From positions 40,711-104,710 of the IMG/VR virus record IMGVR_UViG_3300044712_000336: DNA of 64,000 nucleotides; one strand, given 5' to 3'. Below the pieces are notes generated by a model. It ran no database searches. It had not been told where the DNA came from and was given only the letters and a program-made list of their open reading frames with translations. Shown piece by piece: positions 1 through 64,000 of this stretch; positions within the stretch are counted from its first letter, which is position 1, and every line of letters begins with the position of its first letter. The DNA is from a virus. Both the position numbers and the translations under genes were made by a program.

Positions 1-1
1 T

Positions 2-688
2 GTTGGTTATATGGAGGAATATAATGAATGGTTTAAACAATTTGAAACTATAGTAGAATTTATAGATGATATAAGAAATCCTTTTGGTATATACAATCAT
101 GTCCGTAGTTATGCTGAATCTCATGGAAAATATGTAAAAAAGACTATAAAGATAGATAAAAAAGATGTAGAAGTAGAAGATTATTATATACCAGATGATC
201 CAGATGAACATGTTATAATAATAACAGACCATGTTGGATTATTAACACCTGAAGCTAAGGATAATAATGATGTAAGGACTGCTATAGGAAGATTTAGTAA
301 AGAATATTGTTTAAAGATGAGAGATAGATGGAAATATACAGTAGTTAATGTACAACAACAAACCTTAGCACAAGAAGGTGTTGATAATATAAAATTAAAT
401 AAATTACAACCATCTGCTGCTGGATTAGGTGTAAATAAAGAAACAAGTCAAGATGCTAATTTAATATTAGGATTATTTAGTCCAGCTAGACATGATATTT
501 CATCATATAAAGGTATAGATATTACTAGATTAGGTGATTCATATAGAGAATTATCTGTAATATATAATAGAGATGGTAGTATGGCTGAAGTAGGGTTGTT
601 TTTTAATGGTGCAGTTAATTACTTTGAAGAATTACCAAAAAATATAAAAGATACAGATTATCCAAGATATTTAAAAATGTTAAAATAA
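2..688 (+). CDS. DnaB-like (SF4) replicative helicase, C-terminal part (5' truncated by window edge)
   Basis: Frame open from position 2. IIITDHVGLL (Walker B-like), VNVQQQ, SQDANLILGLFSP and NRDG motifs match the DnaB C-terminal core as seen in crAss-like phages. Confidence 0.85.
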   Translation, partial: VGYMEEYNEWFKQFETIVEFIDDIRNPFGIYNHVRSYAESHGKYVKKTIKIDKKDVEVEDYYIPDDPDEHVIIITDHVGLLTPEAKDNNDVRTAIGRFSKEYCLKMRDRWKYTVVNVQQQTLAQEGVDNIKLNKLQPSAAGLGVNKETSQDANLILGLFSPARHDISSYKGIDITRLGDSYRELSVIYNRDGSMAEVGLFFNGAVNYFEELPKNIKDTDYPRYLKMLK

Positions 689-694
689 TAAAAA

Positions 695-1792
695 ATGAAA
701 GTATTACAACAAGGTAGTATATATGATTTTATTGACAATTCTATTAATGTTAATTTATTAAATGAATTACCAATAGGTATTTATGATGTAGTTTCTACAA
801 TAAGAGGATTAATGCTTCAAAAAAGAGAAATTTCTATATTTGAAGATATAACTAAAAGTTATGGAAAATTACCATTATTACGAGAAAAATTTAAAACTGA
901 AATTAGTTATTATGATAAATTGGGTATATTATTACTAGGTGAAAAAGGCTCTGGTAAAAGTTTATTAGCTAAACAAATATGTAATGATAGTAATTTACCT
1001 ATTGTAATAGTTAAAGAGTCTTTTGAAGGTTCTGAATTAAGTGATATATTAAATAATATACCTAATAAATTTATTTTATTTATAGATGAATTTGAGAAGC
1101 TATTTTCTACAAATAGTAAAGAAAAGAATAATCCACAAGATAAATTTTTATCTATTTTAGATGGAAATGATACTTCTAAATTTATTACGTTATTAACAGC
1201 TAATGATGAAAATAAAATTAATTCTTATTTCAAGAACAGAACTAAAAGAATTAAATATTTTATTGAATTTGAAGTACTGAATAAACAAGATGTAGAAGAA
1301 GTTCTTATAGATATGAATATTGATAAAGAAATACAAAGTAAGATTATTAATATTCATAGAATTGTTGGAGAATTAAATTATGATGTATTAATGGAAGTTA
1401 TTAACGAATTTAAACGTTACCCTAATTATTCATTAAATGATATTTTATATTTTCTAAATATAGAAATAAAGGAAAGTGAGTATAATTTAACAGTTTATTC
1501 AGATATTAACGGTAAAGAAGAACCAATTGCAATAGATAAAATTGTATGTAACCCTTATTTAGATATAAATATAGACATATACCCTAGATCAAAAGGGGAT
1601 TATATTGTAAATTCTAAGGATAATACTATTAATATTGATGAAACGTTTGATAATAGTAAATATTCAATTATAACAGATAATAATTGTGTTAGACTTACTT
1701 TAAAAGAAGAGTATAGTAAACAAGGAGTTGATTTTGGTAAATTAGAATTTATACTAACACCTTATTTCCCAAACATAAAATTAGCAATTTAA
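695..1792 (+). CDS. AAA+ family ATPase
   Basis: Walker A GEKGSGKS, Walker B LFIDEFEK, LSILDG, sensor LLTAN, R-finger-like NRTKRIKY. Confidence 0.85.
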   Translation: MKVLQQGSIYDFIDNSINVNLLNELPIGIYDVVSTIRGLMLQKREISIFEDITKSYGKLPLLREKFKTEISYYDKLGILLLGEKGSGKSLLAKQICNDSNLPIVIVKESFEGSELSDILNNIPNKFILFIDEFEKLFSTNSKEKNNPQDKFLSILDGNDTSKFITLLTANDENKINSYFKNRTKRIKYFIEFEVLNKQDVEEVLIDMNIDKEIQSKIINIHRIVGELNYDVLMEVINEFKRYPNYSLNDILYFLNIEIKESEYNLTVYSDINGKEEPIAIDKIVCNPYLDINIDIYPRSKGDYIVNSKDNTINIDETFDNSKYSIITDNNCVRLTLKEEYSKQGVDFGKLEFILTPYFPNIKLAI

Positions 1793-1806
1793 TAATAAAT
1801 AATAAC

Positions 1807-2031
1807 ATGGAAGAAAAACAATATTGTGAAGAATGTGGTGAAGAACTAATTAATGGTATATGTTTTAATGATGAATGTGCATCATCACCGTATTATATAA
1901 GTGAAGATGAAGAAAATGATGAAGATTGGTGTGAATTATGTGGTGATGAGATGATTGATGGATATTGTAGTAATCCATCATGTGAAAATTCAGAAGAATA
2001 CAATGAAGATAACGAAAATACAGAAGAATAA
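1807..2031 (+). CDS. Small acidic protein with two tandem Cys4 zinc-ribbon-like repeats
   Basis: CEECG-x6-CFNDEC and CELCG-x6-CSNPSC; very Asp/Glu rich. Confidence 0.7.
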   Translation: MEEKQYCEECGEELINGICFNDECASSPYYISEDEENDEDWCELCGDEMIDGYCSNPSCENSEEYNEDNENTEE

Positions 2032-2198
2032 TGGCTAAAGAAGTAACAACAACAGTAAAGAATCCATCAGGAGCAGTAGTTAAACAATGTTCTTGTAAAC
2101 ATGAATTTCAAGATGAAATACATGGTAAAGGAATGAGAGTTCATAATGTAACAACTAAAGGTAATAAATGTACTGTATGTGGAAATATTAATCGTTAA
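2031..2198 (+). CDS. Small Cys/His zinc-binding protein, 55 aa (not in ORF track)
   Basis: Translated by hand: MAKEVTTTVKNPSGAVVKQCSCKHEFQDEIHGKGMRVHNVTTKGNKCTVCGNINR. TAATG overlap with upstream stop; fills the gap exactly. Confidence 0.75.
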   Translation: MAKEVTTTVKNPSGAVVKQCSCKHEFQDEIHGKGMRVHNVTTKGNKCTVCGNINR

Positions 2199-2208
2199 AA
2201 TAAGTAAA

Positions 2209-2643
2209 ATGATACAAGTAAGGCAAAATGTATTTGAAACTAATAGTTCAAGTACACATAGTGTTAGTATTTCTTATGAAGGTGATTTAACAGATATTCC
2301 AATACCAGATGATAATGGAATAGTTCATGTAGATACAGATGAATATGGGTGGGAAGAATGTGAATATAATGATTTATATAGTAGATTATCTTATGCAGCT
2401 ACTTATGCTTTAAATTATGGAAGTGAAGAAAATAAAGAGTTATTAACTGAAGTTATTAAACAATACAGTGGTGCAAAAGAAGTATTATATGATCATAATA
2501 ATAATCCAGTTTATTGGAAACATGGTTATATAGACCATCAAAGTACAGACACAGTGGCTGATATATTTGAATCAAGAGAAAGTTTAGTTAATTTTCTATT
2601 TAATCCAAATTCATATTTTATTACAGATAACGATAATCATTAA
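2209..2643 (+). CDS. FETNSSSTHS-motif protein A, function unknown
   Basis: Start moved from the GTG at 2179 to the ATG at 2209, which aligns with the paralogous N-termini: MIQVRQNVFETNSSSTHSVSI. C-terminal GYIDHQS...FLFNPNSYFITDNDNH. Confidence 0.8.
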   Translation: MIQVRQNVFETNSSSTHSVSISYEGDLTDIPIPDDNGIVHVDTDEYGWEECEYNDLYSRLSYAATYALNYGSEENKELLTEVIKQYSGAKEVLYDHNNNPVYWKHGYIDHQSTDTVADIFESRESLVNFLFNPNSYFITDNDNH

Positions 2644-2647
2644 AATT

Positions 2648-2890
2648 ATGATACAAATAAGAAATTCAATTTTCGAAACTAATTCCATTAGCACACATAG
2701 TATTACTATTTGTACACCAGAAGAATGGAGTAAATTAGAGTCTGGTGACTATGATGGATTAGATGAAAGATTAATAGAGAAGTTTGAAAATAATTATAGA
2801 GATTCATATATGGAAACATATAGTTATGAAACTACTACTCCGGGTGGTGAAAAAATAAGATTATTTGGAGATTATGGAAGGGATGGTTAA
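2648..2890 (+). CDS. FETNSSSTHS-motif protein B (variant FETNSISTHS), function unknown
   Basis: MIQIRNSIFETNSISTHSITI; ends FGDYGRDG. Confidence 0.8.
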   Translation: MIQIRNSIFETNSISTHSITICTPEEWSKLESGDYDGLDERLIEKFENNYRDSYMETYSYETTTPGGEKIRLFGDYGRDG

Positions 2891-3353
2891 TATAAGAAAA
2901 AATGTGTTTGAAACAAATAGTAGTTCAACACACTCCATTACTATTGGCAATATAAATTCAAAACCATTAGAATTATTAAAAGATGGTATATTAAATCCAC
3001 AACTACTAATTGATAAATATGTTGCTTATAATTATGAATATAAAATAGTATGTTATAATTTAGAAGAGAAATTAGCGTTAGTAACATTATGGATTTTGTG
3101 TGATAGATGGAATGTTACTGATGAAATTAGAGAAGAATTATTAAATATAATTAAAGAAGAGTTTAATATAGTTAAAATATTAGATTTAAAAGAGTTAAGA
3201 TTTTCTTCACAAGATGATGACGATGATATATTATTTGATTATGGTTATGAAGAAGAAATTGATATTATTTCAACAAAAAAGAAGTTATATGAATTAATAA
3301 ATATTATAAAAGATGACAGTAGATTCATTAGTGATATCAAAGAAGAAAGATAA
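2883..3353 (+). CDS. FETNSSSTHS-motif protein C, function unknown
   Basis: Start moved to the in-frame ATG at 2883: MVNIRKNVFETNSSSTHSITI. Overlaps the stop of gene B. Confidence 0.8.
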   Translation: MVNIRKNVFETNSSSTHSITIGNINSKPLELLKDGILNPQLLIDKYVAYNYEYKIVCYNLEEKLALVTLWILCDRWNVTDEIREELLNIIKEEFNIVKILDLKELRFSSQDDDDDILFDYGYEEEIDIISTKKKLYELINIIKDDSRFISDIKEER

Positions 3354-4227
3354 ATTAGTAGAATATAAAAATGGTAATACTACAGTTACTATATATAAAG
3401 ATGGTACAAAAGTAAGAGAGTTTGAAGGTATTCCAGTAGTGGAACATCCTGAAAGTATGGATATTAAAATTACTAATTATTGTGATTTAGGATGTCCATA
3501 TTGCCATGAAAATTCTACTATTAAAGGAAAACATTCAGATTTATTCTTACTAAAGGAAAAATTGGATATACTTCCAGCAGGTATTGAATTAGCATTAGGT
3601 GGTGGTAATCCATTATCTCATCCAAATTTAGTACAATTTTTAGAATGGTGTAAAACTAAGGGATTTATAGCTAATATAACTATTAATGAAAAACATATAA
3701 ATAAGTATAATGAATTAATTATAGATTTAATAACAAGAGATTTAGTCAAAGGTATTGGTATATCTGTTACTGAAGGAAATATTAATCTTATTAAATCATT
3801 ATATAAATTATCATCAAATATAGTATTACATTTAATTGTGGGAATAAATACTATTGAACAAATTGAAGAATTATGTACTATAAAAGGTATAAAAGTATTA
3901 TTACTTGGGTACAAAACATTTGGTAGAGGAATATCATACTACTCTCAAGATATAACAGATAATATTAATAAATGGTATAAACATCTTCCTACATTAGTAG
4001 GAAAGTTAGTATTAAGTTTTGATAATCTGGCTATTGAACAATTAAATGTAAAGAGATTATTTACATCAAAAGGATGGGATAGATTTTATATGGGGGATGA
4101 TTTTACTTTTACTATGTATATTGATGCAGTAGAACAACAATATGCTCCTACAAGTAGATCTGATGATAGACAATCTTTTAAAGATTATAATGTAATACAA
4201 TATTTCAAAACATTTAAAAATAAATAA
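3313..4227 (+). CDS. Radical SAM enzyme (no SPASM/twitch domain evident)
   Basis: CxxxCxxC motif YCDLGCPYCH, GGE-like ELALGGGNPL, NITIN, GIGISV. Start uncertain (ATG 3313 or GTG 3331). Confidence 0.92.
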   Translation: MTVDSLVISKKKDKLVEYKNGNTTVTIYKDGTKVREFEGIPVVEHPESMDIKITNYCDLGCPYCHENSTIKGKHSDLFLLKEKLDILPAGIELALGGGNPLSHPNLVQFLEWCKTKGFIANITINEKHINKYNELIIDLITRDLVKGIGISVTEGNINLIKSLYKLSSNIVLHLIVGINTIEQIEELCTIKGIKVLLLGYKTFGRGISYYSQDITDNINKWYKHLPTLVGKLVLSFDNLAIEQLNVKRLFTSKGWDRFYMGDDFTFTMYIDAVEQQYAPTSRSDDRQSFKDYNVIQYFKTFKNK

Positions 4228-5048
4228 TGGCACAAAGGATAGCAATATTAGGTGAACCAAATTCAGGGAAATCTTATAGTAGATCTTTTATAACAAATTC
4301 AGATAGTGTATTTGTACTAGCTCCTTCAGATAAGAAGTTATATTTAAAGAAATCTGATGGAAATAGATTAGATTATTTTAATATAAGTACACAAAAATTA
4401 AAAACTACTGAAGAAGTAGCAAAAGTATGTAATAAAAATACTGATGATATTTGTGGAATAATTGATGTACTTACTAAAAAAGGTATAGAGTTTTCCTGTA
4501 CTGGAAATTATATAGTTAATTATCGTATAGAAGATGCAGGAACAATACTTAATATAATTAGTAGTAAAATGATACATATAAATACAGTAATAATTCCAGA
4601 TTTTACACATTTTATTAGTGCAGAAATAAGTGAAATAGATTTTATTAAACGTAAGTCTGGTGGTGATGCTTTTGCTAAATATTTAGAACTAGCAGCAAAC
4701 TCATTAAATTCCTTTATTAAGAGTGTAGATTTATTACGTAAAGATTTAATTGTAGTTACAGAGTATCATATAGAGTATGATGAAATTGATGGAAATTATC
4801 ATATATTTGTTCCTGGAGGCAAGATGATGGTAGAGAAGTTTAAATTAGATAGTTATTATGATTATATATTATATACTAAATATATAGATGATAATAATGT
4901 AAAATTCAATGATAGGTTTAAATTTGTAGTTAGACGTGATGGAAAATATAATGCACGTTCTTCTGGTATATTCGGTGAACAAATACTAGTTCCAAACAAT
5001 TTACAAATTGTATTAGAGAAGGTTAGAGAAGATAATGGTATAAAATAA
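4227..5048 (+). CDS. P-loop ATPase, AAA_24/Sak4-like (conserved crAss-like replication-module ATPase)
   Basis: N-terminal Walker A ILGEPNSGKS, VIIPDF, YHIE, GGKM...DSYYDYILY, ARS...VPNNL layout. Confidence 0.75.
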   Translation: MAQRIAILGEPNSGKSYSRSFITNSDSVFVLAPSDKKLYLKKSDGNRLDYFNISTQKLKTTEEVAKVCNKNTDDICGIIDVLTKKGIEFSCTGNYIVNYRIEDAGTILNIISSKMIHINTVIIPDFTHFISAEISEIDFIKRKSGGDAFAKYLELAANSLNSFIKSVDLLRKDLIVVTEYHIEYDEIDGNYHIFVPGGKMMVEKFKLDSYYDYILYTKYIDDNNVKFNDRFKFVVRRDGKYNARSSGIFGEQILVPNNLQIVLEKVREDNGIK

Positions 5049-5065
5049 AAGTTTTATACATATAA

Positions 5066-5097
5066 TTTGCGTATTTAAAATAATACATGTACTTTTG
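5066..5097 (+). promoter_or_regulatory. Bacteroidota primary-sigma promoter (-33 TTTG / -7 TAnnTTTG)
   Basis: TTTG at 5066-5069, 20-nt spacer, TACTTTTG at 5090-5097, in the intergenic gap before 5241. Confidence 0.75.
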
Positions 5098-5240
5098 TAT
5101 CATCAATCAGGGAATACTTAACCAATTAAGGGTTGATGACTTACAAAGGTCGAATTGGTCAAAAACATTGAAAGTTATTAAAAATAAGTATAAGGTAATT
5201 CATAAACAACATTAAAAATTAAATTAAAAAGTTAAAAATC

Positions 5241-6056
5241 ATGGCTATTTCAAAAAACAATTTGTCAAAAGCATTAGAAGTTAAAGAACGTAAAGTACGT
5301 GAATCTAAAGGTACAGTTAAACCTGAATATAAACCAATTGATAATACAAATAGGTTTGTAATTTCAGCTCAAACAATGAGGGGTTCTGATAATATCAAAC
5401 TTAATGGTCGTATTTATGATCCAACTGTAGCAGAACTTGCTAAATCTAAAGGTAAATTGAAAGATAACTTTGCTTTCCTTCATGGTGAAGCTGGTAAACT
5501 ATTCTTAGTTGTAGTTGATGCTGATAAAATGGCACATATTCAAGGTTTGAATGGTAAGAATGCAGTATGTGGGCAAGAATTTGCTGAAACTAAAGTAATT
5601 AAAGGTGAACGTGCAGGTGAAGTAATGGTAGTTGATCGCAGACGTCAGTTAAACATGGCTAAATTTGGTATGCCTGTATCAGATTCAAGGAACTGTCAGA
5701 AATTTGAAATACCAACAACTGGTAAATTGATTGCTAATACTGTTGCTACAATTGGTAAAGATAATGTAGAACGTATTCTTGATGGTAAGAATCTACGTTA
5801 TGTAATTGGAACTAAAGTAGAACTTAGTATTCCAGTTGATACTAATAAGTTGATTGATCCTTCATTGGAAGGTAAAACTAATGCTCGTTATGCTAAAGAA
5901 GATGTAACATTTGTAGCATTTGAACTTACACCAAAGTTTAAAACTGAAGTTAAAGGTGAAGAAGTAGTATCGACTACTGAAATTGAAAGTGAAGAAGTTG
6001 AAGTTGAAGTTGAAGTTGAAGTTGAAATTGAAAGTGAAGAAGAAGTAGAAATCTAG
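5241..6056 (+). CDS. Hypothetical protein with basic body and acidic EV-repeat tail; probably highly expressed
   Basis: Has its own promoter and terminator. Visible CGT/GGT/GCT codon bias. C-terminal EIESEEVEVEVEVEVEIESEEEVEI. Confidence 0.75.
   Translation: MAISKNNLSKALEVKERKVRESKGTVKPEYKPIDNTNRFVISAQTMRGSDNIKLNGRIYDPTVAELAKSKGKLKDNFAFLHGEAGKLFLVVVDADKMAHIQGLNGKNAVCGQEFAETKVIKGERAGEVMVVDRRRQLNMAKFGMPVSDSRNCQKFEIPTTGKLIANTVATIGKDNVERILDGKNLRYVIGTKVELSIPVDTNKLIDPSLEGKTNARYAKEDVTFVAFELTPKFKTEVKGEEVVSTTEIESEEVEVEVEVEVEIESEEEVEI
5979..6042 (+). repeat. (GAAGTT)x5 in-frame tandem repeat flanked by a direct repeat GAAATTGAAAGTGAAGAAG
   Basis: Hexamer copies at 5994-6023; flanking copies at 5979-5997 and 6024-6042. 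Confidence 0.85.
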
Positions 6057-6080
6057 GTTAAACCAACCTATATAACGATG

Positions 6081-6117
6081 AGGGTATTATCTTAATTGGT
6101 AATACCCTTTTTTATTT
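6081..6117 (+). terminator. Intrinsic terminator
   Basis: AGGGTATTATC-ttaatt-GGTAATACCCT stem followed by TTTTTATTT. Confidence 0.85.
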
Positions 6118-6167
6118 GATACAAGTGAAGAATTGATAAATTAATTAAACAAAAATAAATAATAAAC

Positions 6168-6977
6168 ATGGCAAAGATTAAAGAAGGTACTGGTAATGGT
6201 AAATTTGTTGGTTATGTTCCTGCACAGATTCAAGTAGTAAACCCAACTGTTCAACAAAAGAAAGAAGTATTAGGATTTGAACAAGATCCTACTAAAGAAG
6301 TAAAAGGGTATACTGGTATTAATAGTAATAGTAATGCTAAATATCTAATGTTACAATTTTGGTTTAGTATTAAATCACCAGAGGTAAGTCCTAAATATAA
6401 GGATTCATTTACAATATTCTTATCCGATGAACAGGATTCAATGGGTAGTCCTGAGAATGGTTTATTAGGATGGATTGATGATGATGGAAATATTGATTAT
6501 GCCCAATCACCAGCAGAAGCAGAAGAAAAAACTAGTGAAAGAGGGTATAAATTCTCAGCAAAAACAGCAAGGAAATTATATAAAGGTGAATCTGTTATGA
6601 TGTCTTTATATAAAGCTATTCATGGTAAAGGAAGTTCTTTTGTATTAGATCAAGAATTAATTGATACTTTATTGAATGATGCAGAAGAAAGTAATGTATT
6701 ATTGAATACTTGGTTTATCAGTAAAGGGAAAGATGGTAAAATCAACAAGACTATAGGTATCCTTCTTGGAATGGATGAAAAAGGTAATACTAAATTATAT
6801 GATAAAGCATTTGGTACTTTAGATTGGATTAAAAAGAAATTGGAAAAGAATAATTATTTTAAAGCACAATTTCCGTCTGATTTTGCTCTTACATCATGGA
6901 CTAAAGATGATTTAGTTGGTGATGATGTAGATGAGTTCTTTGAAGAAGATGATGCTGTAAATGAAGATCAATTTTAA
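6168..6977 (+). CDS. Probable single-stranded DNA-binding protein
   Basis: Replication-module position; beta-rich aromatic core (LQFWF, FTIFL); acidic tail ending in Phe (EEDDAVNEDQF), typical of SSBs. Confidence 0.55.
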   Translation: MAKIKEGTGNGKFVGYVPAQIQVVNPTVQQKKEVLGFEQDPTKEVKGYTGINSNSNAKYLMLQFWFSIKSPEVSPKYKDSFTIFLSDEQDSMGSPENGLLGWIDDDGNIDYAQSPAEAEEKTSERGYKFSAKTARKLYKGESVMMSLYKAIHGKGSSFVLDQELIDTLLNDAEESNVLLNTWFISKGKDGKINKTIGILLGMDEKGNTKLYDKAFGTLDWIKKKLEKNNYFKAQFPSDFALTSWTKDDLVGDDVDEFFEEDDAVNEDQF

Positions 6978-7001
6978 TAATAATTAAATAAATATAACAA
7001 T

Positions 7002-7259
7002 ATGAATTTTGGACAAGCAATTGAAGCCTTAAAAGAAGGTAAAAAATTACAAAGATCTGGATGGAATGGTAAAGGAATGTTTGTATATTATGTTCCTGAT
7101 AATACTTTTAAAACTTTAACAGAAGTAGCTAAAACACATTTTGGTGATGAATTAAAATTTAATGCTTATTTTGCTATAAGGAATGTAAATAATACAGTAA
7201 GTATGTGGGTTCCATCAATTAATGATTGTTTAGCAGAAGACTGGACAATTATAGAATAA
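7002..7259 (+). CDS. DUF2829 family protein (Tad2-like anti-defence signal sponge)
   Basis: MNFGQAIEALKEGKKLQRSGWNGKGMFV...WVPSINDCLAEDW is the characteristic DUF2829 pattern. Confidence 0.88.
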   Translation: MNFGQAIEALKEGKKLQRSGWNGKGMFVYYVPDNTFKTLTEVAKTHFGDELKFNAYFAIRNVNNTVSMWVPSINDCLAEDWTIIE

Positions 7260-7270
7260 TTAAACATAAC

Positions 7271-7306
7271 AAGGGTAATTAAGGTAATACTTAGTTACCC
7301 TTTTTT
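7271..7306 (+). terminator. Intrinsic terminator
   Basis: AAGGGTAATTAAG-gtaata-CTTAGTTACCCTT stem followed by a T run. Confidence 0.85.
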
Positions 7307-7405
7307 ATTGGTGCAAGTAGACAAATCTTGCTTAATACTAAGTCGAAGAGGATAGTGAAAACTATAATAAGACATACCAATATTAACAATTAAAATTAAA
7401 TAATT

Positions 7406-7636
7406 ATGTTACCAACACAAGAAGAACAAGATAAGAAATGGACTGAATTAGAAAAAGTATATTGTGAAAAAGATAGTATTTTACATAATCATGGATTATT
7501 TGCAGAAGAATATGCTAAATGGTTATGCACTGAAGTAATTAAACATTGTGCTGAAGTTGCTAAAATTAAAATGATTGAAGATGGCTTTATTGTAGTAGAT
7601 AAACAAAGTATTTTAAATGTAATAAATGAATTATAA
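7406..7636 (+). CDS. Hypothetical protein
   Basis: ORF in operon orientation with A-rich leader. Confidence 0.65.
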   Translation: MLPTQEEQDKKWTELEKVYCEKDSILHNHGLFAEEYAKWLCTEVIKHCAEVAKIKMIEDGFIVVDKQSILNVINEL

Positions 7637-7656
7637 TAACAAAATAAAACAAAATT

Positions 7657-8058
7657 ATGGAAGAATACATCTTAGTAAAATGGCCAGAAGTTCAAGAACT
7701 AATGGAAAAAGAATGGTTTCAAGAAGAAGCTATATTAGCTTTAGGTAATAAAGAAATAACAGGTGATTCTGCTTATTTTATACCTAAAGAAAGAATGGAT
7801 AAATTGCAAAAACAATATATGCAAGATTCATTAAAAGAATTTGATATTATACTTTCTAAAATAACAGATGAACAAATTGAAAAATTAAGGAAAGAATTTA
7901 ATATATTTGAAAAAACTGAGAGTGAAGAAGAAATAACTGATACTATGAGGTTAGATTGGTTAGAACAAACTTATTCAGATGATGAGTGGTTACATGAAGT
8001 ACCGTTAAATAATTTAACTATAAGAGAATTTATTGATAAACAATTAAAACAAAAATAA
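7657..8058 (+). CDS. Hypothetical phage protein
   Basis: ORF; N-terminal YILVKWPEVQELM...GDSAYFIP segment. Confidence 0.7.
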   Translation: MEEYILVKWPEVQELMEKEWFQEEAILALGNKEITGDSAYFIPKERMDKLQKQYMQDSLKEFDIILSKITDEQIEKLRKEFNIFEKTESEEEITDTMRLDWLEQTYSDDEWLHEVPLNNLTIREFIDKQLKQK

Positions 8059-8303
8059 TGGAAGAACAATTAGAACCATACTTAGATTTCCAATATCATG
8101 GAAATAAAGAAGATATAACAGCAGTTAATAGTTCTTTACAAGTATTAGAGAAGATAATGGATCGTAAATATTTTGAGATAATAAGAAATACATTCTCATT
8201 ACAAAATGAGTACTGGCGTATAAGTAATAAATGTGGTGAATCATTAGAAGCTATGATAAGATTAACTGAGTATGTATCAAATTTAACATCAAAACAAGAA
8301 TAG
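8058..8303 (+). CDS. Hypothetical protein
   Basis: TAATG-coupled ORF. Confidence 0.65.
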   Translation: MEEQLEPYLDFQYHGNKEDITAVNSSLQVLEKIMDRKYFEIIRNTFSLQNEYWRISNKCGESLEAMIRLTEYVSNLTSKQE

Positions 8304-8304
8304 T

Positions 8305-8529
8305 ATGGATATAACAATGTGTACAGGAATAGAATGTCCAATAAAGGAAACCTGTTTAAGGTATAAAGGTGAAGTTAATAAACGTTATCAAAGTTTCTTT
8401 AAATATATTCCAGTAAAAGATGGTAAATGTGAATATTATTGGGAAATAAAAGAACATACACCATTAACAGAAAAAGAAGAAATGGATCAATATTTTGATA
8501 AATTAATACAATTAGGGTTATGGGAATAA
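8305..8529 (+). CDS. Small Cys-rich hypothetical protein
   Basis: MDITMC-x4-CP-x4-CLRY...CEYYW, a possible metal-binding domain. Confidence 0.7.
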   Translation: MDITMCTGIECPIKETCLRYKGEVNKRYQSFFKYIPVKDGKCEYYWEIKEHTPLTEKEEMDQYFDKLIQLGLWE

Positions 8530-9071
8530 AATCAAAATTAGTAGATTTGTATTATGATACAAAGAATTTCTTTATAAATGTATGGTTGTACAGGAAAACA
8601 TTAGCTAAAGATAGACATTGGGATTATGTGTATATATTATATATGTTAAAACGTAAGTTAGAATTAACTAGAGATGTTATATTAAAAGACGAATATACAT
8701 GCTCAGAAAGAACTACACAAGATTTAAGATATATTAATATTTGTATAAAATTAATAGATTATTTAGAAAATAGTTATTACTTATCAGAAAGAGTACGTTA
8801 CTATAATTTTGATATAAACTGGGAAGACATAAAATACAAATATGGAAGAATACAATTATGTAAAAGTACTGAAATAATAGTAACTTTAGATAAATCAGAT
8901 GAATATATTAAAAAATATAAACATGTTTATAAAGAAGTACTTAAAAATTATCCAGAAGAAAAACATGATACACATTTTATAATGTTATATATGGATGATG
9001 CTTTAGAAGATAAAGCATATAAATTATTATTTAACATATTGTATAACAAAATGAGATTTTGGTGGAGGTAA
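8520..9071 (+). CDS. Hypothetical protein
   Basis: ORF with DRHWD and C-terminal WW. Confidence 0.7.
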   Translation: MGIKSKLVDLYYDTKNFFINVWLYRKTLAKDRHWDYVYILYMLKRKLELTRDVILKDEYTCSERTTQDLRYINICIKLIDYLENSYYLSERVRYYNFDINWEDIKYKYGRIQLCKSTEIIVTLDKSDEYIKKYKHVYKEVLKNYPEEKHDTHFIMLYMDDALEDKAYKLLFNILYNKMRFWWR

Positions 9072-9075
9072 TAAT

Positions 9076-9627
9076 ATGGATAAACAGATAAATAAAGCGT
9101 TTGGTAAAAAAATATATTTATTAGGCATTGACCAAGAAGGTACAAAATATTGGTTAGAAGAACCAAAATGGGATTGTGGTTGGTATTGGGGATTTGGGTA
9201 TATTGAATCATATACAAATAATGATAATCCATCATTAAGTAGGGATATAAATTCCCATCAACATTGGGAAGGAACATTGCAAGAATTAAATATTCCCATG
9301 ATGTTGGTAGGATATAAAGGAGTAAGTTATATTAACTGGAATAAAGAAGTATTAGAAAGGAAAGAATATGTACATAATCCTTATGATAATCCATATTTAG
9401 TAGAAAAAACATTTAATGAGAAGGAAGGTTGGGAATTGGGTGAATTATTTGCACAATTTTATTTTCTAAAACAAGCTGCTGAAATGTTTAATAGAGGTAA
9501 AGCTTATATAAGTAATACAATTATTCCTTTATGGAAAGATGATAATAAAGTTAAAGAAATTAATGAAATTATTATACCAAATGTAACTAAAAGAATATTA
9601 GAAATATTAACCCCAAAGAGTGAGTGA
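9076..9627 (+). CDS. Hypothetical phage protein (Trp-rich motif)
   Basis: YWLEEPKWDCGWYWGFGY and SHQHW motifs. Confidence 0.7.
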   Translation: MDKQINKAFGKKIYLLGIDQEGTKYWLEEPKWDCGWYWGFGYIESYTNNDNPSLSRDINSHQHWEGTLQELNIPMMLVGYKGVSYINWNKEVLERKEYVHNPYDNPYLVEKTFNEKEGWELGELFAQFYFLKQAAEMFNRGKAYISNTIIPLWKDDNKVKEINEIIIPNVTKRILEILTPKSE

Positions 9628-10639
9628 ATACTTATCAACGGATAAAATATTATCATCTGTACAGGAAGAATCATTATATTTCCATTACTTTGGAATAGAT
9701 GTAAGTAAAAAGAAATGTAAATCTTTAATACGTGCAGATGATAGTAATGCTTCAATGAAATTTAGAAGGATCAATAATAGAATAAAATGGTCAGATTTTG
9801 GTTCAACATATAGAGATGCTGATATATTTGACTTATTATATATATCTAAAGGTTGGTCTTTCTATGAATCATTAATACATATAAATAATGATTTTAATTT
9901 AGGATTTAAGTATAGTGATAAATATAACATTGATATTGTTGCAAGTAATCCTGTAAATACAGATTTTCTTATTCCTTCATTAAAGGAAAATGAATCAATT
10001 GATATACAAGTAGTACTGAATAAATTTAATAACAAACATGTATTTACAAAAGATGACTTAAAATATTGGATTCAAGGTTATATTAATAAGACTATACTAA
10101 TGAAGGAACATGTATTTTCAGTTAATACTGTACTATTAAATAGTGTTCCTATAATGAGGTATCATAAGAAAGACCCTATTTTCCTGTATGTAGAAATGGT
10201 AGATAATATAAAATTCTACAAGATATATCGTCCATTACATATAGGAAAACAAGGTAAATGGTTATCTAATATACAAAATGCAAGTAAAGCAATTGGTGGA
10301 TTAAAACATTTACAAGATACTAATTATATAATTATAACTAAATCTAAGAAAGATTACATGGTATTACGATGGGTATTAGGATATAATGTAGTATATATTC
10401 AGTCAGAAAGTACACCAATTGATGTTGATATAATGAGTATGTTATGGAATAAATATGAAACTATATATAGTTTATTTGATAATGATGATGCAGGATATAC
10501 TTTAAATGAGAAATTTGCAGAAGTAAATGAAACAATACCTATATTTTATAACACCAATGATGGAAAAGATAGTTGGGATGTTATATTAAAATACGGTATG
10601 GAAAAAACAAGAACAATAATTAATAAGTTAATGATATGA
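9620..10639 (+). CDS. DNA primase (DnaG-like, TOPRIM)
   Basis: N-terminal R.DD..AS...WSDFG, KIYRP, IITKSKKDYM, QSES, FDNDDAG and KDSWD motifs typical of crAss-like primases. Start may be the GTG at 9620. Confidence 0.85.
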   Translation: MSEYLSTDKILSSVQEESLYFHYFGIDVSKKKCKSLIRADDSNASMKFRRINNRIKWSDFGSTYRDADIFDLLYISKGWSFYESLIHINNDFNLGFKYSDKYNIDIVASNPVNTDFLIPSLKENESIDIQVVLNKFNNKHVFTKDDLKYWIQGYINKTILMKEHVFSVNTVLLNSVPIMRYHKKDPIFLYVEMVDNIKFYKIYRPLHIGKQGKWLSNIQNASKAIGGLKHLQDTNYIIITKSKKDYMVLRWVLGYNVVYIQSESTPIDVDIMSMLWNKYETIYSLFDNDDAGYTLNEKFAEVNETIPIFYNTNDGKDSWDVILKYGMEKTRTIINKLMI

Positions 10640-11130
10640 CACAAAAAGAACAAAATACAGTAGATAGTTTATTACAAGCTATAAAAGATTTAAGAACTGA
10701 TAATACACAATATAGAGAGTATATAAATAAACAAGTAGAAAATTTATCTAAATTAGTTGAACATAAGCATGTTCCTTTATCATTAGAAGAAAATATATTA
10801 CAAGTTAGTAAGAATGCTATACAAAAGAGTATTAATGATGCTTTATCAGCATATGATAGTCCTTTAAAAAGATATATAACTGTTTCAATTAGTAAGTATG
10901 AAACTGACATTATTAGAGTATTTCAAGATGTGTTTAAAGAGGAAATACATACAGAGCAGTTTAAAGAAGTAGCAAAAGAAGAAATATTGCGTAAAGTTGT
11001 CAAAAGTATTATTTCTGGAATTGATGGTTCTGTAGACAAAGTAGTAAATCAAATGAAACAAGATAGTATATTTAGAAGTAAATTAACTCTAACAGTTAAT
11101 ACATTAGTAGAGGAATTTTTAAATAAATAA
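10636..11130 (+). CDS. Hypothetical alpha-helical protein
   Basis: ATGA-coupled ORF. Confidence 0.7.
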   Translation: MTQKEQNTVDSLLQAIKDLRTDNTQYREYINKQVENLSKLVEHKHVPLSLEENILQVSKNAIQKSINDALSAYDSPLKRYITVSISKYETDIIRVFQDVFKEEIHTEQFKEVAKEEILRKVVKSIISGIDGSVDKVVNQMKQDSIFRSKLTLTVNTLVEEFLNK

Positions 11131-11131
11131 T

Positions 11132-11311
11132 ATGATACCACTAAGATTAAACTCAGATAATGGTATAGTTATAGTTACTAAAGGTAAAGATAGACTATAT
11201 TATAATTTACCATCAGGAATGACTGGTACTGATTTTATAAAGTTTAAAAGAAAACATAAAAAAGAATTAAAAGAATATCAAGAAAATGATATTGAGATTA
11301 TTAATAATTAA
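11132..11311 (+). CDS. Hypothetical protein, 59 aa (not in ORF track)
   Basis: MIPLRLNSDNGIVIVTKGKDRLYYNLPSGMTGTDFIKFKRKHKKELKEYQENDIEIINN; fills the gap. Confidence 0.6.
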   Translation: MIPLRLNSDNGIVIVTKGKDRLYYNLPSGMTGTDFIKFKRKHKKELKEYQENDIEIINN

Positions 11312-11323
11312 TATATTAAAATT

Positions 11324-11446
11324 ATGCCAAAATGTTATGATTGTGGTGATCCACTAGATGATGATATAGTAACATGTACTAATTATGGGAATTGTGATGC
11401 AGCAGATTTACAAATAGATCAAAGTAATAATACAGATAATGAGTAA
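11324..11446 (+). CDS. Small acidic Cys4 zinc-ribbon-like protein, 40 aa (not in ORF track)
   Basis: MPKCYDCGDPLDDDIVTCTNYGNCDAADLQIDQSNNTDNE; resembles the repeats in 1807-2031. Confidence 0.6.
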   Translation: MPKCYDCGDPLDDDIVTCTNYGNCDAADLQIDQSNNTDNE

Positions 11447-11969
11447 TATTAAACATGGTATGAGAATACCTAAATCATTCTTTATTACATCTGGATATGG
11501 TGAAAGTGATAATACATTACATGCAGGATCATATCATATAATGTTAAATATGATGGGTATTGCAGGACAAAATATTATGAATTATAGTAGTGTATTACCA
11601 GCTAATTGTATAGAAATAGAAAAACCTAACTGGTTGTATAAATCAGAAGTAAGAGGTGCTGTAATGGAAGTTATAATGAGCTCCTGTAATGGAAGAGCAG
11701 AAGAATTACTATCAGCAGGAATTATATATGCTTATACTTATGAAGATGAAGAAATGACAAAATGTACAGGTGGATTAGTATGTGAAATTAATGGTAGTTA
11801 TAGTGATGAATCTCTTGAATATAAATTACAAGAAGCATTGAAGGAAATATATAATAATGGATTTTCACATGAATACTTAGGTAGTCCTACTATTATTAAG
11901 AAATCATTTACACCTGAATTACAATATGGTAGTGTAGGTGTAGCTTTATGTTTTATTGATTATGAATAA
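11439..11969 (+). CDS. pdaD: Pyruvoyl-dependent arginine decarboxylase
   Basis: IPKSFFITSGYGES...GIAGQNIMNYSSVLP (Ser-Ser autocleavage site), GAVMEVIMS, LSAGI, GLVCE. Confidence 0.85.
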   Translation: MSNIKHGMRIPKSFFITSGYGESDNTLHAGSYHIMLNMMGIAGQNIMNYSSVLPANCIEIEKPNWLYKSEVRGAVMEVIMSSCNGRAEELLSAGIIYAYTYEDEEMTKCTGGLVCEINGSYSDESLEYKLQEALKEIYNNGFSHEYLGSPTIIKKSFTPELQYGSVGVALCFIDYE

Positions 11970-11984
11970 TAAATTATTATAATA

Positions 11985-12341
11985 ATGGAAAATCAAAGTT
12001 TAGATGAACGTAAGTTAGAAATACAAGAAGATATAAATGATTTAAAATCTAAATTATTAAAATTAGAACAAGAGTTAAAACAACTTCAAGATATAGTTGA
12101 AGTAACTACTAAAGATTTATATTCTAATATAGAACAATATTTTACTGTAGAAGTGTTTTATAAATCTTATGAACGTATATTAGGCGGTGATGGAAGATCT
12201 AGTCCTTGGAGTGAAACAGTAAAAGGAAATGTTGCTATAGTTAAATTAAATAATAAATATTATATAACAGAACAACAAAAAGAAATTATAAAAGAGTACA
12301 TTTATAATGTATATAAACCAAATAGGATTAGCTTTGAATAA
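11985..12341 (+). CDS. Hypothetical protein with N-terminal coiled coil
   Basis: Heptad-rich N-terminus. Confidence 0.65.
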   Translation: MENQSLDERKLEIQEDINDLKSKLLKLEQELKQLQDIVEVTTKDLYSNIEQYFTVEVFYKSYERILGGDGRSSPWSETVKGNVAIVKLNNKYYITEQQKEIIKEYIYNVYKPNRISFE

Positions 12342-12359
12342 TAATACAATAATACAATA

Positions 12360-12542
12360 ATGGAAGAAGAACTACAAAATGAACCAATTATTATTGATGG
12401 GTATGAATTAGAAGATTGGCCAGATGATGAACCGTCTTGTGAACCAGAGTGTCCAGAATCAACAGAAGATGATGGTATAGAATGTGAATTTGAAAATAGA
12501 GATGGTAGTTGGTGGTGTACTACACATAATTGTTATGCGTAA
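12360..12542 (+). CDS. Small, very acidic Cys-containing protein
   Basis: About one third Asp/Glu; C-terminal CEF...WWCTTHNC. Confidence 0.65.
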   Translation: MEEELQNEPIIIDGYELEDWPDDEPSCEPECPESTEDDGIECEFENRDGSWWCTTHNCYA

Positions 12543-13102
12543 TGAATAATATTGAATTAATTAAACCATTGCTTTCCTTTAATAGCGAAGATGATTTCTA
12601 TCATTTACAAATATTAAAGAGAAAAAAAGAACATCCAGAATTAGGAAGTAATAGTTATGTAGTTAAAACATACTATATAAGATCTATTCAACATTTAGAA
12701 AATATAATGAATGAAGTTATATGTATATGTGATTTTCATAATGCTAGAGCTTGTATAAACTTGAATAAACGAAGTTTTGAGAAGTTAGCCTATCAAATGT
12801 TAAAGAAAGTTACAGATTGTATATTAAATAAAGATTTTAAATCTGTAAGAAAATCTTATGAAAGTGTATGTGGTAGTTTTAGTAATGAGAAAGATAATAA
12901 GAAATGGATTATTGATGTTGATGATAAAACTACACATAAAGTATTAGAAGAGCATTTTAAATGGATTAATGTTCCTATATTAGCTAATATTCCTACTAAG
13001 AATGGTTGTCATTTAATAGTAAATCCATTTGATATTAAATTATTTATTACTAAAAGTGATATACATAAGAATAATCCAACATTATTATACTTTAAAGATT
13101 AA
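12530..13102 (+). CDS. Putative AEP (primase-polymerase) superfamily protein
   Basis: WIIDVDD (hhhDhD) and PTKNGCHLI (sxxGxH) motifs. True start probably the ATG at 12542 (MNNIELIK). Confidence 0.55.
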   Translation: MLCVMNNIELIKPLLSFNSEDDFYHLQILKRKKEHPELGSNSYVVKTYYIRSIQHLENIMNEVICICDFHNARACINLNKRSFEKLAYQMLKKVTDCILNKDFKSVRKSYESVCGSFSNEKDNKKWIIDVDDKTTHKVLEEHFKWINVPILANIPTKNGCHLIVNPFDIKLFITKSDIHKNNPTLLYFKD

Positions 13103-13108
13103 TTAGTA

Positions 13109-13372
13109 ATGCAACATATAACCAAAGAAGAATTTATCAAACGACTGAAAGAAAATAAAGAAGATTTTCAAAGTTTTGATGAAAAGATTGATTATAGATT
13201 ACCAGTAATACAATATTATATCACCAATTATAGTGATATAACTATAGTAAATAATGGAAAACAATTAAACACTAAGAATATAATAATAACTATATCAGAT
13301 AGAGATTTATCATATCCATTAGTAAATTTAGCATTTGAAGGATTAGTAAAACGATTAAATGAATTTGAATAA
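13109..13372 (+). CDS. Hypothetical protein
   Basis: ORF in operon. Confidence 0.6.
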   Translation: MQHITKEEFIKRLKENKEDFQSFDEKIDYRLPVIQYYITNYSDITIVNNGKQLNTKNIIITISDRDLSYPLVNLAFEGLVKRLNEFE

Positions 13373-13797
13373 TGCAAGAACAATTAATATCAATAGAAAC
13401 AGCTAAATTAGCTAAAAAGGCTAACTTCTATTTAGAAAGAACTTTACTTTTTAGTAAAGAAGATGGTAATGGTACAATATATTTTGGTAATAATACTATT
13501 GATTCAGATGAAGAAGTAAAAAGAAAATATTTATCTGGTGAATTTACTGATTTTGAAGGTAATCCAGTATATTTAATAGTAACCCAATCATTATTACAAA
13601 AATGGTTAAGAGAAGTACATAATATTATTATAGCAGTTGATATAAATTGTTTAGAAAATAGTGGATTTACTTATAATATAGGTAATATTTTAACTAGAGA
13701 AACAATACAAGAAGGTGATGATTTTAATATTTATGAAGAAGCATTAGAAGATGGACTACAAGAAGTATTAAAATTAATTGATAATAATGGAAAATAA
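13372..13797 (+). CDS. Hypothetical protein of a type common in Bacteroidota phages
   Basis: ISIETAKLAKK...TQSLLQKWLRE...YEEALE pattern. Confidence 0.7.
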   Translation: MQEQLISIETAKLAKKANFYLERTLLFSKEDGNGTIYFGNNTIDSDEEVKRKYLSGEFTDFEGNPVYLIVTQSLLQKWLREVHNIIIAVDINCLENSGFTYNIGNILTRETIQEGDDFNIYEEALEDGLQEVLKLIDNNGK

Positions 13798-13978
13798 CTA
13801 TAACACACCAATGACACTTACTATTCAAGTTATTAAAGATAAACTCTTTATTAATGGAATAGAAATAGTAAGAATGGAACAAACTGATGGAGATATTATA
13901 TACGTATCTAATATTGTAAATGGTAATACTACTATTGTTAATTTAGGTAGTAGTGCAGGAAAGGGTTATACAACATGA
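13778..13978 (+). CDS. Hypothetical protein
   Basis: ORF; start probably the ATG near 13787. Confidence 0.55.
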   Translation: MIIMENNYNTPMTLTIQVIKDKLFINGIEIVRMEQTDGDIIYVSNIVNGNTTIVNLGSSAGKGYTT

Positions 13979-14136
13979 TAATAGCTGCAATAATAATGTA
14001 TCTTATAGGAATACCAATTGGATATTGGGGGATTGTTGCAATTAATAATATGATTAATATTAATTTTCCAAAATGGTTATGTATATTTAGTTTATTTATT
14101 ATAATTTATATACTAATTAAATACACAAAATTATGA
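13975..14136 (+). CDS. Small two-helix membrane protein, 53 aa (not in ORF track)
   Basis: MIIAAIIMYLIGIPIGYWGIVAINNMININFPKWLCIFSLFIIIYILIKYTKL; ATGA overlaps at both ends. Confidence 0.65.
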   Translation: MIIAAIIMYLIGIPIGYWGIVAINNMININFPKWLCIFSLFIIIYILIKYTKL

Positions 14137-14957
14137 GTAAAGAACTTATGCAATTAAATACAGAAAATTTACTATGGCAAATCCAAACTACTACTGATAC
14201 AAGTAGTGATGATTATAGTAAACTGTATAAACTATATGACAGTGTTACACCTAAAGGAAAATTATCATATTTTCCTGTATCATATAAACATTTACATGAA
14301 CTTACAACTAATTTAATACATAAACATGGTTATATAATATTAGATGTTAAAGTTAAATTAGGTAAATGTAATAAAGATGGCATTATAAATACGTTTATTA
14401 CTACATTTTCCTTGAGTGGTAAAGGAAATCCATCAGAAGAATATACTAAGATGATAGCAATACAATCATCACATGATAAATCTACAAGTATTAGAATTGT
14501 TGGTGGGTCTTATGTTAATATATGTACTAATGGAAATATATTTGGTGAAATTATTGAAGTACGTAAACATACTAAAAATGTATTACAGGATATAAATGAT
14601 AAATTTGAATCATGTATTAAAGGATTAGAAAAGAATTATAGTGATTTTGTAATTCTTGCTGATGATTTACGTAAATGTAAAATTACAGCAAATAGTAGTT
14701 ACGGTTTAGTAGGTATTATATATTGTTCCTTGAGAGATAATGGGATTGAATTACCATTGAAGATATTAGATAATATTTATAAGAATATGACTAAAACTAA
14801 ACCTACAAATGCTTGGCTACTATATAATATTTATACAGATTGTTTTAAAGAAGTAAATGTAGAATATTATATTAAAGCACATTCAGTATTATTAAATGTA
14901 TTTAAAGACTATGTTGAATTAATTAAAAATAGAAGTAATGGAAGAAAAGAAGGTTAA
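14133..14957 (+). CDS. DUF932-like protein
   Basis: SSHDKS...GSYVNICTNG...RKHT and W.LYN..T motifs. Confidence 0.75.
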   Translation: MSKELMQLNTENLLWQIQTTTDTSSDDYSKLYKLYDSVTPKGKLSYFPVSYKHLHELTTNLIHKHGYIILDVKVKLGKCNKDGIINTFITTFSLSGKGNPSEEYTKMIAIQSSHDKSTSIRIVGGSYVNICTNGNIFGEIIEVRKHTKNVLQDINDKFESCIKGLEKNYSDFVILADDLRKCKITANSSYGLVGIIYCSLRDNGIELPLKILDNIYKNMTKTKPTNAWLLYNIYTDCFKEVNVEYYIKAHSVLLNVFKDYVELIKNRSNGRKEG

Positions 14958-15417
14958 AATAATACCACCAGAAGGTTGGGAAATTGATATTGAAAAATCA
15001 AATTTAAGTACTGGTGATATAGTATATCAAGAAATTGTTAAAAATAAACTACCTAAAAGTTGGGGGGAATTAAAAACAATACAAGGATGTTGGATCGCTA
15101 AGGGCTCTAAAATAGGATATGATTATAATATAACATGTACTAATGATAATAAAAACATATTCCCAACTAAAGAATATGCAGAAGCAGTATTAGCATTAGC
15201 CCAATTATTACAATTAAGAGAAAGATATATAGGTGATTGGAAACCTGATTGGACAAATCCTACTATAAAACATGGTATAAGTAATATTAGTAATAAATTA
15301 GATGAATGTTCATCTTATTATACTAATAAAGTATTATCATTTCCTACACAAGAATTAAGAGATGAATTTTATAATAATTTCCAAGAATTGTTAGAAACAG
15401 CTAAACCATTGTTATAA
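14938..15417 (+). CDS. Hypothetical phage protein
   Basis: PEGWEID, LPKSWGE, AEAVLALAQLLQLR, WKPDW, LSFPT pattern. Confidence 0.7.
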   Translation: MEEKKVKIIPPEGWEIDIEKSNLSTGDIVYQEIVKNKLPKSWGELKTIQGCWIAKGSKIGYDYNITCTNDNKNIFPTKEYAEAVLALAQLLQLRERYIGDWKPDWTNPTIKHGISNISNKLDECSSYYTNKVLSFPTQELRDEFYNNFQELLETAKPLL

Positions 15418-16097
15418 TGCAGGAAAATAGAATTCCTACATTAACTAGAGATATAGCAGAAAATTGGTTTACTAAAACAGAATTAAAACCATTAAAAGAT
15501 TTAATATCATTTGGTAATAGTAAGTTATCTCGTGATGGTTGGGGTAAAGATATAGCAATATTTAACTTAGGTTCAGCTACTAATTGTTATAGTAATTTAA
15601 CTGGACAATGCACAATTGGTAAAAAATGTTATGCTTTAAAAGCAGAGAGACAATACCCAAGAGTATTAAATTATAGAGAGAATCAATCAGTATATTGGGA
15701 TAGTATAGATTACTTACAATTTTATAAAGACTTTATGAATATAGTTCAAAAGAGAATTATTAAAATAAAAGCATTAAGATTTAATGAAAGTGGTGATATA
15801 AGGAATTTGGATGATTTAATTAAAATGAGTAATATTGCTGAATTATTATCATTTGTAGATATTAGAGTATATACTTATACAGCTAATAAGAATGTAATAG
15901 ATGAAGCGTTTTCATCTAAATATAAATGGCATAATAATTTGGTTATAAATGGTAGTGGATTTATGGTAGATAATTCATTTACAGCAGTTAAAGAGTTTCC
16001 AAATATACCTAATACAAAACATTGTTTAGGTAATTGTGGAATATGTACATTATGTATGATTAAAGGAAATAGTGATATTTACATTAAATTACATTAA
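15417..16097 (+). CDS. Gp88-like Cys-rich phage protein
   Basis: GNSKL...FNL..A..C...C....CYA.K, RFNESGD, YTYT, C-terminal CLGNCGICTLC...H. Confidence 0.7.
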   Translation: MQENRIPTLTRDIAENWFTKTELKPLKDLISFGNSKLSRDGWGKDIAIFNLGSATNCYSNLTGQCTIGKKCYALKAERQYPRVLNYRENQSVYWDSIDYLQFYKDFMNIVQKRIIKIKALRFNESGDIRNLDDLIKMSNIAELLSFVDIRVYTYTANKNVIDEAFSSKYKWHNNLVINGSGFMVDNSFTAVKEFPNIPNTKHCLGNCGICTLCMIKGNSDIYIKLH

Positions 16098-16120
16098 TAA
16101 CAATTAAAAAATTAAACAAA

Positions 16121-16450
16121 ATGGGTAAAATAGTAATTATTCCTACAGAGGATAACAAAAAGAAAGTAGCATATAAATCTTCTAATAATGGAAGAGTTGA
16201 AGAGTTATCAGAAATGAATTATAAACATTTTCAAAACGCTTTTGATAAATGGAATAAAGATAATAATACAGATCATACTTATAATGCAATTAGACAATAT
16301 CCTGATGAAGCATTAATTTGTTTAGTATTAAGTGGAGAAGCTGCTAAACGAGTACTACTTGAACGTGATTGGTCTAAAAATAAAGAATTAGAAGAATTAC
16401 AAGCAAAAGTAGATGAATTACAAAAACAAATTAATGCTTTTAAAGCATAA
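16121..16450 (+). CDS. Hypothetical protein with C-terminal coiled coil
   Basis: ORF with A-rich leader. Confidence 0.65.
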   Translation: MGKIVIIPTEDNKKKVAYKSSNNGRVEELSEMNYKHFQNAFDKWNKDNNTDHTYNAIRQYPDEALICLVLSGEAAKRVLLERDWSKNKELEELQAKVDELQKQINAFKA

Positions 16451-16471
16451 TAGTTAATTTAAGTAAGCTAT

Positions 16472-17332
16472 ATGTATAATCCAATAATTGATGGGGATGG
16501 TATAATATATGCCATCTCCTCTACTTTAGATAATCAATATTTAGGATGTATTGATTCCGAAGGTAACTTTCTACCAAAAGTATCAATTGTAGATAAGTTA
16601 GCAAAAGACTATTTACAAAAGAAAATGCGTAGTATATTAAATTTTGTACAAGCAAATAGATATATTATATTATATCATGGCTCAAATGACTATAGAACAA
16701 CTATTGATAAGTCTTATAAATCACATAGAAAAGAAAAACCAATAGGATTAAATAGGGTAAGACAATTATTAATAGATAGATATAAAGCTATTAAAGTTGA
16801 ACATATTGAAACAGATGATGCATGTTGTATTACGTATATTCATTATAATACACCAGAAATGATTAAATTATATGGTATTCCTATATTATGTCATAGTGAT
16901 AAAGACTTAAAACAAATTACAGGTAAACACTTAATATTACCAAAAAATCATAATCAAAGTCTTGAAATTCAAGATATTTCTGATAAAGAAAGTACACATA
17001 ATTTAATATTACAATTATTAATGGGGGATTCCACAGATACAATACATGGTATTGAAGGAATCGGTGTAGCTAAAGCGTTAGATATTATAAGGGGTGTAGT
17101 TACTAAAGGTATTGATGGAACAATCTATGAGAATGATTTATTTAAATATTTAAAAGATTCAGGAAGAAATGATAGTAAATTATTCCAAATAGCATTAGAT
17201 TGTTATATTAAAAGATATGGTAGTATTAAAGGTACTTATGAATTTGCTACTAACTTTTTACAAGTATTCATGTTAAGAGATACAAGTAAGAAAGACTTTG
17301 AAATCCCTAACTATATAAAGATAAAAAGATGA
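16472..17332 (+). CDS. 5'-3' exonuclease (FEN/T7 gp6-like)
   Basis: IIDGDG, YKSHR, ETDD, SDKDLKQ, GDSTDTIHGIEGIGVAKA (H3TH). Confidence 0.92.
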   Translation: MYNPIIDGDGIIYAISSTLDNQYLGCIDSEGNFLPKVSIVDKLAKDYLQKKMRSILNFVQANRYIILYHGSNDYRTTIDKSYKSHRKEKPIGLNRVRQLLIDRYKAIKVEHIETDDACCITYIHYNTPEMIKLYGIPILCHSDKDLKQITGKHLILPKNHNQSLEIQDISDKESTHNLILQLLMGDSTDTIHGIEGIGVAKALDIIRGVVTKGIDGTIYENDLFKYLKDSGRNDSKLFQIALDCYIKRYGSIKGTYEFATNFLQVFMLRDTSKKDFEIPNYIKIKR

Positions 17333-17985
17333 TATTCTGCCCTACTTATAATAAAACAACAATGTTAATATTACCATTAACAGGGTTGAGAATATCTGAT
17401 TATGAATTTTATTACTATGATGCTTATTTGGGTAATGATAAATTTGAAAGTCTTAATAATAAGAATGTAATATTTTTAAAGTTATCAATTAATTTACCAT
17501 TTGAAAGTAGTAATACTTTAAAAGAAATGATAAATTATGTAACAGATTATTCCTACATTGGTAATGATGGAAAAGAGTATCAAATTTATGTAATGAGAAT
17601 ATTAGATAAATATATAGATTCTTTTAGGATGATATTATTAGGTAATTATTCAGGATTATCAGATGAAGTAAAGATGTTAATACAATCATCATTCTCACCA
17701 AGTACTTCTAATAATATATATAGAATGTATTTAGCTAAAGTATTATACCCAACACAAAGTGAATTTGAGTATATATTTGAAACATTAATAAGTAATATAG
17801 ACCATGTTTCTACTAATTGGCGCAAATATAGAACATTATTAAAACAAGCATTATTAGAAGGAAGACAAGTTGAGTCAAAGATTAACCTTACTAAAGAATG
17901 GTTAAAATCATATAGTGATATAAATAAACAATTTATTAATAAAGATAATAATTTTAATGATGTATGTACAGCTACTCAAAATTAA
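17329..17985 (+). CDS. Hypothetical protein
   Basis: ATGA-coupled to the exonuclease gene. Confidence 0.7.
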   Translation: MIFCPTYNKTTMLILPLTGLRISDYEFYYYDAYLGNDKFESLNNKNVIFLKLSINLPFESSNTLKEMINYVTDYSYIGNDGKEYQIYVMRILDKYIDSFRMILLGNYSGLSDEVKMLIQSSFSPSTSNNIYRMYLAKVLYPTQSEFEYIFETLISNIDHVSTNWRKYRTLLKQALLEGRQVESKINLTKEWLKSYSDINKQFINKDNNFNDVCTATQN

Positions 17986-18094
17986 ATGGGAAATATATGT
18001 ACTTTTTAGATCGCGCAATTGATTGGTTATTAAAAACTAATATAAATGCAACAACAGGTGATGCAATAAAACTAGCTAATAAAAACTATAATAC

Positions 18095-18304
18095 ATGGCA
18101 AAAGATAAAGGGTTAATTGAGGTAATAGATATTATATCAAATTCAAAACATATTATATCAGCAACTATAACTACTGATAAAACTAAAACAATTATAAATA
18201 AAAGTAATGATAAAATTCCATCAAAACCAAAAGGTAATTATGAGTGGAATGGTAAGAATTGGGAAGAAACAGATGAAGATGGTATTTTCTTAGATCCACA
18301 TTAA
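18095..18304 (+). CDS. Hypothetical protein
   Basis: ORF; PSKP...YEWNG..W motif. Confidence 0.55.
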   Translation: MAKDKGLIEVIDIISNSKHIISATITTDKTKTIINKSNDKIPSKPKGNYEWNGKNWEETDEDGIFLDPH

Positions 18305-18306
18305 CT

Positions 18307-19485
18307 ATGAATAGAATATCAGCACAAATTATAGCAGATTCTATATCACCACAAGGTGATAGGATTACTACTTATATATTAAAATTTCCAAGAATAATAC
18401 TTGCAGAAGCTAAAACACATAGAATAATATCAGGATTACATGGTGATATAGAAATATTGGAAGATATTAGTTTAAATGGTTTTAGAGAAGGTAGTAAAAA
18501 TTCAGCGAGTAGTAGAGCAATACCATTTGAAAAGATAGTTAAGATGGTAGAGGAAGAACCATTTATTCCTATAGCATGGCAAAAAGACCATAAAGGTATG
18601 CAAGGAAGTAAATATTTTACTGATATAGATAAAGCAAGTGTAGTAGATGGACATTATCCTGATAGTTTAAGAGAGTTACAAAGAAATTGGTTAAAAGCTA
18701 GAGATGAAGCTATTAAACAAGCTAAAAAATTAAATTCTTTAGGATTAACTAAACAATTATGTAATAGATTACTTGAACCATATATGTACCATACTGTACT
18801 TGTAACTGCTACAGAATGGAGTAATTTCTTTGATTTGAGATGTCCTAAATATATAGATCCATCTGGTAAATCGTTTAAAAGTAAGAAAGATTATAGAAAT
18901 AATTCTAAATGGTCTTGTTGTGAAGATAATGAAGATGATATTATAGGATGGTTAGAATGTAATAATTCACAAGCTGAAATACATATACAAGATTTAGCTG
19001 AAAAGATGTGGGATGCTTATAATGCAAGTAAACCTAAAGAATTAAAAGAAGATGAATGGCATATACCATTTGGTGATAAAATGGATTCTGATCAAATTTA
19101 CAAAGCTACTTATTATAGAGAAGGGATAAATAAACTTTCCATTAATAGAACTAAAATTAAGATAGCAACCGCGAGATGTGCCAGATTATCATATATGACA
19201 TTTGATGGTGATATTGATTATGAAAAAGATATTAGATTACATGATCAATTATTAGAGAATCATCATTATAGTTGCTTTGAACATTGTGCTCGTGTAATGA
19301 CTGAAAAGGAATATGAATCTTTTTATAAAGGTAAATTACATCCTCGTACAATTACAACTTCTGGAACAGGAAGATTGAGTGCTGATGAAGATTGGGAAGT
19401 CTTTGAAACAGGTGATGGTATAGGTTGGTGTAATAATTTCAAAGGATTTATTTCATATAGATATTTAATTGAAAATAAATTATGA
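18307..19485 (+). CDS. thyX: Flavin-dependent thymidylate synthase (phage type, with insertions)
   Basis: PRIILAE.KTHR, NSASSRAIP, KQLCNRLLEP, NFFDLR, AE..IQ.LA, ARCARLSY, H.S.FEH. Confidence 0.88.
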   Translation: MNRISAQIIADSISPQGDRITTYILKFPRIILAEAKTHRIISGLHGDIEILEDISLNGFREGSKNSASSRAIPFEKIVKMVEEEPFIPIAWQKDHKGMQGSKYFTDIDKASVVDGHYPDSLRELQRNWLKARDEAIKQAKKLNSLGLTKQLCNRLLEPYMYHTVLVTATEWSNFFDLRCPKYIDPSGKSFKSKKDYRNNSKWSCCEDNEDDIIGWLECNNSQAEIHIQDLAEKMWDAYNASKPKELKEDEWHIPFGDKMDSDQIYKATYYREGINKLSINRTKIKIATARCARLSYMTFDGDIDYEKDIRLHDQLLENHHYSCFEHCARVMTEKEYESFYKGKLHPRTITTSGTGRLSADEDWEVFETGDGIGWCNNFKGFISYRYLIENKL

Positions 19486-19817
19486 TTAAAGAAGTAATAC
19501 AAGGTAAGATTGATTTATTAATAGAATTTTTAGATTTATCACAAGGTACATTTGATAGTAGAAATTTTATTGAAGATAAAATATTAATACTACAAGAACA
19601 ACTACAACAAGCTAAATCTATTGAAAATATTAAACAAGAAGAGTATCAACGTGGATTTACAGATACTATGAATCAATATAAACAAGTTATGTTAGATAAT
19701 ATGGAAAAAGCATTTGAAGCAGGCAGAGAAGAAGAATATACTACTAATTTAGGAAGTAGTGAACAATTAAAATATGAAACATTTGAAGATTATTTAAAAC
19801 GAAATGAAATTAAGTAA
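19482..19817 (+). CDS. Hypothetical protein
   Basis: ORF in operon. Confidence 0.65.
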   Translation: MIKEVIQGKIDLLIEFLDLSQGTFDSRNFIEDKILILQEQLQQAKSIENIKQEEYQRGFTDTMNQYKQVMLDNMEKAFEAGREEEYTTNLGSSEQLKYETFEDYLKRNEIK

Positions 19818-20115
19818 AACTGAACAATTAATATTAAATAGTTTAGTAGTTAGTGAGGGAAAATCATGTCGTTTTCCTTCATTGATTACAGAAACATTTT
19901 ATATTGATACAAAAGGTGCAGAATTATATAAATTAATTCAAAGAATTGAATTAGATATAAGACTATTAAGTAAAGAACAATATGGAGATAATATAATACC
20001 ACAAGTGTATAAACAATATAATATTAAATCATATAAAGGATTAATTAAATTCCTTAATACTTGTAGATATTTATTTATGAAATTATATCCAGAATTAGCA
20101 GAAGAAGTACATTAA
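19804..20115 (+). CDS. Hypothetical protein
   Basis: ORF in operon. Confidence 0.6.
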   Translation: MKLSKTEQLILNSLVVSEGKSCRFPSLITETFYIDTKGAELYKLIQRIELDIRLLSKEQYGDNIIPQVYKQYNIKSYKGLIKFLNTCRYLFMKLYPELAEEVH

Positions 20116-20133
20116 TAATAAAAATAAATAACA

Positions 20134-21264
20134 ATGAAACTTAAAGAAAAACAAGAATTAGCAAAAAAGTTAAGTAATTTACATAACTATACATTAGAAG
20201 AAATAGTTAATTTAGTAAATACAGGAAAAGCCCCTAAATACTTACTTACTGATACAAGAAAAGTTAGTATTACTGGTATAAAGAAATTTGTAGATAAATA
20301 TAGTTTTAATAAGAATATAACAGCTAAAGTGGAACCAACTGTTGTAAATAATTATAATGAGTATGTACTATTAATTGATAATAGTGGTAGTACTAATAGT
20401 ATTGCTAAACAAATTGAAAATGGTGTAAACTCGTTTGTAACTAATTTAGCAAAACAAGATAAGGATGCTATGGTTAATTTAGTTAAGTTTAGTAGTGGTA
20501 ATTATACACAAACAAGATTAACTAATGTCAATAATATTTATTCTTATCACCATAACGCTTGTGGTAGCACACCATTAACTAAAACAATATATGATTTCCT
20601 ACAAAAAGGTAATATTAATACTACAATTGTAGTGTTTACTGACGGTGAATGTGATGAAGGAAGACATGGTTCAAATAGAATTAAAGATTTAGTATCTAAC
20701 TATAAAGGAACAATTGTATTTATTGGAACAGGAGAACATTACGCTAAAAAAGCTGGTATTAAAGATGGTAATATCTTAACATTTGAAGCATCTATATCAG
20801 GTACTATTAAAGCATATCAAGAATTAGTTGAAGCTAGTGTAGAACATACTAAAGGTATTAAAGAAGGTAAAGATATGAGTAAAGAAGACTTCTTCAAAAC
20901 TAAAACGGAATTAGCCACTATGTTAAAGAAGAGTGCTAATATTGATATGACTGTTTGTTATGAAAAGAAGATGAGTAAAGAACAGAAAGAAAGTAATATT
21001 AAAGAAGCAAAAGAATATTTTGATAATATATCAAGACAGAGGTTGTATAGAATTTCTGATATAGATTATAATAAATTATTTAATATTATGAATAAAGTAG
21101 AAGAACGTGTATTATTTGGTAAACATGATGGAACAATTAACGAATTTGGTAGATATAAATTTATTGAATACAATAGTAAGACACCAAAAAATCCACATCG
21201 AGAAGTTAATCCAGATACAATTCTTTGGATTGAAGTTAAAGGAAAACGTTACAATAAGAAATAA
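20134..21264 (+). CDS. von Willebrand factor A domain protein with an extra C-terminal domain
   Basis: MIDAS motif LLIDNSGST, GSTPL, VVFTDG. Confidence 0.85.
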   Translation: MKLKEKQELAKKLSNLHNYTLEEIVNLVNTGKAPKYLLTDTRKVSITGIKKFVDKYSFNKNITAKVEPTVVNNYNEYVLLIDNSGSTNSIAKQIENGVNSFVTNLAKQDKDAMVNLVKFSSGNYTQTRLTNVNNIYSYHHNACGSTPLTKTIYDFLQKGNINTTIVVFTDGECDEGRHGSNRIKDLVSNYKGTIVFIGTGEHYAKKAGIKDGNILTFEASISGTIKAYQELVEASVEHTKGIKEGKDMSKEDFFKTKTELATMLKKSANIDMTVCYEKKMSKEQKESNIKEAKEYFDNISRQRLYRISDIDYNKLFNIMNKVEERVLFGKHDGTINEFGRYKFIEYNSKTPKNPHREVNPDTILWIEVKGKRYNKK

Positions 21265-21276
21265 TAAAGTATAAAA

Positions 21277-21588
21277 ATGGGTTGGGGAACTTCTTTTACA
21301 ATAGAAATATATCTAAGTAAAAAGATATATAATTCAAAAAGTGAATTAATTGACGAAATAGACCAATTAAAAGATTATATAAATACCAGTAAGGAAAGAA
21401 TATTACAATATGCTTCAAGTAATATTAAAGATATATTACCAGAAGAATATAAAAATAATCCTTTAGAATGGGTACATTTAGAAGTTACTGATATAATGTC
21501 TGATTTAATAGAAAATACAAAAGAGTTACAATTATTAACTTTATACTTAGAGGAATTTGATAATCTAAATAACATAAAGAATGAGTAA
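21277..21588 (+). CDS. Hypothetical protein
   Basis: ORF in operon. Confidence 0.65.
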   Translation: MGWGTSFTIEIYLSKKIYNSKSELIDEIDQLKDYINTSKERILQYASSNIKDILPEEYKNNPLEWVHLEVTDIMSDLIENTKELQLLTLYLEEFDNLNNIKNE

Positions 21589-22138
21589 AACAAAAGAAAT
21601 GTTAGATGAGATACAGGAAAATGTAATGATTCCTATTGAAGATATTCCTATAGTAAAATATACAGAATTATTTGAAGATACATTATCATATCGTAAACAT
21701 CCAGGTGATGCTTGTGATGATATTAAATGTAATTGTGATATTAAATTAGAAGGTGATAATATCATATACATATTACACTTCGGTACTGAAATACCTAAAG
21801 GATATTCCATTAGGTTACATCCAAGAAGTAGTGTTAGAGATTATGATTTAATACTAACTAATTGTGAAGGGGTAATTGATGCTGAATATAGGGATAGTTA
21901 TCAAGTATCATTTAAGATATATACAAATGATATATTCAAATTAATTAAACTTAAATTGTTAAAATTAACTAATAGATGGACTATTAATAATATATCGAAG
22001 GTTATTAAGATATATGATATTGGTGAACGTATAATTCAAGCAGAGTTAGTTAAGAATTTACAGTTTAAATGGGTATTAGTTGATGAACTTGATATGACTA
22101 ATGATAGAGGTGGTGGTCATGGAAGTACAGGAAAATAA
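21581..22138 (+). CDS. dut: dUTPase (trimeric)
   Basis: GDACDD, PRSS, GVIDAEYR, GERIIQ, RGGGHGSTG. Confidence 0.92.
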   Translation: MSKTKEMLDEIQENVMIPIEDIPIVKYTELFEDTLSYRKHPGDACDDIKCNCDIKLEGDNIIYILHFGTEIPKGYSIRLHPRSSVRDYDLILTNCEGVIDAEYRDSYQVSFKIYTNDIFKLIKLKLLKLTNRWTINNISKVIKIYDIGERIIQAELVKNLQFKWVLVDELDMTNDRGGGHGSTGK

Positions 22139-22147
22139 ATTAATTAT

Positions 22148-22846
22148 ATGAGTAAACATTGCCCAATAATGCAAAGAATGAAATCTAACTATGAAGATAG
22201 ATATAGATTTCATTTAACAAGAAGAACACCAATAATTATAAGATTAGATGGTAAAGCATTTCATACTTATACTAAAAATCTAAATAAACCATTTGATATA
22301 GGTTTAATTGAGGATATGCAGAATACTACTAAATTTTTATGTGAAAATATACAAGGTACAAAAATAGGTTATACTCAATCTGATGAAATAAGTATATTAA
22401 TAACTGATTATGATACTATAGATACAGCAGCGTGGTTTGATTATAACGTACAAAAAATATGTAGTATTAGTAGTAGTTTAGCTACTGCTTACTTTAATCA
22501 ATTAAGGAGAGAAAGAGAAATATATAAATTAGCTTATTTTGATAGTAGAGTATTTAATATTCCAAGAGAAGAAGTATCAAATTATTTTTTAGCCAGACAA
22601 AAAGATGCTGTAAGAAATAGTATATCAATGTTGGCTCAATCATTATATTCACATAAACAATTAGAATATAAGAATATTAATGATATGCAGGAAATGTGTT
22701 TTCAAAAAGGATATAATTGGAATGATTTGGAATATTATAAAAAAAGAGGTAGTACTATTATTAAAAATAATGAATGGATTAATATAGAAACACCATTGAT
22801 ATTTACACATGAGTATTTTGAACAATTTGTAAATATTTATATATAA
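22148..22846 (+). CDS. thg1: tRNA(His) guanylyltransferase Thg1-like protein (3'-5' polymerase)
   Basis: RMKSNYE, IRLDGKAFH, YTQSDEIS, FDSR, RQ.DA.RNS. Confidence 0.93.
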   Translation: MSKHCPIMQRMKSNYEDRYRFHLTRRTPIIIRLDGKAFHTYTKNLNKPFDIGLIEDMQNTTKFLCENIQGTKIGYTQSDEISILITDYDTIDTAAWFDYNVQKICSISSSLATAYFNQLRREREIYKLAYFDSRVFNIPREEVSNYFLARQKDAVRNSISMLAQSLYSHKQLEYKNINDMQEMCFQKGYNWNDLEYYKKRGSTIIKNNEWINIETPLIFTHEYFEQFVNIYI

Positions 22847-23037
22847 TGCCAAAAAAACAACCAAAGTGGATAGAAGATGAAGTAAATACTTCTAAATCTA
22901 ATAATATATTATATATGTTATGTAGATGTGGTGAAATGGTACGTATGTATATTAGTGATAAATTTGGATCATGTCATAATTGTGGAAATGATGTACCAAA
23001 TGATGAGTATAAAGAAAGAATTAGTTACGAAGAATAA
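22846..23037 (+). CDS. Small zinc-ribbon protein
   Basis: CRCG...CHNCG. Confidence 0.65.
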   Translation: MPKKQPKWIEDEVNTSKSNNILYMLCRCGEMVRMYISDKFGSCHNCGNDVPNDEYKERISYEE

Positions 23038-23059
23038 ATAATAATTAAATTAAATTAAA

Positions 23060-23275
23060 ATGGATAAAATATTTGAAGGTATTAGTACAATATTAGCTTT
23101 TATATTGGTCATAATAATATTAGGATTACTATTAGGTTTTCCTATAATGTGGATGTGGAATTATATAATGCCTGCTTTATTTGGGCTTAAATGTATAAAC
23201 TTTTATCAAGCATTAGTACTATATGGTTTAACCAGTATTCTATTTAAAGACGGTATGTCTTCAAAAAAAGAATAA
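23060..23275 (+). CDS. Small membrane protein
   Basis: Long hydrophobic stretch; MWMWNYIMPALFGL..I.FYQA pattern. Confidence 0.75.
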   Translation: MDKIFEGISTILAFILVIIILGLLLGFPIMWMWNYIMPALFGLKCINFYQALVLYGLTSILFKDGMSSKKE

Positions 23276-23280
23276 ACAAT

Positions 23281-23335
23281 AAATCCTCACTCAGTCAGCC
23301 ATTACGGTTGATTTGAGTGAGGATTTTTCTTTTTT
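23281..23335 (+). terminator. Intrinsic terminator closing the + arm
   Basis: AAATCCTCACTCA...TGAGTGAGGATTT long stem followed by TTCTTTTTT. Confidence 0.85.
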
Positions 23336-23460
23336 CAATACTATATTCCATTATCAAAATAATTGCTTAATATCAAAGATAAATGATAATAAACAATATA
23401 TCAGATAAGATGTTCAGTGTCAATGAACAGTAATAATTACTGAACTTAACATAATAAACC

Positions 23461-26400
23461 TTATTTCAAAGTTTTGAATGGATTATCACTAAATAAAGTT
23501 TTATCTGATTGAGCATCTTTATACCATTGATTAACCATTGCAGGATATACAAATATATCTAATACTTTTGATTGATATGGTATATTACCTTTTTCATTAC
23601 GTAATTCATTCATACCTAGTCCTGCACCCATAACATGAGTTACATATCCAGCAGTATTAGTAATTGCTTTAGATAATTTAGTTACTACAACAGGACTCAT
23701 TGCTGTTTCTAATGTTCTTGCCATATCACTAACATTCCATATTTGAGATGGATTATCTATAGCATATTGTCGCCACCACTTCTTCATAGTATCATCATCT
23801 GGTTCATCATCATATTTCCATTTCCATAATAATATAAAAGATAAATACATTGCAAAGTTAATACCTAATTCTAATATATTCTTCTTTTGATCATTTGTTA
23901 ATTTTTTCCATTCATGTGATTGTGTATATCTTCCAAGTGAAGCATAAAATACAAATAATTTCCTTAATGTAGTTATTCTACCTTCAGCAGTTCTAGCTTT
24001 CCACTCTAACACTGGTTCTTTTATACCACTAACAGTTCTTACTTTTAATTGATTAAGTTCAGTTTGTATATCTTCATAAGTATAACCATAATACCCTAAT
24101 TCTTCTTTATACCTTAATCCACCAAATTGTCTTCTCAACATTACAGGAAGCCATTTCTTTAAACTCATCATTAGTTCCCCAATAACAGTAGAACCAAATA
24201 CACTTACTTCATCCATTCTGTAAGCACCTTGCATACCTTTATATACTTCTTTTAACCTTCTTATTTCTCTTGATGATAGTTCATTAATAGGTTCATAAGT
24301 ATTTGGTGCAATTTCTATCACACCTCTAGTACTACCTGACCAATTTACATTACCTTTACCATCAGTAGTATAACTATCATATATAGATTTAGATTCACCT
24401 ACTTTTGGTTTAAATAATGATTTACCATATTTTTGTATATCTTCTTCAGTATATTTATCTTTAGTATGTTTCATACCATGTAATTGTGCTGCTAATACTA
24501 TATATGACATAGCATCATCTGGTAATGATTGAAATATATATGCCCAATTATTAACATCCCATAATTTATTACGAACAGATACTTGCATATCATAAGGAAC
24601 AGTAAAATTATAATCTTCTGGTAAGTACCTCATATCTCTAGCAAGTAACCATAACTTATTATTAGTATGTGTACCTTTCATATAATCACCTACAAGTTTT
24701 CTATATTCATTAATACCAAATTGTAAATCTGTTGTAGTAAAATCAATTTCATTACCAGTTATTCCTGCAAATGCACGTTTAGCAATACTATCTTTAATAG
24801 CATTTTGATATGTTATTAATGAACTGTGCATTGCATTACCTATACCTTGTTTAAATCTACCTGCCATCATAGACCTAGTTGACCATGATTGTAAACCTTT
24901 CAATACTTTTAACCAATCTATCTTATATACTCTACTACTACCAAATGATACTTTATTTTCCTTTAATAACTTCTCATTTGTTAATTCTTCTATCTTTAAT
25001 CCAGTTAATTCATAAGGTACAGTTCTACGTAAATATTCTAATTCATTCTTTAATATAGGATTATTACTTTGATGTTGTGCCATTTCAACTACAGATTTTA
25101 ATCCTTTACTAAGAATATATATATTATCCATTTGTTTTTTCCACTCAATATTCTTAACAAATGCGTTAAAAGCTAATCCTAAGTTATCACTATAAAGAAA
25201 TTGTTCGTCCATTCTTGAATTACCTAAATACTTCAATGGTAAACCACTTCCAAGATTATCATAATCTTCATAATTATAATCTAAATATCTTGTAAATCTT
25301 CTATTAAACCATTCTTTAAAGTTTATAAATGGATATGCTGCCCAACCTATAATATTATTTAATACACCTGTTCCTTCACCGCCTAATATTTTATGTCCTG
25401 TTTTATACTCTAATTCCTCTGGTTGTTCCCATATCTTTGGAAACCATCCTTCATAGTATTCAAAATGTCGTCCAGAATCTTTGTCATTATATTTTTGTAG
25501 TAATGTTTTATCTTTAGATTCATCACCATCTATATTAGATTGATATGGTTGATTTAAGTATGCTATATTATCACCTCTATCTTTAAAATAATATGATGAT
25601 AAATAATTTGCTTCAATAATCCAATCTTTCTTAGTCTGTGTCATTTTAGAACTATTCCATACAGGAACATCTTCATTCTTTACATAATAATTACCTATTA
25701 AAGTATAATTATCTTTATTCTTAGATTCCATAATTTTATCATCACTCTTATATGCAACTATTAACCTCTTTCTGTTATCAACAGCACTTCCACCTACTTT
25801 TTCCTTTACAGTAGCAAAATCATATAATCCTTTTCCATTATGAGTACTGTAAACTAAATTTTTTAGTATTCTACCTACAGGAACATTATTCTCTTTACCC
25901 CATTCTTTTTGAAGTTTATTCCCAAGTTCTTGAAATTTAGACATCCTAAGTCTATATAATTTATCTGCTCGATTACCATTCTCATCTTTATATACTTGAA
26001 ATGCTTTTAATTCTGGTAACTCAAATTCCTGCAATGATGCAAAATATCCTTCCCAACTTCCTAACATCTTAGATTCATCTAATCTTGACATTAAGAACTC
26101 TTGTTCATCTACTATACGTTTTTGTATATCTAACTTCTGTCCAGTTAGTAACAATAGTTTTGTTGTAATATCACGTGATTGTCTATTTAATGCAGGAACA
26201 AGTTTACCATCTTTATGATATGGATCATTTTTAATATCATTTAACTTATCTTGTATTCCTGCAAGTTGTTTTATATATTTATCTTTTAAATAATCAGTAG
26301 TATGTTCTGTATCCATTGAATTAGTCATAGTATCTTGTATATCTTTCTCTAATGAATCAGCAGTTAATCCTCTAGTATAATCTAATGGATTAAATATATT

Positions 26401-27714
26401 TGGTGATTTCTTTTTTAATTCCTGTACAACATTACTAGGTATTTGTACTTCTGTACCTTTTTGTAATTCTGCTATAAAATTCTTATCATTAAATGCAGAT
26501 TCAATCAATTCAAGAAATGCTGCTACATTATGATTACGTGCATCTTTATTATTACGTAACATTGCATGGTAACTATTAATTAATCCTACATAACTATCTC
26601 TTATCAACAATGTAGGATCATTATATTTAGCCATTACCATATATAGTGTTAATTGTAATTTTGCTTTATTTAGTTGTGTAGCTTCAATTACACCATTCTT
26701 AGTTTTACCATATTTAAGTATAGCATTTGATAAACTTTCATCACTTTCATTAGCAATAATACGACCAGATTTTAATTCTACAAATGTAGATGTTCCATCA
26801 TTATGTCTTGCTATTAAGTCAGTATGTCCGCCTATACCTAATATATCTATTGCTAAAGGAACTTCAAATTGTAAATCATCAGATATACCTTCTTCATATT
26901 TACCAGTTGTAGCACTAATGCCCATATTTGATAACATCACAGTTGTAGTATATCTACCTGTTCCATCATTAGATTTAAACTCTAAATGTTGCATACGTTT
27001 GGTAGTTTTAGTATCTATACCTTCTAGTATAATTTTATTTGTTTCAATAGATTCTTCTTTTATTCCTTCATTAACCATATCTACATTACCTATCCATTTA
27101 CCATATATTTGTTTTAATATTGGTGTAACTACTCTACCATCTATTTGTGATAATCTCTTTCTATTTTGATTTACTTTAATATACTCTTCCTTATTTTTAT
27201 AACTATCATATTGCTTTAATAATGTATTATATACATCTTTAGGATCTTCTGGTTTTAATCCCTCCCACTCTTTATCCGCTTTCTTCTGTAAATCAAATTT
27301 CTCATAGTCAGGTGTTAATGATTCAACTACTGAAGATATACGATTAATTTTCTTTCCATTTAAGTTATGATAAGGTAATTCATTTCCTTTATCATCTAAC
27401 TCATAAGTTAATTCTTGTTTATATATATTCTCACTACCTGTAAATGATTGTGTAGTTTCAGTAATTGTAGGTGAAGTAAATATATTATTATAAGCTTGAA
27501 GTAATTTAATTGTTACTTCATTATTCTCATCTCTAGCTTTTTCACCTTGATATATCTCTTTACCTTGTACCCATTCTTTAAAAGATAATCTTTCAGTTTT
27601 AATATAATCTTTGAAAGCATTATCTTCATTTCCATTATGGAACTCTGTTAAATCTTTGTATAGAATACTAGGTTTACCATTAGGTGCTTTAACATCTTTA
27701 ATTTGACAAATCAT
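23461..27714 (-). CDS. Large virion-ejected protein (RNAP-cluster distal gene) with a PD-(D/E)xK nuclease-like domain
   Basis: Lies directly downstream of the RNAP gene. FEVPL...GHTDLI...FVELKSG...KLQLTLY motif; hydrophobic helices near the C-terminus. Confidence 0.7.
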   Translation of the reverse strand: MICQIKDVKAPNGKPSILYKDLTEFHNGNEDNAFKDYIKTERLSFKEWVQGKEIYQGEKARDENNEVTIKLLQAYNNIFTSPTITETTQSFTGSENIYKQELTYELDDKGNELPYHNLNGKKINRISSVVESLTPDYEKFDLQKKADKEWEGLKPEDPKDVYNTLLKQYDSYKNKEEYIKVNQNRKRLSQIDGRVVTPILKQIYGKWIGNVDMVNEGIKEESIETNKIILEGIDTKTTKRMQHLEFKSNDGTGRYTTTVMLSNMGISATTGKYEEGISDDLQFEVPLAIDILGIGGHTDLIARHNDGTSTFVELKSGRIIANESDESLSNAILKYGKTKNGVIEATQLNKAKLQLTLYMVMAKYNDPTLLIRDSYVGLINSYHAMLRNNKDARNHNVAAFLELIESAFNDKNFIAELQKGTEVQIPSNVVQELKKKSPNIFNPLDYTRGLTADSLEKDIQDTMTNSMDTEHTTDYLKDKYIKQLAGIQDKLNDIKNDPYHKDGKLVPALNRQSRDITTKLLLLTGQKLDIQKRIVDEQEFLMSRLDESKMLGSWEGYFASLQEFELPELKAFQVYKDENGNRADKLYRLRMSKFQELGNKLQKEWGKENNVPVGRILKNLVYSTHNGKGLYDFATVKEKVGGSAVDNRKRLIVAYKSDDKIMESKNKDNYTLIGNYYVKNEDVPVWNSSKMTQTKKDWIIEANYLSSYYFKDRGDNIAYLNQPYQSNIDGDESKDKTLLQKYNDKDSGRHFEYYEGWFPKIWEQPEELEYKTGHKILGGEGTGVLNNIIGWAAYPFINFKEWFNRRFTRYLDYNYEDYDNLGSGLPLKYLGNSRMDEQFLYSDNLGLAFNAFVKNIEWKKQMDNIYILSKGLKSVVEMAQHQSNNPILKNELEYLRRTVPYELTGLKIEELTNEKLLKENKVSFGSSRVYKIDWLKVLKGLQSWSTRSMMAGRFKQGIGNAMHSSLITYQNAIKDSIAKRAFAGITGNEIDFTTTDLQFGINEYRKLVGDYMKGTHTNNKLWLLARDMRYLPEDYNFTVPYDMQVSVRNKLWDVNNWAYIFQSLPDDAMSYIVLAAQLHGMKHTKDKYTEEDIQKYGKSLFKPKVGESKSIYDSYTTDGKGNVNWSGSTRGVIEIAPNTYEPINELSSREIRRLKEVYKGMQGAYRMDEVSVFGSTVIGELMMSLKKWLPVMLRRQFGGLRYKEELGYYGYTYEDIQTELNQLKVRTVSGIKEPVLEWKARTAEGRITTLRKLFVFYASLGRYTQSHEWKKLTNDQKKNILELGINFAMYLSFILLWKWKYDDEPDDDTMKKWWRQYAIDNPSQIWNVSDMARTLETAMSPVVVTKLSKAITNTAGYVTHVMGAGLGMNELRNEKGNIPYQSKVLDIFVYPAMVNQWYKDAQSDKTLFSDNPFKTLK

Positions 27715-27729
27715 GTATGTTTTAATTTA

Positions 27730-27769
27730 AACCCTACTATCTTTCCTTTATTGGATTGATAGTAGGGTT
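27730..27769. other. Inverted repeat/hairpin between the RNAP gene and the downstream gene
   Basis: AACCCTACTATC...GATAGTAGGGTT, perfect 12-bp stem. Confidence 0.7.
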
Positions 27770-27782
27770 ATTGTTTTTAATA

Positions 27783-30700
27783 CTAATCACATTTAGGTTT
27801 TTTAATCCTACCTTCTTCTTGAAGTTTTTGTGTATTTTGTACATCTTCTACAGTTTGTTCTAATCCATTATATTTAACTAAGGTTTCATTCATATTATCC
27901 AATGAAGGAACACTTTGTTCTACTTGTTGCTCTGATTTCATGATCAAATTACCTATATTTAAACTATATGTATTATATGTACTACCTTTACCTATTTTTC
28001 TAAAGTAGTTATCTATTTGATTAGAAGGATTCAATCTCTCATATATACTACTAACCATCTTACCATTAACATCTCTTTCACTAATTTTAATGTATTTGTT
28101 AATAGTATCAATAGGTTTACCTTCTTTATCTAACCCTTTTATACTAATTCTTAAATCAAAGTTACCATAAGTAGGACTTTCATAATTTCCTGTATTTGGA
28201 ATAATATTATATTTACCTTTAATTAACTCATTTATATTCCTATAGTTAATAAGTGCAGTTTGTTTTACAAAATCATTTACCGTTAAATCTAATCTTATAT
28301 TCTCTCTTAATATATCATTACTTAATTTTTCTATCCTTTTTGAATAGCTTACACCTTTCTTTCCATCATTTAACCACTTATTATCTCTATTATTATAGTT
28401 ATATAATGCTGATGGAATACCAAGACTATACCCACCACTACCTAATCTATTACCGTTCTTTAAATTCATGTATGCTATAAACTCAGTTTGAAATTCACTG
28501 TATTTAGGTAATGTTTTAATACTATCACTATTTAATACACTAGTATCTAATTCATATCTACCAGTACTTTGATTATAATTAAAGTTAAACATATTCAAAC
28601 TATTAAAAGCTGTATGTAAATTAGCAGTAATATCAACTGTTTTTTCAGTAGGTTCATTAAATCTAACTTCATGCTCTTTTGTATATGTATTAGGTCTTAC
28701 ACTTACTTTATTCATAAATGTAGGAATATAACCTAACATTTCTAATTTATCTTTATTACTACTATAATATGATTTAACTTGTCTAATCTTATCTAGGAAA
28801 TGTTGTATAAATGCTTGCTCACCAGTTAATATTATTCCATCATTAGTGATATAATCATGCTCTTGACTATAGTTAAATAATGATGTATATAAATATCTCA
28901 TTACTTCCTCACGTTGACGGAATCGTTTTTGATACTTACTTCCTTCAAATGCTGGTAATACCGATTCTTCTCTTGCTTCTATATTAGCTGCAACTGTTCC
29001 ATCACCAAATATATCATTTTGAAACTTACGAATTACTTCACTATTAATAACAAAATTATCTCTTATAAGTTTATCTTGAAACATCATAGTTTCAAGTGCT
29101 TGTTTAAAATGAGGTAATGTATTTAGTATATTAGATATATCAAACATAAAGGAATCTTTTGATTGTAACTCATTCTTATCGTTTAATTCAAATACCTCAT
29201 TAAGTAAATCAATCATTTTATCTAAATCAGCAGATGTTGTTTTTAAATCACGCAATACACCAAGTAATCTCGCTACTTTAGATATTTCTGTTCCTATATT
29301 ATCTAATTTGTCTAACTGTTTTAATACTGCTAATTGTATCTTTAAAAATTCAATATCAGTACTTGTATATATAGGATTACCATTTTTAAACGAGTATACT
29401 TCTTGATTAACTGATTTTAATAACATATCAGTAGTCAATGTTTCTATTTCATTAACTTTTTCACCTTTAGATAGTTCTGCAATCCTTTTATTTATTATAT
29501 TTTTACTAAGTTTCATTTTCTCATTTTTCCACTTAGCATTTACACCAGTATATAATTCAATAGCAGGTTGAGTTATAAATGTATTTCTTACTTGACTTTC
29601 AACACCTAGTCCTAACATAGCGATATAAGAAAGTAATGTGCTATTAGTTAAATAGAAATTAGGTAATATTTGTAATTTAACATTATCCAATGCAGCATTT
29701 GCAAGTGCATCAATTATAGTCCATACATCTTCTTTTCCACCATATTCATATTGACTTAACTTATCATATATAACATCATTAAATTGTATATTATACTTAT
29801 TATCAGTAATAGTTGGTAATCCTTTATCTTTAGATGCTCTAACCATGTGAGCTAATGCTTTAATACCATAAGCAACTACAATACCAACACCAGCTTTACC
29901 TGAGAATACTGATTGGTGGCCATCTAAATTATCTAATACGTCTGATAGATTAAGTGGTTTACTTAACATATTATCTTTAATCCACTTACTTTCTTTTTCT
30001 TTAGACATCTCTAATAATGTAGTTTTCTGTAATTCTTTATATTGTTCTGGATGATTATCTTTCCATAATCTAATCTGTTCATCAGTCATTGGATCAGTAG
30101 ATATAGGTTTAGTCATACGAACCCAATTCTTTTCATCCGTAACTACGTCTAATAGATTCTCTGTAATTTTATTCTTTAAATATATTTCTTTATCTTTGCT
30201 TGATAATCCAGTAGTATTAAACTCATTATCAAATTTACCATCTTTATATCCTAATAATTCATATTTAGCTTTATTATTAGCAATCGCATCTTTCTTTATA
30301 TTAGAAATATCCTTCATTATAATTTGTTTTTGATCAATTACATCTTCAAGTATTCCTTTACGTTCTTGTTGGTTACTATATATTTCATCATATAATTCAT
30401 TTATACGTTCTTGAAGTACTAATTTATTTTCAGATGAAGCATATTTTAATTGACCTTTTAGTGCTTTTATTTCATCCTTTCTTTCATCAGTATCTTTTAA
30501 TATAATCTCTATATCTTTATACTTTTCATATACTTTAGTTAATTCTTCTTCTTTATTTAATATATCTTTCTGTACATCTTCATCATAATTCCATATTCCT
30601 TCACGTGTTATAATAAATAAACTATCAACATCATAATCACAACCATGTTGGAATACAATAAAAGGTGATACAACTACCACATTAGTATCAACAGATTGAT

Positions 30701-33700
30701 AGAATCCCTTTATTTTTAATGCAACAGCACTGTGTAATTCTGATGATGGAATACGAAATCCAAAAGCATCAGCATAAGGTAATACATCTATATCTTTACC
30801 ACTTTCTAAAGCTTTACTAATACTATCTTCAAGTACTTCTGGCAATAATCCTTTTGGAAATAAACATTCAAGATTCATTACTGTTTTACCAGTTATTTCA
30901 TCTTTACGTATACTAAATTGTAATCCATCAGCAAGGTTACGTTTATTTTCATCCATACTATACCTTGATATACCAGCACCACTTTGTAAAATTAACTTAC
31001 TTCCTTTAAGACGTTGTTGTATAACATTCTTTTCCAACATAGAGGAAAATGATGATATAAACTTATTACTCAATGTAGGAAAATTATGTACATTATCCAT
31101 ATCCAAATCTTTAGTAAGTAAGGCAAATGACATGTTAATATCATCTTTCTCTAATCTTGATAATATAGCTTGTTTAAATTTCTTATTATCAAGTTTACCA
31201 TTCTTATCTAATATTTGTTTCTGTACTTTTTCTAATCCTAATTTCATTAAATCTGCAACTGCACCATATATAATATCAGCACTTGCATCATTTGTACCTA
31301 ATACATTTAAGAATGATAATATCTGATTAGGTTGTGCTGTAGTACTATCTATCTCATGTACAGGATTAAATGGTACTCTTAATCCTTTATTATCATAAAT
31401 TATAAGATTGTCTGTATTTACTGTCATATCACCATCCATTATAGATTGCGTATCATATAATGATTTTCTAACAGGTGTTGCAATTTTAACAGTAGATTGC
31501 ATTGTATATAATAACGCACCATGATTACGCATTGACTGTCTTAAATTATTTAACTGTGGATTTGATTTACATAATTCATCAGTAAGTATAACAATAGATG
31601 ATTTAATATCTAATGGAACACCATCTTCACCAATGAAGGAATATACTGTTTTATTAATATTTCCTACACCATAGGATAACCCCATACCTTTATTTAACTC
31701 TTCTTTATATTCAGGTAATCCATAAGTCTGTCCATCTGTTACAGTTACATCATCATTTATATTATTTAATACTTCTTGTATTAACTTTTCATTAGTATTA
31801 TTTTTTCTTAACTGTTCTTCTACTTGTTTCTTTATATCATCCTTTTTCCATTTTATATCACTACCTACCATTACTTTCATATATTCCTTCATACCATATT
31901 CATCATTAATTAAAGGTTGTCTTCCTGATGATGATTCTAATTGTAACCTCTTTAACATGTTTTCACCAGTATTAAAGAAATTAGCATCACCAGCAGTTAA
32001 ATTTTCAATTAAATATGAATTAATATAATTGTTAATATAGAAAGAATTTACTAATGCTTTAAATATAGGTAAATTTAATACTGTAGGATCATATTCATAT
32101 TTCTTTGTATCATTATTATATTTAGTATAAGTTGTTCCTTTACCATCTTTCTTATTATTTAACTTTTGTATATCTTCTCTAGTAAACTTAAATCTGCTTC
32201 CATCCAAATATCTAAATTTATCTTTTCCATCAATAGTATCAATTTTAAATAATCCTTCAAGTTTCTTTGGATTTATCCTACTTACTAAATCTTTAGGTAT
32301 AGGCATTTCTTTTTGAATCATTACATTCACTAATCTTTCAGTTCTATTAGCAAATTGATTTAATATATTATCAATAAATTGTTTTCTTATCTTATCATTA
32401 CTTGCTAATTCTTTATATGCCTTTTGTGTTGATTCAGTATTATTTAGTATATCTTGTTTACTAATTTCAAATATCTTACTAAACGCTTCATTAAATACTC
32501 TAAAGTTAGTATCATTATTTTTATTATAGTTTTTGAAATTTCTTATATCTTGTAAATTATCATTATGTCTTTGTATAAACATATCAATAATACCATCAAG
32601 GTATTTATTGATTTTATCTCTATCAAGTATATCCATTTCTGCACCCATTCTATTTACACGATGTGCTTGTGTATAGAAATACTGTATATAAGTGGGAACT
32701 TCTTGTCTATGTTTTAATCTACTATGATGTAGGAAAGATGCTGAGAATACTGTTTCAAGATAATTACTAGGTGATTCTTGTGTATAATCATACCCATAAG
32801 TAGAGTTTTTAGTTTTAGTTCTATTTCCATCATGGTCAACTGCTTGATATACATGTTGTGTTCCATCAATTACAGATTTAAGTAATGGATTTTTACTATA
32901 AGTATGTGTATTCCAATACTTAGGTATATTCTTTTGTATATACGAACTATCTTCATTAACTTCCGATAATGATACTACTTTATATAATACCTCTCTTGCC
33001 CATGTACTAGGTGTTGATGGAAATACTCTCTCATTTTTAGAATTGACTATTGATGAATATTCATCTTTTACTCTACTATTTATAGGTTTAAGTAATGCAA
33101 AGAAAGCATTAATAACATCGTTATCTTTATATAGTACATCATACATATCAACAGTATATTCACTAACATTACCATCTTCATCTGTTTCCTCTACTTTCTT
33201 ACCATAATTCTTTAAACTATCATTACTAGTATTATTAACTAATAAATCTCTAAACTTAGATTGTATATCAGCTTGTACTCTTGAATCTATAATCATAATC
33301 TTACCATTATCATTAGTGATAAGATGTTCCATTCCTACAAACTTAAAGAAATTACCTACAAAGTTAGTATTAGTACTATTATTAATTACTTTTATTAAAT
33401 TATCTACATCAGTTTGATCTTTAATTCTTTCAATTAAATTTAATCTTATATCGTCTACAAGTGTTCTTTGTACACCACTTGCATTTTGCATCTTGTTGTT
33501 ATAAGTAGTAGTACCACCTTGATATAACATTTCAATAATACTAGAACTTAAATTATTATAACTTCCAATTGCTGATGTAATTTCTAATAAACTTTGTAAA
33601 CTTTGTTTTAATTTAAACTCATTAAATAACTCAGTATAATCGACATTTATATTTTTCTTTAATAATTCAACTCGTATTTCTTTATGTAAATCATCTATAT

Positions 33701-36700
33701 TTTGATTCTTTTTTAATTCTATAATCTTTACATTATCTTTACTTCTTAATACAGATAAATCATTACGTAAATCTATAGTTGTTCCATCAGTAGTATATAC
33801 AAATGTATTAGTATCATACCATCCGTGTTTAGTTATAGGATTTATCTTTTGTACATCATTAAACAATTTATCCATAAATCTCTTAATAGCAACTACATCA
33901 TTATTATCTTTAGCAGATAAAGATAATCTATCAGATAGTTGATTTTGCATATTAACTATATTAGTTGTATCCAAATGTGGTAATACTTCTAACATTTGTT
34001 TAAATACAAACTTTCTATTAACAAATCCATTTGGTATTTCTTCCCATTGTCCTTCTGATGTTTTCTTTACTTTAGGAACAAAACTAAACAAATGTTTAAC
34101 TAATGCAGTTACATTTTCAACATTAGTAAATTTAGGATTAGTAATCTCATCTTTTAAGCCTTCTCGTGTTGATTCATAATCTTCGTATACATTTTCAATA
34201 TCGTCAACTTGTACATCACTATCTTCATCATTATTAGTTTCTATATTTTCTGTAAACTCTTTTACTTCTGTTTTTAACTCTTGTTTAATTACTGGGAATA
34301 TTTGTTTCATCATATAATCAAATCCAGTCATCTTTTCCTTTATGCCAAGTAAATTACGTACTTCATATTCCTTTACTAACATATTATATAATTTATCTTT
34401 CTCTAGGAAATCTGCACGTTTTACTGGATCTTCTTGTTTATCTGCTAATAGTTTATATTGTTTTGCGCCCTCTTTAAATAGTCTATGTAAAACATTACCT
34501 AAATTATTCTCCACTACAGGAACAATTACTTTCCTACTATGTTGTACACCATCTTTTGTATAAGTCTCTGTAATGGTATATCCTTGTTCTTTTAACTTTT
34601 TAGCTTGTCTAAATATTTCTTGTTTTAGTTTATTAAAGTTATCCACACCATCATTTACAATATCACCTTTAGCATCCCTATCACCTAATATTTCCTGTAT
34701 AGTAATTAAATCATAACTATTTTTTACATTAGCATTCTCAATAATTCTATGACTATATTTACCTTGTTCAATATCTCTATATATAGTATCTAAGGATGAC
34801 ATGTTTTTGTATGTAAACTTAAACAATTTAGATAACCAATTAAAGAATCGTTTTAACCAGTTTTCTTTTATACTATTATGATCTTTATTCCAATTCATAA
34901 AATCATTAGCAAGAACCTCAGTCAACTCATTGAAGGAATATGGTAGGTATCCATGTTCTTTTTCAAATGCTTTTGCTAATTGTTCTTGTTCCTTCACAGT
35001 CATATATTGTGTATGAATCTTATGGAATGCTTCATGTCGTATAATCTCTTTAAATGTTCCTTTACCTTCTTCACCTTCAACTTGTAAACTATACATAATA
35101 CCTTGTTTTAATGTACCATATACATTTGCACCACGTACATCATTTAACATCATTTGAGTTAGTATTTGTAACTCTTCTTCCTTTACATCAGGTATTAATT
35201 GTTTAACTAATTTAGTAGCTTCATTAACAGTAATATATGTTCCTTTATTAATGTCAAATTCTGACATATCAAACATACCAATATTGAAGGAATCATCTGT
35301 ATTACTAATGTCTGTAATATCTGAAGATGTAGGAACATCTTGTTCTCCTTCTAATGGAACACCTTGTTCTTCTGATTTCTTTGGTTCTTTCTGTACATTT
35401 GATATATTATCATTAATTCTAACTTGTATTTTAGCTTGATCTATTCTCTTTACATGTGTTACAAGATTATTCTCAATAGTAGATAATTGTTGTTTAACAG
35501 TACTATTATCTTCAGCAATATTATAAGTCCCAGTTATACTATTTTTCTTTAGTTTAATTGGTTCTTTAAATACTGTATCAACTCTATCTTTAGATATAGG
35601 TAATCTTAATTTCTTATTATTAATTATTTTATTTAATAAATCAGTAGTTACAGGCTCTTGTACAAGTTCTTCTTTCTTTTTATATATAAGTTTCATTATA
35701 TCACCTTTATTATTTGTATAATTAGATACTTGATCTTCTAACCATTTTGCTATATCTTGTTGTGATTTCTTTTCAACAACTTGACCTCTATATGTTCCTG
35801 TATTGAATGATCCAAGTATTCTCTTTAATTCAGCAATACTTATATCTTCAGATAATAATTGTCCAGTTACAGGATTTTGTACAGGTATTTTATTTTCATA
35901 TATAATATCACGTATAAAGTTTTCATAATTAGAATAAGAAGTATTACTACTTAATATTGATTTAAAACTTATGAATTTATTTTTACCTTTTTCCTGTACA
36001 GTACGAAGATTAGTTTTACTACCATCTTCATTAAACATTACAGCATTTGTAACTGCAATAGAACTCAGTTGATTTGCCATATCACCAGAGTTTAAATCTA
36101 ACTCTGTTTTAAGTAACGTTTCCTCACCATTACCCATATCAACTTTAACAATTCCATTATCTAATCTATAAGATATTCCTGTACCTTCATGTTTATACAT
36201 AGGTGATGTATATATATTTTCACGTATTGTACGTAACACACCTAATCTAAATATATCTGAGTTTGATAAAAATTTATTATCTAATTTATCTTGTAAATAC
36301 TTTAGTAAATCCTCATCATTTTTAGTACGTAATCCATTTACAAATTCACCAACTTTAGCTGGATAATTTCTTATATGTTTATATAACTGTTGCTCTAATG
36401 TTCCAGATTTAGTAGCTCTACTATCTGTACCTTCTCTATCATTTTTACGTTTTAATCCAGCACCATATTTAATAACCTTATCAATTGCTTCTGCTAATGA
36501 TATTGTAGTATATTCATCTGAAGTTAAATCATCTCTATATTCTACTTGTATTTGATCTAATGATTTATCAGACTTAATTGTTCCTACATTGGGATCAGCA
36601 AGTATCTTATTAACTCTTTGATTTGGTGTTGAACCTTCTATAAATTGTACTTTATTCCATTGTTTAACTTTATTTAAAGTACCTTTATCTTTTGAAAATC

Positions 36701-39700
36701 CTAAATCTTCTGATACAAAATCTCTACTTACATCAATTTGACCATTACTTCTTAAATCAGCTACAACTATATTTATAAAATCATCTACACTTTCTGCATG
36801 TGAATCTTTAATAGTTGCTGTTGCTACTAATGGAATAAATTCAATAGCTGCATTTCTGAATAAATTATATAAATCCTTCTTATTATCATCACTTATATCA
36901 GTAGGTGTTATATTGGAATATTTAGCAAGTAACCCATCTAATTTAACATTAAACCTTTCATAATCAAAATCAGTAGATTCTTTACCTGATGGATATTGTA
37001 CTGGTAATACATCACCTTTCTTAATTTGACCAATTGGTTCAAATTCATCTTTAAATGATGATAGTAAACTATCAAATACAGGATTACCTAACTTAAACTC
37101 AAGTTGATTATATCCTTTATCACTAAGTAATTGTTCAAGATTATTTAATATAGATGTTCCTAGACCAGTTTGATAATATTTACCAGTATTATTGAAATCT
37201 TCAGTAGTCATTCTTCTCGGATCTAATGGAAAAGATAACTTAGCTTTTTTATCAGTAATAAACTCTACTTGTGGGATACCATATTGATTTTCTTTAAATC
37301 CTTCACTTGAAGCTTTAGTCGGTATTACTACTCTAAAGGAAACAACATTCATACCTGTTCCAACAGTATATTGATCTATAAGTTTAATAATAGTATTAAC
37401 TAAATCGTTTGATTGATTTGGTTCACTACTATAGGAATATGATAATGAATTTGCATATTGTATATTACCAGTTTTAATAATATCTTTACTTAAAGTATTA
37501 ATATTACTATTAGTTAATATATTATCATCAAATGTAATTTCATTTAATTTCTTATTCCATTTTACTTTATTATATCCTTTATCAGTTAATATATCTTCCT
37601 CTACAGGATTAGGTATAATACCAATTACTCTTAATGTATTTTCAGTTTGACCGGTAGTTTTATCATTTCCTTCAGCAACTATAAATGTGTGATTACCTGT
37701 AAAATCATTACTTGTATTGTTAAGATTTACATACCATACTTTATTATTCTCACTCACTAATGGAAATTCTTCACCTTCAAATGTTACAACATTAGCTTCA
37801 ACATGATCTACATTCTCAACTAAAGGATCATTTGATTCCTTACCGATAAATTCTTTCTTACGTTCTTCTTTCTTAATCCTATTAGTCAAACTGTTTAAAT
37901 CTTCAAATGTTCCATCAGGATTAATTCTAATCCTACTATCCACTACGGATAATAATTTAACACTACCTTTTGTATCAGCTAATGAATTATCAGTAATAAC
38001 TTCACCAGATTTAGTAACTTGTATTACTGTTCCTAATGTACTACCAATAGTAGTTAAACTATCTTTATATCTAGTTTCATTCTGCTGAAGGAATTTGTTA
38101 AATTTTTCTAATTTATTAACTGATTCTTTTATACCATTTATATCAGTACGTTCTTCTATATTAGAAAATCCATTACCTAATTTAACTAAAGCATAAGTAG
38201 TTGGACGAGTAAGCATAGTGTACATTATCTCATTATATGGTGAGTAATCAACTTTCTTAGTTAATTGATTATATATGACAGTTTTTCCTTCAATAGGTTG
38301 AACATCTATAAATATTGCTTGTACAGTTTTACCTACTAATTCTTGTGGTAAAAATACTACTTGCTTAGATTCATCTGGTAATCTTAACTGTTGTAAATAT
38401 GCTTGTCTTTCTTTCTCTGTCCCTACAACAATAGCACATGACATTAAGTCTTTTCTTTTATTATAAGTATCAATAATATTCATTATATTATTTGTAACTT
38501 GTATTCCTGTAGTGGAAGATGTTATATCATTTCCAGTAGAGGATTTAGCTACACCACTATCTACTTGTTTATCATTCATTTGATACATACTTGCGAAATC
38601 AGATATATAATTAATAGCTGTTCTCATAGTAGTATTTAATGGTTGTATTTCCGTAGCTTCTCTTAATGTATGTGTAGGTTCTTCTAATGTCTTATTTATA
38701 TTAGTTTCACCAATCTGTGTGCTATCGCCAATTAGTATTAAATGTGAATTTTTAATAAGTGATAAATCATCTAAATCATAATCACTAAATTGGCCTATCT
38801 CATCAATTATTATATGTGAATATTTATTCTTTTCTTCTTCGCTTAATTTACTAAAATCACTTACTAACATTCCATTCTTTATATTTGCTTCACTTTGTAA
38901 GTTATCTAACTGTTCTTTATTCTTACATAATGCTAATACTTTATCAGATTGACCGTCTATATTATTAAGTAATAATGTTTGTTTTGCTACAATAGTAGTT
39001 TTACCTGTTCCTGCATTAGCTTTAAGTAATGATACTGTTTTAGTAGGTTTACTTAGTTTAATACTTAACTGTTCTAAAGCTAACTCTTGTTCTATTGTAG
39101 GAAATTTGTCAATACTTAATTTTGCTTTATTTTCAATATATTGTTTATATGTAAAATCACTATGTAATAATTCATTAATCCAGAATAATTCGTGTACTTC
39201 TGATTGTGTTTCTACATATTTAAGTAGTCTATTTTTATTAGCATTGAAGGAATTTTCTGTAAATCCTAATCCTTCTAATTCTATTTGATATTTATTCCAA
39301 CCACCATTTACATATTCTCTAATAGTACTTAACAATTCATTTATATTACCTGTTTGTGCATACTTTAGAAATGGATTGTTTATTCCTTTATTGGGGAAGA
39401 ATACATGTTTAGATACACCTGGAATTAATGGTTGCATGCCACTAGGATTATACTTAGCATTAATTGATGGTGTAGATAATATAGTATTAACAAAGAATAA
39501 TCCTCTATTTGGTGATAACAAATACCCTATCTCTGGGTCATTGTGTATATAATCTTTTCCTTCAACTTGTGATTTTACTTTACTCTTTAGAAGCTCATTT
39601 ACTTTATCAGTAAGATTATATTGTTTTAACTCGTCAAGGAATTTGTATAGTAATCCTTGTCTTACTACAGTATTAGTTTCTGATACAATATCATTAAAAC

Positions 39701-42700
39701 TATCCTTTAACTCTGTAGGAATTATTCCTTTATTAGATAATTCAATTAACCCATTTACTTGATTAGTAATATGTCTTTCTAATGATGCTTTCTGTTGAGC
39801 AATCTTATTATCAAGATGTTTGGATAATTCTTTTATAATTTCAGTAAGTTTACTTATTTGATTTTCCAATGTAGGAATATAATCATTATCTTTAAATAGT
39901 TCATTATCCTTTAAATCATTATCTATCCTATATTCATATAGTACTTTATCTTGTCTTAACTTCTGTAATTGATTTACCAAGTTTTGTAAATCATCTTCAT
40001 CTACTGATAAAGCATCAGGATTAGAAAGTTTTCCTGTATTGGAATTACCCCATTCCTTTAATGACATATTAACATTATTATAATTAATCATTGCTCTATC
40101 ATATTGAAATGCTTTATATCTATTTTCTGGAAGTTTATATTTATTGTATTCTTCTTCTTGTTTATATTTTACTGAAGTTGTACCATCAAGTAATTTAACC
40201 CTTTTTTTCTCACTAATGGAATATTCATCTTCTAACTCTTTAAGTTTACTTAATTCAACTTTAGTAGATTGTATATCTGTTCCTTCAGGATTAGAAAAGA
40301 AATCACTAGATGAAGCATTATCTAAATCATCACTTAATGTATCTTCATTAAATTCAAACATCTCATTATTATTCCTATACTTCTCTATTAAATCCGATAT
40401 AATTAATTTCTGCCCATCTATCTCTTTGCGTAAAGAATCAAATCCTTGTTCAATATTATTTACATCAGTATTAGTAATAAGAGTTTTATCATTATACATA
40501 TCAAGTATATTTGATAACTTTGTTCCATTATTATAAGATGATTTTATATTATTATATAGTACGTAATCTTTACCGACTTTATAGAAGTATTTATTAGCTT
40601 CATCAATTTGAGGTTGAAGTTTATTTTTTAATGGGGAATTAACCATTTTAAAATAATTATTCATATTATTGAATAATATTTCTTCATCCAATTTACTATT
40701 CTTAGCTAGATACTCTATTGCAGTTTGTTTAGTTGATTCTTCTTTATATAATCTATTAAATACATCATTACGTAAATTCTTATATTGTAAATCTAATAAT
40801 TGATGTTTAGTTAAATCTTTATCTTCTAATTTAGTACGTTCTTCTTCTAATAATGATAATTTGTTCTTTTCATCTTCATTATAATATTGTTCCAAATCAA
40901 AGTAATGTTCTTTAAAGTTATTATATAAAGCTTCATCAGCTGCTTTATATTCATTCATTACTTTATTTCTACCTTTTACATCTTCTAATTGTGCAAGTGC
41001 ATCTTTCTTATCATCAATAAGTTTTTGTATATCTTCTTTTTCCTGTACATCATTAGTGTTATTTTTAATATGTTCTAACGATTGACGTTGTATATCAAGT
41101 TTATAGTAAGCTTTAATTAGTTCATCATTATATAAAGCTTTATCATCTTCAGTTTTACTAGTTAATCCAGCTTGTTTACGTAAGTTGTATAATAACATAT
41201 CTTCTGTAAAGGAACTAGTTTGTAATGCTTTTTCATAAGACCTTGCATAATCCTTTACTCTATCAATATTATCTTTATAGTATTTCTGTAATTCTGGATC
41301 TTCTATACTTTCTATATTTTTACTTAATTGCGTAATTGCTTTATTAACGGCATCATCTTTAGATTTAGATAATGGATTAGTAAGTTCTGCAAATAATGTA
41401 TTAGCGATATTATCTGACATTATGTAATCAATAGTATTAACATTACCAACTATTGTACTCATTATTCCATCACTTACACCTTGTTTATTCTTTAATGTAG
41501 AAAATTCAAGATTAAATATCCCATTATCTCTATCTTTCATTTTTATAACTGGTTTACCTTCATCATCAAGTTTTAACGATTTAGTAACTTTTCCATCAGC
41601 ATCAGTAGAAGTTTCATATTCATATAAATCATTAACATTTCCAATGAAGGAAAAAGCATTACCTTCTCTTACTTTAAGTAAATTATCATATATCTTTTTA
41701 GTAGTTTCAATATCTTGTCTTTCTTCTTTAGCTTCACTTTTTGCACCTATTCCAGCACCGCCAATTCCAACTAAAGATCCAATTAATACACTACGTTGTT
41801 TATCAATATCAGACCAATTTGTTACTGCATAATTTAATTCTTTACCAATAGTAGTGATTAAATTGTCATTTATTTTATTAGATGCTTTCTTAGTTTCTAT
41901 ATTTTGTATAGCATCTTGTATATTTTCTTCATATAAACCTTCACTTATTACACCTGTAGGAATACTATGTTTTGTTTTATTTAACCAACTTGCTGTTTTT
42001 AACAGTTCTTCTTTAGCAATATCACTTTCTAGTTTACTACCTAATTCTTTTATAGTATTAGATTTTACCTTTAATGGATTACCAAAGAATAGTGAACTTT
42101 CAATAAGATTACTTACTGACAATGCAGCAATGTTTTGACCATATACCTCATATACATTCTTACCTATGTTCTTATTTAATTCTTGTGTTGTTTTAGCTGA
42201 AAGCTCGTTTAACTTTCTATTATACCAATCATTAAGTTCTTGTATAGCTTTTTTATTATCTACAGATAATCCTTCCCCTTCTATACCTTGTGATTGTTTA
42301 GTAAGTTTATCTAAAGTATTCTTATATTGTTCATCTAACTTTAACTTATCAGATTTATACTGACGTGTATAATAATTATCTTTAGATAAATCCCATGTTC
42401 CATCATCAGATAATCCAGCACTATTTTTTGCTGATTTATAGAAATCTTTAGCTTCCTGTCCAGCTTCACTTATAGTTTGTGGTATAGCTGCACCTAATAC
42501 TTGTAATGCTTTTGCACCTATTCCTGTAGCACCAAATGCTTTACCTATCATACCTACTCCACCACCATATAACATTGATGATGCACTATATGCTACACCA
42601 TCTAATAAGTTTTCATAGAATTTAGCACTACTTAATTGGTCTAATATATTACCTTTATTATAATCAGCATCAGCGTATACTTTTAAATTCTCACTTAAAT

Positions 42701-43133
42701 ACTTATCACTTTTATCCATTAAATCAATAAGTTCATTATTCCATATATCTTCAGCATTTCCAGTAGCTAATGTTTTTCCTGCACCATATATATAACCTAA
42801 TGTTGATAATGCTTTTAATGGAACAGATGCAGTTCTACTTATAACCATTTTCCATCCTGCATCAATTACACCTTGATTTTCTGCACGTAATTCTTCTTGA
42901 TTATATTCAGCACCAGTAGGATCTTGATATGACATATATGTAGGATCATACTTATTAAAATCATCTAATCCAAAACTACCAACATTACTACCATATTTAA
43001 TACTTTGACGAGTACTTAAATCTGGACTAATAGTAGTCTTAACAGCATTTGGATCATTACGTATCTCTTGTAAATAAGAACTATAAGGGTCTTTTTCAAC
43101 CCTTATAGCATTATCATTTAATTCTTCATTCAT
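27783..43133 (-). CDS. Giant virion RNA polymerase polyprotein (crAss-like two-barrel RNAP) with SF1 helicase-like and zincin protease domains
   Basis: FGFRIPS and catalytic GCDYDVDSLF (30624-30638; compare DFDID of crAss RNAPs); KR...S.G, TDGQ, K.S beta-like motifs; RHEAFH; ANAGTGKTT/IIIDEIGQ/IGDSTQ/YTMLTR. Confidence 0.88.
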   Translation of the reverse strand: MNEELNDNAIRVEKDPYSSYLQEIRNDPNAVKTTISPDLSTRQSIKYGSNVGSFGLDDFNKYDPTYMSYQDPTGAEYNQEELRAENQGVIDAGWKMVISRTASVPLKALSTLGYIYGAGKTLATGNAEDIWNNELIDLMDKSDKYLSENLKVYADADYNKGNILDQLSSAKFYENLLDGVAYSASSMLYGGGVGMIGKAFGATGIGAKALQVLGAAIPQTISEAGQEAKDFYKSAKNSAGLSDDGTWDLSKDNYYTRQYKSDKLKLDEQYKNTLDKLTKQSQGIEGEGLSVDNKKAIQELNDWYNRKLNELSAKTTQELNKNIGKNVYEVYGQNIAALSVSNLIESSLFFGNPLKVKSNTIKELGSKLESDIAKEELLKTASWLNKTKHSIPTGVISEGLYEENIQDAIQNIETKKASNKINDNLITTIGKELNYAVTNWSDIDKQRSVLIGSLVGIGGAGIGAKSEAKEERQDIETTKKIYDNLLKVREGNAFSFIGNVNDLYEYETSTDADGKVTKSLKLDDEGKPVIKMKDRDNGIFNLEFSTLKNKQGVSDGIMSTIVGNVNTIDYIMSDNIANTLFAELTNPLSKSKDDAVNKAITQLSKNIESIEDPELQKYYKDNIDRVKDYARSYEKALQTSSFTEDMLLYNLRKQAGLTSKTEDDKALYNDELIKAYYKLDIQRQSLEHIKNNTNDVQEKEDIQKLIDDKKDALAQLEDVKGRNKVMNEYKAADEALYNNFKEHYFDLEQYYNEDEKNKLSLLEEERTKLEDKDLTKHQLLDLQYKNLRNDVFNRLYKEESTKQTAIEYLAKNSKLDEEILFNNMNNYFKMVNSPLKNKLQPQIDEANKYFYKVGKDYVLYNNIKSSYNNGTKLSNILDMYNDKTLITNTDVNNIEQGFDSLRKEIDGQKLIISDLIEKYRNNNEMFEFNEDTLSDDLDNASSSDFFSNPEGTDIQSTKVELSKLKELEDEYSISEKKRVKLLDGTTSVKYKQEEEYNKYKLPENRYKAFQYDRAMINYNNVNMSLKEWGNSNTGKLSNPDALSVDEDDLQNLVNQLQKLRQDKVLYEYRIDNDLKDNELFKDNDYIPTLENQISKLTEIIKELSKHLDNKIAQQKASLERHITNQVNGLIELSNKGIIPTELKDSFNDIVSETNTVVRQGLLYKFLDELKQYNLTDKVNELLKSKVKSQVEGKDYIHNDPEIGYLLSPNRGLFFVNTILSTPSINAKYNPSGMQPLIPGVSKHVFFPNKGINNPFLKYAQTGNINELLSTIREYVNGGWNKYQIELEGLGFTENSFNANKNRLLKYVETQSEVHELFWINELLHSDFTYKQYIENKAKLSIDKFPTIEQELALEQLSIKLSKPTKTVSLLKANAGTGKTTIVAKQTLLLNNIDGQSDKVLALCKNKEQLDNLQSEANIKNGMLVSDFSKLSEEEKNKYSHIIIDEIGQFSDYDLDDLSLIKNSHLILIGDSTQIGETNINKTLEEPTHTLREATEIQPLNTTMRTAINYISDFASMYQMNDKQVDSGVAKSSTGNDITSSTTGIQVTNNIMNIIDTYNKRKDLMSCAIVVGTEKERQAYLQQLRLPDESKQVVFLPQELVGKTVQAIFIDVQPIEGKTVIYNQLTKKVDYSPYNEIMYTMLTRPTTYALVKLGNGFSNIEERTDINGIKESVNKLEKFNKFLQQNETRYKDSLTTIGSTLGTVIQVTKSGEVITDNSLADTKGSVKLLSVVDSRIRINPDGTFEDLNSLTNRIKKEERKKEFIGKESNDPLVENVDHVEANVVTFEGEEFPLVSENNKVWYVNLNNTSNDFTGNHTFIVAEGNDKTTGQTENTLRVIGIIPNPVEEDILTDKGYNKVKWNKKLNEITFDDNILTNSNINTLSKDIIKTGNIQYANSLSYSYSSEPNQSNDLVNTIIKLIDQYTVGTGMNVVSFRVVIPTKASSEGFKENQYGIPQVEFITDKKAKLSFPLDPRRMTTEDFNNTGKYYQTGLGTSILNNLEQLLSDKGYNQLEFKLGNPVFDSLLSSFKDEFEPIGQIKKGDVLPVQYPSGKESTDFDYERFNVKLDGLLAKYSNITPTDISDDNKKDLYNLFRNAAIEFIPLVATATIKDSHAESVDDFINIVVADLRSNGQIDVSRDFVSEDLGFSKDKGTLNKVKQWNKVQFIEGSTPNQRVNKILADPNVGTIKSDKSLDQIQVEYRDDLTSDEYTTISLAEAIDKVIKYGAGLKRKNDREGTDSRATKSGTLEQQLYKHIRNYPAKVGEFVNGLRTKNDEDLLKYLQDKLDNKFLSNSDIFRLGVLRTIRENIYTSPMYKHEGTGISYRLDNGIVKVDMGNGEETLLKTELDLNSGDMANQLSSIAVTNAVMFNEDGSKTNLRTVQEKGKNKFISFKSILSSNTSYSNYENFIRDIIYENKIPVQNPVTGQLLSEDISIAELKRILGSFNTGTYRGQVVEKKSQQDIAKWLEDQVSNYTNNKGDIMKLIYKKKEELVQEPVTTDLLNKIINNKKLRLPISKDRVDTVFKEPIKLKKNSITGTYNIAEDNSTVKQQLSTIENNLVTHVKRIDQAKIQVRINDNISNVQKEPKKSEEQGVPLEGEQDVPTSSDITDISNTDDSFNIGMFDMSEFDINKGTYITVNEATKLVKQLIPDVKEEELQILTQMMLNDVRGANVYGTLKQGIMYSLQVEGEEGKGTFKEIIRHEAFHKIHTQYMTVKEQEQLAKAFEKEHGYLPYSFNELTEVLANDFMNWNKDHNSIKENWLKRFFNWLSKLFKFTYKNMSSLDTIYRDIEQGKYSHRIIENANVKNSYDLITIQEILGDRDAKGDIVNDGVDNFNKLKQEIFRQAKKLKEQGYTITETYTKDGVQHSRKVIVPVVENNLGNVLHRLFKEGAKQYKLLADKQEDPVKRADFLEKDKLYNMLVKEYEVRNLLGIKEKMTGFDYMMKQIFPVIKQELKTEVKEFTENIETNNDEDSDVQVDDIENVYEDYESTREGLKDEITNPKFTNVENVTALVKHLFSFVPKVKKTSEGQWEEIPNGFVNRKFVFKQMLEVLPHLDTTNIVNMQNQLSDRLSLSAKDNNDVVAIKRFMDKLFNDVQKINPITKHGWYDTNTFVYTTDGTTIDLRNDLSVLRSKDNVKIIELKKNQNIDDLHKEIRVELLKKNINVDYTELFNEFKLKQSLQSLLEITSAIGSYNNLSSSIIEMLYQGGTTTYNNKMQNASGVQRTLVDDIRLNLIERIKDQTDVDNLIKVINNSTNTNFVGNFFKFVGMEHLITNDNGKIMIIDSRVQADIQSKFRDLLVNNTSNDSLKNYGKKVEETDEDGNVSEYTVDMYDVLYKDNDVINAFFALLKPINSRVKDEYSSIVNSKNERVFPSTPSTWAREVLYKVVSLSEVNEDSSYIQKNIPKYWNTHTYSKNPLLKSVIDGTQHVYQAVDHDGNRTKTKNSTYGYDYTQESPSNYLETVFSASFLHHSRLKHRQEVPTYIQYFYTQAHRVNRMGAEMDILDRDKINKYLDGIIDMFIQRHNDNLQDIRNFKNYNKNNDTNFRVFNEAFSKIFEISKQDILNNTESTQKAYKELASNDKIRKQFIDNILNQFANRTERLVNVMIQKEMPIPKDLVSRINPKKLEGLFKIDTIDGKDKFRYLDGSRFKFTREDIQKLNNKKDGKGTTYTKYNNDTKKYEYDPTVLNLPIFKALVNSFYINNYINSYLIENLTAGDANFFNTGENMLKRLQLESSSGRQPLINDEYGMKEYMKVMVGSDIKWKKDDIKKQVEEQLRKNNTNEKLIQEVLNNINDDVTVTDGQTYGLPEYKEELNKGMGLSYGVGNINKTVYSFIGEDGVPLDIKSSIVILTDELCKSNPQLNNLRQSMRNHGALLYTMQSTVKIATPVRKSLYDTQSIMDGDMTVNTDNLIIYDNKGLRVPFNPVHEIDSTTAQPNQILSFLNVLGTNDASADIIYGAVADLMKLGLEKVQKQILDKNGKLDNKKFKQAILSRLEKDDINMSFALLTKDLDMDNVHNFPTLSNKFISSFSSMLEKNVIQQRLKGSKLILQSGAGISRYSMDENKRNLADGLQFSIRKDEITGKTVMNLECLFPKGLLPEVLEDSISKALESGKDIDVLPYADAFGFRIPSSELHSAVALKIKGFYQSVDTNVVVVSPFIVFQHGCDYDVDSLFIITREGIWNYDEDVQKDILNKEEELTKVYEKYKDIEIILKDTDERKDEIKALKGQLKYASSENKLVLQERINELYDEIYSNQQERKGILEDVIDQKQIIMKDISNIKKDAIANNKAKYELLGYKDGKFDNEFNTTGLSSKDKEIYLKNKITENLLDVVTDEKNWVRMTKPISTDPMTDEQIRLWKDNHPEQYKELQKTTLLEMSKEKESKWIKDNMLSKPLNLSDVLDNLDGHQSVFSGKAGVGIVVAYGIKALAHMVRASKDKGLPTITDNKYNIQFNDVIYDKLSQYEYGGKEDVWTIIDALANAALDNVKLQILPNFYLTNSTLLSYIAMLGLGVESQVRNTFITQPAIELYTGVNAKWKNEKMKLSKNIINKRIAELSKGEKVNEIETLTTDMLLKSVNQEVYSFKNGNPIYTSTDIEFLKIQLAVLKQLDKLDNIGTEISKVARLLGVLRDLKTTSADLDKMIDLLNEVFELNDKNELQSKDSFMFDISNILNTLPHFKQALETMMFQDKLIRDNFVINSEVIRKFQNDIFGDGTVAANIEAREESVLPAFEGSKYQKRFRQREEVMRYLYTSLFNYSQEHDYITNDGIILTGEQAFIQHFLDKIRQVKSYYSSNKDKLEMLGYIPTFMNKVSVRPNTYTKEHEVRFNEPTEKTVDITANLHTAFNSLNMFNFNYNQSTGRYELDTSVLNSDSIKTLPKYSEFQTEFIAYMNLKNGNRLGSGGYSLGIPSALYNYNNRDNKWLNDGKKGVSYSKRIEKLSNDILRENIRLDLTVNDFVKQTALINYRNINELIKGKYNIIPNTGNYESPTYGNFDLRISIKGLDKEGKPIDTINKYIKISERDVNGKMVSSIYERLNPSNQIDNYFRKIGKGSTYNTYSLNIGNLIMKSEQQVEQSVPSLDNMNETLVKYNGLEQTVEDVQNTQKLQEEGRIKKPKCD

Positions 43134-43144
43134 TTGTATTTATT

Positions 43145-45214
43145 TTATTTAGTAGGAATATTCCATTGACTTTCCCCTTTAACTGGTATACCTGCATTTT
43201 TATAACCATCTTTAAGATACTGTGTATTTCTAAATGGATCTGCACTATTAACAGAATAATCTACAAAGTCTTTTGATAAAGTTTCTGGTTCACCTTTTGC
43301 ATTCTTAACTATATTTTTACCTGCTTTATCTACTTTTACATACTCTATCTCAAATGGGTTATTTTCATCTAACCTAGCCCCTACATCACTTTCTGAAACT
43401 TTATCACCACTAGGATTCTTCCAATTATATTTCTTTACAGCCATTACATTATATGTAGCAAATTCATTATTACCAATAGGTACTGTTACTTGTTCTATAC
43501 CACTAGCATTTTTAGTAGGATCATAAGCTATCTGATTAATTTTCCATAAACCTTTAGCATATTCATTTTGTTCTTGTGTACTATTTTGTACTATAACCTT
43601 TTGATTCTTTCCATCAGCATCTTTATATGATATATAATAAGCACCAGGTGCTACACTATTATTAACTGCTAATTTACCAACAACTGCTGTTTTTCTAAAA
43701 GCATTTAAAGCCTCTTCTGCATCACTTCCTGTACCACCAAAAGTATATCCCATTTGTTTTACTATATAATCATTTAATGGAATTTTTTTATCACCTTCTC
43801 TAACTACACCATTATTCATTAATAATCCATCTCTCCATACTTTTTGTTCTGGGTCATAATTAGATACTAATCTTGCTCTCATATCTTCTTCTTTTCCTTT
43901 AGTTGGAAAGAACACAACATCATCTTTTTTACTATGAGCCTTTTGAATTTGATTATAATTATTAACACTAAACTTTATAATATCTTCAGCAGTTAAATTA
44001 GGATTCTTATTACTCATATTTAATGCAATCTCTTTTAATTTAGGATTTTTATCAAATTGCATAAATATTTTATTACCAGTTGGATCAGTCTTAAAATAGT
44101 TGCCTGATAACATTTGATTTAATTGACTACCCTTAATTCCTTTATAATTAATTGGTACAGTTTCTTTTTGTATTTGCGTGCCTGTTACTTCACCATATCT
44201 AGGTGTTCCAGGAATAGTCTTATCTCCAATAACAATATCACCTTTTAGTAGATCGTTTGGATCTAATTCTTTATAAGTTTGTCCTTCTAATGGAACTCTA
44301 TACGTTTGTTCTTCTTCTATAATTTTATTAGCTGCATTTACACCAGATTGATAACCTTTACCTGTTTCCTTCATATCTTCATTATGAGTAATATCGTATT
44401 TACCATATATTTTTGCGGCTTCTAATGCTTTATTTTTTATAATATTATTTACATCATATCCAACATTTTGTCCAAATCTCATATATGCTTGAACTTCTGG
44501 ATCTGATTTCATTGCATGTTCTACTATACTTCTTATTTTTTCTTCTGGTCTAATTTCTGTCCCATCACGTAATGTCCATATTTGTTCACCATTAACTATT
44601 TTAACTCTTTGTATATCTCGTTTTTGATCCTCAATATCTCTACCTACTTTTTGCATAAATTCTGTCATCTTTATATTTTGTGGTAAAGTATATTGATTCA
44701 TTAAATTATATGAACCTGTTTGTGGATTATATGATGTACCACCACTAGTCTTAAAATCATTATATAACTTCTGTTTAGCTAACTCCTTCATATCAGAAGG
44801 TAATTCTGATTTATCTAATTGTTCCAATTGTTTTTGATATGTTTCGTAATTCTGTTTAATTATACCAAACTCACCTGTTGGTTTTAACATATCTTGTTTC
44901 CACCTATTTACATTAATTATATCCCTACTTAATCCAGATATATCACCTTCTGTTTTAGCTTCTAAAAACTTATTAAGTAATTCATCTCTTTTCTGTTTAT
45001 ATTGCTGTTGTCCTTGTAATACACGTTGTTCATCAGCAGTCTTACGTATATAAGGGGTACTTATATCATCATCCCTCATGGAATATATTTGAGATTCTGT
45101 TAAATCTTTTTTCTGTTGTTTTTCTTCTAATCTCTTTTGCATAAAATCCAATGGTAATGGAACAAATTTTTCCACTGGATTATGTTCAATACTTTGCCAA
45201 TATCTACTTGCCAT
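43145..45214 (-). CDS. Putative virion cargo/ejection protein
   Basis: Lies between the cargo and RNAP genes; MASRYW...FVPLP N-terminus followed by coiled coil. Confidence 0.55.
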   Translation of the reverse strand: MASRYWQSIEHNPVEKFVPLPLDFMQKRLEEKQQKKDLTESQIYSMRDDDISTPYIRKTADEQRVLQGQQQYKQKRDELLNKFLEAKTEGDISGLSRDIINVNRWKQDMLKPTGEFGIIKQNYETYQKQLEQLDKSELPSDMKELAKQKLYNDFKTSGGTSYNPQTGSYNLMNQYTLPQNIKMTEFMQKVGRDIEDQKRDIQRVKIVNGEQIWTLRDGTEIRPEEKIRSIVEHAMKSDPEVQAYMRFGQNVGYDVNNIIKNKALEAAKIYGKYDITHNEDMKETGKGYQSGVNAANKIIEEEQTYRVPLEGQTYKELDPNDLLKGDIVIGDKTIPGTPRYGEVTGTQIQKETVPINYKGIKGSQLNQMLSGNYFKTDPTGNKIFMQFDKNPKLKEIALNMSNKNPNLTAEDIIKFSVNNYNQIQKAHSKKDDVVFFPTKGKEEDMRARLVSNYDPEQKVWRDGLLMNNGVVREGDKKIPLNDYIVKQMGYTFGGTGSDAEEALNAFRKTAVVGKLAVNNSVAPGAYYISYKDADGKNQKVIVQNSTQEQNEYAKGLWKINQIAYDPTKNASGIEQVTVPIGNNEFATYNVMAVKKYNWKNPSGDKVSESDVGARLDENNPFEIEYVKVDKAGKNIVKNAKGEPETLSKDFVDYSVNSADPFRNTQYLKDGYKNAGIPVKGESQWNIPTK

Positions 45215-45241
45215 ATTAATTATGTTATTTATTTATACTAA

Positions 45242-45279
45242 TAAAGGGTAGTATAATTATTACATCATACTACCCTTTA
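45242..45279. other. Inverted repeat/hairpin between cargo genes
   Basis: TAAAGGGTAGTAT...ATACTACCCTTTA, perfect 13-bp stem. Confidence 0.7.
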
Positions 45280-45282
45280 CAT

Positions 45283-47316
45283 TTATTCTAAGGTTTCTTT
45301 ACCGTTTCTTACTACTAATACTTTTCCATTCGATAATGGAACACTTCTTAATATACCATCACTACCTCTAAACATTGGTATTGTTTTACCTAATGTTGTA
45401 CTAGTATATGGTGTATAATCTTTAGTACCAAACCAACCGGATTTAATTAAATCATCTTGCATCTTGTATTTCATATTTGTTAAATCATTAACTGCAATAC
45501 TTTGAGATGTTTTATCTAATCCTTGTTGTAATATATTCATTGCTTGTGCTTTATTTCTATCATTCAAATCTTGTTCAGTTGCATATATTCCTTGATTGAT
45601 TTGATTTGTTCTAGCACGTTCTGTTGCATTTAAACTTGCTTGTTGATTTGATATTCCTACATTCTGTTGATTTGCTTGTCCATATATATTACTTTCAGCT
45701 TCTGCTTGTGCATTTGCTATACCTAATCGATTATTAAGGTATTGTGCTAATGTTACACCACTATTTTTTAAGTCTTCACTTGCACCTCTATAAGTAGTAC
45801 CAACTTGTTTAATTGCTTGTGTTGGGTCTATTTTATCAAGATTAACTTGTTGTGCTTGTATTCGTCCTAAATTCTCTTTTTCAGGAAATATACTTCCAAT
45901 TAATCCTCTTCCAACATCAAATAAATTACCCATATTTTCAGCAAGGAATTGACCAGTAGGATTACTATTACTTACCTCTTGTATCCCATTATTCCTAACT
46001 GATGAAATATTTCCTTTATTACCTAATACTTGATTAACCCTATTTTGTAGTAATGAGTTACTATTTCCTGTAGATGGAATATTACCAGATATACTTTGTA
46101 ATGGATTAACATTTCCTACTGCATTCTCACGTACACCTGCATTTGTTATATATAATGGATTAGTACTTTGAGTAGCATCTACCATTCCTGGAATACTTTG
46201 TATAGGATTAACCGTATTATTTCTATTAGAAATATTAGTAAATATATCTCTCATATTTTGAGATGATTCTGGTATGTAATCATATCCATTAGGAATAACT
46301 TCATTAAGATCAATCTCACCTTGTTGAGGGGGTCTGAACTTAATTTCGTTTGGATCGTACTCAATACCAAATGCTGCTTTAACTTGTCCCATAAAGTTTT
46401 CCATCATTGTAGGATCTTTAGTAAAGTTTTCCATATTCTTACTATATATAATATCTTTATTTGCATTTATAAGTTTATTCTTTATTTGTTCCTGATATTC
46501 CATTGTAAATGGATCTGCTTTACGTAAATCTGTTTTATGTAATTCTCTCTTATATATATCTGCAATAGTTTTACCAATATACTTATCCTCTATTTGATGT
46601 TTTTGTGCAAGTTCTGGTGTAAGTGTTGCGTTATCACTAAGTACAAACTTTTTTCCATCATTAGTATTAACACTAACCTCATCTTTTTCAACCTCTATTC
46701 CTGTATTACCTAAAGGTATTCCACCATCTTCGTGTTTATATCCTTTAAATACTGTTGTTCCTTCAGGTGTATTATTTATATCATTATGTAAATTCTTATC
46801 AAAGAATCCTCTTGGATATGTCCCACCAGTATCATATTTATTTTTACCATATACTCGTGATGATAACATTTCCATTATATTTACATCTCCACCAGCAGGA
46901 TAACCACCATCTCTTAATAATCTTGCATCTTGTGGTTGTGGGTTTAACTTTGATCTTAACTGTTCCATCATCATTTGATGGTTCGCTTTATCTTGATCAT
47001 TAGCTTTAACCTGTGTTTCCACTTGTGATTGCATTTGTGATAGTGGTAATCCAGTTGCAGTTCCAGCAACCGATACAGTTGCTTTACCCATTACATCCTG
47101 TGTTTTATCCATTATATTATTATATCCTGAAAAGAATTTAGTGTTAAAATCTTCTTTCCCGTATATTGGATCTTTACCAACTATTCCTAATACTGGGTTA
47201 GTTGTAGCATTAACAAATGTTTTACCAATATCCTTTATAAATCCACCAAAGGATAACTCTATATTATCCTCATCAACTTGTCTTATATTTTTACTTACCT
47301 TTTTCTTATCTTTCAT
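45283..47316 (-). CDS. Putative capsid cargo protein (crAss001 gp45-like position)
   Basis: Follows the muzzle gene. G.KHEDGGIP...EVEKDEV...VLSD motif; low-complexity middle; Q/N/A-rich helical C-terminal part. Confidence 0.6.
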   Translation of the reverse strand: MKDKKKVSKNIRQVDEDNIELSFGGFIKDIGKTFVNATTNPVLGIVGKDPIYGKEDFNTKFFSGYNNIMDKTQDVMGKATVSVAGTATGLPLSQMQSQVETQVKANDQDKANHQMMMEQLRSKLNPQPQDARLLRDGGYPAGGDVNIMEMLSSRVYGKNKYDTGGTYPRGFFDKNLHNDINNTPEGTTVFKGYKHEDGGIPLGNTGIEVEKDEVSVNTNDGKKFVLSDNATLTPELAQKHQIEDKYIGKTIADIYKRELHKTDLRKADPFTMEYQEQIKNKLINANKDIIYSKNMENFTKDPTMMENFMGQVKAAFGIEYDPNEIKFRPPQQGEIDLNEVIPNGYDYIPESSQNMRDIFTNISNRNNTVNPIQSIPGMVDATQSTNPLYITNAGVRENAVGNVNPLQSISGNIPSTGNSNSLLQNRVNQVLGNKGNISSVRNNGIQEVSNSNPTGQFLAENMGNLFDVGRGLIGSIFPEKENLGRIQAQQVNLDKIDPTQAIKQVGTTYRGASEDLKNSGVTLAQYLNNRLGIANAQAEAESNIYGQANQQNVGISNQQASLNATERARTNQINQGIYATEQDLNDRNKAQAMNILQQGLDKTSQSIAVNDLTNMKYKMQDDLIKSGWFGTKDYTPYTSTTLGKTIPMFRGSDGILRSVPLSNGKVLVVRNGKETLE

Positions 47317-47339
47317 TGTAATGAATTTGATTAATTTTA

Positions 47340-47370
47340 CAAATTTAATTATTAATTATGTAATATCAAA
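47340..47370 (-). promoter_or_regulatory. Bacteroidota primary-sigma promoter upstream of the cargo/RNAP cluster
   Basis: On the - strand: TTTG (47370-47367), 19-nt spacer, TAAATTTG (47347-47340), 24 nt before the ATG at 47316. Confidence 0.65.
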
Positions 47371-47378
47371 ATTCTATG

Positions 47379-50300
47379 TTATACTCTTTCATAATTAGTG
47401 CGTATATCATGTAACATTAGTTTCTTTGTTCCATCATTGACAAATACAAATCTAATCTTTACATAAAAATCACGAAGTCTATTATGTTTAGTTATAATAG
47501 TATCAACATTATTAATTAAATCTCTCTCAGTATAACTATATGTACGAGGCATCATTGTAGACCAATTTCGCACAGTTCTTCTACAATTATATAAATTATA
47601 AGTTTCCCAATTTATATGATCATTTGATGGAATAGTTGTGTTACTATTTTTTAGTGATATATAGTTATTTCCATTATATGTAACAACTTCATATTTATTA
47701 TATGTTCCTGCACTATATGATAGAAATGTAGGAATATTAAATCCTTCATCATACTCAATATCATTATCATTTTGTATAGGATATAATTTTATTAATTCTG
47801 ACTGTTGGTAAGTATTCTCACCTTGTATATAATGTAAACTTTCATTTATAATATCTTGACTATTACTAGTTACTTCACATAACCATTCAACATTATTAAA
47901 CTCTAGTATATCATTTCCACCTACATTAACTATAATTTCTAATATTAAATTATCATAAGAAGTACTATTATAAAATTTACCAAAATATCCTATATTGTGT
48001 AACCATAATCTATTATTGTATGAATTATTCTTAGTATTAACATTAAGGTATGTAAATAATGATTGATTATTCTTAATGTATATATCTGGATATATCGTTT
48101 GAAATCCTTCAAATTCTTGTAATAATTCACTATATAGTAATGTAAATTCATTAGGATATTTTACATAATCTCTTATATCAATTAAATCCCCATCGTTTAT
48201 TGTAGATGTTCCTGTAACATCATATATTTTAATATAATATCTTCCTATATCTGTAACCAAATAATCTTTTCCATTAATGGAATATGTATTACCTACAAAA
48301 AATGTAGTATTCTCATAAGTATCTTTATTTGTAAATGTATCTTTTACAATAGAACCATTATCAAATAGTAATTTATAATATCTTGGCTCAGCATCTAATT
48401 TATCTACTAATGCTACGTAATTTGGATATGTATTTTTTACAGATAAAAATACTGTATTATTATAATATATTCCATGTAACCATGAGTAATTATCTATGGA
48501 TTCCTTAAATATAGATGATACAAGTTTATTATCCCCATAACTTTCAAATCCAGTCGGTGATATTCTATATAGTTTTTTCCTATATACATCTATCCAAAAT
48601 AAAGATGATGGTGTCTTTACTATTTGACTTTTTAATATACATCCTATTTCTGTAGATAAATAATCAAATCTATCTAATACACCACCTTTACCTAATACAA
48701 TAGTTGTACCACTAGAACCAGTTGTTAATTCTTGTCTATTTATGGAACATAATGATATAGCATTGGTTTGGAAACAATATACTTGATTATTTAATTCTTG
48801 TAAATGTGATATTTCACCATAATTACCTATTACGGAATTATTATTATTAGTTCTAAAACTTAACCAACTATCTTTAATTTCATTGTCATATTTAAAATCA
48901 CTATATTTAATTTCAGATGGTTTAACTATTACATTTAGTACGGTAGATGGTTTAGGAATAGATATATTAGTATTATTTACTCTTGAGTATGCTGAATTAT
49001 ATTTATACAAATTGTCTTCAGATACCCAATAGTAATCTGTACTACTATACCTATCTAATATATCTGCGCTAGGTGATGGAACACTTTGATTTAATGCTCT
49101 ACTGTTAGTATTTATATCTTGTCTATATATTAAATTAAATGATGTTTCTAATGGTATATATACCCAATCTTGTGTAGGCTCACCATGACCTAACCCATCT
49201 GACCATAAAGTTCTTAAACATTCATAATAACATATATATGTATCACCATAGTAACAAGTGGTTGTTATAGGATTTGTATTATTTATAAACTGAATCTCAC
49301 TTGCAGGAATATATGTATTTGTTTGTCTAGCAATATAAGTATATCCACCATAAGGATATATTTTTTTTCTTATATTAAACATACCCCAATCAGTAGATCC
49401 TGCATCCCAATTACTATTTACATTTACTATAATAGATGTTCCTCTAATACCGGCCCATCCACCACTTCTATTATCATCTGATTCATTTACATAAGCTATT
49501 TGACTTAATCCATTTATTACAGTATATTGTAATGGTTTTAATTTTTGCATATCTGATATAGTTTTTCTTTCTATACCACTATTTAAAGCGGTTATGTTTC
49601 TATATTTAACTGTTCTTGCTCTTTCAGCATAAGGTGCTTGTACAGAAGTATAATCTGACCTTAAATATTTACCTATTAAATCTATCCTATCAGCTACATT
49701 AAAACTATTACTAAATGTTACATAAGGAGTTAATATATCAACAGTAGGTTGTGTTTTTAATACATCTAAATGCCCATCATCAGGATAGTCAATATTAGCA
49801 ATAGCGTTATATCTTCCAACACTTGAATTATAATATAAAGCTAATCCTAATCCTTGTGCTACTACAGTTTTATCCCATTCTTCTCTTTTTACATATACTA
49901 TTTGAAATGCTATTGCTGATGTAGGAAAATTACTTACTGTAAATATTGGACACATTGTATTTGCATAAGTTGTATTTATAGACCTATTTATAATATTTCT
50001 ATCATATAAATTAGGCATACGTATATCACCTATCCATTTAACAAATGATTGTTGCATTTTCTTATTAAAGAACACTATACCAAATCTATATATCTCATCT
50101 CGTTGGAAATTACGTTTAATACCTAATACCCAATCTTTATCACTAGATGATTTTGATTGAGATAATGATCTTTTAAATAAATCACTTCCATCATCATTAT
50201 CTAAATTATAAGATTCATAAGTATTAAAATTATAAGATATATTAACACCAGTACCACCAATGGTTGACCCATTTATTTGGTATTTATATACATAGTTAGA

Positions 50301-51437
50301 ATCCCCATCATTGTCAAGTATGTTATATGGATTAAGTGAATCTTCTGTTTCTAATGGATTACCTACATAAGTATTACCATTAGAATTATATCTATATGAT
50401 TGAGCATCCCAATTTTCTAATTCGTCATCCCAATATATAGTTTCTTTTATATTCCCTATAAATAATCTGTTATCTCTAACAGTCATAGTTTTAGCATATA
50501 TTGGATTTTTTACCATTGTATATTCATCCAATGTTAATGTTCCTATATATGAATTTCCTGTATCGACAATATTAATTGTATTTGCAATTGGATATTTACC
50601 AACTATATTAATAACTGGTGTACTTTCCTTTTCATTATAGTGTAATGCTATTACTTCTATATTATCATATTTACTAGTATCTTGTACTAATGTAATTGTT
50701 AAATTAATACCTTTTCCTGTATCTGTATTAGCACTACTTCCTTGAAAAACTGCACTATATATACTAGATTGAAATAATGGAATTACTTGAGATAATGGAC
50801 TAAATACTGTTTCAATACCATAATTATTATATAAACGATAAGCATATTGTATAGTACCTGATAATAAATTGCCACTAGTATATGAACTAAATACAGGTTC
50901 ATTTAATTTAATATCTTGTACAATATCTAATCTCTCTGGTTCTATTCCAGATCCCCCAACAATATTAAAAAATCGTAAATTATTGCGATGTGTTCCATCA
51001 TCATTAAGATCTATAAAATATACTTTCTGTATATCCTCAGATTCATATCTACCAATAGCAATTACTTTTTCACCTAAATCTAAGTTACCTTGATATACGT
51101 AATTATTAACATCAAAATCAAATACTAATTCATTTATTTGAATTAATCTATATATACGTGCTGATGTAGTACTAATATGTTTATAAAACAATATAATATC
51201 ATTATTAATAGTACACCATCCTACCAGTTTGTAATTAGTTACTGCTGTATTTATATTTGTTCCTTCATCATCTAATAATTCTATATTCCCTCTTATATTA
51301 AATATTGATGAAGATGATATTTCATCGTTCCAATTCAATCTACCATTAACTAAATTGTAATACTTATGTGGGGCAAACTTATTCTTTGATGTATCTCTAT
51401 CTAATCCACCTATAAATGTATTTATAGTTTGTTCCAT
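47379..51437 (-). CDS. Tail muzzle/stabilization protein (P22 gp10-like beta-propeller)
   Basis: NTFIGGLDRDTS...Y.NL.N.R N-terminus, YAYRLY, FQRDEIYRFGIVF...WIGDIRMP, YG.I..L; size and position as in crAss-like tails. Confidence 0.8.
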   Translation of the reverse strand: MEQTINTFIGGLDRDTSKNKFAPHKYYNLVNGRLNWNDEISSSSIFNIRGNIELLDDEGTNINTAVTNYKLVGWCTINNDIILFYKHISTTSARIYRLIQINELVFDFDVNNYVYQGNLDLGEKVIAIGRYESEDIQKVYFIDLNDDGTHRNNLRFFNIVGGSGIEPERLDIVQDIKLNEPVFSSYTSGNLLSGTIQYAYRLYNNYGIETVFSPLSQVIPLFQSSIYSAVFQGSSANTDTGKGINLTITLVQDTSKYDNIEVIALHYNEKESTPVINIVGKYPIANTINIVDTGNSYIGTLTLDEYTMVKNPIYAKTMTVRDNRLFIGNIKETIYWDDELENWDAQSYRYNSNGNTYVGNPLETEDSLNPYNILDNDGDSNYVYKYQINGSTIGGTGVNISYNFNTYESYNLDNDDGSDLFKRSLSQSKSSSDKDWVLGIKRNFQRDEIYRFGIVFFNKKMQQSFVKWIGDIRMPNLYDRNIINRSINTTYANTMCPIFTVSNFPTSAIAFQIVYVKREEWDKTVVAQGLGLALYYNSSVGRYNAIANIDYPDDGHLDVLKTQPTVDILTPYVTFSNSFNVADRIDLIGKYLRSDYTSVQAPYAERARTVKYRNITALNSGIERKTISDMQKLKPLQYTVINGLSQIAYVNESDDNRSGGWAGIRGTSIIVNVNSNWDAGSTDWGMFNIRKKIYPYGGYTYIARQTNTYIPASEIQFINNTNPITTTCYYGDTYICYYECLRTLWSDGLGHGEPTQDWVYIPLETSFNLIYRQDINTNSRALNQSVPSPSADILDRYSSTDYYWVSEDNLYKYNSAYSRVNNTNISIPKPSTVLNVIVKPSEIKYSDFKYDNEIKDSWLSFRTNNNNSVIGNYGEISHLQELNNQVYCFQTNAISLCSINRQELTTGSSGTTIVLGKGGVLDRFDYLSTEIGCILKSQIVKTPSSLFWIDVYRKKLYRISPTGFESYGDNKLVSSIFKESIDNYSWLHGIYYNNTVFLSVKNTYPNYVALVDKLDAEPRYYKLLFDNGSIVKDTFTNKDTYENTTFFVGNTYSINGKDYLVTDIGRYYIKIYDVTGTSTINDGDLIDIRDYVKYPNEFTLLYSELLQEFEGFQTIYPDIYIKNNQSLFTYLNVNTKNNSYNNRLWLHNIGYFGKFYNSTSYDNLILEIIVNVGGNDILEFNNVEWLCEVTSNSQDIINESLHYIQGENTYQQSELIKLYPIQNDNDIEYDEGFNIPTFLSYSAGTYNKYEVVTYNGNNYISLKNSNTTIPSNDHINWETYNLYNCRRTVRNWSTMMPRTYSYTERDLINNVDTIITKHNRLRDFYVKIRFVFVNDGTKKLMLHDIRTNYERV

Positions 51438-51443
51438 TAGTGA

Positions 51444-52151
51444 TTAAGTATTATATTGTTTTGTAACTAAATCATTAAGATCTTGTATAGGAACTTGTTG
51501 TATACTTCTATCATCTTTACTTAAAGTCATTCTACCTCTAGTTAATTTAGGTAATACTCTTAGCATTGAGTTTGATAGTTTATATTCTTCTTCTACTGAA
51601 GGAAGAAGTGATGATACTCTTGCTTGTCCAGAATAGAATAACCATTCTTGTTTAGCTCGTTCATATTTATGTTCATTTATAAGATCTTGCCAATATAATT
51701 TATTACATAATTTTTCTTTTAAATATGCTTTAATAGCATTGATTGCATATATTTTATTTATTATTAATGGATCACCATTCTCATCTAATGGTAATGATGA
51801 TATTTTCATATACACATCCTTATCTGTTTTATCTGAGATGATATATCCATCTTCTATAGTATAGGAATACATATCTCTATTCATATCCAATATATCTACA
51901 CGATTCATAATTATATCATCACATGATAAATATATTATATTTTCTACAAATTCTGGAATCTTTGCTTTATTCTCTTCTAATCTTAACTTTATAATTTCAG
52001 TTTCATTACCTTTTATCATACCTATAATTCGCATACAATCATATACATGTGTTGATATTTCAGCAGGATTCATATACTTCTGTATCATAAAAGTAGGTAA
52101 TTCAGAAGTTAATCTCTCTAATATTTCATTTATTGTAACGTATATATACAT
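51444..52151 (-). CDS. Tail ring/tubular protein
   Basis: Directly upstream of the muzzle gene; LPLDENGDPLI and W.FY..QA pattern. Confidence 0.65.
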   Translation of the reverse strand: MYIYVTINEILERLTSELPTFMIQKYMNPAEISTHVYDCMRIIGMIKGNETEIIKLRLEENKAKIPEFVENIIYLSCDDIIMNRVDILDMNRDMYSYTIEDGYIISDKTDKDVYMKISSLPLDENGDPLIINKIYAINAIKAYLKEKLCNKLYWQDLINEHKYERAKQEWLFYSGQARVSSLLPSVEEEYKLSNSMLRVLPKLTRGRMTLSKDDRSIQQVPIQDLNDLVTKQYNT

Positions 52152-52630
52152 TTGCGTTGTAGTATTGGGAAATCGTTAAATGGAAGTTTATTATCTTTAA
52201 TTAATTTAGATAAGTATTGTTTATTATCTCTACTCATCTTTAGAGAAAACCATTTAATATGTCGTATTTTACCATTATTATTTAGTTTATTCCAACGAAA
52301 TATATACTGTAATCCATCAGAATGATAGTTCTCAAAGAATACGTGTTTACCTGCCTTTAAAGTTTCTGGCCAATTTATGTAACTATAATGTTTAACTATT
52401 TGAGTTTTATCTTTGTTCATACGATAATAATCTTTTTTATATATTGATAATGTTCCTAGACCGTATGGGAATCTATACTCAAATCCTGTATCTATTAACA
52501 TTTTTATAATAGCACTGTTTATTTCAGTACATATATTGATATAATTTGTACTTCCTATATCTGTTTTAGTTATATGATTGTACATTTTATAAGCATCTAC
52601 TATTTTAAGATATTGTCTCTTTTTTGACAT
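52130..52630 (-). CDS. IHF/HU-like protein of the crAss tail module
   Basis: FPYGLGTLSI.K, INWPET, N.HSDG.QY.F.W; basic; conserved position. Confidence 0.65.
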   Translation of the reverse strand: MSKKRQYLKIVDAYKMYNHITKTDIGSTNYINICTEINSAIIKMLIDTGFEYRFPYGLGTLSIYKKDYYRMNKDKTQIVKHYSYINWPETLKAGKHVFFENYHSDGLQYIFRWNKLNNNGKIRHIKWFSLKMSRDNKQYLSKLIKDNKLPFNDFPILQRKCIYTLQ

Positions 52631-53321
52631 CTAGTTCTAATTCTTTAAGTTTACTATTTATTACAACTTGTATATCTGTTTGTAATATTGCATTTTTAAT
52701 ATATGTCCACATTGCTTGTGATACTGGATATTTTTCTGCGAATACATCATTTATACCAATTGTTCCAGTATTATAAATATATGAATTATTCTTATAGGAA
52801 TATACAAGCTCAGGTTGTTCAAATATTCCTTCAATGGACAGATAATCTATCATATTATATTTAAAACTAAACTTGTTAGTAATTAACCAAATATATCCAT
52901 CATATATAGTTACAAACGGTTTATTCTTACTAAATCGTGTATGACCTACATAAGGTATTCTATCTCGATGAACATAACTTAGTTTAGTTTCTTTTATTCC
53001 ACTAGTACGTATAAATAGTACATTATAATCGTGAGATAATTCAACCAATGTAGGAATACGTAATTCTGTCCTAAAGATATTATAACTAGAGGGATCATCT
53101 ATAAATGTAGAACCATTAACTGCCTTTAGTTTTAATCCATCAATAGGTTGTCTTATATTATCTTCTATACTTCTACCTTTATTTAATTCATTTTTTAACC
53201 ATAATGATCTTTGATTATTCATAAATTGAAGGATTAACCTCCGACTTAATTTATTGTCAGAGGTTAATCCATGTATTCTTATAAGTTCTTCTATTTCATT
53301 AACGCATTGTAATATTGTCAT
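52605..53321 (-). CDS. Tail ring protein
   Basis: About 240 aa; helical N-terminus, IPTLV, GIFEQP, YPVS...I C-terminal pattern; position in tail module. Confidence 0.6.
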   Translation of the reverse strand: MTILQCVNEIEELIRIHGLTSDNKLSRRLILQFMNNQRSLWLKNELNKGRSIEDNIRQPIDGLKLKAVNGSTFIDDPSSYNIFRTELRIPTLVELSHDYNVLFIRTSGIKETKLSYVHRDRIPYVGHTRFSKNKPFVTIYDGYIWLITNKFSFKYNMIDYLSIEGIFEQPELVYSYKNNSYIYNTGTIGINDVFAEKYPVSQAMWTYIKNAILQTDIQVVINSKLKELELDVKKETIS

Positions 53322-54102
53322 CTTCTTTAAGTTTTATATATATTTTTAAACCATTATTATACATATTTGTTACAAATGTTGTTATTGTTGATAAAAATAT
53401 TTCATTAGTTTTACCATTCCAATAATTATCAGATATTTTCTTTAATTCTGCTTTAAATGCTTCTATATGTGCATATGCTCTTGAATTACTTTTTAATTCA
53501 TTTATAAATCTATTATCCATATATCTTTCTGCAACTATTCGTAATGAATCAAATATAGATGATATTCCTATATCTAAATCTTTTATATCTAAACCTTTTA
53601 ATCCTGAATTTATACAGTCATTTGCAAATATTATACTAGCATCTCTACCATGATATATTAATGATACAAACTGTTCATCTTTAACTGTATTTAAGTTATT
53701 ATCTCGTATAAATTCAGATGTTACTTTTTTTATTTCTCTACGTACTTTATTTTCATAAACTGTTCGTTCTGCATGAACTTTTAAATCTAACATTGATATA
53801 TTTATATGTTTTATTTGTTCCTTTATATCAGAAACTTCACTAGATATAACATTACTCTTTTTACTAATAGTTTCAATATTTGTTTCTAATTGTTTTACTT
53901 TAGTACTAAGTATATCTAACTTTTCATTAGTTTGTTTAAATTGTTCTAATACTTTATTTGTATTATCATTATCTCTATTTACATACTTCTTTTTCTGACG
54001 TTTTAATCCATAAAGTACACTAACTATAGCACCTGTTACTGTTGTAATTATAGTTGTTATGTACTTTAAAGATTCTGGTGTAGTTAAATCTTTTAAATCC
54101 AT
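53299..54102 (-). CDS. Membrane-anchored coiled-coil protein (possible holin/lysis accessory)
   Basis: N-terminal TM helix YITTIITTVTGAIVSVLYGL, then KRQKKK, then a long coiled coil. Confidence 0.5.
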   Translation of the reverse strand: MDLKDLTTPESLKYITTIITTVTGAIVSVLYGLKRQKKKYVNRDNDNTNKVLEQFKQTNEKLDILSTKVKQLETNIETISKKSNVISSEVSDIKEQIKHINISMLDLKVHAERTVYENKVRREIKKVTSEFIRDNNLNTVKDEQFVSLIYHGRDASIIFANDCINSGLKGLDIKDLDIGISSIFDSLRIVAERYMDNRFINELKSNSRAYAHIEAFKAELKKISDNYWNGKTNEIFLSTITTFVTNMYNNGLKIYIKLKEDDNITMR

Positions 54103-54182
54103 TATTGTAATACTAATTTAGTTAATAAGTATATAGTCATAACATTACTCAATATTATATTAATTATAGACTTTATAATAGT

Positions 54183-54638
54183 TTATGGTCTATCTTGTAT
54201 AATTACCCCTAAATTCTCAAGTATAGGAATAGCTTCTGGATCTGGATTATTCATATATACTTCAAACCCACCATCTATTTTTACAAATGGGTTTTCATTA
54301 TTATACACTTGGTCTATAAATGTTTTAGCATTAGCAGTAAACCAAGCTATCTGATCATTAGTTAAAAATATTCTTTTTAGTTTATCTGGATATAACCAAT
54401 CGTTAAAATTACTAATTATTGTATAATCAGGATTACTATCTAAAAAGTTATTAACTACAACACTTAATATTTTAGCTTTATCATTTTCTGATAACGTATT
54501 TATTAGTATCTCTTCTTTTGGGGAATTATATCTACTCTGTTGTACATTTATACAAACAGTATTTCTAATAGAATCTACACCAGTGAAATCAATTATTTTT
54601 TGATAATTATCACCTTGTACAGTATTTATTACTTTCAT
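54183..54638 (-). CDS. Hypothetical protein (possible fibre chaperone)
   Basis: Downstream of the fibre genes. Confidence 0.55.
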   Translation of the reverse strand: MKVINTVQGDNYQKIIDFTGVDSIRNTVCINVQQSRYNSPKEEILINTLSENDKAKILSVVVNNFLDSNPDYTIISNFNDWLYPDKLKRIFLTNDQIAWFTANAKTFIDQVYNNENPFVKIDGGFEVYMNNPDPEAIPILENLGVIIQDRP

Positions 54639-54639
54639 G

Positions 54640-55179
54640 TTAATATCTTATTGTGAAATTAAATATTTTTAGTATGTTACTTGCATTTATCGCTTCAAAC
54701 CTGTAAGTAAGTTGTATTGTATTATCAATTGTAGTATTTATAAGTTGTGGAGTGGATTGTGTTAATTGTCTATATTTAGTAGAAGCAGGATCATATATTT
54801 TTGAACCACCACATACAACACATGTACCAGTAGAACCTATTGTTAATATTTTAACTACTAAATTTAATTCTACATTAATCGTAGTTAGTCCATTTGGTAA
54901 TGCGAATCCAGAAGAAACTATAATATCATTTCCACCTATCTTTAATTTTTGAGTAGCAGTTTGAGCGTTAAAAGTAGATAGTACACCGTTTGTTTGTAAG
55001 AATATACTACTACCAACTTTAAGGTAATTAGATTTTATTATATTACTTCCAAAATAAGTAGTACTCATTTGATCAGTTTCAACATCTGTGTTTTCAATAG
55101 TTCTTATCTCATTATTTTGCTGTAAAATTGTTAAAAGATTAGGAGCAAATGAGTAAGAATTAGTATCATTTTTATTCAT
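54640..55179 (-). CDS. Beta-rich putative fibre tip/receptor-binding protein
   Basis: T/N/S-rich beta-sandwich-like composition; follows the long fibre gene. Confidence 0.45.
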   Translation of the reverse strand: MNKNDTNSYSFAPNLLTILQQNNEIRTIENTDVETDQMSTTYFGSNIIKSNYLKVGSSIFLQTNGVLSTFNAQTATQKLKIGGNDIIVSSGFALPNGLTTINVELNLVVKILTIGSTGTCVVCGGSKIYDPASTKYRQLTQSTPQLINTTIDNTIQLTYRFEAINASNILKIFNFTIRY

Positions 55180-55183
55180 TATG

Positions 55184-58021
55184 TTAATATGTTACATTAT
55201 TAGCAAATTCATTACCAGCTACATTGATTATATCAGTATCACATAGATTATCAGTAACTATATTTCCTGTAACTGATCCAAGTACAATTGATGTAGATTT
55301 TCTAATTCCAGTAATTATATTATTATTACCATTCACTGCAATTGTAGTATGTTCACCACCTTCAATTTTTATAAATGTTGAATTTAATACTATTCCTGAT
55401 TCTTTTGAATCAATAAAGCAACCATTAGAACCAGAATCAAATGTAATAGTCTTGCTACCAGTAGTCTGTCCAATTTGGCAATTATAAAATTGACAATCAG
55501 CACCAGAAGGAATTATTAAACTTGAAGCAAAACTACAATTAACAAATTTTGCTTTTAATCCTGTTAAAGTCTGGGTAGTAGTTGATGCAAAATGTACATT
55601 AGTAAATTTAAAATATACAGATGTAGTATTATCATTATTATACTTAGATAAACTATTAAATGTAGAATTTGTAATAGATATATTATTTGTATCAGCTTCT
55701 GTAGGAACTGCATATTTTAAAATAGTAGAAGTTCCATTTACAGATTCAACTAATTTAAAAGAACTACCAACTACTATATATGTTAATCCACTAGCTTCAA
55801 TTTTGTGTGATTTACTAAAATCACAAGCATTATTTATAGATGGAAATGTACCAGAAAATATAGTATATCCTTCAAAAATCACTGGCGCACCACTAAGTTG
55901 ACTACCTATTATACAAGAAGCTCCACCACCAGCTAATTCACAATCTTTAAATGAAGATAATCTAAAATTAATATCAGCATTTGCACATGTCAATTTTGTA
56001 TCCTCAAATCTACATTGAAAGAAATTATGTATACTTACCCCAGTATCAGTAATTATACAATTTTTAAAAGTAGTATCACTTCCTGTACTAAATGATGTTG
56101 CTGTAAATGACTTTCCATTTTGTAAAGCTGTTGTAAATGTTATACCAAATACATAACTATTTAGTAATGAAGTACCTAATGAATAGTTTCCACATGTAAT
56201 AGTAATACCCTTATATGCTGCAATAATATTTAGATTTTGCCCTAATACTTGATCTTGTGTTAATGTTAGATTCGAAATTACAAGTAAATTTCTTTTACCA
56301 GCATCATAAGCAGCTTGTAAACTTGCATATTGTCCATTAGTACCAACAGTAACCCATCCAGATAAACTATTTTCAATTGGTGTAAAATCTTTTACTTTAT
56401 ATGCTCCAGATATAGAATCATAATATGGAAAATAATTATTTGTTAATCCAGTTTCATCAACACTTTTTGTTCCAATTCCACTTTTACTAATATTTACAAT
56501 GGTCTTATCATTTACAGAATCATCTGTAATTGTAAACTCATTACCATTTGAATTAACAAAATCTAATTTACTTCTATCTGTATATAGTGTACCATTTCCA
56601 AGTATTTTATGTCCAAATAATTGAATAGTTTTAATCTTTTCCCAAAAATACCTTAATTTCCTCGGTGTAATTATGTAAGTATCATTTATATTAGTAATTG
56701 TTGCATTAGTTGCAGCATCCTCAGCATTAGTTTGATCAGATAACTTAGCTATACCTTTTACCAATTCAGTAGCGTCTACTACAATTGATGGGTAATATAT
56801 ATCATTAATTCTACCTTTTACTGTTAAATTGTTTAAATCAGAATAACTAAAAGTACCTCTTATATGTGAACAATATATAGAAGTATTATCATTTGCTGTT
56901 AAATTAGTAATCTCACTATATCCACATTTTAACTTAGCACTTAAATTTAATGTTAAATTGTTTAATATCGTAGAATTGTTTAATACTATTGTTCCTTCAT
57001 TGGTAATATTTATAGTACCATAATGTCTTCTTATATTTACCGACATTGTTGAATCACCTGTACATGTCCAAGTACCATTAAATTCAGCATTAGGTGCAAA
57101 TATTTCTAAAGAATATGAATCTAAATCTATGGAAACATTTTCATTAAAATAAGATGAGTCTAAGCAAACTATTGAATACTCAGGATGTAATGTTTTTAAT
57201 TGTAAACTTTTAGTAAAAGTAGCCACTCTAGTGTTTAAACTATTTCCATTATCAGTATCATATCCACCTTTACCAACATATATTACATTTTCTGTATATA
57301 ATATATTTGTAGTATTATTATCTGTAACTAATGTATAGCCTAATATAAAATCATTTATTGGAATTGTAGGTTGTTCTGGACTTGCACTTTCATCCCCTTG
57401 ATATATACCTAATGTATTAGTTGAAGGAATTATTGTATAATAAACCAATCTACTTAAACCAGTAGATGAGTATAATCCTATATCATAACTACCACCAATT
57501 GTTATAGTCTTTAGTATATTATTATATAAATAATCAATACTAATTGGATTAAAAGTTGTATATAAATGATTGTTACTATTATTAAAAGTAGTAGTAATAT
57601 CAACAGAAGTAAGGATTTTATTAGAACTTGATACACTAGATAATATATCCTGTTTTATAGTAGAATATAATATTGCACTATTATTACCATTATTAATATA
57701 TAGTTTATCTGTACTGTTAATTGTATTAACTAATGGAAAACTATCAAAGTCAAATCCTAAATTTAACTCTTTAATAGCTAATTTTATATCATCTTCATTT
57801 ACACTAATAGGAATTGGTGCTGTCCAAAATCCATTTATACCTACCTTTTCTCTACGATATATATGTTTAGATACTAGTGTATTATTTACATAATGTGGTA
57901 ATGGAATATACTGATTTTCCCATAACCATTCTGATTCATATCCAGATGGATATTTACCATTTTGAAAATAAGATTTAGGTATATTACCATGAGACCATTG
58001 AACATATAATTTATTATCCAT
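55184..58021 (-). CDS. Tail fibre/spike with beta-helix regions
   Basis: Fibre repeat DATELVKGIAKLS...D...IITP; VTVGTNGQYASLQAA beta-helix cap; repeated F.NC motifs. Confidence 0.75.
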   Translation of the reverse strand: MDNKLYVQWSHGNIPKSYFQNGKYPSGYESEWLWENQYIPLPHYVNNTLVSKHIYRREKVGINGFWTAPIPISVNEDDIKLAIKELNLGFDFDSFPLVNTINSTDKLYINNGNNSAILYSTIKQDILSSVSSSNKILTSVDITTTFNNSNNHLYTTFNPISIDYLYNNILKTITIGGSYDIGLYSSTGLSRLVYYTIIPSTNTLGIYQGDESASPEQPTIPINDFILGYTLVTDNNTTNILYTENVIYVGKGGYDTDNGNSLNTRVATFTKSLQLKTLHPEYSIVCLDSSYFNENVSIDLDSYSLEIFAPNAEFNGTWTCTGDSTMSVNIRRHYGTINITNEGTIVLNNSTILNNLTLNLSAKLKCGYSEITNLTANDNTSIYCSHIRGTFSYSDLNNLTVKGRINDIYYPSIVVDATELVKGIAKLSDQTNAEDAATNATITNINDTYIITPRKLRYFWEKIKTIQLFGHKILGNGTLYTDRSKLDFVNSNGNEFTITDDSVNDKTIVNISKSGIGTKSVDETGLTNNYFPYYDSISGAYKVKDFTPIENSLSGWVTVGTNGQYASLQAAYDAGKRNLLVISNLTLTQDQVLGQNLNIIAAYKGITITCGNYSLGTSLLNSYVFGITFTTALQNGKSFTATSFSTGSDTTFKNCIITDTGVSIHNFFQCRFEDTKLTCANADINFRLSSFKDCELAGGGASCIIGSQLSGAPVIFEGYTIFSGTFPSINNACDFSKSHKIEASGLTYIVVGSSFKLVESVNGTSTILKYAVPTEADTNNISITNSTFNSLSKYNNDNTTSVYFKFTNVHFASTTTQTLTGLKAKFVNCSFASSLIIPSGADCQFYNCQIGQTTGSKTITFDSGSNGCFIDSKESGIVLNSTFIKIEGGEHTTIAVNGNNNIITGIRKSTSIVLGSVTGNIVTDNLCDTDIINVAGNEFANNVTY

Positions 58022-58375
58022 TTATTCTAGTTTTACTGATTGCCAACCATGTGAAGTTTTTAGTCTTAACTTTTCCATTATTGGATTATAATATATAACA
58101 CCATTTTTAGTAATATCATTCTCATTCAATACTGATGTTATATTTATAGGATGTTTTAATTCATAAACTTCATCTATTGTCATTATATTTTCTATTATGG
58201 TTTTATTTATATCAGGAATCATCTCAACTACATGTTGTAAATCATCTTTAGTTATATTATCAACATTTGTTGATTTATTAATATTAGATAGTAAAAAGGC
58301 TAGTAATTCACTAGCCCTTATTTCTGTACTATCTAATGGATTATTTTTCTTTTTTATTAAAATAATATCATCCAT
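58022..58375 (-). CDS. Small tail-associated protein
   Basis: C-terminal NGVIYYNP...LR.KT..GW motif of the kind seen in fibre joints. Confidence 0.5.
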   Translation of the reverse strand: MDDIILIKKKNNPLDSTEIRASELLAFLLSNINKSTNVDNITKDDLQHVVEMIPDINKTIIENIMTIDEVYELKHPINITSVLNENDITKNGVIYYNPIMEKLRLKTSHGWQSVKLE

Positions 58376-58377
58376 AA

Positions 58378-60180
58378 TTATATTGCTATTGTAAACAAGT
58401 TACCATTTTGATCTATATTCAGTTTAAACCAAGATGTTCCATTATTAGGTGTAATTTGTATTCCTGCATTTCCACCAGTAGATACAATTTTTATATTACC
58501 ATAAATAGTATCTTTAGATAATTTTGAATTATCTGCTGTATCTATATATGATTTAATTCCACTAGAAGTATTCAATGGACTTCCAGTATCAGCAGTAACA
58601 AATGTTCCAGATAAATCATCAGGGACAGCTAAATCAAGTTTTAATTGATTATAATCAATATTAAGATTATATGTTATTGTTCCAATACTATCTACTGTAG
58701 ATAACCAAATAGAATGACTAGGGTTAGCGGTAGTACTGTTACTAGCATTTAATATTAAATTACCATTCTTTGAATTAACTGTTTTAACAAATGATGAAGG
58801 AATTACAGCATATAATGCTCCATTAACATCTTGTTTAATTGTATTCTGATCACATACTGTTGAATGTAAATGTTTTGGTTTAATACCAGCTAACGCTAAT
58901 TTAACCCCATTCACATCTTTATCTATTCCTTCACTAGTATTAACTTTAACTTCAAGTTTTTGGCTCTCAATAATAGTACTATTTCCAGTATTGATTTTTA
59001 AGTGTTTACTAATAGTACTTCCACCATCATCAGTATCTTCTGTAACTAATCCACCGTTCAATGAAGATGATATTAAGTTTTCTGTTTTAACATACAACTT
59101 ATTAGCATTAACACCTATTCCATCATCATTGATATCGGAGCATTTAACTTGTAAATTATTACTACCATCATCTTGTATTCCTGTTCCTACAATATCAGAT
59201 ACATGTACTTCTATCTCTGTCCCTGTATGAGTTAATCCATCACCAATAGAGGAAACATTTATCTTTTCAGCAGTAACACTGTCGTCAATAATTTCAAGTT
59301 TACCAGATTTAAGACCTATTGTTGAAGTACCAGTAATTGTCCCTGTATTGGTAAAACTATCCATATATCCAATATGATTACTACCAGATGCTTCCTGCAA
59401 CATGTGGTCATTAACTGTAATATTAATGAACTTAACCCACATTCCATCAGCATATGTAAATATATAACCTTTAGTATCATCACCATTTGAGGATGCTTGT
59501 ACTATATTTACACCTTTAACTGTAAAAGCACCTGTTCCACTATTAGATGTTGCACCAAAATACATACAATATGTTCCAGCATGTGTAGCACTTACATAAG
59601 CTGTCCAAGTATTACCATCTAAACTAAAATATGTTCCTATATCTTCAATATCATTTAATCTATGATTACCTAATGATAAGTATGTAGATATTCCTGTAGT
59701 AGTTGTAGTTGTTAAACCATTGCAACATCCACCAGTAACAACGGTAGTTGGTGTAATTGGTTTAGTATCAAATGCACCTAATGCAGATATACATAATCCT
59801 TTTCCTTCAACACCTTGTAAACCTTGTAAACCTCTTAATTCATCTTTAAGGATTAAATTATTCCAAGTAGTTTCACCAATATATCGCCATGTAATATACT
59901 CATCATTTTGTGAAAATTCTATATTCTTACCATCTTGTGCTACAATATATTCAGCCATTCCCCAAGTTGTACTACCTGCTAACATAGTACGTCTATATTT
60001 ATGTCCTGGAAGTGTCCCTAAACCAGTTATACTATTAGCATGTTCTATTGGAATGAATGGTGGATCTTCCCAATCACTTATTCCATTATGTGAGTATTGT
60101 ACCCTTTCTATTAGAAAAGTAGTACCATCAACAAGTATTACAAACCCATTATTAGTGTAAATTTGATTTTCCGTAGTCAT
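58378..60180 (-). CDS. Tail fibre protein with a short collagen-like motif and shaft repeats
   Basis: GLQGLQGVEG; repeated G.G[LI]....L.VK units. Confidence 0.7.
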   Translation of the reverse strand: MTTENQIYTNNGFVILVDGTTFLIERVQYSHNGISDWEDPPFIPIEHANSITGLGTLPGHKYRRTMLAGSTTWGMAEYIVAQDGKNIEFSQNDEYITWRYIGETTWNNLILKDELRGLQGLQGVEGKGLCISALGAFDTKPITPTTVVTGGCCNGLTTTTTTGISTYLSLGNHRLNDIEDIGTYFSLDGNTWTAYVSATHAGTYCMYFGATSNSGTGAFTVKGVNIVQASSNGDDTKGYIFTYADGMWVKFINITVNDHMLQEASGSNHIGYMDSFTNTGTITGTSTIGLKSGKLEIIDDSVTAEKINVSSIGDGLTHTGTEIEVHVSDIVGTGIQDDGSNNLQVKCSDINDDGIGVNANKLYVKTENLISSSLNGGLVTEDTDDGGSTISKHLKINTGNSTIIESQKLEVKVNTSEGIDKDVNGVKLALAGIKPKHLHSTVCDQNTIKQDVNGALYAVIPSSFVKTVNSKNGNLILNASNSTTANPSHSIWLSTVDSIGTITYNLNIDYNQLKLDLAVPDDLSGTFVTADTGSPLNTSSGIKSYIDTADNSKLSKDTIYGNIKIVSTGGNAGIQITPNNGTSWFKLNIDQNGNLFTIAI

Positions 60181-60730
60181 TTTGTATAATTATTAATATT
60201 TGATTTAATTTAGTAATAGTGTTATTTATCTCAATATCATTAGGTTCTTGTGCTAACGAGTATATATTATTAAGTAATACTATACAATTAAGAATTAATT
60301 CTTGATTAGTTTTAGTAGTTTCAGATTTATAAGTTACTGTATATTTTTGAACATCAAATTCAGTACATGTGTCTTTAAGTAATTGTTCAACTTGGTTCTT
60401 AATGTTGGAAAACTTTACTACTTTTTTTTCCTTTATATAGTTATTATTTATATTAACTTGTATAGTATATACCCCATCTTCGAATGTACTTCCTGAAGGC
60501 ATACCTAGTATTTCTGGTGTAAATTCATAAAGAGTTCTATCTTTCTTATATAATAAGATATATGAATTAACATCAAAGTTGTATGTTCCACCATTAGGTA
60601 TTTTATCCGATGTGATGGAAATAGTCATTGAATGTATAATATCAGGTGTTTCTTTTGGATTTGGTATTGTAGTATCAACTACTTTAAGTGTATACTCATT
60701 CCAAAACCAAGGCATAAAATTTAATATCAT
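60152..60730 (-). CDS. Putative tail hub/adaptor protein
   Basis: FEDGVYTI motif; helical C-terminus; sits between the putative auxiliary capsid and fibre genes. Confidence 0.45.
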   Translation of the reverse strand: MILNFMPWFWNEYTLKVVDTTIPNPKETPDIIHSMTISITSDKIPNGGTYNFDVNSYILLYKKDRTLYEFTPEILGMPSGSTFEDGVYTIQVNINNNYIKEKKVVKFSNIKNQVEQLLKDTCTEFDVQKYTVTYKSETTKTNQELILNCIVLLNNIYSLAQEPNDIEINNTITKLNQILIIIQNDYGKSNLH

Positions 60731-60746
60731 TTTAGTATGTATTAAT

Positions 60747-60794
60747 AAAAAAACGGATAGTATATGTACTATTAATACATAATACTATCCGTTT
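60747..60794 (-). terminator. Intrinsic terminator after the abundant structural gene
   Basis: AAACGGATAGTAT...ATACTATCCGTTT stem, with a U run on the - strand (A run at 60747-60753). Confidence 0.8.
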
Positions 60795-60808
60795 AACAAC
60801 ATTAAAAA

Positions 60809-62239
60809 TTAATAAGTCGTAATTGCACTAGTTTGTGCTGCTTTATATGAAGTTAGCAGTTTATCCAATGTAGGAATAAATCCATAAGTTGCAGCAGTTG
60901 CTACTGTTTCAGTAATTGCAGCAGAGGATGTATTATATGATACTGGAATAGCAATCATAATACTACCACTATCATTTACATTTGCAGTAGGATTGTCTGT
61001 AAACGGATTCTTCCAACCTAAAGTCAATAGTGAATAAGTACAAGTTTTACCATTAAGGTCAGATACAAATGAACGATAACGTTCACGATCTACTGATAGT
61101 AAGTAACCTTTCTCATTTGACCATGCCCCCATATAATCCCATTCTAACCATCTTACTTCACCAGCAGTACCAACGCCACGATAAGCTTTAATATCACTAA
61201 TAGCAGTATTAGCAGCAACTACATTAGTAGTAGTAGTTGTTACACCTTTAGTTTCAAATGCTACTGAAGGAATACCATAATCACGAATATCACCATTAAT
61301 ATACTCATTGTAAGATACTTTGAACAATACCTTACGATAAGGCCACAATGATGGTTCTGGTGTTAATACCTTACCTGTAATTTTAATACCATATTTAAAA
61401 CTATCTGCAAAAGTAAAAGTTTTAATAGCAGCAGCGGCAGCATCATCCCCTTGATATGGAATATGTAATTTAATTGTAGTACCAGAAATACCAACAATTT
61501 TATATAGTCCATTACCTACTTTAATAACTTTATTAAGAGTTAATCCAGTAGCATCAGTAACTGTAATATATTCTGATTCATTATATACAGCAGCAGTTGC
61601 ACTACCTGTTCCAGCATTATCTGTAATTAATTCAAATTTAAGTGCTGGTTGGAATACACGATAACCAGTTACACCTTTAGTAAAGATCTTATATAACTGA
61701 TCTAACAATTCAATACCAAGATCACGTTGATCTGTTGCAGCAGTACCAGTTGAACCAAAAGTTGATGGTGCTTTCCACAATGCAGATTCAGGACGATCTA
61801 CTGCTTGATATGCGTCATTATCTTCACGCCATAATGTGAGTTTATAAGTTACATCTGGTTCTAATACAGTAGTAAGAGTTCCATCTGTTCCATTATATCC
61901 AATATAAGTTAATTGTTCTAATGCAGGACGATATGCTAAACCAAGATAAGTTTCTACTTTATCTACTGGAATATCTGCTGAGTGATATACTGTATCACCT
62001 TGCCTACATCTAATATTAAACTTTTTAGGTGGATTTGGATGACTATCTAATCCATAAGGGTTAGTACTAGAATTATAACTACCTGCATTATATACATGCC
62101 CATTAGTATCTGTTACTACTATCTGACCATCCTGAATGTAATCAGCACCTCTAGGATTAAAGATTTGAGATCCAGTTGCAGAAGCTGGTGCAGTAATACC
62201 AGACTTTTGAACATACACAAAATTGTTAAGTGTGTTCAT
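60809..62239 (-). CDS. Abundant structural protein, probably the auxiliary capsid protein (crAss001 gp36-like position)
   Basis: T/A/G-rich, optimal-looking codons, own terminator; GIKITG and G.GT..EV..LE motifs; follows a ring gene. Confidence 0.55.
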   Translation of the reverse strand: MNTLNNFVYVQKSGITAPASATGSQIFNPRGADYIQDGQIVVTDTNGHVYNAGSYNSSTNPYGLDSHPNPPKKFNIRCRQGDTVYHSADIPVDKVETYLGLAYRPALEQLTYIGYNGTDGTLTTVLEPDVTYKLTLWREDNDAYQAVDRPESALWKAPSTFGSTGTAATDQRDLGIELLDQLYKIFTKGVTGYRVFQPALKFELITDNAGTGSATAAVYNESEYITVTDATGLTLNKVIKVGNGLYKIVGISGTTIKLHIPYQGDDAAAAAIKTFTFADSFKYGIKITGKVLTPEPSLWPYRKVLFKVSYNEYINGDIRDYGIPSVAFETKGVTTTTTNVVAANTAISDIKAYRGVGTAGEVRWLEWDYMGAWSNEKGYLLSVDRERYRSFVSDLNGKTCTYSLLTLGWKNPFTDNPTANVNDSGSIMIAIPVSYNTSSAAITETVATAATYGFIPTLDKLLTSYKAAQTSAITTY

Positions 62240-62257
62240 AATTTATTGAAAATTTTA

Positions 62258-62533
62258 TTAGTTTACTTTTTTCTTAGAGTTTACTTTAGATTTACCCAAA
62301 GGGTTACTCTCTTGTAGTATATTATCAGTATTAAGTTCTATGTTATCTTCCAATAAAGGAATATTAATACTATCTATCTGTTTTTTATAATCTTCAAGTT
62401 TTTTCTTTAAGTCAAGGATTAACCTTCTATTTTCCTTTACATACTGTTCAATAAATACTAAATCTTCATTAGTAATAATATAAGCATGTTTAGATTTAGG
62501 CTTACTTACTGAAGGAATAAGTTGTTCTTCCAT
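62258..62533 (-). CDS. Hypothetical protein
   Basis: TAATG-coupled ORF. Confidence 0.6.
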   Translation of the reverse strand: MEEQLIPSVSKPKSKHAYIITNEDLVFIEQYVKENRRLILDLKKKLEDYKKQIDSINIPLLEDNIELNTDNILQESNPLGKSKVNSKKKVN

Positions 62534-63498
62534 TACTCATTAGTTTTAGCTTCAACTTGTGCTATCTGGTACTTTTGTTGTGTTGGTATCAAACTAGCTA
62601 TTGCAATTCTAGCTGCAATTTGTACAATCTCACTATGTACTGATGGATGTAAATCACAATCTACTTGATTAGATGGTAATGTATAATCTATTAATACTTC
62701 TGCTGGTTTCTTAACATAATATACATTATATTTTTCTATATCAAATCCTTTCGGTGGAATCAATTGTAATATCCTTGATTGAGTACCATCAAACTTATAT
62801 TCTGGTGTAAGTAATGTTTGTGAAGGATTAGTTCTACTATTTGCTGAACTTCTAAACTCTACAGTATTACGACCTGAAGTTACTACTGGTAATGGTAAAG
62901 AGCTTCCAAATTCAGTACACCATACTAAATCAGTATAAGGTGTACGATAAGAGTTCCATATCATCTCATTATATTCTTCATGTTTTATATGTTTAACAGT
63001 AACGTTATTACGCCAAACTTTATTAATATCAGAACCAATACTAATATCACAATTCTGTGATACTATAAATAGTACTTCATCAGGTAATTCTAATAATACA
63101 CCATACTTAGCATCTTCTGCATCAGTTAATATAGCTGTATCATAATCACCACCTGGAACTGAATTACTAAGTTCTGTATCTAAATCATTAGTACGTAATG
63201 CACCATTTACATAAGTTCCTCTAACAAAATCACCATAAGTAGTATTACTTACTACTCTTTTCTTCATATATACACCAGTTCTATTTGCGAATAATGGTGC
63301 AATATCAAGTATTCTTTTGTTAGAATCTTCTATTCCTTCACCTCGAATATTACGATTATTAAATACTCTTGTATTAACAAACTCGGTAATTGCCATGTTA
63401 ATAAATAATGATAATTCCCGAGAGTTTAATACCTTATTAGTTATACCACCAGATTCAAGTAAGACTTTAACAGCATCGCCCATTTGGTTAGCTCGCAT
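62533..63498 (-). CDS. Neck/tail ring protein (crAss gene-74-like)
   Basis: E.S.F.N.A...FV, G.E.S.KR..D, YVKKP...CDL...VHSEIVQIA pattern. Confidence 0.7.
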   Translation of the reverse strand: MRANQMGDAVKVLLESGGITNKVLNSRELSLFINMAITEFVNTRVFNNRNIRGEGIEDSNKRILDIAPLFANRTGVYMKKRVVSNTTYGDFVRGTYVNGALRTNDLDTELSNSVPGGDYDTAILTDAEDAKYGVLLELPDEVLFIVSQNCDISIGSDINKVWRNNVTVKHIKHEEYNEMIWNSYRTPYTDLVWCTEFGSSLPLPVVTSGRNTVEFRSSANSRTNPSQTLLTPEYKFDGTQSRILQLIPPKGFDIEKYNVYYVKKPAEVLIDYTLPSNQVDCDLHPSVHSEIVQIAARIAIASLIPTQQKYQIAQVEAKTNE

Positions 63499-63505
63499 AA
63501 TCTAC

Positions 63506-64000
63506 TTATTTTAATTGTGCGTTAATTTGTTCTTTTATTCTTTCTCGTAATGCTTTACTATCTGGATTAAGTAAATATGTAACTACTTCTTGATATGATT
63601 TACCTATAGTTTCATTAGTTGCTAGTTTAAACTCACCTAAATTACTATAATATTTAATCTCACCAATTTCCATTGCTTCTTGAATGAATACCATAGTTTC
63701 ATACCAAGCTTTATCTTCTTTACGTTTAATAACTAAGTCATGGAATTTATGAATAGTAGTCCTATCTTTAATTAACTCTTTCAAGAAGTTATATAATACT
63801 TCACGTTTAGTATCACGAGGAATATGTCTTCCTTTATTATAAAGGATATTGAATACTTTATATAAGTTATATAAAGGTGCTTTCTTTTCTTTCAATTCGA
63901 ATAATACTTCTAAACATTCATCTTCAACTTTATTTTTATCAGTTTCAGCTTGTGTAGTGTATTCTTCATCATCAATATAGAATATTTGATCTGCTGTGTA
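63506..64000 (-). CDS. Conserved capsid-module protein (crAss gene-75-like), 5' truncated
   Basis: Frame is open to the window edge (YTADQIFYIDDEE...). C-terminal IG.S..EVV.YL..P; position upstream of the ring gene. Confidence 0.55.
   Translation of the reverse strand, partial: YTADQIFYIDDEEYTTQAETDKNKVEDECLEVLFELKEKKAPLYNLYKVFNILYNKGRHIPRDTKREVLYNFLKELIKDRTTIHKFHDLVIKRKEDKAWYETMVFIQEAMEIGEIKYYSNLGEFKLATNETIGKSYQEVVTYLLNPDSKALRERIKEQINAQLK

Follow-up and report, generated by a model that had tools for sequence, protein, structure and literature searches.

A compact phage radical SAM enzyme and the tagged proteins encoded beside it: a probable undescribed protein-modification system

What is the role of an N-terminal sequence shared by the products of three adjacent phage genes that are otherwise unrelated, when the next gene encodes a radical SAM enzyme? 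The question is raised by a locus in a complete phage genome of 104.7 kb, of which a stretch of 64 kb (the window) was studied. A first reading of this DNA, made without database searches and called here the sequence-only reading, had proposed that the motif is a shared recognition or modification site, on several clients or, as an alternative that may still hold, on subunits of one complex. This candidate explanation is supported by the two-way genomic linkage of motif and enzyme, by a natural fusion in Salmonella phage Arash and by a predicted docking of the motif on the enzyme.

The locus and the N-terminal tag

The module comprises three genes encoding clients A, B and C and the gene of the radical SAM enzyme (Table 1). 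The ORF list and the translations bear out the earlier description of three adjacent genes whose first 21 or so residues are nearly identical and whose products then diverge, and the ORF coordinates do the same for the tight packing and for the overlap between the third tagged gene and the radical SAM gene. Clients A and B are separated by a gap of 4 nt, the genes of B and C share 8 nt, and the overlap of client C with the enzyme ORF is 41 nt when counted from the enzyme ATG and 23 nt from an in-frame GTG. Replication and recombination genes surround the module in the source phage.

Table 1. Features of the tagged-client module, in window coordinates
Feature	Position	Strand	Description or basis
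Client A, class A	2209-2643	+	ORF, 144 aa counted from ATG, pI 4.25
Tag of client A, residues 1-21	2209-2271	+	Conservation in 148 tags, co-fold contacts
Client B, class B	2648-2890	+	ORF, 80 aa, pI 4.43
Tag of client B, Ile replacing the middle Ser	2648-2710	+	Read from sequence
Client C	2883-3353	+	ORF, 156 aa from ATG at 2883, pI 4.56
Tag of client C	2883-2945	+	Read from sequence
Radical SAM enzyme	3313-4227	+	ORF, 304 aa, pI 8.1; PF04055, phrog_16999
N-terminal beta-sheet element of the enzyme, residues 18-37; predicted tag docking strand	3364-3423	+	Invariant columns, AF2, co-fold
CxxxCxxC (C57, C61, C64), ligands of the radical SAM 4Fe-4S cluster	3481-3504	+	Sequence; invariant in 26 homologues
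GGGNP	3598-3612	+	Invariant in homologue alignment; residues 94-96 in the predicted tag interface

The three clients start with a tag of consensus I-R-x3-FETNSSS-x-H. As noted before, the serine codons differ between the genes (AGT TCA AGT in client A, TCC ATT AGC in client B and AGT AGT TCA in client C), so the tag is conserved at the protein level. A degenerate DNA pattern of the motif has exactly three matches in the window (at 2233, 2672 and 2907) and none in 100 of 100 dinucleotide-preserving shuffles of it, and the whole 104.7-kb genome contains exactly three tags, those of A, B and C. Among 148 tags, residues E10, T11, N12, S13 and H17 are 100% conserved and R5, F9, S14 and S15 are 99% conserved, while position 7 is a glycine in 52% of them and no glycine is invariant. 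Searching with the tag profile retrieved 7341 clusters (50% identity), and of the best 150 matches nearly all have the tag starting at residue 1 or a few residues in. The AF2 monomer model of client A (pLDDT 90.7) has residues 1 to 14 as its sole low-confidence part, and residues 15 to 20 form a strand of the class-A fold.

The client bodies

The bodies that follow the tag have no detectable homology to one another: the hhalign probability is 0.8% for client A versus client B, and 0.2% and 0.1% for client C versus A and B, respectively. As judged by these sequence comparisons, the tag is portable across unrelated bodies. Client A matches phrog_28997, a family whose function is not described (5.9e-14), and clients B and C match it through the tag alone. 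No informative name was found among 375 homologues of client A. The class-A body is marked by an invariant G-W, a GYIDHQS motif and a C-terminal DNDNH, and bears enzyme-like invariant D-H and N-D-N motifs. Its AF2 model gave no Foldseek hit in the PDB at E <= 0.001 and matched no solved fold among 48,161 chains with VIA-align (best Z 2.4); searches of the BFVD recovered only uncharacterized family members, plus a likely fusion to the enzyme at a weak score. Neither client A nor the class-A profile had a significant match in sequence searches of the PDB. The sequence-only reading had itself pointed out that the motif might be a mere strand of a known fold; this objection failed, since the class-A body has no match in the PDB and the bodies are mutually unrelated. 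None of the three clients scored above the cut-offs of Pfam and NCBIfam, and PADLOC gave zero matches.

Tagged client ORFs range from 58 to 295 aa, with a single outlier of 58 aa and all others of at least 80 aa. Of 113 such ORFs, 25 cluster in class B, including client B, whose middle is acidic and whose C terminus has a conserved F-G-x-Y-G-x-D; the class of client C is rarer (3 of 113). The longer class-A forms (253 to 304 aa) have no Pfam domain in their extensions, and a guanylate-kinase-like domain is fused to one relative of class A. Two proteins carrying two tags each were set aside, as they look like merged neighboring genes. In the protein Atlas, a class-A-like fold (TM 0.63 to 0.66) occurs within a cluster of 261-aa proteins bearing a Tad2-like domain, a candidate lead; no Tad2-like ORF was found near the module among 143 loci.

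The radical SAM enzyme

The radical SAM assignment of the downstream gene, first made by eye, is borne out by the C57-x3-C61-x2-C64 motif and by PF04055 (31.3 bits for a cut-off of 29.5), and together with the modeled barrel these place the enzyme in the radical SAM superfamily. It also matches phrog_16999 ("Fe-S oxidoreductase"; 5.9e-76) and has homologues in more than 4300 clusters, the best 120 of them at 56 to 65% identity. The source enzyme has five cysteines in total, of which only the three of the motif are invariant across 26 homologues, and the cysteines of an auxiliary-cluster (SPASM/twitch) domain are absent.

In the AF2 model (pLDDT 85.9), strands 14-20, 23-28 and 33-37 form an N-terminal sheet, an element with invariant Y, N-G-N-T and D-G-x-K-x-R. 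The barrel appears to have eight strands in this model; closed eight-stranded barrels are more typical of radical SAM enzymes acting on small molecules. By analogy with other radical SAM enzymes, GGGNP probably takes the place of the GGE-type SAM-binding motif. The closest solved structure is SkfB (Z 18.2, rmsd 4.0, 266 aligned residues), followed by SuiB (Z 17.5, rmsd 4.3, 278 aligned), with Foldseek E values of about 1e-6 for both. Many other radical SAM structures reach Z 13 to 17, and SkfB and SuiB are the only matches whose alignment also spans the N-terminal sheet.

Linkage of enzyme and tag

The sequence-only reading had suggested scoring the co-occurrence of motif and enzyme across genomes, and the outcome was positive from both sides. 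At 77 of 82 enzyme loci from IMG/VR, at least one tag ORF lies within 6 kb; at these 77 loci it shares the strand of the enzyme without exception and, in almost every case, lies directly upstream. Of the five remaining loci, one carries a variant tag, on the opposite strand, and a second is truncated by the contig edge. Conversely, a same-strand enzyme is found at 77 of 80 class-A loci. In metagenome-assembled genome bins, the tag is present at 40 of the 49 loci with a true homologue of the enzyme. All-against-all clustering of the ORFs of 85 loci left the enzyme (85) and the tagged proteins (81) as the only conserved families, with no protease, transporter, tailoring gene or other third gene conserved nearby. 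The linkage between enzyme and tag is near-obligate in both directions.

The association extends to a fusion and to distant relatives. In Salmonella phage Arash, gp146c is a single protein of 476 aa made of tag, class-A body and enzyme, and in Rhodothermus phage RM378 a 28%-identical enzyme is paired with a tagged protein of 256 aa. Microcystis phage Ma-LMM01, whose host is an oxygenic cyanobacterium, carries an enzyme-client pair, and in Lak-A1 the enzyme is followed by five tagged paralogues. One to five clients accompany each enzyme (three in the source phage), and the system occurs almost exclusively in phages, which infect cyanobacteria, gut anaerobes, enterobacteria and a thermophile. 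The Klebsiella KP15-type enzymes (23% identity, Cys-rich C terminus) were left out, having no tag nearby.

Predicted docking of the tag

Co-folding of the clients with the enzyme had also been suggested, and for client A it gave a positive result, with the tag alone placed in the barrel. The ipSAE of the complex was 0.86 (0.88, 0.82 and 0.86 in individual runs), against 0.02 for the best of three controls. Of solved complexes, 58 of 80 come up to the ipSAE mark that it reached, as do 2 of 110 mismatched pairs; this calibration of the tool was made under other settings than the co-fold, which used its own alignments and riding ligands. The pLDDT of the partner was no lower than 70, and agreement between runs extended to at least 62% of the contacts.

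On the client side, contacts were limited to residues 1 to 15 and 19 to 23, leaving the body undocked. On the enzyme side, they involved residues 30-39 and the barrel-lining residues 92-96, 119-123, 146-149, 169-173, 194-196, 229-238, 256-263 and 280-281, many of which are invariant among homologues. The contacts with the lowest predicted error joined enzyme residues 30-36 to tag residues 2-7. The tag is thus predicted to thread into the barrel and the active site of the enzyme.

Proposed mechanism and alternatives

We favor, with a probability of roughly 0.58, the reading that the enzyme is a maturase acting on the tag of several clients, through a modification that is presumably covalent; the module would then probably be an undescribed protein-modification system. 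The phage would carry a self-contained module of one compact radical SAM enzyme and its co-encoded tagged clients. Tag residues 2 to 7 or so, around the invariant arginine, would line up as a beta-strand along the edge of the small N-terminal sheet of the enzyme, and this pairing would put the core E-T-N-S-S-S-x-H inside the barrel, beside SAM and the 4Fe-4S site. The enzyme would make a 5'-deoxyadenosyl radical, which would abstract a hydrogen from a core residue, with the invariant Thr, Asn, first Ser or His as candidates, and the covalent change left on the tag would mature otherwise unrelated acidic proteins. Since the enzyme lacks an auxiliary cluster, the candidate chemistries are conversion of Ser to dehydroalanine by a viperin-like dehydration (-18 Da), formation of an aldehyde by oxidation (-2 Da), epimerization (0 Da), a crosslink within the tag (-2 Da) and radical cleavage.

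A more specific form of the maturase reading, to which we give slightly less than even odds, is that a minimal radical SAM enzyme installs a radical-derived residue, either a warhead or a protein-derived cofactor, on unrelated tagged acidic phage proteins, in a system that would be both widespread and undescribed. Its purpose would possibly be to arm the clients as inhibitors or enzymes against the host in early or middle infection. In being small and acidic, the clients resemble many phage inhibitors of host proteins.

Several observations count against a maturase, among them the enzyme-like D-H and N-D-N motifs that the class-A body has of its own. In the first alternative, the tag would be a docking peptide completing the active site, and the clients would serve as alternative, stoichiometric subunits in a radical SAM holoenzyme. 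Such a holoenzyme would act on a third molecule (a nucleotide, a nucleic acid or a host protein), with the invariant polar tag residues binding the substrate and the bodies providing different targeting or another activity. Auxiliary clusters are present in the closest peptide maturases, but not in this enzyme, and the apparently eight-stranded barrel likewise fits a subunit arrangement better than a maturase. Gene fusion, as in Arash, and overlapping genes are classic signs of subunits, and the 1:1 fusion and tight translational packing are no less suited to a stable complex than to a turnover substrate. The five polar tag residues that never vary could be active-site residues rather than targets. 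The high identity of the enzyme across phages of very different hosts, seen in its best 120 homologues, suggests a tightly constrained small-molecule chemistry, and the guanylate-kinase-like fusion and the location of the module among replication genes would also agree with this alternative. We nevertheless consider it unlikely. In the co-fold, the tag alone confidently touches the enzyme, the undocked body being unusual for an obligate subunit, and it occupies the barrel where a substrate would sit. Moreover, a single enzyme can serve up to five unrelated bodies, and no conserved third gene would supply or use the product.

Far less probable is an activase in the style of glycyl-radical systems, which would equip the tag with a radical, or with a cofactor derived from one, for catalytic use by the bodies. 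In its small size and single cluster the enzyme resembles the activases of PFL and NrdG; it has several clients, and the class-A body has enzyme-like invariant residues. However, the tag offers no invariant glycine, position 7 being Gly in only about half of the tags, and with the NrdG2 model (TIGR02495) the enzyme reaches 23.5 bits where the cut-off is 131.15. The polar motifs of class A are missing from classes B and C, client B being short and partly disordered-looking, and the system is present in the phage of an oxygenic cyanobacterium.

A RiPP-like route, in which the tag core would be modified and cut off to yield a small peptide or cofactor and the bodies would be scaffolds or followers, seems very improbable: the closest solved enzymes are RiPP maturases and multi-precursor RiPP clusters also have several precursors with one recognition sequence, but protease, transporter and tailoring genes are not conserved nearby, the class-A and class-B bodies are strongly conserved within their class, which a disposable scaffold would not need, and the conserved part lies at the extreme N terminus with no preceding leader. 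We give equally little credit to the absence of any direct contact, with the clients as paralogous enzymes, the motif as their own catalytic loop and the radical SAM enzyme merely in the same pathway; the motif residues are polar, invariant and catalytic-loop-like, and residues 15-20 form a strand of the class-A fold, but homology between the bodies is lacking, low confidence in the client A monomer is confined to the motif, and the co-fold score stands far above its controls and a natural fusion exists in Arash.

Novelty and significance

The pairing of enzyme and tag is absent from the literature and the family libraries searched. A literature search for the motif string found no paper. The publication on Arash passes over gp146c, and gp128-130 do not appear in the main text of the transcriptome study of Ma-LMM01. 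A broader search of the radical SAM and jumbo-phage literature gave nothing relevant by title or abstract. The client families have no Pfam or NCBIfam model, and their PHROGs carry no function.

If the maturase reading is true, the module represents a radical SAM protein modification without an auxiliary cluster and a minimal recognition element, both of them new. Under the more specific form of that reading, virus-encoded protein modification would gain a new class, whose portable tag could be transferred to other proteins. The module would also assign a function to a large block of phage genes so far without one. A tag of 17 to 20 residues and an enzyme of 300 aa could serve as a handle for protein engineering. 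Since Ma-LMM01, RM378 and Arash (fused form, Salmonella laboratory host) are cultured carriers, genetics and biochemistry can start directly.

Comparison with known systems

The families phrog_16999 and phrog_28997 cover the same phage proteins, without functional description, and record neither the pairing nor the tag. The enzyme falls short of the viperin family model NF038283, with 21.3 bits (cut-off 180), and scores 30.6 bits with the PADLOC pVip model over residues 51-152 only.

The glycyl-radical activases (PFL-AE and NrdG) are small, single-cluster enzymes that act on a defined loop of a partner encoded next to them, as proposed here, and phages commonly carry pairs of glycyl-radical enzyme and activase. 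Their clients differ in having an invariant Gly in an R-V-x-G-type loop and a C-terminal target, whereas the tag is N-terminal.

The anaerobic sulfatase-maturing enzymes (anSME/AtsB; PDB 4K36-4K39) match the enzyme in structure (Z 13.8, rmsd 3.8 to 4.2, 235 to 244 aligned residues). They resemble the module in that one enzyme acts on several whole client proteins, at a Ser or Cys within a short conserved motif near the N terminus. They differ in having two auxiliary 4Fe-4S clusters. In addition, the sulfatase motif (C/S)-x-(P/A)-x-R is not in the tag consensus of 148 sequences, the body of client A did not match the sulfatase fold in the VIA-align comparison with solved folds, and no NCBIfam model came near its cut-off with the enzyme, the 22 weak matches including no anSME model.

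The best structural matches of the enzyme are the radical SAM RiPP maturases of the SkfB/SkfA and SuiB/SuiA systems (PDB 6EFN and 5V1Q/5V1S/5V1T), at a sequence identity of only 12 to 15%. The SPASM/twitch maturases (SkfB, SuiB, PqqE and CteB) have a Cys-rich C-terminal domain for auxiliary clusters, which the phage enzyme lacks, and their precursors are short leader-core peptides, whereas the phage clients are folded or acidic proteins conserved from residue 1. No PqqD-type RRE was matched by Pfam in the enzyme. Like the enzyme, SkfB and SuiB have an N-terminal element ahead of the barrel; the three-stranded N-terminal sheet of the enzyme, predicted to pair with tag residues 2-7, aligns with it. 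Both SkfB and SuiB act on a co-encoded polypeptide with a conserved recognition sequence, and the tagged clients are likewise encoded beside their enzyme.

Organization of the tagged genes and the radical SAM gene

The phage genome is complete (104.7 kb with direct terminal repeats, about 25% G+C), and the window is its second part. Three adjacent ORFs, clients A, B, and C, share about 21 near-identical N-terminal residues, the tag (I-R-x3-FETNSSS-x-H), and then diverge in length and sequence. Searched as a degenerate DNA pattern, the tag motif had 3 matches in the window and 0 in 100 shuffles, and a tag-profile search of the whole genome found just these 3 tags. The serine codons of the tag vary among the copies, showing that selection acts at the protein level. 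The fourth gene encodes a protein with a CxxxCxxC motif that scored above the PF04055 cut-off. The sequence-only reading had thus been right about the shared starts, their conservation as protein and not as a DNA repeat, the radical SAM neighbor, and the tight packing with an overlap at the enzyme gene: the spacing is +4 nt between A and B, −8 nt between B and C, and −41 nt between C and the enzyme. Scanning the + strand revealed no terminator-like site before 6080 that would separate the genes of the module. Given this and the tight spacing, the three clients and the enzyme are likely cotranscribed. The flanking genes (Sak4-like, helicase, AAA ATPase, and zinc-ribbon-like) place the module within a replication/recombination block. 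Further along the window, the sign change in both skews fits a coding-strand switch where two gene blocks, divergent or convergent, meet.

Features of the window and of three comparison loci
Feature	Position	Strand	Description
DnaB-like helicase fragment	11-688		Upstream of module
AAA ATPase	695-1792		Upstream of module; phrog_2376
Two small zinc-ribbon-like proteins	1807-2031, 2031-2198		Upstream of module; Cys-rich
Client A	2209-2643	+	ORF, 144 aa
Client B	2648-2890	+	ORF, 80 aa
Client C	2883-3353	+	ORF, 156 aa
Radical SAM enzyme	3313-4227	+	Fourth gene, 304 aa
Sak4-like ssDNA-annealing protein	4227-5048	+	phrog_2872, 1.2e-16; starts at final base of radical SAM stop codon
Terminator-like hairpin	6080-6109	+	Strong (12 pairs, T-run); after gene ending at 6056; first + strand intergenic site of this type downstream of module
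Tad2-like protein	7002-7259	+	85 aa; clear Tad2-like domain (Thoeris anti-defence 2, PF11195), E 9.2e-28
Skew change	~23000-25000		Sign change in GC skew and AT skew
Salmonella phage Arash gp146c	L141:3443-4873		OQ632216.1
Rhodothermus phage RM378 p108, p107, p106	L142:3983-5798		p108, enzyme; p106, tagged
Klebsiella phage KP15 gp135 and relatives	L143:3806-5008		Radical SAM, 400 aa, Cys-rich C-terminus

Linkage and distribution of enzyme and tag

The co-occurrence check on tag and radical SAM subfamily proposed from the sequence came out positive from both sides: 77 of 82 enzyme loci in IMG/VR had a tag ORF within 6 kb (one to four per locus), and the enzyme was present in 77 of 80 class-A loci (those with a client A-type body, i.e., the protein minus its tag). 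These counts are not independent events, because some contigs belong to both sets and many of the Lak-like phages in them are nearly identical. The tag ORFs were on the same strand as the enzyme and almost always directly upstream; seen from the class-A loci, the enzyme was downstream in 76. Among the five exceptions on the enzyme side, one had a variant tag on the opposite strand and one ended at a contig edge. Clustering all ORFs of 85 loci revealed no other conserved family beside the pair.

The arrangement varies among named phages. Microcystis phage Ma-LMM01 encodes a client (gp130), gp129, and the enzyme (gp128), and in Prevotella phage Lak-A1 the enzyme is followed by five tagged paralogues. 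In Arash, a phage cultured on a laboratory strain of Salmonella, the tag, a class-A body, and the enzyme form one polypeptide (gp146c), whose annotation as a methyltransferase is probably wrong. The RM378 enzyme, p108 (28% identical to that of the window), lacks the N-terminal sheet, yet two genes downstream is p106 (256 aa), whose tag is a variant, indicating that the pairing outlasts loss of the predicted docking element. The gp135-type proteins of KP15, common in Slopekvirus-like phages, are about 23% identical to the window enzyme, and their loci showed no tagged neighbor. A search across 185,579 prokaryote species, each represented by a single genome, found the enzyme in 49 MAG contigs and in 0 isolates. 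It therefore looks essentially phage-borne, a reading that leans on the frequent presence of phage contigs in MAG bins.

The client proteins

None of the three clients was assigned to a family in Pfam, NCBIfam, or PADLOC. Client A belongs to phrog_28997 (PHROGs, unknown function), which B and C match over the tag only, and none of its 375 homologues of similar length has an informative name. Invariant in the class-A alignment are R5, the tag core T-N-S-S-S-x-H, a G-W pair, Y-I-D-H-Q, and a C-terminal D-N pair within a near-invariant DNDNH end. The AF2 model of client A is confident save for residues 1 to 14 (pLDDT 90.7); Foldseek found no match in the PDB, and the best VIA-align hit there reached a Z of only 2.4 (rmsd 4.7, 64 aligned), i.e., no fold match. 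The 113 tagged ORFs from related loci comprised 74 of class A, 25 of class B, 3 of class C (including client C of the window), and many singletons. The tagged proteins are acidic (median pI 4.47). Profile-profile comparison of the A, B, and C bodies without the tag gave no homology (probability <1%). Against 1.84 billion proteins, the tag profile matched 7341 clusters (50% identity). Nearly all of the 150 top-ranking matches have a tag that begins at residue 1 or no more than a few residues from it.

A metagenomic protein of 383 aa (P0260) carries a guanylate-kinase-like P-loop domain (PF00625, 7.4e-9) ahead of a tagged class-A-like domain; its tag is internal, with a Met before it, and the protein may be a genuine fusion or two merged genes. 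In the protein Atlas, a class-A-like fold was found in a 261-aa phage cluster bearing a Tad2-like domain (TM 0.63-0.66), which may hint at a role of class-A bodies in counter-defence.

The enzyme and its predicted contact with client A

The enzyme belongs to phrog_16999, labelled "Fe-S oxidoreductase," and has more than 4300 homologue clusters, the best 120 at 56 to 65% identity. Just three of its Cys are invariant, which leaves none for an auxiliary cluster; an N-terminal element before the barrel carries invariant Y, N-G-N-T, and D-G-x-K-x-R. The closest structures to its model (pLDDT 85.9) were SkfB (Z 18.2, rmsd 4.0, 266 aligned) and SuiB (Z 17.5, rmsd 4.3, 278 aligned), which alone among the structural matches align the N-terminal sheet. 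PqqE, BlsE, EpeE, viperins, and anSME followed at Z 14 to 16.

Enzyme and client A were cofolded with both alignments, a 4Fe-4S cluster, and SAM. This check, suggested by the sequence-only reading, predicted a contact with an ipSAE of 0.86, whereas the best of three controls scored 0.02. In the tool's calibration, from which user-supplied alignments and riding ligands depart, 58 of 80 solved complexes and 2 of 110 mismatched pairs attained that mark. The partner had a pLDDT of 70 or higher, and contact agreement between runs was at least 62%. Only residues 1 to 15 and 19 to 23 of client A touch the enzyme in the cofold. The lowest-error contacts join enzyme residues 30 to 36, the edge strand of the N-terminal sheet, with tag residues 2 to 7, and the others lie at barrel-strand ends (92-96, 119-123, 146-149, 169-173, 194-196, 229-238, 256-263, and 280-281), where many contacted positions are invariant across the family. 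The predicted geometry is that of a peptide substrate inside a radical SAM barrel.

A putative maturase and its alternatives

The simplest account, to which we give a probability of about 0.58, is that the enzyme is a protein maturase and the tagged proteins are its clients. The first tag residues would serve as a leader docking on the minimal recognition sheet of the enzyme, and the invariant polar core would then be offered to the 5′-deoxyadenosyl radical; known reactions of single-cluster radical SAM enzymes suggest candidate chemistries for the tag. A less probable account, but the main competitor, has the tag completing the active site and the tagged proteins serving as alternative subunits of an enzyme with another substrate. 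The client-enzyme fusion, the tight gene packing, the single-cluster barrel with apparently eight strands, and five polar tag residues that never vary would all suit such subunits, but in the cofold the client body is undocked and the tag occupies the pocket, and one enzyme is common to up to five unrelated bodies. A glycyl-radical-type activase is improbable: there an invariant glycine carries the radical, whereas the tag has none. A RiPP-like excised product, or an enzyme and tagged proteins without any direct contact, is about as improbable.

Comparison with known systems

The closest working analogues of a maturase with tagged clients are SkfB or SuiB with their precursors and anSME with sulfatases. 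Auxiliary clusters define these families, whereas the phage enzyme has none; nor did it give a hit to the PqqD-type RRE of SkfB/SuiB-type maturases, and its clients lack the sulfatase motif of anSME clients. The module would work like these systems but lacks features that define them, which makes it a variant within their kind. A literature search found no paper describing the enzyme-tag system. A radical SAM enzyme acting on co-encoded polypeptides is a kind of module already known; new here are the enzyme subfamily, the tag, the whole-protein clients with an unmatched fold, and the almost phage-restricted distribution.
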